Assembly: GCA_964016885.1 (NCBI GenBank)
Contig: OZ024760.1
Span: forward strand, 22,196,001 to 22,260,000
DNA length: 64,000 nt
Direction of reading: 5' to 3'
Source: Eledone cirrhosa
Lineage: Eukaryota
The position numbers were made by a program, and so were the translations under genes. Position 1 is the stretch's first letter. Every line of letters starts with the position of its first letter. Shown in pieces: positions 1-64,000 of this stretch. The notes below the pieces were generated by a model. That model did no database searches, was not told where the DNA came from, and saw only the letters and a program-made list of their open reading frames with translations.

Positions 1-819
1 ACATATATACATACATACATATATACATACATACATAAATACACTGATACATATATATATATACATAGATATATTTATATACATATACATATATATATAT
101 ATATATATACATATATACATAGATATATTTATATATATATACATATATATATATACATATATATATATACATATATAGATATATACATACATATATATAT
201 ACATATACACATACATATATACATACATATATATACATATACATATATATATATATATACATATATACATATATATACACATATATATGTATACACATAT
301 ATACATATACACACACATACATATACACACACATACACATATATATATATATATACATATACACTTCCACCGCCACCTCCGCCTACACCTCTACCAGTGT
401 CACCACCACCACCACCACCACTAACGCTAACACTGCTACTACCAGTTCCACCGCCGCCCCCACCACCACCAACACCGCCACCAGCACCAACACCGCCACC
501 CCCCACCCCCACCCCACCGCACCCCCATCCCCACCCCCACCACCACCAGCGCCACCAGCACCAACACCGCCACCCGTTCCTCAATGGTTGACACATGTTT
601 GATTGTAAATCTTTCGAGTGTTTCTCTATCTCTCCGCTAGCCTCCCCCCTCTCTCTCTCTATCTCACCCATCTCTTCCTCTCTATCTCCATCTCACCCTA
701 TCTCTCCCTCCCCCTCTCTCTCTCTCCATTACCCCCTATCTCCCCCTCTCTTTCCTTTTCTGTATTCCTCTCACCATATATATATATATTTTGTTATTGT
801 TTTTGTTTTCTGTTTTAAC

Positions 820-873
<54 letters not shown>

Positions 874-960
874 CGCTGGTATTGGTGGTGGTGGTGGAGG
901 TGGAAGTGATGGTAGCATTGGTGGAGGTAACAGTAGTGTGTGTGTGTGGGGGGGGGGGGG
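1..960. repeat. Compound microsatellite block: (TA/CA)n, (CCA)n, (CT)n, (GT)n
   Basis: Simple repeats are directly visible; overlapping ORFs are low-complexity artefacts. Confidence 0.95.
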
Positions 961-1360
961 GAGAGAGGAAGAGAGTGCTAAAGTTGTAAACTCATAAATG
1001 TCAACGATATGGCTGCTCCAGAGACTATGCCAGGGGACCATTCATTGTACTCAATACACACACGATAGGGAGTCGCGTATGTACTATATAGTGAGGTGTA
1101 AAAATATACTTCAATTAATTATGAGAAGCCATGCAATTAATAAACAAATTCTTCCTCTAGGGTTACGCAAAATCTAAAAATAACAAACAGGGGAGATAAT
1201 TCCAATGAGATAATTAAATTGTAATTTCTTTTAAACAAATGCTGAAGAAGCCATTAGATTATTATTCCTGAGAGGGTCTTGGAGGCGTATTCCCCCCCAA
1301 ACCGCTAGAAGGAATGTTTGAAGACTCTGTCCCCCCACGACTCTTTCAGGAATAAGGCTC

Positions 1361-1410
1361 TTTCCTGATGATTTTTTTTTCGAATGAAACAGTTCTAGTC
1401 CTGTAGAAGC
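1361..1410 (+). ncRNA. Type I hammerhead ribozyme (PLE pLTR family with CTAG loop III)
   Basis: ttc-CTGATGA(1365-71)-stem II-GAAA(1386-89)-cag ttctagtc ctg-TA-gaa; GUA triplet, predicted cleavage after 1405. Same family at 14565 and 32273; followed by a TATTGAGTAC motif. Confidence 0.75.
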
Positions 1411-1599
1411 CTTTCCTATTTTTCTATATTAAAGTTGTTGTTTACACTCTAATAATGTATTGAGTACCTTACTTACTGCGGGTAGCCACTCCCCACCCCC
1501 CCGATTGAACCTGGGATGCACATACATACACATATATATACCGTTTATATGACTATGTCTCTATAAATGAACGCGGGTGTTTAAAGGGTAATATATGAA

Positions 1600-1799
1600 G
1601 AGAGAGAGAGAGAGAGAGAGAGAGCGCCAGAGAGAGAGATAGAGAGAGGGGGTTGTATTGGGTAAGATGCTTAAGTAGGAAAGAGATAGAGTGACAGAGA
1701 GAGAGAGAGATGGTGAGAGAGAGAGAGGGTGAGAGAGAGAGGGGGATGGTTGTATTGGGTAAGAAGCTTAAGTAGGAAAGAGATAGAGTGACAGAGAGG

Positions 1800-1831
<32 letters not shown>

Positions 1832-2050
1832 GGGTGAGAGAGAGAGGGGGGATGGTTGTATTGGGTAAGAAGCTTAAGTAGGAAAGAGATAGAGTGACAG
1901 AGAGGAAGAGAGGGAAAGAGAGAGAGAGAGAGAGGGGGGAGAGAGAGGGAGAGAGGGTGAGAGGGTGAGAGAGAGGGGGGATGGTTGTATTGGGTAAGAA
2001 GCTTAAGTAGGAAAGAGATAGAGGTGACAGGGAGGAAGAGAGGGATAGAA
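1600..2050. repeat. About 4 copies of a ~105-125 bp unit (ggttgtattgggtaagaagcttaagtaggaaagagatagag plus GA tract)
   Basis: Core recurs near 1651, 1748, 1854 and 1983. Confidence 0.85.
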
Positions 2051-2249
2051 ATATTTAGGGCAATTCTCAGGGAGTAGGCGTACTAAACTGAACTAGATCT
2101 GATCTTCATGTCAGAGGAACATGGCCTTGACCTAGTCAACGAATCAACCTCGAAATCGACGTGCTGCGTTCATATTATAAATTGCCAAATAAATTAACTG
2201 TGGAGATATAAAAGATAAAGAAGCGAAAACCAACCAAACAGTGAGTGTG

Positions 2250-2375
2250 TTCTGGAGTTCAAATCCCGCCGAGGTTGACTTTGCCTTTCATCCTTACGGG
2301 GTCGATAAAATAAAGTACCAGTAATGCACTGGGATAATTGCTGGCCTTGTGCCTAAAGTAGAAACAGTTATTATT
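2250..2375 (+). mobile_element. tRNA-SINE family A (Meta-domain-like), 5'-truncated
   Basis: B-box gagttcaaatccc, core tttgcctttcatccttacggggtcgataaaataaagtaccag, tail gtagaaacagttatt. Confidence 0.85.
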
Positions 2376-2459
2376 TCTGGCAATATTATTACAACAATAT
2401 GACCCTCCCCAAGTATAACAATATATATGTATGTATATATATATATATGTATATATATA

Positions 2460-2646
2460 TAGGAAAATGTTTAACCACGACGAGCTCAAGCCGTTTCGAC
2501 GGCTATTTCTGTCCAGAAATAGCCGCCGAAACGGCTTGAGCTCTGCCGTCGGGGTTAAACATTTTCCTATTATCCACTCTACTACCCTAAGTATTGAGTA
2601 CTCTGGTGCGTTATGGTCCATATGGTTCCTTACCACACCTCTTTCG

Positions 2647-2648
<2 letters not shown>
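2460..2648 (+). mobile_element. Fold-back PLE-pLTR-like element, family F1 (half hammerhead)
   Basis: Inverted arms around tc at ~2512; right arm reads GAAA-cggc..gccg-TC; TA-rich tracts on both sides; 7 related copies in the window. Confidence 0.75.
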
Positions 2649-2701
<53 letters not shown>

Positions 2702-3011
2702 TATATGTATGTATGATATTATATATATATGATTATATTAAGTATAAATCGAAGTTGCAACTGCCATATTTATATATATTTGAAAATGTATGAAATTCTT
2801 GGTACAGTTAGGTATATTTAATTAAAACAAGGAAAATAATGTCTTTCGCCAGCGACGAATGCGAGAAAGTTCTCCAGGAAAGTTAAGCAGGAATCTTTAA
2901 AAATTTTCCCACCGAAGTTAACAAAGAACTTACTAGATCTACCAAATCATGATATTATAACATTAAATCAAATTGTTTAGAACTACATGTGAAGTCATTC
3001 TTTTCTTTTTT

Positions 3012-3850
3012 TAAAAATAATATGTTGCTGAATGAGGATAAGTTCGAGTTAATCAACTTTGGAAGAAAGGATGTCCTGAAACTACCATACTCTCTTCCTT
3101 CAGGTGAAACTCTCATGGCATCCAACAACGTAGAGACTTGGGAGTAATTGTGGACAACAACATAAGCTGGGCCACTCATATAAACAGCAAAGTTGACATG
3201 GCCCAGAGAATGTGTTCCTGGATTCTCAGAACCTTCCAGTCGAGAAATATCCATATTGTTATCCTTCTCTTCTCCACTTTTGCCCGACCCCACCTTGAAT
3301 ACTGTTGTCCACTGTGGTCTCCACACACGAAACAAAGTATCATGAAAGTTGAAGTACCTCAAAGGTCAATTACAAAAAAGATAGCTGGCATGACAGGCCT
3401 TGACTATTGGAGTCGATTAGAAAAACTCAACCTTTACGCTACATTATCTGCATGATGTGGAAAATTTTCCATCAGCATTGCCCAAATGATGTTGGCATCA
3501 CCTTTAAACTACACCCAAAGCTTGGGCCCCGTGCTATCTGCCAACGACAAAAATCTCGCTGGCATCTCATAACAACAATACGGCACAATTATTTCACCTC
3601 AATTGGCCCCGCTCTCTTTAACATTACACCAAAACACATTAAAACTGAAACAGACCCCATCAAGTTCAAGAAGACTTTGGACAAATTCCTTCAAGAAATC
3701 CCGGATAAGCCTCCTACACCCGGATATGCCTCCGTAAACAATAACTCCCTACCATGGTGCCCAAATCCTGATTTGAAAGACTTCGCCAGGTGGTGCTATT
3801 AAGCTAGACATGGCCTGGGCCAACACTGGCCGAAACCTATCAAAGTTAAG
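3012..3850 (+). mobile_element. CR1/L2-type LINE, 3' fragment of ORF2 (RT C-terminus), frameshifted
   Basis: RDLGVIVDNNISW..HI, LFSTFARPHLEYCCPLWSP and LDYWSRLEKLNLY are typical CR1/L2 ORF2 C-terminal motifs. Confidence 0.9.
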
Positions 3851-3932
<82 letters not shown>

Positions 3933-4009
3933 AGTTAACAGATGAAACAAACAAAACAGGAGGTAATTTTACACAGTTATATTAGATTCATGCTTGATGC
4001 AAGTGGAGG

Positions 4010-4052
4010 AGACATCAACATTTCGGCGGACAGAAGTCCTTCTTCAGGAAAG
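4010..4052 (-). ncRNA. Degenerate hammerhead ribozyme
   Basis: Minus strand: ttc-CTGAAGA-a ggac ttct gtcc gcc-GAAA-tg-TT-ga; stems I and III are weak. Confidence 0.4.
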
Positions 4053-4336
4053 ATCGGATAAGGAGAGAACCGATAGATGTAAGAGTCGTGTAAGAAGGTT
4101 AGGGAAGGAAGTATGCGCGCGTGTGTGTGTGTGTGTCTGAGAGCTGATGACAAAAAAAACGTGCTTTTTCCTCCTCTTTGTCTTTAATTTTCACGTATAT
4201 TTTTCCTTTAATTTCTCCCTCAAATTATTTTCTCTCTTATTCGATTTTACAATGAAGGACTAGCATGAGAAACGTTAACGCTATTTTTTCCACATATTTT
4301 ATGCGTGATATCAATTTTAGTGCATTGATCTCTTGC

Positions 4337-4398
<62 letters not shown>

Positions 4399-4684
4399 CT
4401 GCGAGACATAAAAGGCGACAGAAATATTTATACCGGGAAAGGCATCCGGTCGTAAATCTCTGCCTCAACATCTCTCATCGAATCCGTCATTATGGAAAAA
4501 CGGCATAAATAATTGATGATGCAACACACACACACACATACTCACACACACACACACACACACACGCACACACAGACTCACACACACACAAACACACATA
4601 CACACACACACAGAGGCTCACACACACAAATACACACAAACACACAGACACACACATACAGAGGCTCACTTACACAGAAGTACA

Positions 4685-4728
<44 letters not shown>

Positions 4729-5259
4729 AATATACATGTTTATAATGTGTGTATGTATGCATGTATATATGTATGTATATATATATATATATATGTATGT
4801 ATGCATGTATGTATATATGTATATAATGTGTGTATGTAAGCATGTATGTATATATATGTATATAACGTGTGTATGTATGTATGCATGTATATATATGTAT
4901 ATAACGTGTGTATGTATGTATGCATGTATATATATGTATATAATATGTGTATGTATGCATGTATATATGTATGTATGTATATATATATGTATGTATGTAT
5001 ATATGTATATAACGTGTGTATGTATGTATGCATGTATATATATATGTATATAACGTGTGTATGTATGTAAGCATGTATGTATATATGTATATAACGTGTG
5101 TATGTATGTATGCATGTATATATATGTATATAATGTGTGTATGTATGCATGTATATGAAGGTATTGTGTTATGAGCAGGACGGAAGTTGTTTGATGTGAT
5201 ATAGACAAAGTCGTATGGCGTTCATGATATATTTCAGTTACATCAAAATGTCTTCCTTG

Positions 5260-7732
5260 ACACAGCGCACAACAACATGGCTACACAGCGCACAACAATA
5301 TGGCTACACAGCGCCCAACAACATGGCTACGCAGCGCCCAACAACATGGCTACACAGCGCACAACAATATGGCTACACAGCGCACAACAATATGGCTACA
5401 CAGCGCCCAACAATATGGCTACACAGCGCCCAACAACATGGCTACACAGCGCCCAACAACATGGCTACGCAGCGCACAACAATATGGCTACACAGCGCCC
5501 AACAACATGGCTACGCAGCGCACAACAATATGGCTACACAGCGCACAACAATATGGCTACACAGCGCACAACAACATGGCTACACAGCGCACAACAACAT
5601 GGCTACACAACGCCCAACAACATGGCTACACAGCGCACAACAATATGGCTACACAGCGCCCAACAATATGGCTACACAGCGCCCAACAACATGGCTACAC
5701 AGCGTACAACAACATGGCTACACAGCGGCCAACAACATGGCTACACAGCGCACAACAACATGGCTACACAGCGCACAACAATATGGCTACACAGCGCACA
5801 ACAGTATGGCTACACAGCGCACAACAATATGGCTACACAGCGCACAACAACATGGCTACACAGCGGCCAACAACATGGCTACACAGCGCACAACAACATG
5901 GCTACACAGCGCACAACAACATGGCTACACAGCGCCCAACAATATGGCTACACAGCGCACAACAACATGGCTACACAGCGCCCAACAATATGGCTACACA
6001 GCGCACAACAATATGGCTACACAGCGCACAACAACATGGCTACACACCGCACAACAATATGGCTACACACCGCACAACAACATGGCTACACAGCGCACAA
6101 CAATATGGCTACACAGCGCCCAACAATATGGCTACACAGCGCACAACAATATGGCTACACAGCGCACAACAACATGGCTACACAGCGGCCAACAACATGG
6201 CTACACACCGCACAACAATATGGCTACACAGCGCACAACAACATGGCTACACACCGCACAACAATATGGCTACACACCGCACAACAACATGGCTACACAG
6301 CGCACAACAATATGGCTACACAGCGCCCAACAATCTGGCTACACAGCGCACAGCAACATGGCTACACAGCGCACAACAACATGGCTACACAGCGCCCAAC
6401 AATATGGCTACACAGCGCACAACAATATGGCTACACAGCGCACAACAACATGGCTACACAGCGGCCAACAACATGGCTACACAGCGCACAACAACATGGC
6501 TACACAGCGCCCAACAACATGGCTACACAGCGCACAACAACATGGCTACACAGCGCCCAACAATATGGCTACACAGCGCACAACAACATGGCTACACAGC
6601 GCCCAACAACATGGCTACACAGCGCACAACAATATGGCTACACAGCGCACAACAACATGGCTACACAGCGCCCAACAATATGGCTACACAGCGCACAACA
6701 ACATGGCTACACAGCGCCCAACAACATGGCTACACAGCGCACAACAACATGGCTACACAGCGCCCAACAATATGGCTACACAGCGCACAACAACATGGCT
6801 ACACAGCGCCCAACAACATGGCTACACACCGCACAACAACATGGCTACACAGCGCACAGCAACATGGCTACACAGCGCACAACAACATGGCTACACAGCG
6901 CCCAACAATATGGCTACACAGCGCACAACAATATGGCTACACAGCGCACAACAACATGGCTACACAGCGCCCAACAATATGGCTACACAGCGCACAACAA
7001 CATGGCTACACAGCGCCCAACAACATGGCTACACAGCGCACAACAACATGGCTACACAGCGCCCAACAACATGGCTACACAGCGCACAACAATATGGCTA
7101 CACAGCGCCCAACAACATGGCTACACAGCGCACAACAATATGGCTACACAGCGCACAACAACATGGCTACACAGCGCACAACAATATGGCTACACAGCGC
7201 ACAACAACATGGCTACACAGCGCACAACAACATGGCTACACAGCGCACAACAACATGGCTACACAGCGCACAACAACATGGCTACACAGCGCACAACAAC
7301 ATGGCTACACAGCGCACAACAACATGGCTACACAGCGCCCAACAACATGGCTACACAGCGCACAACAACATGGCTACACAGCGCCCAACAACATGGCTAC
7401 ACAGCGCACAACAATATGGCTACACAGCGGCCAACAACATGGCTACACAGCGCACAACAATATGGCTACACAGCGCACAACAATATGGCTACACAGCGCA
7501 CAACAACATGGCTACACAGCGCACAACAATATGGCTACACAGCGGCCAACAACATGGCTACACAGCGCACAACAATATGGCTACACAGCGGCCAACAACA
7601 TGGCTACACAGCGCACAACAATATGGCTACACAGCGCACAACAACATGGCTACACAGCGCACAACAACATGGCTACACAGCGCACAACAATATGGCTACA
7701 CAGCGCACAACAACATGGCTACACAGCGCACA
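5260..7732. repeat. 23-bp tandem satellite (ACACAGCGCACAACAACATGGCT), about 107 copies
   Basis: Direct periodicity; all three + frames are open because the unit has no stop codon. Confidence 0.97.
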
Positions 7733-7842
7733 CAGAAGAGAGGCCAATACAGACTGGAGCACACTTGAAATTGTTTAAAAAGCGAAGACAGCTCGTATGG
7801 GTCGGTAGGTAGATGCCAAACATATGTGGAAACTTGACAGTG

Positions 7843-7886
<44 letters not shown>

Positions 7887-8152
7887 TATATCTTATATCA
7901 TGTATACTGAGAGAGAGAGAGGGAGAGTGAGAGAGAGATGGAGAGGAAGAGAGAGGGCGAGAGAGAGAGAGAGGAAGAGAGAGGGTGAGAGAGAGAGAGA
8001 GAGAGAGAGGAAGAGAGAGGGTGAGAGAGAGAAAAGGATAATTAGTTATATGGTTAGATAAATATTGACTGAGTGTATATATATATACATACACACACAC
8101 ACATATATATATATATAGATATATATATATATATATACATATACACACACAT

Positions 8153-8208
<56 letters not shown>

Positions 8209-8313
8209 TGTGTGTGTATGTATGTATGCGTTTATCAGTGTATGCATATGAATGCATATTACATATATATATGTGTGTGTGTGTGTGTCTGCGTATGAAT
8301 ATATATAACATAC

Positions 8314-8353
<40 letters not shown>

Positions 8354-8379
8354 TGTGTGTATGAATATATATAACATAC

Positions 8380-8425
<46 letters not shown>

Positions 8426-8469
8426 ATTTGTCTGTGTATCTATGCGTAAGAATATATATGATAAAGATG

Positions 8470-8563
<94 letters not shown>

Positions 8564-10016
8564 ATGTGAGAGAGAGAGAGTGCGTAAGTGTGTGTGTGTG
8601 AGTGTATGTTTGTATGTGTATATATATATGTAGTTGTGTGTGTGTGTGTGTGTAGATAAAAGCAGAGACAGCAATTTTTACTTGAAATCCTTCATTTTAA
8701 GTCCATCAATAATAGAATATTTTTGATGGTCAGGAGAGACGGGGGGGGGAGTGGTGTGTGGTGGGGGTGGTATGTGGGGGAGTGAAGTGGTGGATGAGGG
8801 TAGTGGTGGTGGTGGTGGTGGTAGTGGTGGTGGTGGTGGTGGTGGTCAGTGGTGGTGGAGTGTGGGGGAGTGAAATGGTGGTTTGGTGGCGGGTGGTAAT
8901 GGAGACCAGTGGTGGTGGTGCTGGTCAGTGGTGGTGGAGTGTGGGGGAATGAAATGGTGGTGGTGGTGGAGGGTGGTGGTAGTGGTCAGTGGTGGTGGTG
9001 GTGGAGTGTGGGGGAATGAAATGGTGGTGGTGGTATGTGGGGGGAGTGAAGTGGTGGTGGTGGTGGTGGAATGTGGTGGTGGTGGAGTGGTAGTGAAGGG
9101 GTGAAATGTGGGGGAGTTAAGTAGTGGTGGTGGCTGGGTGGTGGAGTGAAGTGGTGGTGGAGTGAAGTGGTGGTGGTGGTGGTGGAGTGAAGAAGTGGTG
9201 GTGGTGGTGTGTGTGTGTGTGGGGTGTGTGATGTGTGTCTGTGTGTGTGGGGAGGGTTAGAGTGAAGTGGTGGTGGTGGTGGTGGGGAGGGGGGGGTAAA
9301 GTGAAGTGGTGGTGCTGGTTTTAGAGTAGGTGGGGGAGGTTGTGGTAATATTTAGTCTGAAGATGAGAATTGAGTGGAATTGAGGGGAATTGAGTGGTCT
9401 AGCTGTTTAAAGATGTTGTTAGTGTTGTTGTTACTGTTGTTGTTGTTACTGTAGTTGTTGTTGTAGTGGCTGGTATTGTGGCTATAGTGGTTGTTGTGGT
9501 TGTTGTTGTTGTAGTGGTTGGTATTGTTGCTATAGTGGTTGTTGTTGTTTTTGTAGTGGTTGGTATTGTTGCTATAGTGGTTGTTGTTGTTTCTGTAGTG
9601 GTTGTTGTTCTTATTGTAGTGGCTGTTGTTGTTGTTGTTGTTATTGTCGTGGTTGTAGTAGTGGTTATAGTTGTTGTTGTAGTGGTTGTTGTTGTTCTTA
9701 TTGTAGTGACTTGTTATTGTTGTTGTTGTTGTTATTGTAGTGGTTGTAGTAGTGGTTATGGTTGTTGTTGTAGTGGTTGTTATTGTTCTCATTGTAGTGG
9801 CTGTTGTTGTTGTTGTTGTTGTTATTGTCGTGGTTGTTAGTGTTGTTGTTGTAGTAGTTGTTGTTGTTGTAGTGGTTGTTGTTGTAGTAGTGGCTGTTGT
9901 TGTTGTTGTTGTTTTTCTAGTCATAGTTCTGGATGTTGTTGTACTTGTAGTTGTAGTAATTGTTGTTGTTGTTGTTGCAGTTGTAGCAGGAGTTGTTACA
10001 GCTTGTGTAGGAACTA

Positions 10017-10531
10017 CGTCGGTTGCGACGACGAGTGTTCCAGTTTATCGAACAACGTAATAGCCAGTTCCACACCCCACGCGCTCCCTTAACGCACTTC
10101 TCGGGGAGATTCAGCGACGTGACACTGTGTGACAAGACTGGTCCTTTGAATTGCATTCTTTTGCCAGCTGAATGTACTGGAGCAACTTGAAGTAAAGTGT
10201 CTTGTTCAAGGACACAACGCACCACCGGAGATCGAACTCACAACCTTACGATTGTAAGCCGAATACCCTACCCACAGAACCACACACCTTCTCTCTATAA
10301 ACCCCAACGACCCGCTTCGGTCACGAATGACCTGGGATTTGCACCTAGAAAGTTTCCCTCTGTGGCACAAGTCCGGGCAAGGTTGTTTGTGGAAGACCAG
10401 TAGTTGCCCATGCATACCAGTTCCCCCTCTCCATGCCACTGATGTTGTCCAAGGGAAAGGCAATGGCCGATACAGCTTGGCCCCACACACACTATATATA
10501 CTCTGTATATACAATATTTATACTCTATATA

Positions 10532-10565
<34 letters not shown>

Positions 10566-11127
10566 TATATATATATTATATATATACTACATATATACTA
10601 CATATATACACTATATCTGATGATGTCCAAGGGAAAGGAAATGTCAGATACAGCTTGACACCAGTGATGGCTGTCACACCTCATATATTCACTATATATA
10701 CATTATATATACACTATGTTTAGTATATGTATACACTATATATGATATTGTCCAACGGAAAGGAAATGTCAGATACAGCTTGGCACCAGTGTCATTGCAA
10801 CGCATTTCTACAGCTGAGCTAACTGGAGCAACGTGAAATAAAGTGTCTTGCTCAAGGACACAACGCGTCACCCGGTCCGAGAATCGAACTCACAACCTCC
10901 CGATTGCAAGCCCAAATGATCTAACCACTAAGCCATGCGCCTTCACATAAACACCATCAACAGCACCAACACCACCACCAATATCACCATATAATCACAA
11001 TTAACAACACAACAACACCAACAACAGCATCTTTACCAGCAAGAAGTAAAGTGTCTTGGTCAAGGACACAAAGCAGTCCCGGGAATCGAACACCCTCATC
11101 GTGAGTCAAACACCCTAACCACTAAAC
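10017..11127 (-). mobile_element. Cluster of tRNA-derived CORE-like SINE (family B) copies and fragments
   Basis: Minus strand A-box ggcgcatggcttagtggttag, B-box gttcgattc and CORE-like tgtgtccttgagcaagacactttatttcac at ~10190, 10850 and 11050. Confidence 0.8.
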
Positions 11128-11164
11128 TCCTGTTTTCATATTATCGTATTAGTTAAGGTGTGTT

Positions 11165-12193
11165 AGAGGGCGGCGGATTTGCAGTAATCGGGAGAGCGTC
11201 GGACACCATACTTCGTGGCATAGAGTTACGGCCCTTTATATACAGAGTTCGAATTCCGCCGATGTTAACTTTGCCTTTCATCCTTACGGGGGGTCGATAA
11301 ATAAAGTAGCAATAACGCATTGGGGTCGATTTAATCGACTTTAACCTCCCCTAAAATTGCTGGCCTTGTGCCCAAAGCAGAAAGGATTATTATTGTGGAT
11401 TGGCAGTATCGGTAGAGGGTCGGACGCCATGCTTTGACGCATAGAGTTACGGCCCTTGCTTTTCTGAGTTCAAATCCCGCCGCGGTTAACTTTGCCTCTC
11501 ATCATTACGGGGGGTCGATAAAATACAGTACCAGTAATGCACTGGGGTTATTGCTGACCTTGTGCCAAAAGTAGAAACAATTAATTGGCATGGCGGTGGA
11601 TTGGCAGTATTGGTAGAGGGTTGGACGCCATGTTTTGCAGCATGGGTGTTATGGCCCTTTATGTTCTGAGTTCAAATCCCACCGAGGTTAACTTTGCCTT
11701 TCATCCTTACGGGCGGTCGATAAAATAAAGTACCAGTAATACACTGGAGTTATTGCTGGCCTTGTGCCAAAAGTAGAAACAATTAATTGGCATGGCGGTG
11801 GATTGGCAGTATTGGTAGAGGGTTGGACGCCATGTTTTGCAGCATGGGTGTTATGGCCCTTTATGTTCTGAGTTCAAATCCCACCGAGGTTAACTTTGCC
11901 TTTCATCCTTACGGGCGGTCGATAAAATAAAGTACCAGTAATACACTGGAGTTATTGCTGGCCTTGTGCCAAAAGTAGAAACAATTAATTGGCATGGCGG
12001 TGGATTGGCAGTATTGGTAGAGGGTTGGACGCCATGTTTTGCAGCATGGGTGTTATGGCCCTTTATGTTCTAAATTCAAATCCCACCGAGGTTAACTTTG
12101 CCTTTCATCCTTACGGGCGGTCGATAAAATAAAGTACCAGTAATACACTGGGTTATGGCTGGCCTTCTGCCAAAAGTAGAAACAATTATTATT
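11165..12193 (+). mobile_element. Five head-to-tail SINE family A copies; the last three are near-identical 202-bp units
   Basis: Units start at 11587, 11789 and 11991; A/B boxes and the Meta-like core are in each. Confidence 0.9.
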
Positions 12194-12310
12194 GCTGTTG
12201 ACATAATTTGTCGAGATTAAGAAGTAGGACAATTCCATTGTCAAATGACTTGGCCGTCATATCTAGAATATGAAATTGCTTCGTCAGCAGACGACATCAA
12301 TGGGGCAGAC

Positions 12311-13189
12311 TGTGGTGGTGGTGGTGGTGGTGGTGGTGGTGGTGGTGGTGTTGGTAGTGATGGTGCTGGTAGTGGTGGTGCTGGTAGTGGTGGTGCTGGT
12401 AGTGGTGATCTTGGTGGTGGTGGTGGTGGTGCTGGTAGTGGTGGTGCTGGTAGTGGTGATGTTGGTGGTGGTGGTGGTGGTGATGGTAGTGGTGGTGCTG
12501 GTAGTGGTGATCTTGGTGGTGGTGGTAGTGGTGATGTTGGTGGTGGTGGTGGTGGTGGTGGTGGTGGTGGTGATGGTGGTGGTGGTGGTGGTGGTCGTGG
12601 TGGTGATGGTGGTGGTGGTGGTGGTGGTCGTGGTGGTGATGTTGGTGGTGGTGGTGGTGATGTTGGTGGTGGTGGTGGTGGTGATGGTAGTGGTGGTGGT
12701 GGTGATGGTGGTGGTGTTGGTAGTGGTGATGTTGGTGGTGGTGGGTGGTGGTCATGGTGGTGGTGGTGATGGTGGTGGTGCTGGTGGTGGTGATGGTGGT
12801 GGTGCTGGTGGTGGTGATGTTGGTGGTGGGTGGTGGTCATGGTGGTGGTGGTGGTGGTGGTGATGGTGGTGGTGGTGGTGATGTTGGTGGTGGTGGTGGT
12901 AGTGATGGTAGTGGTGGTGGTGGTGATGATGGTGGTGGTGCTGGTAGTGGTGATATTGGTGGTGGTGGTGATGGTAGTGGTGGTGGTGGTGATGTTGGTT
13001 ATGTTGGAGGTAGTGGTGGTGGTGGTGATGTTGGTGGTGGTGTAGGTGGTAGTGGAGGTGAAGGCGTTGGTGATGGTGGTGGTAGTGGAGGTAGTAGTGG
13101 TGTTGGTCTTGTTGTTGGTGGTGGATGATAGTTTGGTCATTTTTTCTTGAAGACAATATTACAATGTATCTCTCTCTCTCTCTCTCTCT

Positions 13190-13259
<70 letters not shown>

Positions 13260-13322
13260 ATATATATACATATATATATGTGTATATATATACATATATA
13301 TATATATATATGTATATATGTG

Positions 13323-13381
<59 letters not shown>

Positions 13382-13398
13382 ATATATATATATATGTG

Positions 13399-13461
<63 letters not shown>

Positions 13462-13684
13462 GCAAAAGGAATTGTTTAATATAGAATGTATCGTCTCCGC
13501 CTCACAAAAAGTTACAACGTGAAAAAACCGGATATTCAAAACAGATTACCAATGCATGTAGACATTTGTGTGTGTATACACACACACATATATATGTGTG
13601 TGTGTATACACACAGATATATATATATATATGTGTGTGTATACACACAGATATATATATATATATATATATATGTGTGTATATG

Positions 13685-13736
<52 letters not shown>

Positions 13737-13771
13737 AATATACATACATATATATATATATATATACAAAT

Positions 13772-13803
<32 letters not shown>

Positions 13804-13815
13804 GAATATATATTT

Positions 13816-13872
<57 letters not shown>

Positions 13873-13918
13873 CATATATATACACATATTTATACATATA
13901 TTCACACATATGTATCTA

Positions 13919-13955
<37 letters not shown>

Positions 13956-14048
13956 TTATACATATGTTCACACATATCTATCTATCTATCTATCTATATA
14001 TATATATATACACATATTTATACATATATTCACACATATCTATCTATA

Positions 14049-14089
<41 letters not shown>

Positions 14090-14091
14090 TT

Positions 14092-14131
<40 letters not shown>

Positions 14132-14560
14132 TTATACATATATTCACACATATCTATCTATATCTATATACGTGTATATATACGTGTATATATATATATC
14201 TATATCTATATACGTGTATATATATATATATATATACGTGTATATATACAACATATATAATGTTACATTGTCATTGTTCAATGTTATTGTCGTTATGGCT
14301 GTCGTCTTCAACATCAGTCACATATTATTTTTGTTGGAGGGTCAAGGATAAACTTGTAGAGGTGGTGGTGGTGGTGGTGGTGGTATTATCTGTAGTGGTG
14401 GTGGTGGTGGTATTGGTTATTGTAGTGGTGGTGGTATTGGTAGTGGTGGTGGTGGTGGTGGTGCTGCTGCTACAGTTGGTGGTGGTGGTGGTGGTAGTGA
14501 TGGGGGTTATATTGGTAGAGGTGGTGGTGGGCGTATTGGTAGAGGTGGTGGTGGTGGTGG
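12311..14560. repeat. (GGT)n-derived and (TA/CA)n microsatellite blocks
   Basis: Direct observation. Confidence 0.95.
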
Positions 14561-14564
14561 TGGA

Positions 14565-14642
14565 GCTTCTACAGGACTAGAACTGTTTCATTCGTGAGAA
14601 ATCAACAGGAAGCGCTTCCGGATGATTTCTTACGAATGAAAC
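14565..14642 (-). ncRNA. Palindromic pair of hammerhead copies (minus copy complete with A6U; plus copy truncated)
   Basis: Minus: gcttc-CTGTTGA-tttctcacgaat-GAAA-cagttctagtcctg-TA-gaagc. Plus: gcttc-CGGATGA-tttcttacgaat-GAAA-c. Symmetry axis at 14613/14614. Confidence 0.7.
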
Positions 14643-14750
14643 CTATATATGTATTTAATTGAATATATGAGAGGGGTGAACACAGATGTAAGTAAACATG
14701 TGTTTCAATTGCAAATGTAAAAGACTATTTTGAGTTTCTAACTCAATCTA

Positions 14751-14791
<41 letters not shown>

Positions 14792-14795
<4 letters not shown>

Positions 14796-14961
14796 AACGA
14801 GTAGGACCCCGACGGCTGAGCTCAAGCAGAATTAGCCGTCGAAACGGCTTGAGCTCAGCCGTCGGAGTCCTACTCGTTCCTATTACCCACTCTACTACCC
14901 TAAGTATTGAGTACTTTGGTGCGTTATGGTCCACCTGGTTCCTTACCACATTTCCTCCGTT
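14792..14961 (+). mobile_element. Fold-back element, family F1
   Basis: Short inverted left arm; GAAA-cggcttgagctcagccg-TC; (TA)n flanks. Confidence 0.75.
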
Positions 14962-14990
14962 ATATATATATATATATATATATACATATT

Positions 14991-15238
14991 TTCATTCTGT
15001 GTTCAAATCCCGCCGAGGTTAACTTTGCCTTTCATCCTTACGGGGTCGATAAAATAAAGTACCAGTAATACACTGGGTATTTGCTGGCCTTGTGCCAAAA
15101 GTAGATACCTTTATTATAATAACCGAGTTATAATAACCCGTCAAGGTTAACTTTGCCTTTCATCCATACGGGGTCGATAAAATAAGTACCAGTAATGCAC
15201 TGGAAAATTGCTGGCCTTGTGCCAAAAGTAGAAACAAA
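14991..15238 (+). mobile_element. Two partial SINE family A copies
   Basis: Meta-like core occurs twice (~15020 and ~15150). Confidence 0.85.
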
Positions 15239-15488
15239 TATATATACAAACATACGTATTATATATACATACATACATATATATATGTATATATGTGAGT
15301 GTGTGCATTTGTGACTGTTTGTGTTTTGGGTGGGTGTATATAAATGTGTGAGAGTATGTGTGAGTGTGTAAGAGAAAGTGTATATACGTGTGTGCGAGTA
15401 TGTGTGTGCTTGTGTTTGTGTGAGGGAGAGAGTATGTAAGTATGTGAATGTTTGTTCCCGTATGTGAGAGTGTGTGTGTTCGTGTGAA

Positions 15489-15540
<52 letters not shown>

Positions 15541-15828
15541 TGGGTATATAAGTACATGTATGTTTGTGTGTATGAGTGTGAATGTGAGTGTGTGTGAGTG
15601 TGTGTTTTCCATTCCATTTTATTCTATTTATTTTACTCCATCCCCTCCCTCTGCCCACCTTTACCCCCCACCCACCAAAAATAACAACTACAACAACAAC
15701 AACAACAACCCACAACATTCATTTAACAATCCATCCTCTACCAGAACCAACTCCGTCACCACCAAATCCTCCACCTCCTGCACCTACACTCTTCCAAGCT
15801 CCCCTCCCCCATCAATTTATCTATTTAC

Positions 15829-15859
<31 letters not shown>

Positions 15860-15999
15860 TCTCCTAATTGTGTTTTCAAACATCGTACGTCTCTTCTTCA
15901 GGCAAGGTTACCGTATTTTCTCTTTTCATTACTGCATGCTTCCACGCCTACACCCGGCAATCAACATCACCACAATCACCACCACCACCAACAACAACA

Positions 16000-17130
16000 A
16001 CTACTACCACCGACACTTAAACAGCACTCCTACACACCACCACCGACAATACCACCACTACCTCCACCGACACATAAACAGCACCCCACACCACCAGCAA
16101 CACCACCACCACCGACACCTTAACAGCACCCCCACACCACCACCAACAACACCACCACCTCCACCGACACCTAAACAGCACCCCAACAACACCACCACCT
16201 CAACCGACACCTAAACAGCACCCCAACACCACCACCTCCACCGACACATAAACAGCGCCCCACACCACCACCAACACCACCACCACCTCCACCGACACCT
16301 AAACAGCACCCCACACCACCACCACCTCCACCGACGCATAAACAGCACCCCACACCACCACCAACAATACCACCACCTCCACCGACACATAAACAGCACC
16401 CCACACCACCACCACCACCTCCACCGACACCTAAACAGCACCCCAACAACACCACCACCTCAACCGACACCTAAACAGCACCCCACACCACCACCAACAA
16501 CACCACCACCTCCACCGACACCTAAACAGCACTCCCACACCACCACCACCTCCACCGAAACCTAAACAGCACCCCACACCACCACCAACAATACCACCAC
16601 CTCCACCGACGCATAAACAGCATCCCACACCACCACCACCTCCACCGACACCTAAACAGCACTCCCACACCACCACCACCTGCACCGACACCTAAACAGC
16701 ACCCCACACAACCACCAACAATACCACCAGCTCCACCGACACATAAACAGCACCCCACACCACCACCACCTCCACGGACACCTAAACAGCACCCCACACC
16801 ACCATCAACAACACCACCACCTCCACCGACACCTAAACAGCACTCCCACACCACCACCACCGACACCTAAACAGCACCCCACACCACCACCACCACCACC
16901 TCCACCGACACCTAAACAGCACCCCACACCACCATCAACAACACCACCACCTCCACCGACACCTAAACAGCACCTCACACCAGCACCACCTCCACCGACA
17001 CCTAAACAGCACCCCCACACCACCACCAACAATACCACCACCTCCACCGACACATAAACAGCACCCCACACCACCACCAACAACACCACTACCTCCACCG
17101 ACACCTAAACAGCACCCCACACCACCACCA
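16000..17130. repeat. C-rich minisatellite (core ccaccacctccaccgacacctaaacagcaccccacac, variable length)
   Basis: Direct periodicity. Confidence 0.9.
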
Positions 17131-18456
17131 ACAACAACACCACCAACAACACCATCACCACCACCACCATCACTGCCAACAGCAAAACAACACCATCACC
17201 ATCACTATCACCACCTACACAAGACCACCACCACCACCACTATCACCAACAAAACAACACCATCACCATCACCACCACTAACACCAATACCAACAACACC
17301 ATCACCACCACCACCACCAACAGCAACACCATCACCACCACCACCACCACCACCACCACTAACACCACCAACAACAACACCATCACCACCACCATCACCA
17401 CCACTAACACAATACCAACAACACCATCACCACCACCACCACTAACACCACCAACAGAAACACCATCACCACCACCATCACCACCACTAACACCAATACC
17501 AACAACACCATCACCACCACCACCACCACTAACACCACCAACCGCAACACCATCACCACCACCATCACCACCATTAACACCAATACCAACAACACCATCA
17601 CCACCACCACCACCACTAACACCACCAACAGCAACACCATCACCACCACCACCACTAACACCAACAACACCATCACCACCACCACCACCACTAACACCAC
17701 CAACAGCAACACCATCACCACCACCACCATTAACACCAATACCAACAACACCATCACCACCACCACCACCACTAACACCACCAACAGCAACACCATCACC
17801 ACCACCATCACCACCACTAACACCAACAACACCATCACCACCACCACCACCACTAACACCACCAACAGCAACACCATCACCACGACCACCACCACCAACA
17901 GCAACACCATCACCACCACCACCACCACCACTAACATCCCTTATACGAAAGTTCCTCAAATCGACTATCCATAAAATTCCAGAGATAAACTAAAAGAAAA
18001 AAAAATAGTCAGACGACCACCCAACACGGCTACTCGACTGACTCAGACAATAACAGTTAAATAAATACTTAAATCCAACATAGACACACAAAACTACAAT
18101 AGATAGTGATAAAGAGGAACTAATATAATGATATTACTAATATATCCTCACTTTCTTCCTCATTATCCTATGTCTTCTGACTGCATTTTCTCTTTTTTAC
18201 TGTCTTGTGTGTGAGTTTCTTATTGAATCCTCGTCTTTTCTCCTCTCTTTCACACACACACATACATACATACACACACACACACAATAGTTCTTTCGTT
18301 GTTTTGCTATTGTATGGTTGGGTTTTGCCTACCGCAATTTTCAATTTCTCAAGCTATTTAAACGTATGTTATTACTCTAAGGACCTACCCTGATTGAGTG
18401 CTTTGCTACTCATTCCTTATAGGTCGACTTTGCTTCGATTTTACTAAGCTTCCACT

Positions 18457-18505
<49 letters not shown>

Positions 18506-18646
18506 ACGTAAATACTCATCCTTTTCCATCTTTAGAGTGTTTCTAAACCCCACTATCAGGCTAAAATTTCTTTAGTCAAAAATACAATAGCTTCTATTTC
18601 TACTAAATTTCAAACCGCTCGCTGTTTAAAAACAAACTTACTTGTT

Positions 18647-18725
<79 letters not shown>

Positions 18726-18954
18726 CTTCTTGTTTGTCCATCGTAAACGAAGATGACATTAACTTTATTGTTGTTCTCGTCTGCCGTGGGCACGAAGGTA
18801 TCTGTGGAAGCCGGTCAATGACTTGCAGGTCCGGGGACAGGCAGTGGGGACAGGGGAATAGACCGGAGTCAGATTGGCAACTGTCTATCCCCGAACCTGG
18901 AAGTCAATGATCGGCTTCCACAGCCACCTTCGTGCCCATATATATATATATATA

Positions 18955-18998
18955 TAGCCCTTGAGAAGCCTATTCGGGCGAAACGTACGTAGGTGCTA
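18955..18998 (+). ncRNA. Minimal type I hammerhead with U3:A8 compensatory core
   Basis: tagccc-TTGAGAA-gcct attc gggc-GAAA-cgtacg-TA-gg(t)gcta; stem I 6 bp with a 1-nt bulge; palindromic stem III; (TA)n flanks. Confidence 0.75.
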
Positions 18999-19051
18999 TT
19001 GTAAATAAACATGTTTTAACGGTCTGTTCTCCTATATTTTACTTTTCCACC

Positions 19052-19082
<31 letters not shown>

Positions 19083-19145
19083 GAAGTAATTCCGTCGGAA
19101 AAGTCCAGGAAAAAAAGAGTGCTCTATGTAGGTAACAGAGCTTAA

Positions 19146-19316
19146 TAGTTATGTAATAAACAACATAAGGCAATTATTCGATTTACCAGTGGTTTCTTAA
19201 AAGCAAAAGATTTTGCTTTCAATCCACAGAATCTGAGGATTGAAAGCAAAATCTTTTGCTTTTAAGAAACCACTGGTAAATCGAATAATTGCCTTATGTT
19301 GTTTATTACATAGCTA
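19146..19316. repeat. ~80-bp-arm fold-back carrying a hammerhead 3' half
   Basis: Near-perfect inverted repeat centred at 19231; right arm reads GAAA-gcaaaa tc ttttgc-TT. Confidence 0.8.
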
Positions 19317-19360
19317 TATATATCTGTTAGCTTCTCGCTAAAACAATCTCTATACCTCTC

Positions 19361-19427
<67 letters not shown>

Positions 19428-19483
19428 AGTAAAATTACAGGAGGCAAAATTTGTTGAATCTCCTTAATTGTTTATTCCTGCAA

Positions 19484-19540
19484 ATATTATGCACATTTCA
19501 GTGGCCAGGTTGCGTAAGAGCCCGGTGACTTTTCAAGTGT
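19484..19540 (-). ncRNA. Degenerate hammerhead with UUGAAAA (U3:A8) core
   Basis: Minus: TTGAAAA-g..ccggg..cctgg..t-GAAA-tgtgca-TA; stem I decayed. Confidence 0.45.
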
Positions 19541-19759
19541 AAATTGCCTCTATACCAACAGAAGGATGGTAAACCTATTCCAAGATGCTTTAAGGAAACA
19601 AGCAAAGAAAGAACAGAGAAGAAAAAAGTGTGTTTATGTTTTTGACACAGAGATGAACGAAACAGCATGTTGTTATAGTGCCGCGTGTGTGTGTGTAAGT
19701 TTGCGGTAGTGTTTTCTAACTAACAGCACTAGATGTTCACAATTCACAACACTCATTCC

Positions 19760-22110
19760 TGCTCCCCACCACCACTATCACCACCACCACCATCAACACC
19801 ACCACCATCAACACCATCAACACACCACCGCAATCACCACCACCACCACCATCACCAACACACCACCAACAGCACCACCACCAACTCACCACCACGATCA
19901 CCATCACCACAACCACCTACACGACCATCAGCAACACCACACCAACCCCACCACCAGCACCCCAACCACCAACACACCAGCACCACAACCACCATAACCA
20001 CCAACACAACCACAACAACCACCACCAGCACACTACCACCACCACCAGCAGCACCACACCACCACTACCAGCACCACCAACACACCACCACCACCATCAC
20101 CATCACCACAACGACCTACACCACCACCAGCACATCAACACCACACTAGCAACGCCACACCAGCACCCCCAACCACCAGAACCACCACCACAACCAGAAC
20201 CACCACAACCACCACCACACACACCACAACACCACCACCACCACAACCACCACAACCACCACCACAACTACCATCAACACCACAACCACAACCACCACAA
20301 CCACCACCACAACCACAACAACCACCACCACAACTACCATCAACACCACAACCACAACACCACCACAACCACAGCCAGAACCACCACAACCACCACCACA
20401 ACTACCATCAACACCACAACCACCACCACAACACCACCACCACCACAACCACAACCAGAACCACCAAAAGAAACGCTCTAATATTGCTTCATCATAAATT
20501 CTTCCAACCTTCTTTGATAAGAGATTCTCTGTGATTCTTTCAATATCTGCTTTATTAAAGAATATTGAAAGACTAACGGAAAAACGTCGACTGCTTCTAG
20601 AATCAAAGATGGCGGCTATTATGTTATATAATGTGTTGAAACATCTGAGAAAAATCCTACACCATTTCAACACACTTTATTACAATGTTATAGATGGTGG
20701 TGGTAATGGTGGTAGTGGTGTTGGTGGTGGTGGTGGTGATGGTATTGGTGGTGGTGGTGATGGTATTGGTGGTGGCGGGGGTGGTAGTTGTGGTGGTGGT
20801 AGTGGTGTTGGTCGTGGTAGTTGTGGTGGTGGTGATGGTGGTAGTGGTGTTGGTGTTGGTGGTGGTGGTGGTGGTGATGGTATTGGTGGTGGTGGGGGTG
20901 GTAGTTGTGGTGGTGGTGATGGTGTTGTGGTGGTGGTAGTGGTGTTGGTGGTGGTGTTGGTGGTGGTAGTGGTGTTGGTGGTGGTAGTTGTGGTGGTGTG
21001 GGGGTGGTAGTTGTGGTGGTGTGGGGGTGGTAGTTGTGGTGGTGGTGGTGGTGGTGGTAGTTGTGTTGGTGGTGGTGATGGTATTGGTGGTGGTGGTGAG
21101 GGTGTTGTGGTAGTGATGGTGATGGTGATGGTGGTAGTGGTGACGGTATTGGTGGTGGTGGTGATGGTATTGGTGGTGGTGGTGGTAGTTGTGGTGGTGG
21201 TAGTTATGGTGGTGGTGATGGTGTTGTGGTGGTGTTGTTAGTGGTGGTGATGTTGGTAGTGGTGGTGTGGAGGTGGTAGTGGTGGTGGTGTGGAGGAGGT
21301 AGTGGTGGTACTGTTGTTGGAGGTGGTGGTGGTGATGGTGGTGTCGGTGGTAGTGGTGGGTCTGGTGGTGGTGGTGGTGTTGGTGGTTGTGGTAGTGGTT
21401 TTGGTGGTAGTGGTGGTGTTGGTGGTGGGGTGGTGGTGATGATGGTAGTTGTGGTAGTTTGCTGGTAGTGGCAGCGGTGTTGGCAATGGTGGTGATGGTG
21501 GTGGTAGCAGTAGTGGTGGTTATGATGGTGGTGATGGTTGAGCCGGTGGTGGTTTGTTGTGGTTGTGGTGGTGGTGTGTTGTTGTTGGTTGTGTTATGTT
21601 ATGTTGTTGTGCTTAATGCTAGTGGTGTTGTTGTTGTTGTTGTTGGCCGTGGTGGTAGTGGTGTTGGTGATAGTGGTGGTGGTTTTGTTGTTGGGGATGT
21701 TGTTGTTGGCCGTGGTGATGATGGTGTTGGTCTTGTTGTTGGGGTTGTTGTTGTTGGTGGTGGTGGAGGTGTTGGTGATAATAGAAGTGGTGTTGATGAT
21801 GGTGGTAGTGTTGGTTTTGTTGTTGGGGATGTTGTTGTCGGTGGTGGTGGTGGTTTTGTTGTTGGGTATGTTGTTGTTGGTGGTGGTGGTGGTTTTGTTG
21901 TTGGAGATGTTGTTGAGGGTGGTGGTTTTGTTGTTGGAGATGTTGTTGTTGATGGTGGTGGTGGTGGTTTTGTTGTTGGATATGTTGTTGTTGGTGGTGG
22001 TGGTGTTGGATATGTTGTTGTTGTCGGTGGTGGTGGTGTTGGTTTCGTTGTTGTTGTCGGTGGTGGTGGTGTTGGTTTTGTTGCTGCCAGTGGTGGTGGT
22101 TCGGGGTGGG
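19760..22110. repeat. (CCA)n, (GGT)n and (GTT)n low-complexity blocks with a unique island at ~20465-20693
   Basis: Direct observation. Confidence 0.9.
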
Positions 22111-22197
22111 GCAGATGACAGGAATACAACATATCTGATAGTTTGTTTAATATCAAAGGATTGTGTACGCACAGACAAGCAGAACGAAGGTCAGACA

Positions 22198-22266
<69 letters not shown>

Positions 22267-22493
22267 CTACACACACGTATATAGATAGATTGGTATGTAC
22301 ACATACATACATAGATGCGTACATATGAGTATGTGTGTATGTAAGTTTGCTTTCTTATTCACATGTTTATAATAGAAATATGCAAGATAACGATATTGTA
22401 TGAACCTGTACACGTGCACACACCACAAACCACAAACACACACACGCACACACACACGTATATATATATATATATATATACATATATGTGTAA

Positions 22494-22539
<46 letters not shown>

Positions 22540-22840
22540 GTGAGTGTGTATATATGTATATATATATACATATATTTGTGTGAGTGTATATATATATATT
22601 CGTGTGTGTGTGTGTGTGTATATAAATACATATATTTGTGTGAGTGTATATATATATATTTGTGTGTGTGTGTGTGTGTATATAAATACATATATTTGTG
22701 TGAGTGTATATATATATATATAATATATATATATATATTTGTGTGAGTGTGTGTATATATACATGTGTGTGAGTATATATGTATTTATATATATATATTC
22801 GTGTGTGTGTGTGTGTGTATAAATACATATATTTGTGTGA

Positions 22841-22876
<36 letters not shown>

Positions 22877-22896
22877 GTGAGTGTGTGTATATATAC

Positions 22897-22957
<61 letters not shown>

Positions 22958-23045
22958 TTTGTGTGAGCGTGTATATATATATATGTGTGTGTATATATAT
23001 ATGAGCGTGTGTGTGGAGAAAGAGAGAGAGAGAACGAGAGAGAGA

Positions 23046-23154
<109 letters not shown>

Positions 23155-23560
23155 CACAGTTTTATTAAACATGTTATATTAAAGACACTACTGAGTTCAA
23201 CTTTAATCTTTTTTTAATAAAGATTTTTCCTGTTTTCTCGTTTATGTTTCGCCTGGTACAATACCGCCAGGGCCATTGTGTGACAACGAACTTTTCAATA
23301 CATTTCAAATACAACGCTGACGCTTTATCAGTGGTAACACTATTTCTACTACACATCCTTACGGCCATAACACCGACAAAGAACCAGTTCTAGGCTAATC
23401 ACAAAAGTAAGGGAAACGCAAGGGCTCTAGTGTCACGGCACAATGGAGAAGAGGAAGGAGAAGGTTGATTGGGCTCTGGGTCTAAGGCATGGCAGGGGTA
23501 AGACGGCAAAAAACATTCCTGTGGACAATGGCCCATCGACACCCGCTGCAAAAGCCACCT

Positions 23561-25225
23561 CACCTCGCGGGGCTCTTTCCTCCGATAAGCGGCGCGGAGT
23601 GTGCGTTGATGTCCTCTCTCTCCCTCTTTCACTCACTGTCTACACCCCACCTCGCGGGGCTCCTTCCTCGGATAAGCGGCGTCGAGTGTGCGTTGATGTC
23701 CTCCCTCTCCCTCTTTCACTCACTGTCTACACCCCACCTCGCGGGGCTCCTTCCTCGGATAAGCGGTGCGGAGTGTGCGTTGATGTCCTCTCTCTTTCTC
23801 TTTCACTCACTGTCTACAATCCACCTCGCAGGGCTCCTTCCTCGGATGAGCGGCGTCGAGTGTGCGTTGATGTCCTCCCTCTTTCTCTTTCACTCACTGT
23901 CTACACCCCACCTCGCAGGGCTCCTTCCTCGGATAAGCGGCGTCGAGTGTGCGTTGATGTCCTCTCTCTTTCTCTTTCACTCACTGTCTGTCTACACCCC
24001 ACCTCGCAGGGCTCCTTCCTCGGATAAGCGGCGTCGAGTGTGCGTTGATGTCCTCTCTCTTTCTCTTTCACTCACTGTCTGTCTACACCCCACCTCGCAG
24101 GGCTCCTTCCTCGGATAAGCGGCGCGGAGTGTGCGTTGATGTCCTCTCTCTTTCTCTTTCACTCACTGTCTGTCTACATCCCACCTCGCAGGGCTCCTTC
24201 TTCGGATAAGCGGCGTCGAGTGTGCGTTGATGTCCTCCCTCTTTCTCTTTCACTCACTGTCTACACCCCACCTCGCAGCGCTCCTTCCTCGGATAAGCGG
24301 CGTCGAGTGTGCGTTGATGTCCTCCCTCTTTCTCTTTCACTCACTGTCTACACCCCACCTCGCAGCGCTCCTTCCTCGGATAAGCGGCGCGGAGTGTGCG
24401 TTGATGTCCTCTCTCTTTCTCTTTCACTCACTGTCTGTCTACACTCCACCTCGCAGGGCTCCTTCTTCGGATAAGCGGCGTCGAGTGTGCGTTGATGTCC
24501 TCTCTCTCCCTCTTTCACTCACTGTCTACACCCCACCTCGCGGGGCTCCTTCCTCGGATAAGCGGCGCGGAGTGTGCGTTGATGTCCTCTCACTTTCTCT
24601 TTCACTGTCTACACCCCACCTCGCAGGGCTCCTTCCTCGGATAAGCGGCGTCGAGTGTGCGTTGATGTCCTCTCACTTTCTCTTTCACTGTCTACACCCC
24701 ACCTCGCGGGGCTCCTTCCTCGGATAAGCGGCGTCGAGTGTGCGTTGATGTCCTCTCTCTTTCTCTTTCACTCACTGTCTACACCCCACCTCGCAGGGCT
24801 CCTTCCTCGGATAAGCGGCGTCGAGTGTGCGTTGATGTCCTCTCTCTCCCTCTTTCACTCACTGTCTACACTCCACCTCGCGGGGCTCCTTCCTCGGATA
24901 AGCGGCGTCGAGTGTGCGTTGATGTCCTCTCTCTTTCTCTTTCACTCACTGTCTGTCTACACTCCACCTCGCAGGGCTCCTTCCTCGGATAAGCGGCGTC
25001 GAGTGTGCGTTGATGTCCTCCCTCTTTCTCTTTCACTCACTGTCTACACCCCACCTCGCAGGGCTCCTTCCTCGGATAAGCGGCGTCGAGTGTGCGTTGA
25101 TGTCCTCTCTCTTTCTCTTTCACTCACTGTCTGTCTACACTCCACCTCGCAGCGCTCCTTCCTCGGATAAGCGGCGTCGAGTGTGCGTTGATGTCCTCTC
25201 TCTTTCTCTTTCACTCACTGTCTAC
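23561..25225. repeat. CpG-rich 83/87/91-bp minisatellite, about 19 copies
   Basis: Unit cacctcgcagggctccttcctcggataagcggcgtcgagtgtgcgttgatgtcctctctctttctctttcactcactgtctacaccc; length variants differ by 4-nt slips. Confidence 0.95.
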
Positions 25226-25534
25226 GTCTCTCTCCGCTCTTCCCCATCTGTCACTATTATAAGTAAACGGGAGCCAACGCGACTGCCGACCCGCACCGCG
25301 GCGGACTGAAAAGAGAAGTCGTTTCCCTGGACTATGGTGACGAATATGCGTTGGAAGAGCAATTCCAACTCGGGAGGCTCGCACCTGGGAGTAGCCAACT
25401 CTGAGAACAGATGTGGTCCTAGCGTCGAGGACAACAGAAGTTTCCTTGGGAAACCTAGCTGCTATAAGTATCTTTTGAAGTGGCGAATTGTCGGAGTCTT
25501 TTAAGTCTCAGATAGAAGGATTTATAGTACTTGA

Positions 25535-25850
25535 TCCGGTCTCTAAGCTCTGAGGTCAAATCCTGACGGAATCATCTTTACCTTTCATGCTTTCAAGTTC
25601 AAATCTCATCGAGGTCAATTTTGCCTTTAATCTTTTCAAGTTCGACAAAAAAGAAAAAAGAAAAAAGAAAAAAGAAAAAAGAAAAAAGAAAAAAGAAAAA
25701 AGAAAAAAGAAAAAAGAAAAAAGAAAAAAGAAAAAAGAAAAAAGAAAAAAAAAGAAAAAAGAAAAAAGAAAAAAGAAAAAAGAAAAAAGAAAAAAGAAAA
25801 AAAAAAAAAAAAAAAAAAAAAGAAAAGTACCAACGCTGTATCGGGGACAA
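25535..25850 (+). mobile_element. Degenerate SINE family A interrupted by an (A6G)n expansion
   Basis: gaggtcaattttgcctttaatcttttcaagttcgac-[A6G]n-aaagtacc. Confidence 0.65.
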
Positions 25851-26626
25851 ATAATCTGTTATATGTGGTTATTAAGACTGATGCAAATATCGGAAAAGCT
25901 GTCGCTAAGGGTACCATGCAATTTTAAACAGATAAAGGCACCATGTAAACTCTTCGTCAGCTCCAGCTATATCCAGTACAACACCCACGATACTATCAAA
26001 TGGAAGGAGAAGACGAATGCATTAGCACTGCACTGGAATTTGGAAGGATACCCCCCCCCCCCCCCCCTCCAAAAAACAAAAACAAAACGAAGTGGACCTC
26101 ATTTTAACATGAACTCATAGAGAGCAAAGTCAGATATCCAAACACTAAGAACAAAAACCGACAGGCGCCATCAAATGACTTATTAACATTTCAGAAAAGT
26201 GACACATTGGATAATGTTTTCTGTACAACAACGAGAAAAACGACAACAATATCATCAAAAATATAATAACATTTTGAAATATAATAAAATTTCTTTTTCC
26301 AATAATAAATTCATATTTTAATATTTATTTCAGATTTAGAAAATATTCAGAATAAAACAACAACCAAAAAATGTTTATGTGAAAAATACCTCCAGAATAA
26401 TAAGATAACGAAATGACATTTACGTAATGCCTACACATATAGATATACGTATACATACCTACGTATATATATATATACGCATATATATATACTCTTTCTC
26501 TCTCTTACTATATATAAATATATAATTATATATACGTTTATATACGCATATATATATATATATATATATATGCGTATATAAACGTATATATAGTTATATA
26601 TTTATATTTTTCTCCCCATTTTATCA

Positions 26627-26660
<34 letters not shown>

Positions 26661-26876
26661 TATATGAATTATTTCTCTCTCTCGCCATATATAAATATAT
26701 AACTATATATGTATATGTATATATATGAACCCTTTCTCTCTTTCACTATATATATAATAATATATATATATATAAGTATGTACAGCCGTACTAAGAGTGG
26801 GGAATGAAATTTAGTTTCATTTTTTCCAATATATATATATATATATACACACACACATATATGTATATATGTGTGG

Positions 26877-26916
<40 letters not shown>

Positions 26917-27259
26917 GTGTGTGTGTGTGTGTAAATATGTGTGTGCGCGTTGGTACGTATATATAGACATGTATATAAACTTAATGAAATGTTCAAGGAG
27001 TTTCTTCAAGCGCAGTGAATATATTTCTCAGTAGTTTTACTATTCTTCAGCTGACAAACAATGGCGAGACTTTACGTGTTTGGAATATCAAACATTCATT
27101 ACCCAGACTACTTGATGTAAGAATATATATATATATTTAAAAAGGAATATATATATATATATACATATGTATCTATATATATATACATAATATATATATA
27201 TTTTTACATATATTTAAAAATATACATATATATATATGTGAATATATATATATACACAC

Positions 27260-27362
<103 letters not shown>

Positions 27363-27451
27363 TATATATACATATATATACATACATACATATATATATA
27401 TATACATACATATATATATATATACATACATATATATATATATAAACATAC

Positions 27452-27482
<31 letters not shown>

Positions 27483-27581
27483 TATATATACATATATATA
27501 TATACATACATACATATATATATATACATATATATATATACATACATACATATATATACATACATACATATATATATATAC

Positions 27582-27668
<87 letters not shown>

Positions 27669-27697
27669 CATATATATATATACATATATATATATAC

Positions 27698-27748
<51 letters not shown>

Positions 27749-27761
27749 CATATATATATAC

Positions 27762-28370
27762 ATGGTGGCTGCCAACTCGTTTTCGAGTACGGCCACTACT
27801 TTATATCCATGTAGGAGAACTCCTACCGATGCGCTGAACGAGTGTGACTTTTTAGTCCAGCCAGCGACTTGAAAACTCTGGTACAAACACTACACCTGTG
27901 ACAATTACTGACACATAGTGCTGGGCCCATGGTACCATGTGACGACAAGTGCAGAGAGATCTCCAGATATAAAGCAATGCCTGTGCAGAGCAGCTTTTAT
28001 AGTGAGGAAAGGCACTGCACAAAGCCAGTCCCACTCTCTTAACCAAGATGATATTTACCAAAAAGAAGAACAAGTCAACATCATTGGATACCATCAGGGT
28101 TGCAGGTGTTATATCAGAGTTTTCCTTCTCCTAGAATTCTGCCTTGACAAAGGCTAAGGGGTCATCTCTCCCGATGATTTTGGATGGCCATTGACTCTTA
28201 AGAGCTCCTTTGCCCTTTGACAAGTTTTGTTTTTAGTCCTGCAGGATGTCCAAAGTCACCCTCCTCACCAAGAAACCTTGGTGGGGTTGCCAGTTTAGTC
28301 GCCAACGACCCGAACATGAGACAGGTTGTACTGGGATACATGTTACCAGTAGCACCAACTATCACCAACT
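27762..28370 (-). mobile_element. Probable RTE-clade LINE 5'UTR fragment
   Basis: Minus strand ctaggagaaggaaactctg resembles a motif I recall from RTE 5'UTRs; (TA)n flanks; not verified by search. Confidence 0.45.
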
Positions 28371-28569
28371 ATATATATACATACATATATATATACATAT
28401 ATATACATACAAGTAAATATAAATGTATATATATGATGAAACACAAATACCAACATATCTATGTTTATATTTGTATTATACTTGTATTATACGGCTCAGA
28501 AATATTTCTTTCTTTGAGCTATTTCATTGTAAAGGAATGCTTGAGTTTTGAACTCAATACACTTAATAT

Positions 28570-28638
<69 letters not shown>

Positions 28639-28729
28639 TATATATATATACACACACATATATATACATACACACACATATATATACATACACACACATA
28701 CATAAACACTGGCACATAGAAACACATAC

Positions 28730-28777
<48 letters not shown>

Positions 28778-28780
<3 letters not shown>

Positions 28781-29310
28781 TGGGAATACGGAAGATGATG
28801 TGGTCGAGAGGTAAAGCAAAGCCTGGGCGGCGTGCCACAGCTTGAGATCGGTGTGGAAGATCGGTGTGTAAAGACCTGAAGATCCTTCTCTTCGTTGATG
28901 TAGTGGAGTCTGTGCTGCTGTACGGGTCTGAGACTTGGACACTGACCAAGAAACTTACTCAGATGGTGGATGAGAATGCTGAGGATGGCTCTGAACATTA
29001 ATCAGTATATATTGAGAATGAAGAACTCAGAGCTGTATGGGAGCCTCCCAAAAGTCAGCTCAAAAGTGACACAGAGGAGACTGAGGTTAGCTGGACATGC
29101 TTACCGGCATCCAGAGTTGACACTGCACTCAGTGCTCCTGTGGGAGCCCCTGCATGGACACACTGGAAGAGGAAGACCGAGGTTGACATATGTTGATGCC
29201 CTAAGAACAGACACTGGTCTGTTGAAGACGCATGACATGGCAGCGATAATGAGGGACAGAGACCGCTGGAGAGAACTTGTCCATGGATCTCGGGAATTTT
29301 ACCCGCCCGT
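28778..29310 (+). mobile_element. RTE/RTE-X LINE 3' fragment (RT C-terminus), disrupted
   Basis: [34 protein letters not shown] and DRDRWR motifs. Confidence 0.9.
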
Positions 29311-29401
29311 TTATTTGATATTACTGATAAAAAAAAAAAAAACTGAAATTCAATGAAATAATTATCCCTCTTTTACTCCACACCTGACGCGTGGCTAAAT
29401 A

Positions 29402-29536
29402 GTCACGGTGCCGGCTAAGTGGTCACGGTGCCGCCTATGTGGTCACGGTGCCGGCTATGTGGTCACGGTGCCGGCTATGTGGTCACGGTGCCGGCTAAGT
29501 GGTCACGGTGCCGGCTAAGTGGTCACGGTGCCGGCT
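29402..29536. repeat. 20-bp tandem repeat (gtggtcacggtgccggctaw), about 7 copies
   Basis: Direct periodicity. Confidence 0.9.
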
Positions 29537-29646
29537 TTACGCTGAGAAAATCGTAGGGTCGTATCGATAAACGAATGACGTTTCGTTTTCCAGAATAACC
29601 GCTTTATTTTACGTTATATTATCTATGACAACTGTGACATCCGATG

Positions 29647-29703
<57 letters not shown>

Positions 29704-29794
29704 GTAAAAGATATCCTGCCCTCTTTATAGTGACGAAACATAAACCTTTATTTACTGCTATATATATTTCTTAGATATGCCAGCTCTGTGTTTT

Positions 29795-29844
<50 letters not shown>

Positions 29845-30042
29845 TATATACATATATATATCTTCATATCTTTATATATAAAAATATTCATATCCTCTCT
29901 CTCTCTCTATATATATATATACGCATATATATATATATAAATGATTGCGTATGTTTATATATATATACACGCATATATATATATATAAATATATAAATGA
30001 GAGTATGTTTATATATATATATACATATATATATACATATAT

Positions 30043-30435
30043 ATAGTATAACTGAACAAAAAAGAAAAAACGAGCACAGACATATAGATATATGTGTTCA
30101 AATCGTAATGGACCAGAAACGCTAAGGTGAAAAAAACACTAATAGGGTTTGTAATAGGGTTTGCTAGACTCAATTTAAGAATAAATCAAGAAAAATAAAT
30201 ACAAACCAGTATTGTGTAACTATCCATGAGTCTAGCAAACCCTATTGTCTGTAGTTAGTATTTTTTTCACCTTAGTGTTTCTGGTCCATTACGATTTGAA
30301 CACATCCATGTATATGACTGTGTTCGTTTTTCTTTTTCGTTTAGTTATACTATACGGCTCGGAAAAACCTTTTTCCTAGAGGTAATTTTACTGTAATGGG
30401 ACTATTTTGAGTTTCTAACTCAATACATGCCTTTA
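30043..30435 (+). mobile_element. Fold-back element (~125-bp arms) with pLTR-type TTGAGTT..AACTCAA tail
   Basis: Arms 30043-30171 and 30228-30353; tail motif shared with ~14730 and ~28541; (TA)n flanks. Confidence 0.6.
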
Positions 30436-30465
30436 ATATATATATATATATATAATATATACATA

Positions 30466-30502
<37 letters not shown>

Positions 30503-30729
30503 GAGAGTGTATGTTTGTATATATATATATCTATATCCCTCTCTCTCTATATATATATATACACATACGCATATATATATAAATGAGAGTGTATGTTTGT
30601 ATATATATATATATCTATATATATATATATACACATACGCATATATATATAAATGAGAGTGTATGTTTGTATATCTCTCTCTCTATATATATACACATAC
30701 GCATATATATATAAATTAGAGTGTATGTT

Positions 30730-30775
<46 letters not shown>

Positions 30776-31268
30776 TGTATATACGTGTGCGAAATGTCAG
30801 TTTAAGACAGACTATTGCTGTTTAATAAGGCAGAATGTGTTTTTAAAAGTCTATTAATAGCGACATTAGCAGATCTAATGAGAACCACATGTGTTGTTTT
30901 AGAGAGGAGATGAATGCTTATATAATGGCAGTATACCCACGTGCACACCTCTATACATGGCTTCATATACACACACACTCTAATACACACACACATATAC
31001 ATACACACAGACACACATATATATACGCACAAACATATACATACCCGCACACATACACGCACATATATATATATATGATTGAAATCAATATACATCAATA
31101 TATAGATATTATCAGTAGCAATAGAAAGACCAATGGAATCATTGGTAGCCTGGTTCGATTGGACAGGTTCCACCCCAATTGGCAAGCGAATGAAGTCTGA
31201 GAACTAATCGGTAGTTTCCACTCTCCCTCTCTAACTCTGTATGTGTGCATATATATCTATCTATCTAT

Positions 31269-31521
31269 CTAAGGCGGGTAAAATTCCCGAGATCCATGGA
31301 CGAGTTCTCTCCAGCGGTCTCTGTCCCTCATTATCGCTGCCATATCCTGCATCTCCAACAGACCAGTGTCTGTCCTTAGGACATCAACATATGTTAACCT
31401 TGGTCTTCCGCTTCTAGTGTGTCCATGTAGGGGCTCCCAAAGGAGCACTGAGTGCAATGTCAACTCTGGATGTCGGTGAGCATGTCCAGCCAACCTCAGT
31501 CTCCTCTGTGTCAGCTCAAAA

Positions 31522-31522
<1 letters not shown>
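31269..31522 (-). mobile_element. RTE/RTE-X LINE 3' end, second copy
   Basis: TQRRLRLAGH..GRPRLTYVD..DRDRWRELVHGSREFYPP*, near-identical to 29070-29308. Confidence 0.9.
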
Positions 31523-31562
<40 letters not shown>

Positions 31563-31780
31563 TTTTGGGGAAGCACAGCCTAAGTCTTTGGATAAACTGG
31601 CAGCAAATGCCTGAAGATCAACTATGTCTTCTGGTACACCAATGGCAATCACTTCATGGTTTACAGATTCAGTGGCGTTCTCATTGCCTCTAGATTCAGC
31701 AAGAGGTAGGCAGAGATTTTTTAACAAGGCACTCCAGTAAGATCCCTCATTGTGAGGTTCTACAGGAATGCTTGATATAT

Positions 31781-31997
31781 AACGAAGGAAATGTGGTAAG
31801 GAACCAGGTGGACCATAACGCACCAAAGTACTCAATACTTAGGGTAGTAGAGTGGGTAATAGGAACAAGTAAGACCCCGACGGCTGAGCTCAAGCCGTTT
31901 CGACGGCTAATTCTGGACTAAATAAAAAAAATTTTTTAGTCCAGAATTAGCCGTCGAAACGGCTTGAGCTCAGCCGTCGGGGTCCTACTCGTTCCTA
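31781..31997 (-). mobile_element. Fold-back element, family F1
   Basis: Long inverted arms around an A/T spacer at ~31925. Confidence 0.78.
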
Positions 31998-32021
31998 TAT
32001 ATATATATATATATATATATA

Positions 32022-32388
32022 TACCATCTGTAGACACCTGAAATATAGGCATTGTTAGCTTAAGAGAAACTTAAAATTAAAGAGTGGTACTCCAATCTGA
32101 ACTTGTTTATAGTATTCTTTCTGTCTTTGTCACTCTAAATATAAATTATAGCTTTTAAAGAATTCCCTTTTCTTTAAACCCATCAACCATTGACCCCCAC
32201 CCCTCCAAATACCCCACCCTCTCCTACCACCGGAAAAGATATATATACTACCATATTTACTTGGACAGTCAGCTTCCTGATGATTTCTCTCGAATGAAAC
32301 AGTTCTAGTCATGTAGAAGATTTTCTATATTAAACATTTATACTCTGCTATGTATTGAGTACATTAACCCCGACTGAACCCAGAATAA

Positions 32389-32390
<2 letters not shown>
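32022..32390 (+). mobile_element. 5'-truncated Penelope-like element end (CRH-stop, 3'UTR, hammerhead, tail)
   Basis: TICRHLKYRHC* at 32023 resembles the C-terminal CxH of the 38483 ORF (short match); hammerhead at 32273; (TA)n flanks. Confidence 0.6.
32273..32319 (+). ncRNA. Type I hammerhead ribozyme (CTAG loop family)
   Basis: cttc-CTGATGA-t ttc tctc gaa t-GAAA-ca gttctagtca tg-TA-gaag. Confidence 0.75.
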
Positions 32391-32437
<47 letters not shown>

Positions 32438-32489
32438 ATATATATGTGTGTGTGTGTATGTGTATAATTGTGTATGTGTTGATTCCGCT

Positions 32490-32534
<45 letters not shown>

Positions 32535-32562
32535 ACGCGTGTTGATTCCGTTTATAAATAGA

Positions 32563-32611
<49 letters not shown>

Positions 32612-32943
32612 CCTCTACTTTAAATGAACTTCTATCCAGGAGAGACTGGTTGGGCCAACCTTAACTGGTATCAGTATTAACAATTATGTGTTCTCTGTGG
32701 ATTCTATACCAATAGCATTAAAAATATACTCGTTAATAGCATTAAAAGTATACCAATAGCATTGACAGTATATACGTACATACACGCACCAAACATATGT
32801 ATGAACTGTTCCACTTTTCTCTCCTCTTTCTATCTTCTTTTCTCTGTCTTTTTTCTCTCTTTATCTTTCTCTGTTTTCCTTTCTATTTTTTCTTTCTCTA
32901 TCTCTCTTTCTTTTTTCTCTCTCTATCTTTATTATTAATATTA

Positions 32944-33132
32944 TGGTGGATTGGCAGTATCGGTAGAGGGTCGGACGCCATGCTTTCCAGCATAGTTACG
33001 TCCCTTTACGATCTGAGTTCAAATCCCGCCGAGGTTGACTTTGCCTTTCATCCTTACGGGGTCGATAAAATAAAGTACCAGTAATGCACTGGGCAATTGC
33101 TGGCCTTGTGCCTAAAGTAGAAACAATTATTA
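32944..33132 (+). mobile_element. SINE family A, full length
   Basis: A box tggcagtatcgg, B box, Meta-like core, att tail. Confidence 0.9.
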
Positions 33133-33180
33133 ATGATGCTGTAATTTGAATTTGTAAAATTACCGGCCATATAACAATTA

Positions 33181-33284
33181 TCTCCGATGATCTGGTTAAG
33201 CTAACAACGTATTTGAAATTGAGTGTCACTGCTTCAAGTGTTCAGCAATCTTTAGACAACTTAATCAGTGAAACAATTGTCAGA
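33181..33284 (+). ncRNA. Hammerhead with CCGAUGA core and 79-nt stem II
   Basis: tct-CCGATGA-t ctggttaag ... cttaatcag t-GAAA-caattg-TC-aga. Confidence 0.65.
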
Positions 33285-33407
33285 CTGTAAATAAATCCCC
33301 TTTTTGTATTGTTGACCATGTTATTCTTCACTTTTTCAATTTTATTACTCCAAGATAAACTTACATAGGAATACAAGTGAAATCATGAACTCGTCACCTA
33401 CGTAAAC

Positions 33408-34575
33408 ATATATATATATATATATTTAATATATATATATATATATTTAATATATATATATTTAATATATATATATATATATTTAATATATATATATTTA
33501 ATATATATATATTTAATATATATATATATTTAATATATATATATATTTAATATATATATATATATTAAATATATATATATATTTAATATATATATATATA
33601 TTAAATATATATATATATTTAATATATATATATATATTTAATATATATATATATTTAATATATATATATATATTTAATATATATATATATTAAATATATA
33701 TATATATTTAATATATATATATATATTTAATATATATATATATATTAAATATATATATATATTTAATATATATATATATATTAAATATATATATATATTT
33801 AATATATATATATATATTTAATATATATTAAATATATATATATATTTAATATATATATATATATTTAATATATATTAAATATATATATATATTTAATATA
33901 TATATATATATTTAATATATATATATATTAAATATATATATATATATAATATATATATATATATTTAATATATATATATATATTAAATATATATATATAT
34001 ATATTAAATATATATATATATATTTAATATATATATATATATTAAATATATATATATATTAAATATATATATATATAATATATATATTTAATATATATAT
34101 ATATATTAAATATATATATATATTTAATATATATATATATATTTAATATATATATATATTAAATATATATATATATATAATATATATATATATATTTAAT
34201 ATATATATATATATTAAATATATATATATATTTAATATATATATATATATTTAATATATATATATATTAAATATATATATATATATAATATATATATATA
34301 TATTTAATATATATATATAATATATATATATATATTTAATATATATATATATATTAAATATATATATATATATTTAATATATATATATATTTAATATATA
34401 TATATATATATTTAATATATATATACATTTAATATATATATATTTTATATATATATATATATTTAATATATATATATATATATATAATATATATATATAT
34501 TTAATATATATATATATTTAATATATATATATATATATTTACATATATATATATATTTAATATATATATATATAA
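33408..34575. repeat. ~1.17-kb almost pure A/T array: (TA)n with TTTAA/TTAAA units in both orientations
   Basis: Essentially no G or C across the span. Confidence 0.95.
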
Positions 34576-35022
34576 TAAATATTTACACACATATATATAT
34601 ATATATAATATCTATATAAGTAATATATATATATATATATTGACATATATACACATACACACACACACATACATACATATAAATATATGTATAGAGGGAG
34701 AGACAGATAAATAGATGAAAGAAGAGAGGGGGGGGGGGAGAGAGAGGGGGATAATATAAAGAAAGAGAAAGAGATAAAGCGAGAGTGGGAGTGAGAGGAG
34801 AGCGGTGTATATATGATGAGTAGTGATGTAGAACACATATCATTGAATACTTCGTGGAGCCGTTGCCTTGCCAACAACATCCGTATTATTTGACAGCACT
34901 AATTAACTGGCATCATGGCCGACCAGATAATATTTTTGATTGATCTTTGAATACCTGCATCGTCCCTTGTCTGTCTAATTGTGTCTGAGTCTCAATATAG
35001 AAGCTATCCTGGCTTATTTACT

Positions 35023-35057
<35 letters not shown>

Positions 35058-35059
<2 letters not shown>

Positions 35060-35234
35060 AAAGATTTATTTAAAATTGTTGGGTTACAACGAGTAAATAT
35101 TTTATAACTGATATAAAGCACTCAACAGTTTTTGGAGTAGGTTTACGATATTAAACAAATGGAAACTATATTTATAAAACCATATTTATTTTAAATATGG
35201 TTTTATAAATATAGTTTCTATTTGTTTAATATCG

Positions 35235-35240
<6 letters not shown>
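35058..35240 (-). mobile_element. Fold-back pLTR tail, same family as 47510-47860, without the ribozyme
   Basis: Inverted arms 35144-35236; shares atggaaactatatttataaaaccatattta and gatataaagcactcaaca with the 47.5-kb element. Confidence 0.7.
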
Positions 35241-35269
<29 letters not shown>

Positions 35270-35271
<2 letters not shown>

Positions 35272-35446
35272 GGAAAATGTTTGAACTCGACGGCAGAGCT
35301 CAAACCGTTTCTGTCCAGAAATAGCCGTCGAAACGGCTTGAGCTCTGCCATCGGGATCAAACATTTTCCTATAACCCACTCTACTACTCTAAGTATTGAG
35401 TACTCTGGTGCGTTATGGTCCATCTGGTTCCTTACCACACCTCCTT

Positions 35447-35450
<4 letters not shown>
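35270..35450 (+). mobile_element. Fold-back element, family F1
   Basis: Same structure as 2460; (TA)n flanks. Confidence 0.75.
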
Positions 35451-35498
<48 letters not shown>

Positions 35499-35541
35499 AG
35501 AAAAAATTTACGAAATGGAAATGCGGGTATATAGAATTTAT

Positions 35542-35656
35542 TAGGTAACAATTGTTTCTATAGTGTATGAGTTACCTATACCTCGCTCCTTGAATAATAC
35601 ACAAATATTATCAAAAACCGAAAGTACACTGTAAGCCAACACACCATGTCATCAGA

Positions 35657-35660
<4 letters not shown>
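35542..35660 (-). ncRNA. Type I hammerhead with canonical core and 90-nt stem II
   Basis: Minus: taggt-CTGATGA-c atggtgtg ... tacactat a-GAAA-caattg-TT-accta; the insert folds as one long imperfect hairpin; (TA)n flanks. Confidence 0.75.
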
Positions 35661-35747
<87 letters not shown>

Positions 35748-36696
35748 ATACATATTGGGCGGAGGATTAGTGCTATTGTCTTTATACAGCAACCGCCACC
35801 ACCACCACCACGACCACCACCAAACAACAACAACAACATAACCACCTCACCAACTATTTCTATTACTTGTATTACTACTACTACTATTATTACTACTACT
35901 ACAACAGTGTTATTTTCTTTGAAACATAAAACCAACCGACCACTCAACTGCAAAAAATATAAATAAAAAAAACAAAACAAGAAATATAGAAGTCTGTAAA
36001 GCAAAACAAGAGAAATGTTCGCCTACCTCTTAAGAAAGCTAATTCGTTTCCACTTCCGGTAAAATTGTTCTCTCAATTATAAACACTGTCTTGTCATTTC
36101 GTTCGGTTTAGAAAGTTCGGAAGAATTGTCTTCTATTGTCTTGGAGTAAGTGGCTTCCTGGGAATTGGCACACATCACACAGGAATCACAAATTAATTTT
36201 GGCCTGAATAAAAAAAAAAAATACAAATATAAAAGAAGAATGAGAAAAATGTAAAAAGAAACAAAATAAAATTGAATTAAAATATATATAAAAAAAATGA
36301 AAAAAAAAAAAAAAATGTAAAATAGAAATAAAATGAATAAAAAAAAATACAAAACAAAAAAACAAAACAAAAATCAAAACCCAACAAAACAAAAAAGAAA
36401 CAAAAAAAAACAAAAAATAACAAAACAAAACAAAACAAAACAAAAAAGAAAAACAAAAGTAAAATGAAATAAAATGTAAAATACCATATATTATAGTAAA
36501 ATGAAAATAAAAATAACAATGGCCTCATTAGGTAATGTCAGAAAGGGGTGAAGTTAAGATGTCACGTGCTGTGATAGTGTGGGGTGGGATGGGATGGGAT
36601 GGGGTGGGTTGAATGTGGCAGCCAATAATATGGAACTATTTTTTATTGACAGCGGAGGAATTTGTAGGAAACTTTATTAAAAAATATCATTAATAT

Positions 36697-37012
36697 AATT
36701 GTCTACTTTTGTCACAAGTCCAGCAATTACTCCAGTGTATTACTGGTACTATTTTATCGACCCCGTAAGGATAAAAGGCAAAGCTAACCTCGGCGGGATT
36801 TGAACTCAAAACACTAACACAATAAGGGTTTCTACTTTTTGCACAGGGCCAGCAATTACACCAGTGCATTACTGGTACTTTATTTTAGCGACCCCATAAA
36901 GATGAAAGGCAAAATTAACATTGGTGAGATTTGAACTCGGAACGTAAAGGACCATAACTCTATGCTGCAAAACATGGTATCTGATGCTCTACCGATTCTG
37001 CCAATCCACCAT
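36697..37012 (-). mobile_element. Two SINE family A copies
   Basis: Reverse-complement Meta-like core at ~36750 and ~36880. Confidence 0.85.
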
Positions 37013-37260
37013 TTAAATAATATTTGATATTCGACAATATACATTAAATGTTTTTATTCGTATTTTTATTCCTAATTTCCAAATTTCTTAGATTATTTAT
37101 TGTTTTGGTGTTTTAAATATGTTGAGTGTGGCCATGCTGTAGCAGCCTTCTCAAGTATTTTGTGTTTGATTTATTTTTGAGTAGGTTAGATAGGTATATA
37201 TATATATATGTATGACTAATTTTTGAAGGACAACAGAGCGACGTGCTATTAAGGCATGCA

Positions 37261-37294
<34 letters not shown>

Positions 37295-37297
<3 letters not shown>

Positions 37298-37433
37298 AAG
37301 ATGTGGTAAGGAACCAGATGGACCATAACGCACCAGAGTACTCAATACTTAGGGTAGTAGAGTAGGTAATAGGAAAATATTTAACCCCGACGGCAGAGCT
37401 CAAGTCGTTTCGACGGCTATTTCTGGACTGGAG

Positions 37434-37474
<41 letters not shown>

Positions 37475-37655
37475 TATATGTATGACAAGAGTCAGGATTC
37501 CAACGGCTGAGCCACGGCCGTTTCGACAGCCGCCGAAACGGCTGGAGCTCAGCCGTTGGGGTTCTGACTCTTTTCCTGTTACCCACTCTACTACCCTTAG
37601 TATTGGGTACTCTGGTCCTTATGTTCCAACTGGTATCTTACCACACCCGCTTTGA
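37295..37655. mobile_element. Two family F1 copies (37295-37437 minus, no fold-back; 37484-37655 plus, diverged) separated by (TA)n
   Basis: Shared ccactctactaccct..gtattg.gtactctgg tail and GAAA-cggc..gccg motif. Confidence 0.7.
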
Positions 37656-37927
37656 TATATATATATATGTGTATATGTATTCTACGCCCTTTGTGTTTGT
37701 GTAGCCTCTGCGCACCCTCTGCACCATACTATCCACGCCACCCCATCTATGGTTCAGCTAACCACCCGACCCCCGATGACCGCAGCTAGTAAACAAGGAC
37801 CAACACCCCACCCTCCCGCACCAAAATTAGACTTATCGTCCCCTACTTTTGCTCTTTACTCTCTTTACTCTTTGTTCTTGGGTGTTTGGTTGGTAGAGTC
37901 CATAACACCAATCAAACCCCTTTTATA

Positions 37928-37974
37928 GCTCTGATGAACCCTACGGTTACACGTAAGGAAGAAACATTGTTAGC
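37928..37974 (+). ncRNA. Type I hammerhead ribozyme
   Basis: gct-CTGATGA-a cc c tacg gttaca cgta a gg aa-GAAA-cattg-TT-agc; preceded by a C-rich UTR-like tract and followed by (TA)n. Confidence 0.65.
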
Positions 37975-38015
37975 CAATAAAAATCTTTTGATGTTGTAGA
38001 CGCTCTTGTGTTCTT

Positions 38016-38046
<31 letters not shown>

Positions 38047-38440
38047 CGAGGGCAATCCCAAAAGTAATGTCTCCTTTCGATATTGCAACTTTTCCGTTAA
38101 AATCCTGTGGATGGTGCTTCGGGAAACTTCAGGAACCAAAATGCAGAGAGCATCCAGAGTGATCAGCCGATCTTTACGCATGTTTTCCTAGGAAGGAGAC
38201 CATACTTTTGGGATTGCCCTCGTATATAATAACTGCGCGAAATTAGCACTTGGCGGTAGCGTTCAACGGGAGCTCCTTTCTCAACGGCTGCCAAGCCAAG
38301 ATTGAGCATCCCAGCCAAGCGCGGGCATGCTTGTTTGGGAGTGAAAGAAGTACCGATCACAACAATGTTGCCAACAGCCGTACGAACAGTTTCTTTGCGT
38401 CTTCATCGCTTTGAAGACCTTACTTTTGGGATTACCCTCG
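38047..38440 (-). mobile_element. Deleted mariner element(s) with three TIR copies
   Basis: TIR cgagggcaatcccaaaagta at 38047; inverted copies end at 38222 and 38440; TA flanks; HTH fragment RKDRLITLDAL..SRSTIHRILTEKLQYRK. Confidence 0.8.
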
Positions 38441-38482
38441 TATATATATATATATTTATATATACAATATATATATATATAA

Positions 38483-38800
38483 AACTTCAAGACCCGGCTC
38501 TACCAACACCGACATACTTTCCGAAACCCGGTCCAGCGACATGCCACTACACTTTCGGGCCACATCTGGGACCTCCAAGATAATAATATAACCTACAATC
38601 TCACTTGGAGCTTACTGTCCAGAGCTAACTCTTACACGGGAGGACCCCGTCCGTGTAACTTATGCTCGGAGGAAACATTACAAATGCTGTTTTCGAAGGA
38701 CCAACTCCTAAGCAAGGAAGACGAACTGGTAACCGCATGCAAACACAGATTGCGTAGGACTTACGTCGCCCTCAAACCCCATAACGACCCGGGTGGGTAG
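38483..38800 (+). pseudogene. C-terminal part of a Penelope-like GIY-YIG endonuclease (5'-truncated; absent from the ORF track)
   Basis: Open frame NFKTRLYQHRHTF..TTLSGHIWDLQD..TWSLLSRANSY..PCNLCSEE..LLSKEDELVTACKH..*. It fits the FKxRxxxH / LSxxIW / CxLCxxE / CxH pattern of PLE endonucleases (Naiad-like, from memory). Confidence 0.8.
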
Positions 38801-39156
38801 ACATGGGCTGATACCCCCCTACTTGCCGAATTAAGTTAGGGGAAACCCCAGCTTACATAGGTAGATGTATCTCTTTTCTTTTCTTTTCCTCATTGTCTTC
38901 TTCTCCCTGTCTCAAGCTATCACTTCCATCCAGCCCCTATTTTCTTCCTCGTCTGCTTTTCCCCTTTCGCCTAGCCCGATGCAGCCCGTCGGGCCTCTGT
39001 AGCATCAGTTCCCCCACCCCTGTAATTTTAAGATAGTAAAACGTATTCGGCCAATTCTAACTACTTATAGCAGACGTGTTAAACCCCTTTTATTTTTGTA
39101 TCTGTATGATTCTTTAGTCGAATAGGAGCTTTATTGTGTGTACAAACATTAATAAT

Positions 39157-39201
39157 GCTCCGAAGACTCCAAGCTTATGTTTGGAAGAAACAATTGTCAG
39201 C
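39157..39201 (+). ncRNA. Hammerhead with CCGAAGA core
   Basis: gct-CCGAAGA-c tccaagc ttat gtttgga a-GAAA-caattg-TC-agc. Confidence 0.7.
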
Positions 39202-39381
39202 GATTAAATGTTTTATACATAACTTTGATTCTTGTGTATTCAATATTACTGCTCTGTAAAACAACTGATGTTCTTACATTGAGCTATTTATCTTACTGGT
39301 AATAAGGTAGTAATAAATTACTGACCTTTCCTGTTTATAGTTGTCTATAGTATAGTATATACATAACTATCAATAGTATCT

Positions 39382-39412
<31 letters not shown>

Positions 39413-39496
39413 CTTACTTACACATACACATATACACATGCATACACACACACACACATATATATATTTATATATACATGTATGTATATACATTAT

Positions 39497-39687
39497 AGGA
39501 TTGGCAGTATCGGCAGAGGGTCAGACGCCATGCTTTGAAGCATAGAATTACCTCCCTGTATGATCCGATTCAAATCTCGCCGAGGTTAACTTTGCCTTTC
39601 ATCCTTACGGGGGTCGATAAAATAAAGTACCAGTAATGCACTGGGGATAATTGCTGGCCTTGTGCCCCAAAAGCAGAAACAATTATA
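39497..39687 (+). mobile_element. SINE family A
   Basis: A/B boxes and Meta-like core. Confidence 0.88.
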
Positions 39688-41545
39688 AGTTGAGGGAAGA
39701 AAATTATTTTCCAAACAACACCTTACATATAATGGTGCTGGTGGTGATGATGTTAGTGGTGGTAGAGGTGGTGGTAGAGGTGTTAGTGGTTGTGGTGTTG
39801 GTGGTAGTGGTGGTGGTAGTAGTGGTGATGGTTGTGGTGGTGGTGGTGTTGGCTTACGTTGGCTTACATACAGTTGTAAGTTGAGGAATATTTAGCTACT
39901 ACTTCTAGCAGTGACAGCTACCACACAGAGACCTCCTTCTTTGGCTCTGTGGTCCTTCTACATAATAAGACATCTCCTTTTGTAATTGGAATAAAGAAAA
40001 TACTAGCAACACAACACCTCTTATACATCAAGCCACCTGCGTCGGCCTCCAGCATGTCAGCCATTTGTTGCTATGGGCAACTGAAACAATAACAACTACA
40101 ACAACAAAATGGTTCCGGCAACTTGAAATACAACAACAACAACAACAACAACAACAATAACACCATCATCAACACTAGCAAGATCATCATCATCATCATT
40201 ATCATCATCATCATTATCATCACCATCATTGTCTTCGCCCTGATCATTATCATCACCATCATCATAACCATCATCATCATAACCATCATCATCCCCCACC
40301 ACCACCACAATCGTCATCACCATCGCCATAATCATCATCATCACCATCATCACCATCCCGATCATATTAATCCTCACAATCATCATCATCATCACCACTA
40401 TCATCATTATCGTCTTCATCACCATCATCACAGTCACCATCAGCACCACCATTCTCACCACCACTACCACCAGCACCCCCACCAGCAGTACCATAAGCAC
40501 CACCATCACCACCACCACCACCACCACCAGCAGTACCATAAGCACCACCATCACCACCACCACCACCACCACCAGCAGTACCATAAGCACCACCATCACC
40601 ACCACCACCACCACCACCAGCAGTACCATAAGCACCACCATCACCACCACCACCACCACCACCAGCAGTACCATAAGCACCACCATCACCACCACCACCA
40701 CCAGCAGTACCATAAGCACCATCACCACCACCACCACCACCACCACCAGCATCACCACCACCACCACCACCACAACCACCATCACCACTACCACCACCAC
40801 CATCAGCAGTACCAGTACCAGCACCACCATCACCACTACCAGCACCACCACCATCAGCAGTACCAGTACCAGCACCACCACCACAACCATCACCAGCACC
40901 ACCACTAACACCACCACCTCTACCACCACCACCACCACAACCATCACCACTACTACCACCACCACTAACACTAACACCACCACCAGCAACACCACTAACA
41001 CCACCACCTCTACCACCACCACAACCATCACCACTACTACCACCACCACTAACACTAACACCACCACCAGCAGTACCACTACCAGCACCACCACCACCAC
41101 CACCACCACAACCATCACCACTACTACCACCACCACTAACACTAACACCACCACCAGCAGTACCACTACCAGCACCACCACCACCACCACCACCACAACC
41201 ATCACCACTACTACCACCACCACTAACACTAACACCACCACCAGCAACACCACTAACACCACCACCTCTACCACCACCACAATCATCACCACTACTACCA
41301 CCACCACTACCACCAACACCACCATCATCACCACCACCATCACCACCACTACCATCACCACTACCAGCACCACCACCACAACCACCACCACCATCACCAC
41401 CACAACCATCACCAGCACCACCACTAACACCACCACCACAACCATCACAACTACTACCACCACCACCACTACCATCAACACCACCACCAGCAACACCACT
41501 AACACCACCACCTCTACCACCACCACTAACACCACCACCACCACC

Positions 41546-41750
41546 AATAATAATAGTTTCTACTTGAGACACAAGGCCAACAATTTGAAGGGGAGGAGGG
41601 GGGGGGGGGACGTCTCTTGAATCCACTCCAGTACATTACTGGTACTTTATTATATCGACCCCGTAAGGATGAAAGGCAAAGTTAACCTCGGCGGGATTTG
41701 AACTCAGACCGTAAAGGGATGTAACTCTATGCCATAAAGCATAGTTCTGA
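41546..41750 (-). mobile_element. SINE family A
   Basis: Reverse-complement core and B box. Confidence 0.85.
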
Positions 41751-41875
41751 GATGGTAAACAAGCAATAGTAGTGATACTGATGACAAATCTATCAAAATA
41801 GGTTGCACGTGTGTGTGTGTGTCTGTGTCTGTCTATCTGTATGTGTGTGTGAGTGTCTGTATGTGTGAGTCTCTA

Positions 41876-41938
<63 letters not shown>

Positions 41939-42536
41939 GTGAGTCTCTATGTATGTATGTGTGCGTGTGTCTGTATGTGTGAATCTCTATCTATGTATGT
42001 ATGTGTGTATGTGTGTCTGTATGCGTGAGTCTATGTATGTGTGTGGTTGTGTGTATGTGTGAGTCTCTATGTATGTGTGTGTCTGTCTGTATGTGTGAAT
42101 CTCTATGTATGTATGTGTGTGTGTGTCTGTATGTGTGAATCTCTATGTATGTATGTGTGTATGTGTGTCTGTCTGTATGCGTGAGTCTATGTATGTATGT
42201 GTGTGGTTGTGTGTCTGTATGTGTGAGTCTCTATGTATGTATGTGTGTATGTGTGTCTGTCTGTATGCGTGAGTCTATGTATGTATGTGTGTGGTTGTGT
42301 GTCTGTATGTGTGAGTCTCTATGTATGTGTGTGTGTAGATATACATTATATTCATATATATGACATCTCTTTTGGTAAACAGTTTACTTCACTACGCAAG
42401 AACAATGACACACACACATACATACACACACACACACACATATACGCATACATGTATACATACACTATCCATTCATACATACTAACAGAATAACTATCTA
42501 TAATGATTTATCTATATCTCTCTCTCTAACTCCATA

Positions 42537-42640
<104 letters not shown>

Positions 42641-42664
42641 CTATCTATCTATCTATCTCACTCT

Positions 42665-42701
<37 letters not shown>

Positions 42702-42960
42702 ATATATATATAAATATATATATAAACATATATATATATTTATATATATATATATATATAAACATATATATATATAAACATATATATATATAAACATATA
42801 TATATATAAACATATATATATATATAAATATATATATAAACATATATAAACATATATATATATAAACATATATATATATATAAACATATATATATATATA
42901 TAAACATATATAAACATATATATATATAAACATATATATATATATAAATATATATATATA

Positions 42961-42992
<32 letters not shown>

Positions 42993-43011
42993 AATATATA
43001 TATATATAAAT

Positions 43012-43042
<31 letters not shown>

Positions 43043-43095
43043 AATATATATATATAAATATAAATATATATATATAAATATATATATAAATATAA

Positions 43096-43130
<35 letters not shown>

Positions 43131-43185
43131 AATATATATATATAAATATATAAATATAAATATATAAATGTATATGTATATATAT

Positions 43186-43288
<103 letters not shown>

Positions 43289-43311
43289 AATATATATATG
43301 TATATATATAT

Positions 43312-43344
<33 letters not shown>

Positions 43345-43345
43345 A

Positions 43346-43376
<31 letters not shown>

Positions 43377-43460
43377 AATATAAATATATATATGTATATA
43401 TGTATATATATATATAAATATGAATATATATATGTATATATATATATAAATATGAATATA

Positions 43461-43510
<50 letters not shown>

Positions 43511-43552
43511 TATATATGTATATATATAAATATATATATATGTATATATAAA

Positions 43553-43585
<33 letters not shown>

Positions 43586-43596
43586 GTATATATAAA

Positions 43597-43627
<31 letters not shown>

Positions 43628-43746
43628 GCATATATATACATATATATATGCACATATATATATATATATATATGTATGTATATATATTATATATATGTAT
43701 ATATACCTATCTATCTCATTATCTCTCTATCTATCTATCTATCTAC

Positions 43747-43783
<37 letters not shown>

Positions 43784-44213
43784 CATCTCTCTCCCTCATC
43801 CTTTAACTGTATATGTGTGAGCGTGAGCACGTAGAGAGGAGAGGGGGGGGGGGAGTCAGAGCGAGAGAAAGAGATAGAAGAAAGGAGAGAGGTTAGAGAT
43901 GAGACAAAGAGAGAAAAACCGAGAGAGAAAGATAAAGCAAGATGGCTGATTAGAAGCTTAGTAAGACATTATACGTGTTGGACGTCTGGAGTAAACATTG
44001 TAAACGGGATAGAGAACAATCCTGTTTTGACTGTATTGTTTGTCCCATCAATTGTGGACAGACCAGTGTTTAGATAGATTGGAGAAGAAAACATCTCTCC
44101 CCCTCTCTTCCCCCTCTCTTTCACTCTCTCTCTATATCTATCTATCTATTTATCTACCTCTCTATCTATCTACCTCCCACGCACACACAGAGATGTCGTG
44201 TCAGAATATATAG

Positions 44214-44292
<79 letters not shown>

Positions 44293-44484
44293 CGGATAGA
44301 ATTGCAGATAACTATCTATATGTATATGTAAACATATACGCACACACACACACACATATATATATATATACTACACATATTATATCTATATCTATATATA
44401 GATATATATTTATACGTGTATATATATATCTTTATATATATATATAAATACATACACACACACACACACATACATATATACACA

Positions 44485-44581
<97 letters not shown>

Positions 44582-44640
44582 TCGTATATATATATATGCG
44601 TATATATATATATACACACACATATATATGTATACATATA

Positions 44641-45484
44641 CGAGGTGTGTCAGAAAAGTTCCAACACTGACGTCACAAAATATTTATTTCAAACCCAAAC
44701 GTCACACTAAGAGTTTTCTCTTTCAAAGTAATCCCCCTGGAGTCTAATGCACTTTTCCATCCTTTTCTGCCACGCTTGCATGCACTCCTGGAAGGATTCT
44801 TCCTGGATCCTCCGCAGTTCCGTCGTCACGCCCTTTTTGATGTCGTCCACGTCTTCAAAACGGGTCCCCTCCGAGTCGTACTCGAAGATCCACCGGTGAT
44901 GACTGCCCTAGCAAGTCTGGTTCGGTTTCAAGACGCTGGAGGATGTCCTGGCACACTTGCATGCGTCGTCCCTTCTGGTCATCGTTCAGCAGTCTTGGCA
45001 CCATCTTCGCGCAGACTTTCCGCATGTCCAAATCTTCAGTGAGAATCTTCCAGACGCTGTCCCGATTCATACCCAGCTCATTTGCCATCAGTCGATCAGT
45101 CAGCCGACGATCGCTACGCACCATCTGCCTGATGCGCTCAACGTTGACCTCAGTCCTGGTTGTTGAGGGCCTTCAGCTCCTGGGGTCATCTTGCACCAAT
45201 CAAAAACACGTGAGCGTGACATCGTCTCATCTCCATACACTTGCTGCAGAACCGTACCAGAAACTTCAAGTTTGTTCGTTGCTCTGTGCTCATTGCTTGA
45301 CGACCTGAAACGGAGGACATGTATATAAAATTATGAAGAAAAAAGTTTGATCGCTGCAGAGAGCTACGATTACAGTTGCATACTCCAGGGGGATTAGTTT
45401 GAAGTAGAAAATTCTTAGTGTGAAGTTTGGGTTTCAAATAAATCTTTTGTGACATCAGTCCGGGAACTTTACTGACACACCTCG
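44641..45484 (-). mobile_element. Internally deleted mariner transposon with ~105-bp TIRs and TA TSD
   Basis: TIRs cgaggtgtgtcag..ccccctggagt and actccagggggatt..ctgacacacctcg. Transposase pieces MSTEQRTNLKF, DRRLT..RKVCAKMVPRLL and [21 protein letters not shown]; catalytic middle missing. Confidence 0.92.
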
Positions 45485-45593
45485 TATATGTGTGTGTTAG
45501 GTAAAGGAAAGAAGAGTTCTGTACGTATAGTACAGAGCTATTTAAGATCGTCGAGCTACGTATGTATGTATATATACATATATACATACATAC

Positions 45594-45624
<31 letters not shown>

Positions 45625-46049
45625 CACACACATTATATATATATATATATACTGTATATATATATACTGTATATATATATATATATACTGTATATATATA
45701 TATATATATTTAGTGTATATATATATACTGTATATATATATACTGTATATATATATATATATATACTGTATATATATATATATATATTTCCCTGATGTAA
45801 TTTTAACAAGTCGAGAAGCTTATCAAGTTCCTCATAGCTACATCTCATGCAGAGTTTAAGGCTGGAGTGTAACCATTTTATTTCCTTTTCACAGCGAGGG
45901 ATAATTTTTATGCTGTGAAATGAGATATAAATGACATATGATACACGTATATAGATACACGTACACCATCACAGTTATCTATATACACACACACACACAC
46001 ACACGCAGTTATATACACACATAGACATAAGAACCGAGGGACTCAGACA

Positions 46050-46270
46050 CATATGTAGAGATACACAGACACACACACACACAGAGCCTCTTCACAGACA
46101 CACACGCAGAGCCCCTGCACAGAAACACACGCACACACAGAGCCCCTACAGAGACACACACGCACACACAGAGCCTCTTCACAGACACACACGCACGCAC
46201 AGAGTCCCTGCACAGACACACACGCACACACAGAGCCCCTTCACAGATACACACGCACACACAGAGCCCC
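46050..46270. repeat. ~30-35-bp tandem repeat (cacagagccc..cacagacacacacg)
   Basis: Direct observation. Confidence 0.8.
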
Positions 46271-46385
46271 CAAATGACAGGTACAACTCATTTTTAACAG
46301 ATGAGTGGATTGGTGGAGCAACATGAAATAATGTGTCTTGCTCAAGGACATAACTCGCTGCCGGGTGTCGAACTCACGCCCTTAC
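46270..46385 (-). mobile_element. CORE-like SINE family B fragment
   Basis: ggagcaacatgaaataatgtgtcttgctcaaggaca plus B box. Confidence 0.75.
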
Positions 46386-46532
46386 ATACAGGCATATATA
46401 TAAACGCATAAACACACTTTTGTGTGTTTATGCGTTTATATATATGCCTGTATGTAAGGGCGTGAGTTCGACACCCGGCAGCGAATAAAATTAATTTAAC
46501 CTTTTAACATTAACATTACGCTATATATACTA

Positions 46533-46866
46533 CTAGCAGATTTACCCGGCGTTGTTCGGGGTTTGAAATTATGCTAAGAATATACAGCTAGGAAGTAAAA
46601 CAACCTGTTAAAATAAGCAGTCTCTTTATAAGGATTGTCAATAAAGTTGGTTATCTCCCTTACATTAATTTTGCTACCGATAAATTTGATATCGATTTTT
46701 TACTGCTCAACGTAGTTCGATTGGAAAAATGTTGGTGATGTGACCATCTTAGCGACCTTTGCAACGTGCACAGAACATTTGGTCAAATTCAGTTGGTAAT
46801 TGTAAAAGCCTTAGGTAACCAAATTTGGACACAGACACACACACATCCTCGCTTTTATATATATGA
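46533..46866 (-). mobile_element. Non-autonomous Helitron
   Basis: Minus strand: 5' TC atatatataaaa with a GT/GTCT tract; 3' subterminal hairpin cccg..cggg, then CTAG followed by T. Confidence 0.65.
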
Positions 46867-46879
46867 AGTTTGTATTTTC

Positions 46880-47061
46880 GCAATAAATGCTTTATCTCAC
46901 AGGATTATCTCACATAATATGGAATCGATGAGATTTTGATATCATTTAGTTTAAGAACATTACGTTAAACTCAGTATGTGTGGCTGGTTACAGCTGGTTT
47001 CAACAGAAAGAGGTGAGAGAATTCTGGCCGGATATGGCCGGTTTAAATGCTAAAGTGCTAA
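46880..47061. mobile_element. One end of a probable TTAA-type (piggyBac-like) MITE
   Basis: ggccggatatggccggtttaaatgctaaagtgctaa resembles a terminus I recall from octopus; no partner end seen. Confidence 0.4.
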
Positions 47062-47379
47062 TGAATGATGTGCTCATGCGCAAAGAAGCTTATAATATAG
47101 AGTGAACTCCCTTGGAGACGGAAAAAGAAAATCCTCGAAGCGGCCGATGGAATATCTTTCTCTGACCTTAAGGGTCTACACGCTATTCTATAAGAGATTT
47201 TATAGATTTCACACGTATGAGCAGATCATTCTTTTCATCTCTTTCTCTGGATCATACACACACATGCGCACACAAACAAGCAGCTCGGTTTCGAATCCCG
47301 GCATGGAAACGCAGGTTGCAATGTCAATACACCAACATAGCCTCAGACTGTGGGATGAGAACACGTAATAGAGTAATAG

Positions 47380-47422
<43 letters not shown>

Positions 47423-47548
47423 TATATATACATTATATATATATATATACATATACATATATACATTATATATATATATATATATATAAATATATATATA
47501 CATATACAGTATATTAATAAATGGAAACTATATTTATAAAACCATATT

Positions 47549-47609
47549 TATTTTATTATATATATTTCAAGGGCAAACAAGGCAAATTATGGTGCGCTTT
47601 CATCAGATA
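47549..47609 (-). ncRNA. Hammerhead, inverted arm of fold-back (stem I only 3 bp)
   Basis: Minus: tat-CTGATGA-aagcgca..tgccctt-GAAA-tatata-TA-ata. Confidence 0.65.
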
Positions 47610-47686
47610 GTCTATCTAGGAACCTCCAACCGTTAAGGTTGCCTTTTTTCCGAGTATGTCAATATTTATCTATAAAACAAATCTGT

Positions 47687-47750
47687 ATTTTATCTGATGA
47701 AAGCGCACCATAATTTGCCTTGGTTGCCCTTGAAATATATATAATAAAAT
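47687..47750 (+). ncRNA. Type I hammerhead ribozyme (AUA triplet)
   Basis: attttat-CTGATGA-aag c gca cca..tgg t tgc c ctt-GAAA-tatata-TA-ataaaat; 7-bp stem I. Confidence 0.82.
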
Positions 47751-47959
47751 TAATATGGTTTTATAAATATAGTTTCCATTTGTTAATATATTGTATATTT
47801 ACTCCACTAACTTGTTGAGTGCTTTATATCAGTTATAAAAATGTTTAAGCTTGTTGAATCCAAACAAATTAAATATAACCGCTGCATATATACATATATA
47901 TATATATATGTATGTATGCATGTGTGTGTGTATATGCAAATATATATATATATACATAC

Positions 47960-48005
<46 letters not shown>

Positions 48006-48090
48006 GTATATATATATATGTGTGTGTGTGTGTGTATGTGTGTATATATATATATTAAAGTGTAAAACGATATTCAATGATTATGTCAAA

Positions 48091-48147
<57 letters not shown>

Positions 48148-48447
48148 CATACAACATACATATATATATATATATACATGCATACATACATACATATATA
48201 ATTATATATATATATATACGAGTATAATGCAGGTGTATAGGGAGCGAATAAAAGAATATATGAAAGATAGGTATGGTGCATTTGTAAAGCATGTATGTGT
48301 AGACATATATATATTAGAAATGAAGGGTACAGGCGACAGGTAATCGTCTGCCAACCAATGGCGCTTTACAAGTGGATGGCGGAAGACCAAAACATTATGC
48401 GCATAATTGATAAGATCAAAGGAAACAACATATATACACGAATATTT

Positions 48448-48484
<37 letters not shown>

Positions 48485-48540
48485 AGCATATATATACGTA
48501 CATATGGTATATAAATGTATAAATATGAAAATACTTATGA

Positions 48541-48614
<74 letters not shown>

Positions 48615-48641
48615 CACATATGATATATATACAGATATAAG

Positions 48642-48701
<60 letters not shown>

Positions 48702-48728
48702 CACATATGATATATATACAGATATAAG

Positions 48729-48780
<52 letters not shown>

Positions 48781-48807
48781 CACATATGATATATATACAG
48801 ATATAAG

Positions 48808-48869
<62 letters not shown>

Positions 48870-49119
48870 CATATATATGTATAATATATATATATTATAT
48901 ATATCATATGTACATATATATATATATGTAATATATATAAATATGTAATATATATATATATATATATCATATGTACATATATATATATGTATAATATCTA
49001 TATATTATATATATCATATGTACACATATATATATGTATAATATATATATATGATATGTATATATATATATATATATATAATATATATACTATATATATA
49101 TGTGTATATTTGTTTATAC

Positions 49120-49165
<46 letters not shown>

Positions 49166-49396
49166 GTATAAACAAATATGTATGTATAAATATTACACAC
49201 GAGTAATGAGAAAACTAATTACATTTTTGGGTGTTAGTTAAGTTGCCAATACACGTCCCACCCGCGACTTATACGACGTTGCACAGCGTGAAAGGGGATT
49301 CCACAGACACACATGTAAACATATATATATATATACACACAGACATATATATATAAACACACATATATATATATATATGTATATATACACCCACAC

Positions 49397-49459
<63 letters not shown>

Positions 49460-49471
49460 TATACAGACACC

Positions 49472-49507
<36 letters not shown>

Positions 49508-49879
49508 AACAAACACACACATATATATGTACATATACACCCACACATATGTATATGTATATATATATACACACATAAATATATGTATATATATACACAC
49601 ACATAGATAATGTATATATATATACACTCACACACATATATATATATATGTATATAAACAAACACACATATATATATATGTACATATACACCCACACATA
49701 TGTATATGTATATATATATTTATACACACACGTAGATATATGTATATATATACACACAGATAGATAAATGTATATATATACACTCACACATACATATATA
49801 TATACACACACACACATATATATATACACACACATACATATATATACACACACACACATATACACACACACACTGACAC

Positions 49880-50490
49880 ACACATATATATATATATATA
49901 TATACATATATATACGTTGTTATTTCTGTTTACCATTTACATATATATATATATTATATATACACAAACACAGACACACATATATATACACACGATATTT
50001 CTGTTTACCTTTTACATATATATATATATTATATATATACACACACAGACACACATATATATACACACGTTGTTATTTCTGTTTACCATTTACACATATA
50101 TATATATTATATATACACACACACACACACACATATATATACACACGTTATTTCTGTTTACCATTTACATATATATATATATTATATAATTACACACACA
50201 GACACACATAAATATATACTCACGTTATTTTTGTTTACCATTTACATATATATATATATATTATATATACACACACACACAGACACACATATATATATAC
50301 AGATGTTATTTCTGTTTACCATTTACAGATATATATATATTATATATATATACAGACACATATATATATACACACGTTGTTATTTCTGTTCACCATTTAC
50401 ATATATATATATATATATTATATATACACACACACACAGACACACACATATATACAGATGTTGTTATTTCTGTTTACCCTTTACATATAT
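49880..50490. repeat. Tandem ~65-80-bp unit (ttatttctgtttaccatttac plus TA/CA tracts)
   Basis: Core repeated about 8 times. Confidence 0.85.
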
Positions 50491-51061
50491 ATATATCTGT
50501 CTAATATGTAACAATGTATATATAAATATATATATTTTCACAAACGTTCAGACATTCAGATATATGTACAGGTATATATAGTAATTATTTACTTATGTGT
50601 TTGGATGCATAACCCTCCCCTTCCTATATATCAACCTTATTATCTCTTTATCCCCCCCCCCCTGTCCCTCTCTCTATCTCTGTCTTTTTCTCTCTCTCTA
50701 GCTGTCTATCTCACTAATCTTTTGTCTATTTATTGTCTATTTAACAGAAGTGAATCACACACAAACCCACTTCTACACACACAAACCCACCTCTACACAC
50801 ACAAACCCACCTCTACACACACACAACTACACACACACACACACACGCCTACAACCCCACCCCTACACACATGTACATGTGTATGTAGGGGTGTGCAGGA
50901 AAATATGTATGACCGAATTAAATAGCTATATACGCCAAATGACACCACCCCATATACGTAAGCGTGCGATATATATATTTATGTATGTGTGTGTGTGTGT
51001 GTGTATTTATATATGTATGTACGTATGTGCGCGCGCGCGTGTGTGTGTGTGTGTATATGCA

Positions 51062-51092
<31 letters not shown>

Positions 51093-51172
51093 TCATATAT
51101 ATATATATGTGTATATATGTTTATGTGTTTATGTATACATATATTTATATTTATATGTTTATGTATGTATAA

Positions 51173-51250
<78 letters not shown>

Positions 51251-51480
51251 GTTTATGTATGTATATACATTCTTGAGAAAGAACACGTGACTCCGCTACC
51301 AAAGTTACTGCTTCAGTACATAGCAGTGGAATTATTAAGTCGCGCTGGTGTATAACGGTACGAAACGGCTGTAGGGAAAGGGACAACCCCGTTCCATCTT
51401 AGGATACATGACTGGCGTGCATGTTACGTAACTTGGACTGTAGCTTTCGTATTCCCAGAAACCAATCGGAGATATTTATA

Positions 51481-51665
51481 TAATTGTTTCTACTTTAGGC
51501 ACAATGCCAGCAAATTACCCAGTGCATTACTGGTACTTTATTTTATCAAACCCGTAAGGATGAAAGGCAAAGTCAACCTCGGCGGGATTTGAACTCAGAT
51601 CGTAAAGGGACGTAACTATGCTGGAAAGCATGGCGTCCGACCCTCTACCGATACTGCCAATCCAT
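51481..51665 (-). mobile_element. SINE family A, full length (near-identical to 32944)
   Basis: Reverse complement matches the 32944 copy closely. Confidence 0.9.
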
Positions 51666-52213
51666 TATATAATATCTACCGATAGGACCAGGTTTTTATT
51701 TTCGTTGTTGTAGAGGCTTTATTGACAACGTGTCTCCAGTCGTAATTTTCACTGTGTCACACCCTAACGTATTATTACTATGAGCTATAATTTATCGATA
51801 TATCGATTTCAGCTCATTGAGTGCTTTGTGCCAGCCCTAGAAGATTGATTTTGAAAGATGCTTATCGCAGCTGTAACTTCCAGTTTACTCACTATTATCA
51901 TGTATTAATTTCTCCTTCCGCCTCTTGAGTTATTTTCACTTACTACAAAGGAAACAGTCCTTTTTCTTGACCGATGTATCACGTGTTAATTCCTCCCTCC
52001 GCCTATAGAAATTCTCTCACTTGCTACAAACACGTCGGGAAAACAAAACAGTCCTTTTCTCTGTGGTGTCCCTTGAAAAGCTGATTTGCCTCACAACGAT
52101 GGTGCATTTCTATAAAGCACATTTATTAACATATGGATCAGCGAAACTGCGCAGTAGGGATTTTGAAGAAAAATTAGATATATTTTGTCTATTGTTTCCT
52201 CCTTTTTTTTTTG

Positions 52214-52303
<90 letters not shown>

Positions 52304-52308
52304 TATAC

Positions 52309-52420
<112 letters not shown>

Positions 52421-52606
52421 ATATATATATCGGTGCGTTGTTGACAGACGTGAGAAAAAGTAGTCTATATCAAAGTAGAATTTAAATACTAATTCATTAT
52501 ATCTTAGCATTGAGCCTTGGTACTCTCGAGTTTCACCTTCACACTCCAGGCATCATCATCATCATCATCATCATCATGTCTCTCTCTCTCTCTCCCTCTC
52601 TCTCTG

Positions 52607-52638
<32 letters not shown>

Positions 52639-53189
52639 GTAATAATAATAAATTTGAAGACTAAAATCAATCCAAAGAGAAGTTCGATAAGGATAAATAT
52701 ATATCAAATATATAAGAACCGTAGAGCAAATATTTATTAAAATAACAGATTATATATATGGTACATAGAACTTTGTCTATGTACTATCTACTATATTTCT
52801 ATTCTAAGTACTACGTTCTCTTCATATGTAGAATATTTACTATATTAATATTTCTCACTATTGTTTCTCTGTGTCTCTCTTTTCCTTCTCCTTCTCACAC
52901 TTTGTCTGTCCCTCCATTTCTCTCCCCTCTCTTTGCTCTTTCTCGTTCTCTCTATTTCTATATTTTACTTCCTTTTGACATCTTTCCTTTTTATCTCTGT
53001 CACTTCACTTCTTTTTCTTTTACCGTCACTCTCTTCCTGTTTCTCTCAAACACACACACACACACACACACACTCTCTCATACACACACCCTTTCACACC
53101 ATCTCACACACACTCTCTCTCCCTCTCACACTCTCTCTCTCCCTGTTTCTCTCAAACACATACCCACAACCTCCTTATTTCTCTCTCAC

Positions 53190-53520
53190 TCTCTCTCACA
53201 CACTTAAACTCCCTATTTCTCGGACATTCTCTCTCTCCATATGTCTCTCTCTCTCACACACTCTCTCAAACACTCACTTTCTCTCACACACTTAAACTCC
53301 CTATTTCTCGGACATTCTCTCTCTCCATCTCTCTCTCTCTCTCACACACTCTCTCAAACACGGACTCTCTCTCACACACTTAAACTCCCTATTTCTCGGA
53401 CATTCTCTCTCTCTCACACACTCTCTCAAACACTCACTCTCTCTCACACACTTAAACTCCCTATTTCTCGGACATTCTCTCTCTCCATATCTCTCTCTCT
53501 CTCACACACTCTCTCAAACA
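53190..53520. repeat. Tandem unit cacacttaaactccctatttctcggacattctct, 4 copies
   Basis: Direct observation. Confidence 0.85.
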
Positions 53521-53648
53521 GTCTCTCTATAATATCCCTTATCTCTCTCTATATCTCAACCCTCGTCTCTCATTGCTTGTGTCTCTCATAGCTAAAACTA
53601 TTGATTGTTTCCAAGATTATCGATACAACATTGACTAAGTTACCAGTC

Positions 53649-53682
<34 letters not shown>

Positions 53683-53919
53683 GCAACAATGACAACAACA
53701 GTAATAACAACAGCAGCAACAACAACAGTAATAGCAACAACAACAACAGTAATAAGAACAACAACAACAACAACAACAGTAATAACAACAACAACAACAA
53801 CAACCATCATTTACAACAGGTAAAACGACAACAACAACAACAACAACATCAATATTAAGAACTATAACAGCAACAAATACAATAACATCATCATCATCAA
53901 CAACAGGTACAGCAGCAAC

Positions 53920-55197
53920 AACAACACCATGTACAATATGTACAACAACAACAACACCATGTACAACAACAACAACAACACCATCTACAACATGTACAAC
54001 AACAACACCATGTACAACATGTACAACAACACCATGTACAACATGTACAACAACAACAACACCATGTACAACATGTACAACAACAACAACACCATGTACA
54101 TGTACAACAACAACAACACCATGTACAACAACAACAGCACCATGTACAACATGTACAACAACAACAACACCATGTACAACATGTTCAACAACACCATGTA
54201 CAACAACAACAACACCATGTAAACATGTACAACAACACCATGTACAACAACAACAACACCATGTACAACATGTACAACAACACCATGTACAACAACAACA
54301 ACACCATGTACAACATGTACAACAACACCATGTACAACATGTACAACAACAACAACACCATCTACAACATGTACAACAACAACAACACCATGTACAACAT
54401 GTACAACAACACCATGTACAACATGTACAACAACAACAAGACCATGTACAACATGTACAACAACAACAACACCATGTACAACATGTACAACAACACCATG
54501 TACAACATGCACAACAACACCATGTTCAACATGTACAACAACAACAACACCATGTAAAACATGTACAACAATAACACCATGTACATGTACAACAACAACA
54601 ACACCATGTACAACAACAACAACACCATGTACAACATGTACAACAACAACAACACCATGTACAACATGTACAACAACAACAACACCATGTACAACAACAA
54701 CAACACCATGTACAACATGTACAACAACAACAACACCATGTACAACAACCACAACAACAACACCATGTACAACATGTACAACAACAACAACACCATGTAC
54801 AACATGTACAACAACACCATGTACAACATGTACAACATGTAAAACAACACCATGTACAACATGTACAACATGTACAACAACACCATGTACAACATGTACA
54901 ACAACAACAACACCATGTACAACATGTACAACAACAACAACACCATGTACAACATGTACAACAACACCATGTACAACAGGTACAACAACACCATGTACAA
55001 CAGGTACAACAACACTATGTACAACAGGTACAACAACACCATGTACAACATGTACAACAACAACACCATGTAAAACATGTACAACAATAACAACACCATG
55101 TACAACAACAACAACACCATGTACAACATGTACAACAACAACAACACCATGTACAACATGTACAACAACAACACCATGTACAACAACAACAACAACA
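53920..55197. repeat. (AAC)n-derived minisatellite with CATGTAC cores
   Basis: acc-atgtac-aac variants repeated over ~1.3 kb. Confidence 0.95.
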
Positions 55198-55242
55198 ATT
55201 ACATCAACAACAACAGCCACAAAACGAAGTATCGACAGCAAT

Positions 55243-55500
55243 AATAATTGTTTCTGCTTTAGGCACAAGGCCGGCAATTAACCCAGTGTATTACTGGTAC
55301 TTTATTTTATCGACCCCCGTAAGGAGGACAAATAGTAAATTACAAAAACAACCTCATAAACACCTTCCTGGCTCTCCGTCGGTTACGACGACGAGTGTTC
55401 CAGTTGGTCCAATCAATGGAACAACCTCCTCGTGAAATTAACGTGCAAGTGACTGAGCATTCTACAGACACACCAACCTATAACGGAGTTCTCAGGGAGA
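55243..55500 (-). mobile_element. SINE A 3' fragment (55243-55324) and SINE B-associated fragment (55372-55500)
   Basis: Match to family A tail and to 10017-10110. Confidence 0.7.
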
Positions 55501-56205
55501 CGAAAAAGAAAAAAAGAAAAAAAAGAAAAAAAGAAAAAAAGAAAAAAAGAAAAAAAGAAAAAAAGAAAAAAAGAAAAAAAGAAAAAAGACGAAGTCGAAG
55601 ATGAAGAAGAATACAAAGAAGAAAAAGAAGAGAAGAAGAAGAAAACGAAGAAGAAAGAAGTCGAAGAAGTAGACGGAGAAGAAGAGGAGGAATAAGAAGG
55701 AAAAGAAGGAGAAAAGGAAGAAGGAAAAGAAGGAAAAGAAAAAGAAGAAGGAAAAGAAGGAGAAAAGGAAGAAGGAAAAGAAGGAAAAGAAGAAGAAAAA
55801 GAAGAAGGAAAAGAAGGAGAAAAGGAAGAAGGAAAAGAAGGAAAAGAAGGAAAAGAAGGAAAAGAAAAAGATGAAAAAGAAAAAGAAGGAAGAAAAGACG
55901 AAGAAGAAGAAAAAGAAAAGTAAGAATGAAAAGAAGTCGATGAAAGAAGAAGAAAAAGAAAACGAAGGCGAAGACGAAGAAGAAAAAGAAGAAGAAGAAG
56001 AAGAAGAAAGTAGACGAAAAAGAAAAAAGACGAAGTGGAAGGAGGAAGATAAGAGGAAGACGAAAGAAGCCATATGTGAAGAGAGAGACATTTGCCGAAG
56101 AACCGATACAAAGCTTTTACAGTTTAATGCAGCTGGCATTTAATCAAAGATGTCCGACTCCTCCAAATAATTACATATTGGTTTCCTTTCAGTAGATAAT
56201 ACAAC

Positions 56206-56718
56206 AAATGTTCGGTTAAATAAAGTTGTAATGGAGGAAGGTGGAATAGGCGGTGGAGCGTCGGAGAGAAATGTTCGGTTAAATAAAGTTGTAATGGAGG
56301 AAGGTGGAATAGGCGGTGGAGCGTCGGAAAGAAATGTTCGGTTAAATAAAGTTGTAATGGAGAAAGGTAGAATAGGCGGTGGAGCGTCGGAAAGAAATGT
56401 TCGGTTAAGTAAAGTTGTAATGGAGGAAGGTGGAATAGGCGGTGGAGCGTCGGAGAGAAATGTTCGGTTAAATAAAGTTGTAATGGAGGAAGGTGGAATA
56501 GGCGGTGGAGCGTCGGAAAGAAATGTTCGGTTAAATAAAGTTGTAATGGAGAAAGGTAGAATAGGCGGTGGAGCGTCGGAAAGAAATGTTCGGTTAAATA
56601 AAGTTGTAATGGAGAAAGGTAGAATAGGCGGTGGAGCGTCGGAAAGAAATGTTCGGTTAAATAAAGTTGTAATAGAGAAAGGTAGAATAGGCGGTGGAGC
56701 GTCGGAGATAAATGTTCG
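56206..56718. repeat. 63-bp minisatellite, 8 copies
   Basis: aaatgttcggttaaataaagttgtaatggaggaaggtggaataggcggtggagcgtcggarag periodicity. Confidence 0.95.
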
Positions 56719-56814
56719 ATTATATCATAACTATAATAAAGGGTGGAGTGCTGGACTGAGGCCGTTTTATATTTTGTTTTCCCGTTAGTAAAATAAGTTA
56801 GATTACTTTGATAA

Positions 56815-57355
56815 ATAATTGTTTCTACATTTGGCACAAGGCCAGCAATTATTCCAGTTCATTACTGGTTCTTTATTTTATCGACCCCGTAAGGATGAAA
56901 GGCAAAGTTAACCTCGGCGGGATTTGAACTCAGACTATAAAGGGGCGTAACTCTATGCTGCAAAGTATGGCGTCCGACCTTCTACCAATACTGCCAATCC
57001 CTCGCCCTTTGACTAAATAATGAATGAATATTACATAATTTATCTACTAAATTTCGTAGCTGTTGATTAAACATAAATATTCATCATCACCGTTTTACGT
57101 CCGTTCTTCCACGCTAGCATGGGTTAGACGGGTTGTCCTGTTGTGGGCAGTGTCTGGTCGGCTGACCATGCCTTGCTCATACAGGAACTGATTTGGCTTG
57201 ATCTTATATATAATTGTTTCTACTTTTGGCACAAGGTCAGCAAATATCCAGTGTATTACTGGTACTTTATTTTATCGACCCCGTAAAGATGAAAGGCAAA
57301 GTTAACCTCGGCGGGATTTGAACTCAGAATGGCAAGGGCCGTAATTCTATGCGTC
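56815..57355 (-). mobile_element. Two SINE family A copies (56815-57000 and 57210-57355)
   Basis: Reverse-complement core and boxes. Confidence 0.87.
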
Positions 57356-57590
57356 AATATATATATTCTTATATATAATGATTGCTTATTTTAAGATTCA
57401 CTTCTTTAAAAAATTTCAAATGTCAACACTTTCAGTTAGCGTCCGTTATATCATAACATTTATTACATCGCTTATATAAAGCGTAGAAATGCTACAAAGA
57501 TAGCTTATAAAATAGAGTGAAGACCCTTAAAAGACAAAAAAAGAGGTTGCTATTGGCCAGAATTGAACCCCGTATATATACATATATATA

Positions 57591-57963
<373 letters not shown>

Positions 57964-58320
57964 CTCAACGCTTCAAAAGCCGATAATTCGGCTTCGTACA
58001 TTGTTTACACACGGATGTCTATCTGTCAGTCTCGAAACTGTTGTCCAGTTATATAGTTAAAATGGCGGCAAGAAAATTGTCATGGATCCTTAGCCTACAG
58101 CGTCTAACCGGTATCTGGAAGATATGGAGTTCAAGTCCTCATAATGGCCGATGACAACTTCTTTTTCCATCTTTTAAAGATCTTCACCCTACTTTATATA
58201 TTATCTTTATAGCATTTTTGCGCTGGAACATATATATATATATTGAATTTAACTAATATGCTATAATAATTTTATACAAACATATGCAGGGAAAATATAT
58301 TGAACGTAGCAAAGAATTAT

Positions 58321-58372
<52 letters not shown>

Positions 58373-58441
58373 AAAAATAGATGAAATCGAAAATGCAATT
58401 GGAGTCTTATTTTTAAAAAAAATATATATATTTATTTGGTT

Positions 58442-58479
58442 CCTTTGCGGGTTTCGCAGTTCTTCTGCTTTTCAAAAGG
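58442..58479 (-). ncRNA. Minimal hammerhead with UUGAAAA (U3:A8) core; U16.1C so probably inactive
   Basis: Minus: cctt-TTGAAAA-gcag aagaa ctgc-GAAA-cccg-CA-aagg; lies inside nested inverted repeats 58366-58557. Confidence 0.6.
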
Positions 58480-58612
58480 TGAGTTGAGATGGAGAAAAAC
58501 CACAGACCCTCCATCTCAACTCGATTGCATTTTCGATTTCATCTCTTTTTCTTTATACTTTCACTCGTGTAGGACACCTCAGTTATTTTTCATTTTGTAA
58601 AAAAAACCTCAC

Positions 58613-58671
<59 letters not shown>

Positions 58672-58946
58672 GGAGGTGAGTTTTATTGTAGTACAATAAA
58701 GCAATGCAGATATCGGATAAGTAGCACTCTACAGTTTGTAGGACTGGAGTATAAATAATATATAAGATCAAAAGATGGTTAAAAGAGTTCCATGTATTTT
58801 ATTATGCACATTTCAAAAACAAATATCATCATGCAATAACATTTGCGTTTTCGTCAACTTGTGAATAGTGCAGTTTTAAATCAACATATGTTGATTTAAA
58901 ATTGCACTATCCACAAGTGTGTTTTAACCTTCATATCATGTCTCCC

Positions 58947-59017
58947 TATTTTATCTGACGAAAACGCAAATGTTATTGCATAATGATATTTGTTTTTGAA
59001 ATGCGCATAATAAAATA
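58947..59017 (+). ncRNA. Type I hammerhead ribozyme with 36-nt stem II, in a nested fold-back
   Basis: tattttat-CTGACGA-aaacgcaaatgttatt gcat aatgatatttgttttt-GAAA-tgcgca-TA-ataaaata; 8-bp stem I; inverted copy at ~58760-58856. Confidence 0.85.
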
Positions 59018-59045
59018 CATGGAACTTTTTTAACCATCTTTTGAT

Positions 59046-59099
<54 letters not shown>

Positions 59100-60235
59100 T
59101 GCAACAACAAAAGCTACAACAGTGACAACAACAACAAAGTCAACATTGGCAATGACAAGAGTAAAGTCGACAAGAAACTCGTTGAGTTACGACTAAATAA
59201 CCAATTTCCTCTGTCTTAACATGCTGTGAAATATATGTCGCGGCGGTTAAGTTGTTCCTAATCCGTACAACTTCCTGGTGTTGCATTTCCTTCCGTTGTA
59301 CCAAAATATGCATAATCTATTGATTTCCTGCACTGTGGTACATGCCCACATTTTAATTTGATACCACCATCATACATATCGCTATTACCTTCAGAAGTCA
59401 TCGAACGCCACAACCATCGCTGCCATCACCAGCACCATCACCACCACCAACGTCATACACACCGCCAATACCTTAGAAGTCACCAAACACCACCACCATC
59501 GCTGCCATCACCACCACCCGCATCATCATCATCACCAGCACACACACTGCCAATACCTCAAAAGTCACCAAACAGCCTCCAACCATCGCAGCCACCACCA
59601 TCACCACCGCTATCGCCATCATCATCATCATCATCATCAGACACATCACCAATACATCAGAAATCAGCAAACACCACCACCACCACCATCACAACCAACA
59701 CCACCCATCAGAGACATCGCCAATACCTTAGATGTCACCAACCACCACAACCATCGCTGCGACCCCCATCACAACCACTACCACCACCACCACCACCAGT
59801 CCTAATACCACCACCACCACCACCACCACCACCACTACCAACACCACCAACACCACCACCACTGCCACCACCAACACCACCACTACCAACACCATCACCA
59901 ACACTATCACCACCACCACTACCAACACCACCACTACCAACACCACCACCACCACTACCACCACCACCACCACCACCACTACCAACACCACTACCAACAC
60001 CACCACCAACACCACCACCACCACTACCACCACCACCACCAACACCACGATCATCCTCATTATCACCAATTGGAAGGAATATGTTATGAAAATGGTGGCA
60101 TATATTTTTGTGTCTTTAGGGAGAGTTCAGTCTGTAGCAAAGATTCGTGTAATGTCTCTGGTTTGAGGCTAAGTGCAGCCACCAACACTGAGTTCATAAA
60201 AAAGTGCCACGGCCGATAACTACACCATGTTCGAG

Positions 60236-60607
60236 CAAGGCCACATTTAATGGGTTGGGGGACACAAAAAGCGCAGTTGCCGCGGGTTCCCTGCACTGGA
60301 AAGCCCTACCAGCGACGGCCGTAGCAATTTATTAATGCCCTCGGTCCTGCTTTTTAGTTTAGAATGGTTAGTTTAGGATGGTTAGTTTAGGATGGTTAGT
60401 TTAGGATGGTTAGTTTAGAATGTTTAAATTCAAAACCTGTATGAGGAAGTATAACTATTCAATTGCAATTACATGCCACATGCTAACTTTGATATGTAAA
60501 ATGTTCATTTTGCGGGGTGGGGTTGCTGGATATTCAAAGTTTTTGTGTTTGAGGGGACCCCCAAGCATGAATTGCTCCGGGCACCCTAAGGTCTAAATCC
60601 AACCCAG
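60236..60607. mobile_element. hAT-type MITE, copy 1 of a tandem duplication
   Basis: Degenerate TIRs caaggccacattta and taaatccaacccag; flanks tgttcgag and tgttcggg. Confidence 0.6.
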
Positions 60608-60741
60608 TGTTCGGGCTCAGAGTTCAGTCTTTAGCAAACGTTCGTGTAATGTCTCTGGTTTGAGGCTAACTGCAGCCACCAAGATTAAAACATTAAGAGC
60701 CATGAAAAAGTCTCACGGCCGATAACAGCCCCATGTTCGGA

Positions 60742-61256
60742 CAGGGCCAGATTAAATAGAGTGTGTGTGTGTACAAAGGGCGCAATTACCAGGGGTTCTT
60801 TGCACTGGCAAGCCCCACCAGCGACGGCCGTAGCAATTTATTTGTGCCCTCGGTCCTGCTTTTTAGTTTAGGATGGTTAGTTTAGGATGGTTAGGTTAGG
60901 ATGGTTAGTTTAGGATGGTTAGTTTAGGATGGTTAGGTTAGGATGGTTAGTTTAGGATGGTTAGTTTAGGATGGTTAGTTTAGGATGGTTAGTTTAGGAT
61001 GGTTAGTTTAGAATGATTAGTTTAGGATGGTTAGTTTAGGATGGTTAGCTTAGGATGGTTAGTTTAGAATTTTTAAATTTAAAACCCCTATGAGGAAGTA
61101 TAACTATTCAATTCCAATTACATGCCACATGCTAACTTTGATATGTAAAATGTTCTTTTTGCGGGGCGGGGTTGCTGGATATTCAAAGTTTTTGTGTTTG
61201 AGGGGACCCCCAAGCATGAATTGACCCGGGAACCCTAAGGACTAAATCCAACCCAG
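60742..61256. mobile_element. hAT-type MITE, copy 2, with perfect 8-bp TSD and internal (TTTAGGATGGTTAG)n
   Basis: TGTTCGGA at 60734-60741 and 61257-61264; TIRs cagggccagatta and taaatccaacccag. Confidence 0.72.
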
Positions 61257-61359
61257 TGTTCGGACGCCATCTTGTTGTAGTTTTAGAAGGCGCTGTTGTT
61301 ATTTCCGGTGACGTTGAAAGTGATTGTTTTGGCATTGAAAGAAAGCCAGATCCGCCATT

Positions 61360-64000
61360 ACCAGCACGACCAGAACAACGACAACCACGACGATGATGAC
61401 GATGCCGATGACGATGATGACGATGACGATGCCGATGACGATGATGACGATGACGATGACGATGATGACGATGCCGATGATGATGCCGATGATGACGATG
61501 ACGACGATGACGATGATGATGATGATGATGATCACCACCATCACAAACACGACTGCCACTACCATCGCTGCCATCACCACCACCACCAACACCAACACCA
61601 TTAAAGCCACTATCTCCACCACCACCACCACCACCACCACAATTACTATCCCGACCACTACCACAAGCACAGCCACCACCACCACCATCACCACCACTAC
61701 CACCACCACTAGCTCCAACACTACAATCTCTACGGCCACCATCACCACATTCTCCACCACCAACATCCCTCCCACCACTACCACCACCACTACTATCATC
61801 ACTACTACCACCACTACCACCCCCACCACCACCGCTACCATCTCTACCACCACCACTAGCTCCAACACTACCATCTCTACCACCACCATCACCACCACCA
61901 ACATCCCCCCCCCACCACTACCACCACCACTACTATCATCACTACTACCACCACTACCACCACCACCGCTACCATCTCTACCACCACCACTAGCTCCAAC
62001 ACTACCATCTCTACCACCACCATCACCACATTCTCCACCACCAACATCCCCCCACTACCATCTCCCCACCACTACCACCACCACCACCACTATCATCACT
62101 ACCACCACCACCACTACTACCACCACCCCACCACCACCAACACCACCGCCACCATCACCACCTACCTTCCCACATGTATCTCACCATGACCAAATTTCTA
62201 CATAAATTGGAAACACATGAAAAGTTAAAGCTTTTAATACAAAACCGGTGAAGCAATGTGGTGGTGGTGGTGGTGGTGTTGTTGTTGGTGGTGGTGTTGT
62301 TGGTAGTGTTGGTGTGGCTGGTCGTGGTGGTGTTAGTGGTGATGGTGATGTTGGTGTTACTGGTGAAGGTGATAGCAGTGGTGGTGGTGATGATGGCGGC
62401 GGAAGTGTTGGTGGTGGTCCTGAGGCAGTGTTGTTGTTGTTGGTTGTGTTGTAGTGGTGTTGGTGCTGATGGTCTTAATGGTGATGGTGGTTGTGGTGTT
62501 GGCAGTGGTGTTGGTGTTAGCAGTGGTGGTGGTGGTGGTGGTAGTGGTGTTGGTCGTGGTGTTGGTGGTGGTGATGGTAGTGGTGCTAGTAGTGGTGGTA
62601 GTGGTGCTGGTGGTAGTGGTGGTGTTGGTAGTGGTGATGGTAGTGTTGTTGTTGGTGGTGGTTGTGCTGATGGTGCTAATAGTGTTGGTGATGGTGGTGG
62701 TGTTGTTGTTGGTGGTGGTGGTGGTGGTGTTGTTGGCAGTGGTGGTGGTGGTGTCGTTAATGGTGTTGGTGGGGGGTGTTGTTGTTGTTGGCGGCGGTGG
62801 TGTTTGTGGTGGCGCGAGGGTTGGTGGAGGCGGTGGCGTTAATTGCGTTAGTGTTGGTGGTGATCATGGTGGTGGTGTTGGTGGTGTTGGCGTTGGTGGT
62901 GATTTTGGTGGTGTTGGTGGGGTGCTGTTGGTGGTGGTGGTGTTGGTGGTGGCCTTAGTGGCGGTAGTGGGATTTTGGCGTTCGTATTGGTGTTGATGGT
63001 CGTGGTGTTGCTATTGGTAGTGGTGGGAGTGGTGTTAGTGCTGGAAGTGATGGTGATACTGGTGTTGTTGTTAGTGTTGGTGTTGATGGTGATTGTGGTG
63101 GTGTTATTAGTGATGGTGGTGTGGTGTGGTGTTTGTGTTGGTGGTGGTGGTGTGATGTTGGTAAAAAATGGCGCGGAGGTGTCATGCTGTTGGTGATGGC
63201 GGTGAGGTGTCTGTATTGGTGTGTGTGGTATTACTGGTGGTGGTGATAATGGTGGTGTTAGTGTTGGTGGTGCTGGTAGTGGTGCTGGTAGTGGTGCAGG
63301 TAGTGGTGATGGTTGTGGTGTTGGTGTTAGTGTTGGTGGTGCTGGTAGTGGTGCTGGTAGTGGTGCTGGTAGTGGTGATGGTTGTGGTGTTGGTGTTAGT
63401 GTTGGTGGTGCTGGTAGTGGTGCTGGTAGTGGTGCTGGTAGTGGTGCAGGTAGTGGTGATGGTTGTGGTGTTGGTGTTAGTGTTGGTGGAGATGGTGGTG
63501 CTGGTAGTGGTGATGGTTGTGGTGTTGGTGTTAGTGGTTGTGGTGATAGTGCTGGTGATGGTGTTGATGTTATTGATGGTGGTGATGCTCGTGAGATGTT
63601 CACAATGGTGGTGTGGTGGTTATGGTGATGGTGGTAGTATTGTATTGTTGTTGATGGTGGTGTGATGTCTCTTCGTAATGGTGGGTGTGGCGTGGTGTTC
63701 GTGTGTGTGATGCTTTTGGTCATAATGGTATGATGTGATGTTGGTGGTGATGGTGGCTGTGGTGTTGGTGGCGAGCGGCTGTTGGTGGTGGGGATGTGAT
63801 GTTGGTGGATATGGTGGGTGTGGTGTTGGTGGTGAGCGGCTGTTGGTGGTGGGGATGTGATGTTGGTGGATATGGTGGGTGTGGTGTTGGTGGCGAGCGG
63901 CTGTTGGTGGTGGGGATGTGATGTTGTTTGTAATGGTGGGTGTAGTGTTGGTGGAAATTCCAGTGATGGTGGTGTGACGTTGTTGGTTATGGTGGGGGCG
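61360..64000. repeat. (GAY)n, (CCA)n and (GGT)n low-complexity blocks; 60-bp repeat at ~63730-63930
   Basis: Direct observation. Confidence 0.9.

Follow-up and report, generated by a model that had tools for sequence, protein, structure and literature searches.

A probable 5′-truncated Hydra-clade Penelope-like retrotransposon with a hammerhead motif behind its endonuclease remnant in Eledone cirrhosa

Anatomy of the element

The segment 38482–39389 of the 64-kb stretch of Eledone cirrhosa DNA analyzed here (hereinafter the window) is very probably a single 5′-truncated genomic copy of a Penelope-like retrotransposon (PLE) of the Hydra clade. It is a 908-bp unit sandwiched, with direct junctions on both sides, between two (TA)n tracts, and every Hydra-clade feature that survives the truncation is matched in it. 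Its parts, with their immediate surroundings, are:

38441–38481: left (TA)n tract, imperfect; the putative insertion target, which also adjoins the right inverted repeat of a neighboring mariner-like element
38483–38800, + strand: stop-free frame of 105 codons, the 3′ remnant of a single reverse transcriptase (RT)-endonuclease (EN) ORF
38486–38746, + strand: C-terminal half of a Hydra-type GIY-YIG endonuclease (from HMMER, profile, motif columns and the fold of a relative)
38801–39389, + strand: 3′ UTR of 589 nt
39125–39161, + strand: predicted competing hairpin, which takes in the 5′ strand of hammerhead stem I plus the two 5′-most bases of the core
39145–39212, + strand: type I hammerhead motif (from descriptor scan and folding)
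39390–39412: right (TA)n tract (beginning at 39389/39390)

The first-pass annotation had recognized here the GIY-YIG C-terminus of an RT-bearing PLE, followed by a hammerhead and set in (TA)n, and the sequences and predicted folds of the relatives agree with that reading. The reported (TA)n flanks are present on both sides, in a window where TA runs are common (369 runs, about 7 kb of the 64 kb). So is the uninterrupted frame of ~105 residues after the left tract, the start once given for it, 38481, being out of frame. No start codon precedes its conserved part, and the TAA just upstream (38480–38482) was created by the TA junction. The description of the UTR as pyrimidine-rich is borne out for 38851–39000, where 50-nt blocks contain 70–80% C+T, but not for the UTR as a whole, in which C+T amounts to 59% across all 589 nt. 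The designation of the unit as a pLTR has to be dropped: neither a direct or inverted repeat of it nor a tandem array was found in 37400–39700, and the window holds no second copy, bar a 14-nt match at 33270–33283.

A profile of 101 relatives detected neither an RT nor a further EN piece in the window. It matches solely at 38480–38758, corresponding to HMM positions 604–697 of 703; thus, the copy starts just after the YIG strand and the RT is absent. This copy comes without the RT, the GIY and YIG strands, the CxCX5C linker, a start codon and the pLTR repeat. A weak tblastn match at 15237–15302 (E = 0.007) was rejected, as it falls in a TA/CA repeat and a SINE end.

The 908-bp unit could instead represent a non-autonomous SINE- or retrozyme-like family that arose from a Hydra 3′ end and is copied by an autonomous partner. 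A bioRxiv report (10.64898/2026.07.22.740005) proposes that non-autonomous hammerhead elements derive from PLE ends, and several other hammerhead islands of the window are without a coding remnant. However, such a family is represented by one copy in 64 kb with no tandem, and its 5′ end lies mid-domain at a TA junction, as random 5′ truncation would predict, and PLE copies are as a rule shortened in this way (Craig et al. 2021, PMC8557442). Non-LTR retrozymes, which are non-coding tandem units with a type I hammerhead, also differ from this single, non-tandem unit with its coding remnant. We consider such an origin very unlikely and retain a truncated PLE copy as the preferred reading.

Beside the element lies an internally deleted mariner-like DNA transposon (38045–38442), the inverted repeats of which are 94% complementary (50 nt including the TA). 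A third copy of the repeat is found at 38193–38228, and a minus-strand frame runs across 37912–38187. We take the start of this frame to resemble a transposase helix-turn-helix; Pfam returned nothing relevant for the frame.

The endonuclease remnant and its relatives

The motifs originally noted in the peptide, FKTRLYQH, LSGHIW, CNLCSEE and CKH, are all present. Its endonuclease residues comprise R5, H9, the CxxC (38654–38665), E64 (38672) and the CxH (38738–38746), with a serine replacing a conserved asparagine at 38711–38713. A HMMER scan with the peptide recovered 2949 proteins at E ≤ 0.001, the best of them at 1.6e-26, a value that excludes a chance frame. The other form of this alternative is a host gene in which a captured Hydra endonuclease serves as an exon: the frame is indeed uninterrupted, and some annotated animal proteins (P0016, P0156) hold such segments. 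Against this stand its start at a TA junction, the missing GIY-YIG strands, the loss of the conserved asparagine, and the UTR and hammerhead of the element that come after it. We give an origin by chance or from a host exon hardly any credence.

A PLE endonuclease is what the longer relatives point to. The closest relatives (45–54% identical to the peptide) are fragments without an RT. When longer proteins were sought by a word-indexed search, the peptide drew 26 candidates, none of which scored. P0155 (716 aa), a cluster mate of one of the matches, aligns C-terminally to the peptide with 39% identity (E = 1e-22), and a search with it found at least 2116 long relatives. In keeping with the earlier expectation that the peptide matches GIY-YIG/PLE proteins, it matches all 121 proteins of the long set (P0155 and 120 of its listed relatives), at a median of 9 residues from the C-terminus, and the YxDDG of the RT lies upstream of the match in 120 of them. 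The same 121 proteins show RW[KR] in 112, DKT in 116 and CxCX5C in 114 cases, counts that are partly selected for since this RT-bearing set was gathered by the P0155 search. Identity of the RT-bearing relatives to the peptide is about 33–46%. The consensus of the 101 relatives has no cysteine between the two GIY-YIG strands, the cysteine-bearing part being among what the truncation removed from the present copy, and at least 90% of them read DKT, not DKA, at the aligned RT column.

Pfam assigned no family to the peptide and returned nothing relevant for P0155, P0125, P0072, P0002, P0016 and P0001; among four more proteins, P0156 alone has a GIY-YIG match, at residues 504–529, outside the stretch matching the peptide. 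A sequence search of the PDB with the family profile gave no hits. The fold models are those of two relatives, P0155 and P0154, and not of the peptide itself. That of P0155, from AlphaFold (pLDDT 92.5), has TERT as its best Foldseek match (E = 3.8e-9, TM about 0.3). For the EN region of P0154, a cluster mate of P0155 (pLDDT 87.6), Foldseek found nothing at E ≤ 0.001, GIY-YIG chains appearing only at E 0.3–2.3, while VIA-align against 48,161 chains placed I-TevI first (Z 9.1, rmsd 2.3 Å over 90 residues), followed by T4 EndoII (7.6) and UvrC (6.0). Hence, given the TERT-like and I-TevI-like folds and the upstream YxDDG, these relatives are RT proteins with a C-terminal GIY-YIG domain.

Clade assignment

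Judged by its CxxC-E...N-CxH tail, the stop that follows and the hammerhead beyond it, the peptide is a Hydra-clade and not a Naiad endonuclease. PMC8557442 gives the CxxC-E and N-CxH pattern for the Hydra clade (section 11, Fig. S7), with the corresponding columns of Fig. S7 absent from Penelope/Poseidon, Nematis and Neptune, and describes Naiads as having an N-terminal EN and no canonical hammerhead (section 6). Thus, the Naiad-like label of the first-pass annotation is wrong: domain order, tail motifs and hammerhead fit the Hydra clade. CNLC..E64 and CKH are in place in the peptide, and the N column reads Ser as against N in 148 of 154 relatives, a count in which P0125 and P0072 are represented by five cluster mates as well (P0100, being repetitive and unrelated, was left out of it and of the tree below).

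What speaks for a Naiad is that (TA)n is favored by Naiads, too, whose hosts include cephalopods among other invertebrates, and that their GIY-YIG endonuclease shares with that of the Hydra clade the R, H, E and N residues, which PMC8557442 ties to EN catalysis. However, the Naiad domain order is the reverse, with the N-terminal EN leading via a KR-rich block and CxC to the RT, whereas here the frame stops 17 codons past the CxH and no RT follows. Naiads have a CCHH motif and no canonical hammerheads, whereas this element shows a hammerhead architecture with stems I–III. By eye, the octopus Naiad EN sequences have no CxxC before the E and no CxH after the N, and where DKA is expected of a Naiad RT the aligned column of the relatives reads DKT. 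A Naiad identity is therefore extremely improbable.

For the Hydra-clade assignment a named reference is at hand in P0321 from Apostichopus japonicus, which aligns to the peptide with 34/88 identities (39%, E = 1e-19) and, when compared by eye with the Fig. S7 rows for RT4-5 and the final EN part, differs from Hydra-1_Ajap in a single residue. An EN-tail tree of 89 columns (59 rows, 58 of them chosen from 387 proteins, with no outgroup clades and a bootstrap that had not settled) groups the peptide with P0001, P0002, P0003, P0005 and P0007 with support 95/97. These five sub-branch mates are fragments, none of which includes the RT; most of the sub-branch carries E-E-[T/A] as opposed to x-E-K in the clade.

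With Hydra-1_Ajap, Hydra-1/2_Amil and Penelope-1_NV, the element shares the C-terminal CxxC-E/N-CxH tail and stop, a 3′ UTR in which a type I hammerhead lies close to the 3′ end, and (TA)n on both sides, while differing in that it comprises the last 908 bp only, has Ser for Asn and bears a U4C change in the hammerhead core. Hydra-1_Obim of Octopus bimaculoides, which is complete (2507 bp), set in (TA)n and without a pLTR (PMC8557442), is alike in clade and layout; in its hammerhead, the core CUGAAGA is combined with a stem II of 7 bp and a stem III that is nearly palindromic. However, the EN tails are identical at 33/87 positions (38%; hand count against Fig. S7), and the UTR and hammerhead sequences are different. 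By these sequence comparisons the two are separate families, and the element may belong to a family outside the 2021 Hydra list. Three short motifs of the window are absent from the supplement text of PMC8557442, where line breaks could hide a match, and the literature searched on the Hydra clade and octopus PLE hammerheads gave no description of this family.

The hammerhead motif

The hammerhead motif lies on the sense strand, 360 nt past the stop, with its cleavage site 190 nt from the element end. Stem I (39145–39159 with 39199–39212) has 13 bp and two bulges; the core CCGAAGA (39160–39166) is one change (U4C) away from CUGANGA and is followed by an unpaired C at 39167; stem II (39168–39174/39179–39185) has 7 bp with a C-A apposition at its base; GAA (39187–39189) leads into the palindromic stem III (39190–39197); and the cleavage triplet is GUC, with the cut predicted after C 39198. 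The hammerhead placed earlier at 39157, which is the start of the proximal 3 bp of stem I, is present in its architecture, with the one departure in its core.

Taken alone, the hammerhead descriptor is weak evidence. With one core mismatch allowed, the scan picked out 8 motifs across the window, of which 4 have an exact core, and ten shuffled windows yielded 0–1 exact-core and 0–3 one-mismatch motifs each. Rfam gave no match at gathering score in the window and, across 30000–40000, no hammerhead family among the 150 weak rows listed out of 158. Accordingly, the motif derives its evidential weight from its placement behind the endonuclease stop and not from the descriptor.

According to Cervera and de la Pena (2014, PMC4209133), metazoan PLE hammerheads are considered to work as dimers, with weak cleavage in vitro. 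The motif of the element resembles those presented there in being of type I, with a 7-bp stem II, a palindromic stem III suited to a dimer and one more base separating position 9 from stem II, and differs from them in U4C, the lack of a G10.1-C11.1 pair, a longer, interrupted stem I and the predicted competing hairpin upstream. Co-folding of a pair is predicted to join the palindromes, at −34.4 kcal/mol versus −28.0 for two monomers. In the competing hairpin, 39125–39129 is predicted to pair with 39157–39161 at a probability near 1, and the hairpin would beat the hammerhead-ready monomer fold by about 6.7 kcal/mol. U4C and this hairpin would speak against an active monomer ribozyme. According to PMC3088659, U4C lowers activity in vitro yet supports viroid infectivity, and hence a variant ribozyme need not be dead. 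The two departures might even be family traits of a still-active, undescribed Hydra subfamily with a damped ribozyme, shut off in the completed monomer RNA, that cleaves only co-transcriptionally or as a dimer; we regard this as unlikely, and a single copy does not distinguish a family trait from decay.

Other CAATTG sites, hammerhead-like islands and repeats

The CAATTG-type ribozymes elsewhere in the window had also been tied to an EN-bearing PLE, a link that the sequence does not support beyond the element. Only the 39-kb one of three exact GAAACAATTGT sites in the window passed the hammerhead scan; those at 33270 and 35548–35558 have no recognizable CUGANGA core. There are 13 GAAACAATTGT-like sites as against 2.0 expected, 7 of which read GAAACAATTAT, and this excess was rejected as ribozyme evidence, the sites read in context (33120 and 39676) being the 3′ end of a SINE-like repeat. 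This abundant repeat of about 200 bp reads GAAACAATTAT at its 3′ end and thereby mimics the CAATTG hammerhead stem. It is found at:

39498–39690
32945–33130
11395–12188 (3.9 tandem copies of 202 bp)
14990–15230 (− strand)

A further island had been singled out upstream of the element:

32024–32391, + strand: second TA-flanked island, with ICRHLKYRHC-stop followed by a hammerhead-like motif at 32277

The CRH at 32029, earlier read as CRH-stop, is separated from the stop by six further codons, and the hammerhead of the island is of a different, non-CAATTG type. The island has no DNA similarity to 38482–39389 and is missed by the family HMM; a different Hydra family may have left it as a shorter 3′ remnant. 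The CRH is only a candidate coding remnant: it stands in a stretch of ten codons, and there are 11 C[RKPM]H triplets beside TA runs, most of them from repeats.

The motif at 32277 (+) belongs with those at 1365 (+) and 14608 (−) to a second hammerhead-like family, 86–94% alike, which has a 4-bp stem III, an 8-nt loop and a weak stem II and is unrelated to the 39-kb motif. An inverted partial copy lies at about 14613–14642 (+), and the resulting head-to-head pair at 14.6 kb resembles the inverted 5′ junctions of PLEs. Near-identical inverted pairs of hammerhead cores are seen in TA-flanked islands at 47606 (−)/47694 (+), 58857 (−)/58955 (+) and 19229 (−)/19233 (+), with a stem I of 8/8 in the motif at 58955. 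The TA-flanked island at 37680–38019, upstream of the element, shows CUGAUGA, an exact core, at 37931, with GAAAC following at 37961; it holds no coding remnant and failed the stem filter.

Another repeated element of the window ends in a long palindrome, always stands in TA runs and yields spurious Rfam miRNA-precursor scores. Its copies, 79–97% alike, are:

2482–2672
14791–14983
31792–31998
35269–35476
37268–37429
37484–37645
57590–57842

Two related frames, at 28946–29356 (+) and about 31269–31520 (−), resemble the 3′-terminal coding part of RTE-type LINEs; Pfam found no family in the former. Minisatellites occupy 5260–7732 (23 bp × 107.5) and 23556–25225 (87 bp × 19), both 93% matched.

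Age of the copy and proposed origin

The intact frame had been taken to suggest a young family, which does not follow from it. In simulations of random divergence, a 105-codon frame stays open in 53% of cases at 5% divergence and in 29% at 10% when indels are left out, and in 17% and 2%, respectively, when they are included. The open frame thus counts against great age only and is not proof of a young or active family. Moreover, the ribozyme core and three conserved residues depart, the latter by comparison with the 154 relatives: Met68 (Ile in 150, Met in none), Ser77 (Asn in 148, Ser in 3) and Glu79 (Arg in 124, Lys in 18, Glu in none). The three codons (38684–38686, 38711–38713 and 38717–38719) are each explicable by one sense-strand A-to-G change from the inferred ancestral codon. 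Were such a bias present in more copies, it could reflect an RNA intermediate that had undergone A-to-I editing; three sites do not suffice for that conclusion.

The anatomy of the copy and established PLE biology suggest the following origin. The endonuclease would have nicked a (TA)n microsatellite, and the RT, primed at the nick, would have started on the 3′ end of the element RNA and broken off reverse transcription some 900 nt later, shortly before reaching the YIG strand. In the model of the literature, the hammerhead of the 3′ UTR is thought to trim the element RNA from longer or tandem transcripts, probably acting as a dimer via the palindromic stem III. The copy itself is a passive relic from which no working enzyme can be produced.

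Significance

The combination of endonuclease, hammerhead and (TA)n is that of the published description of the Hydra clade, and the layout is an ordinary one. The element adds at most one family to a clade for which 27 families are listed (PMC8557442). Elements of this kind are missed by Pfam and Rfam, and the long relatives in the protein collection, at least 2116 in number, make the clade far larger than its description. The finding would matter more if the altered core and the competing hairpin were conserved in the family. Were they traits of a still-active Hydra subfamily, the damped ribozyme would constitute a switch between translation and processing of the element RNA.
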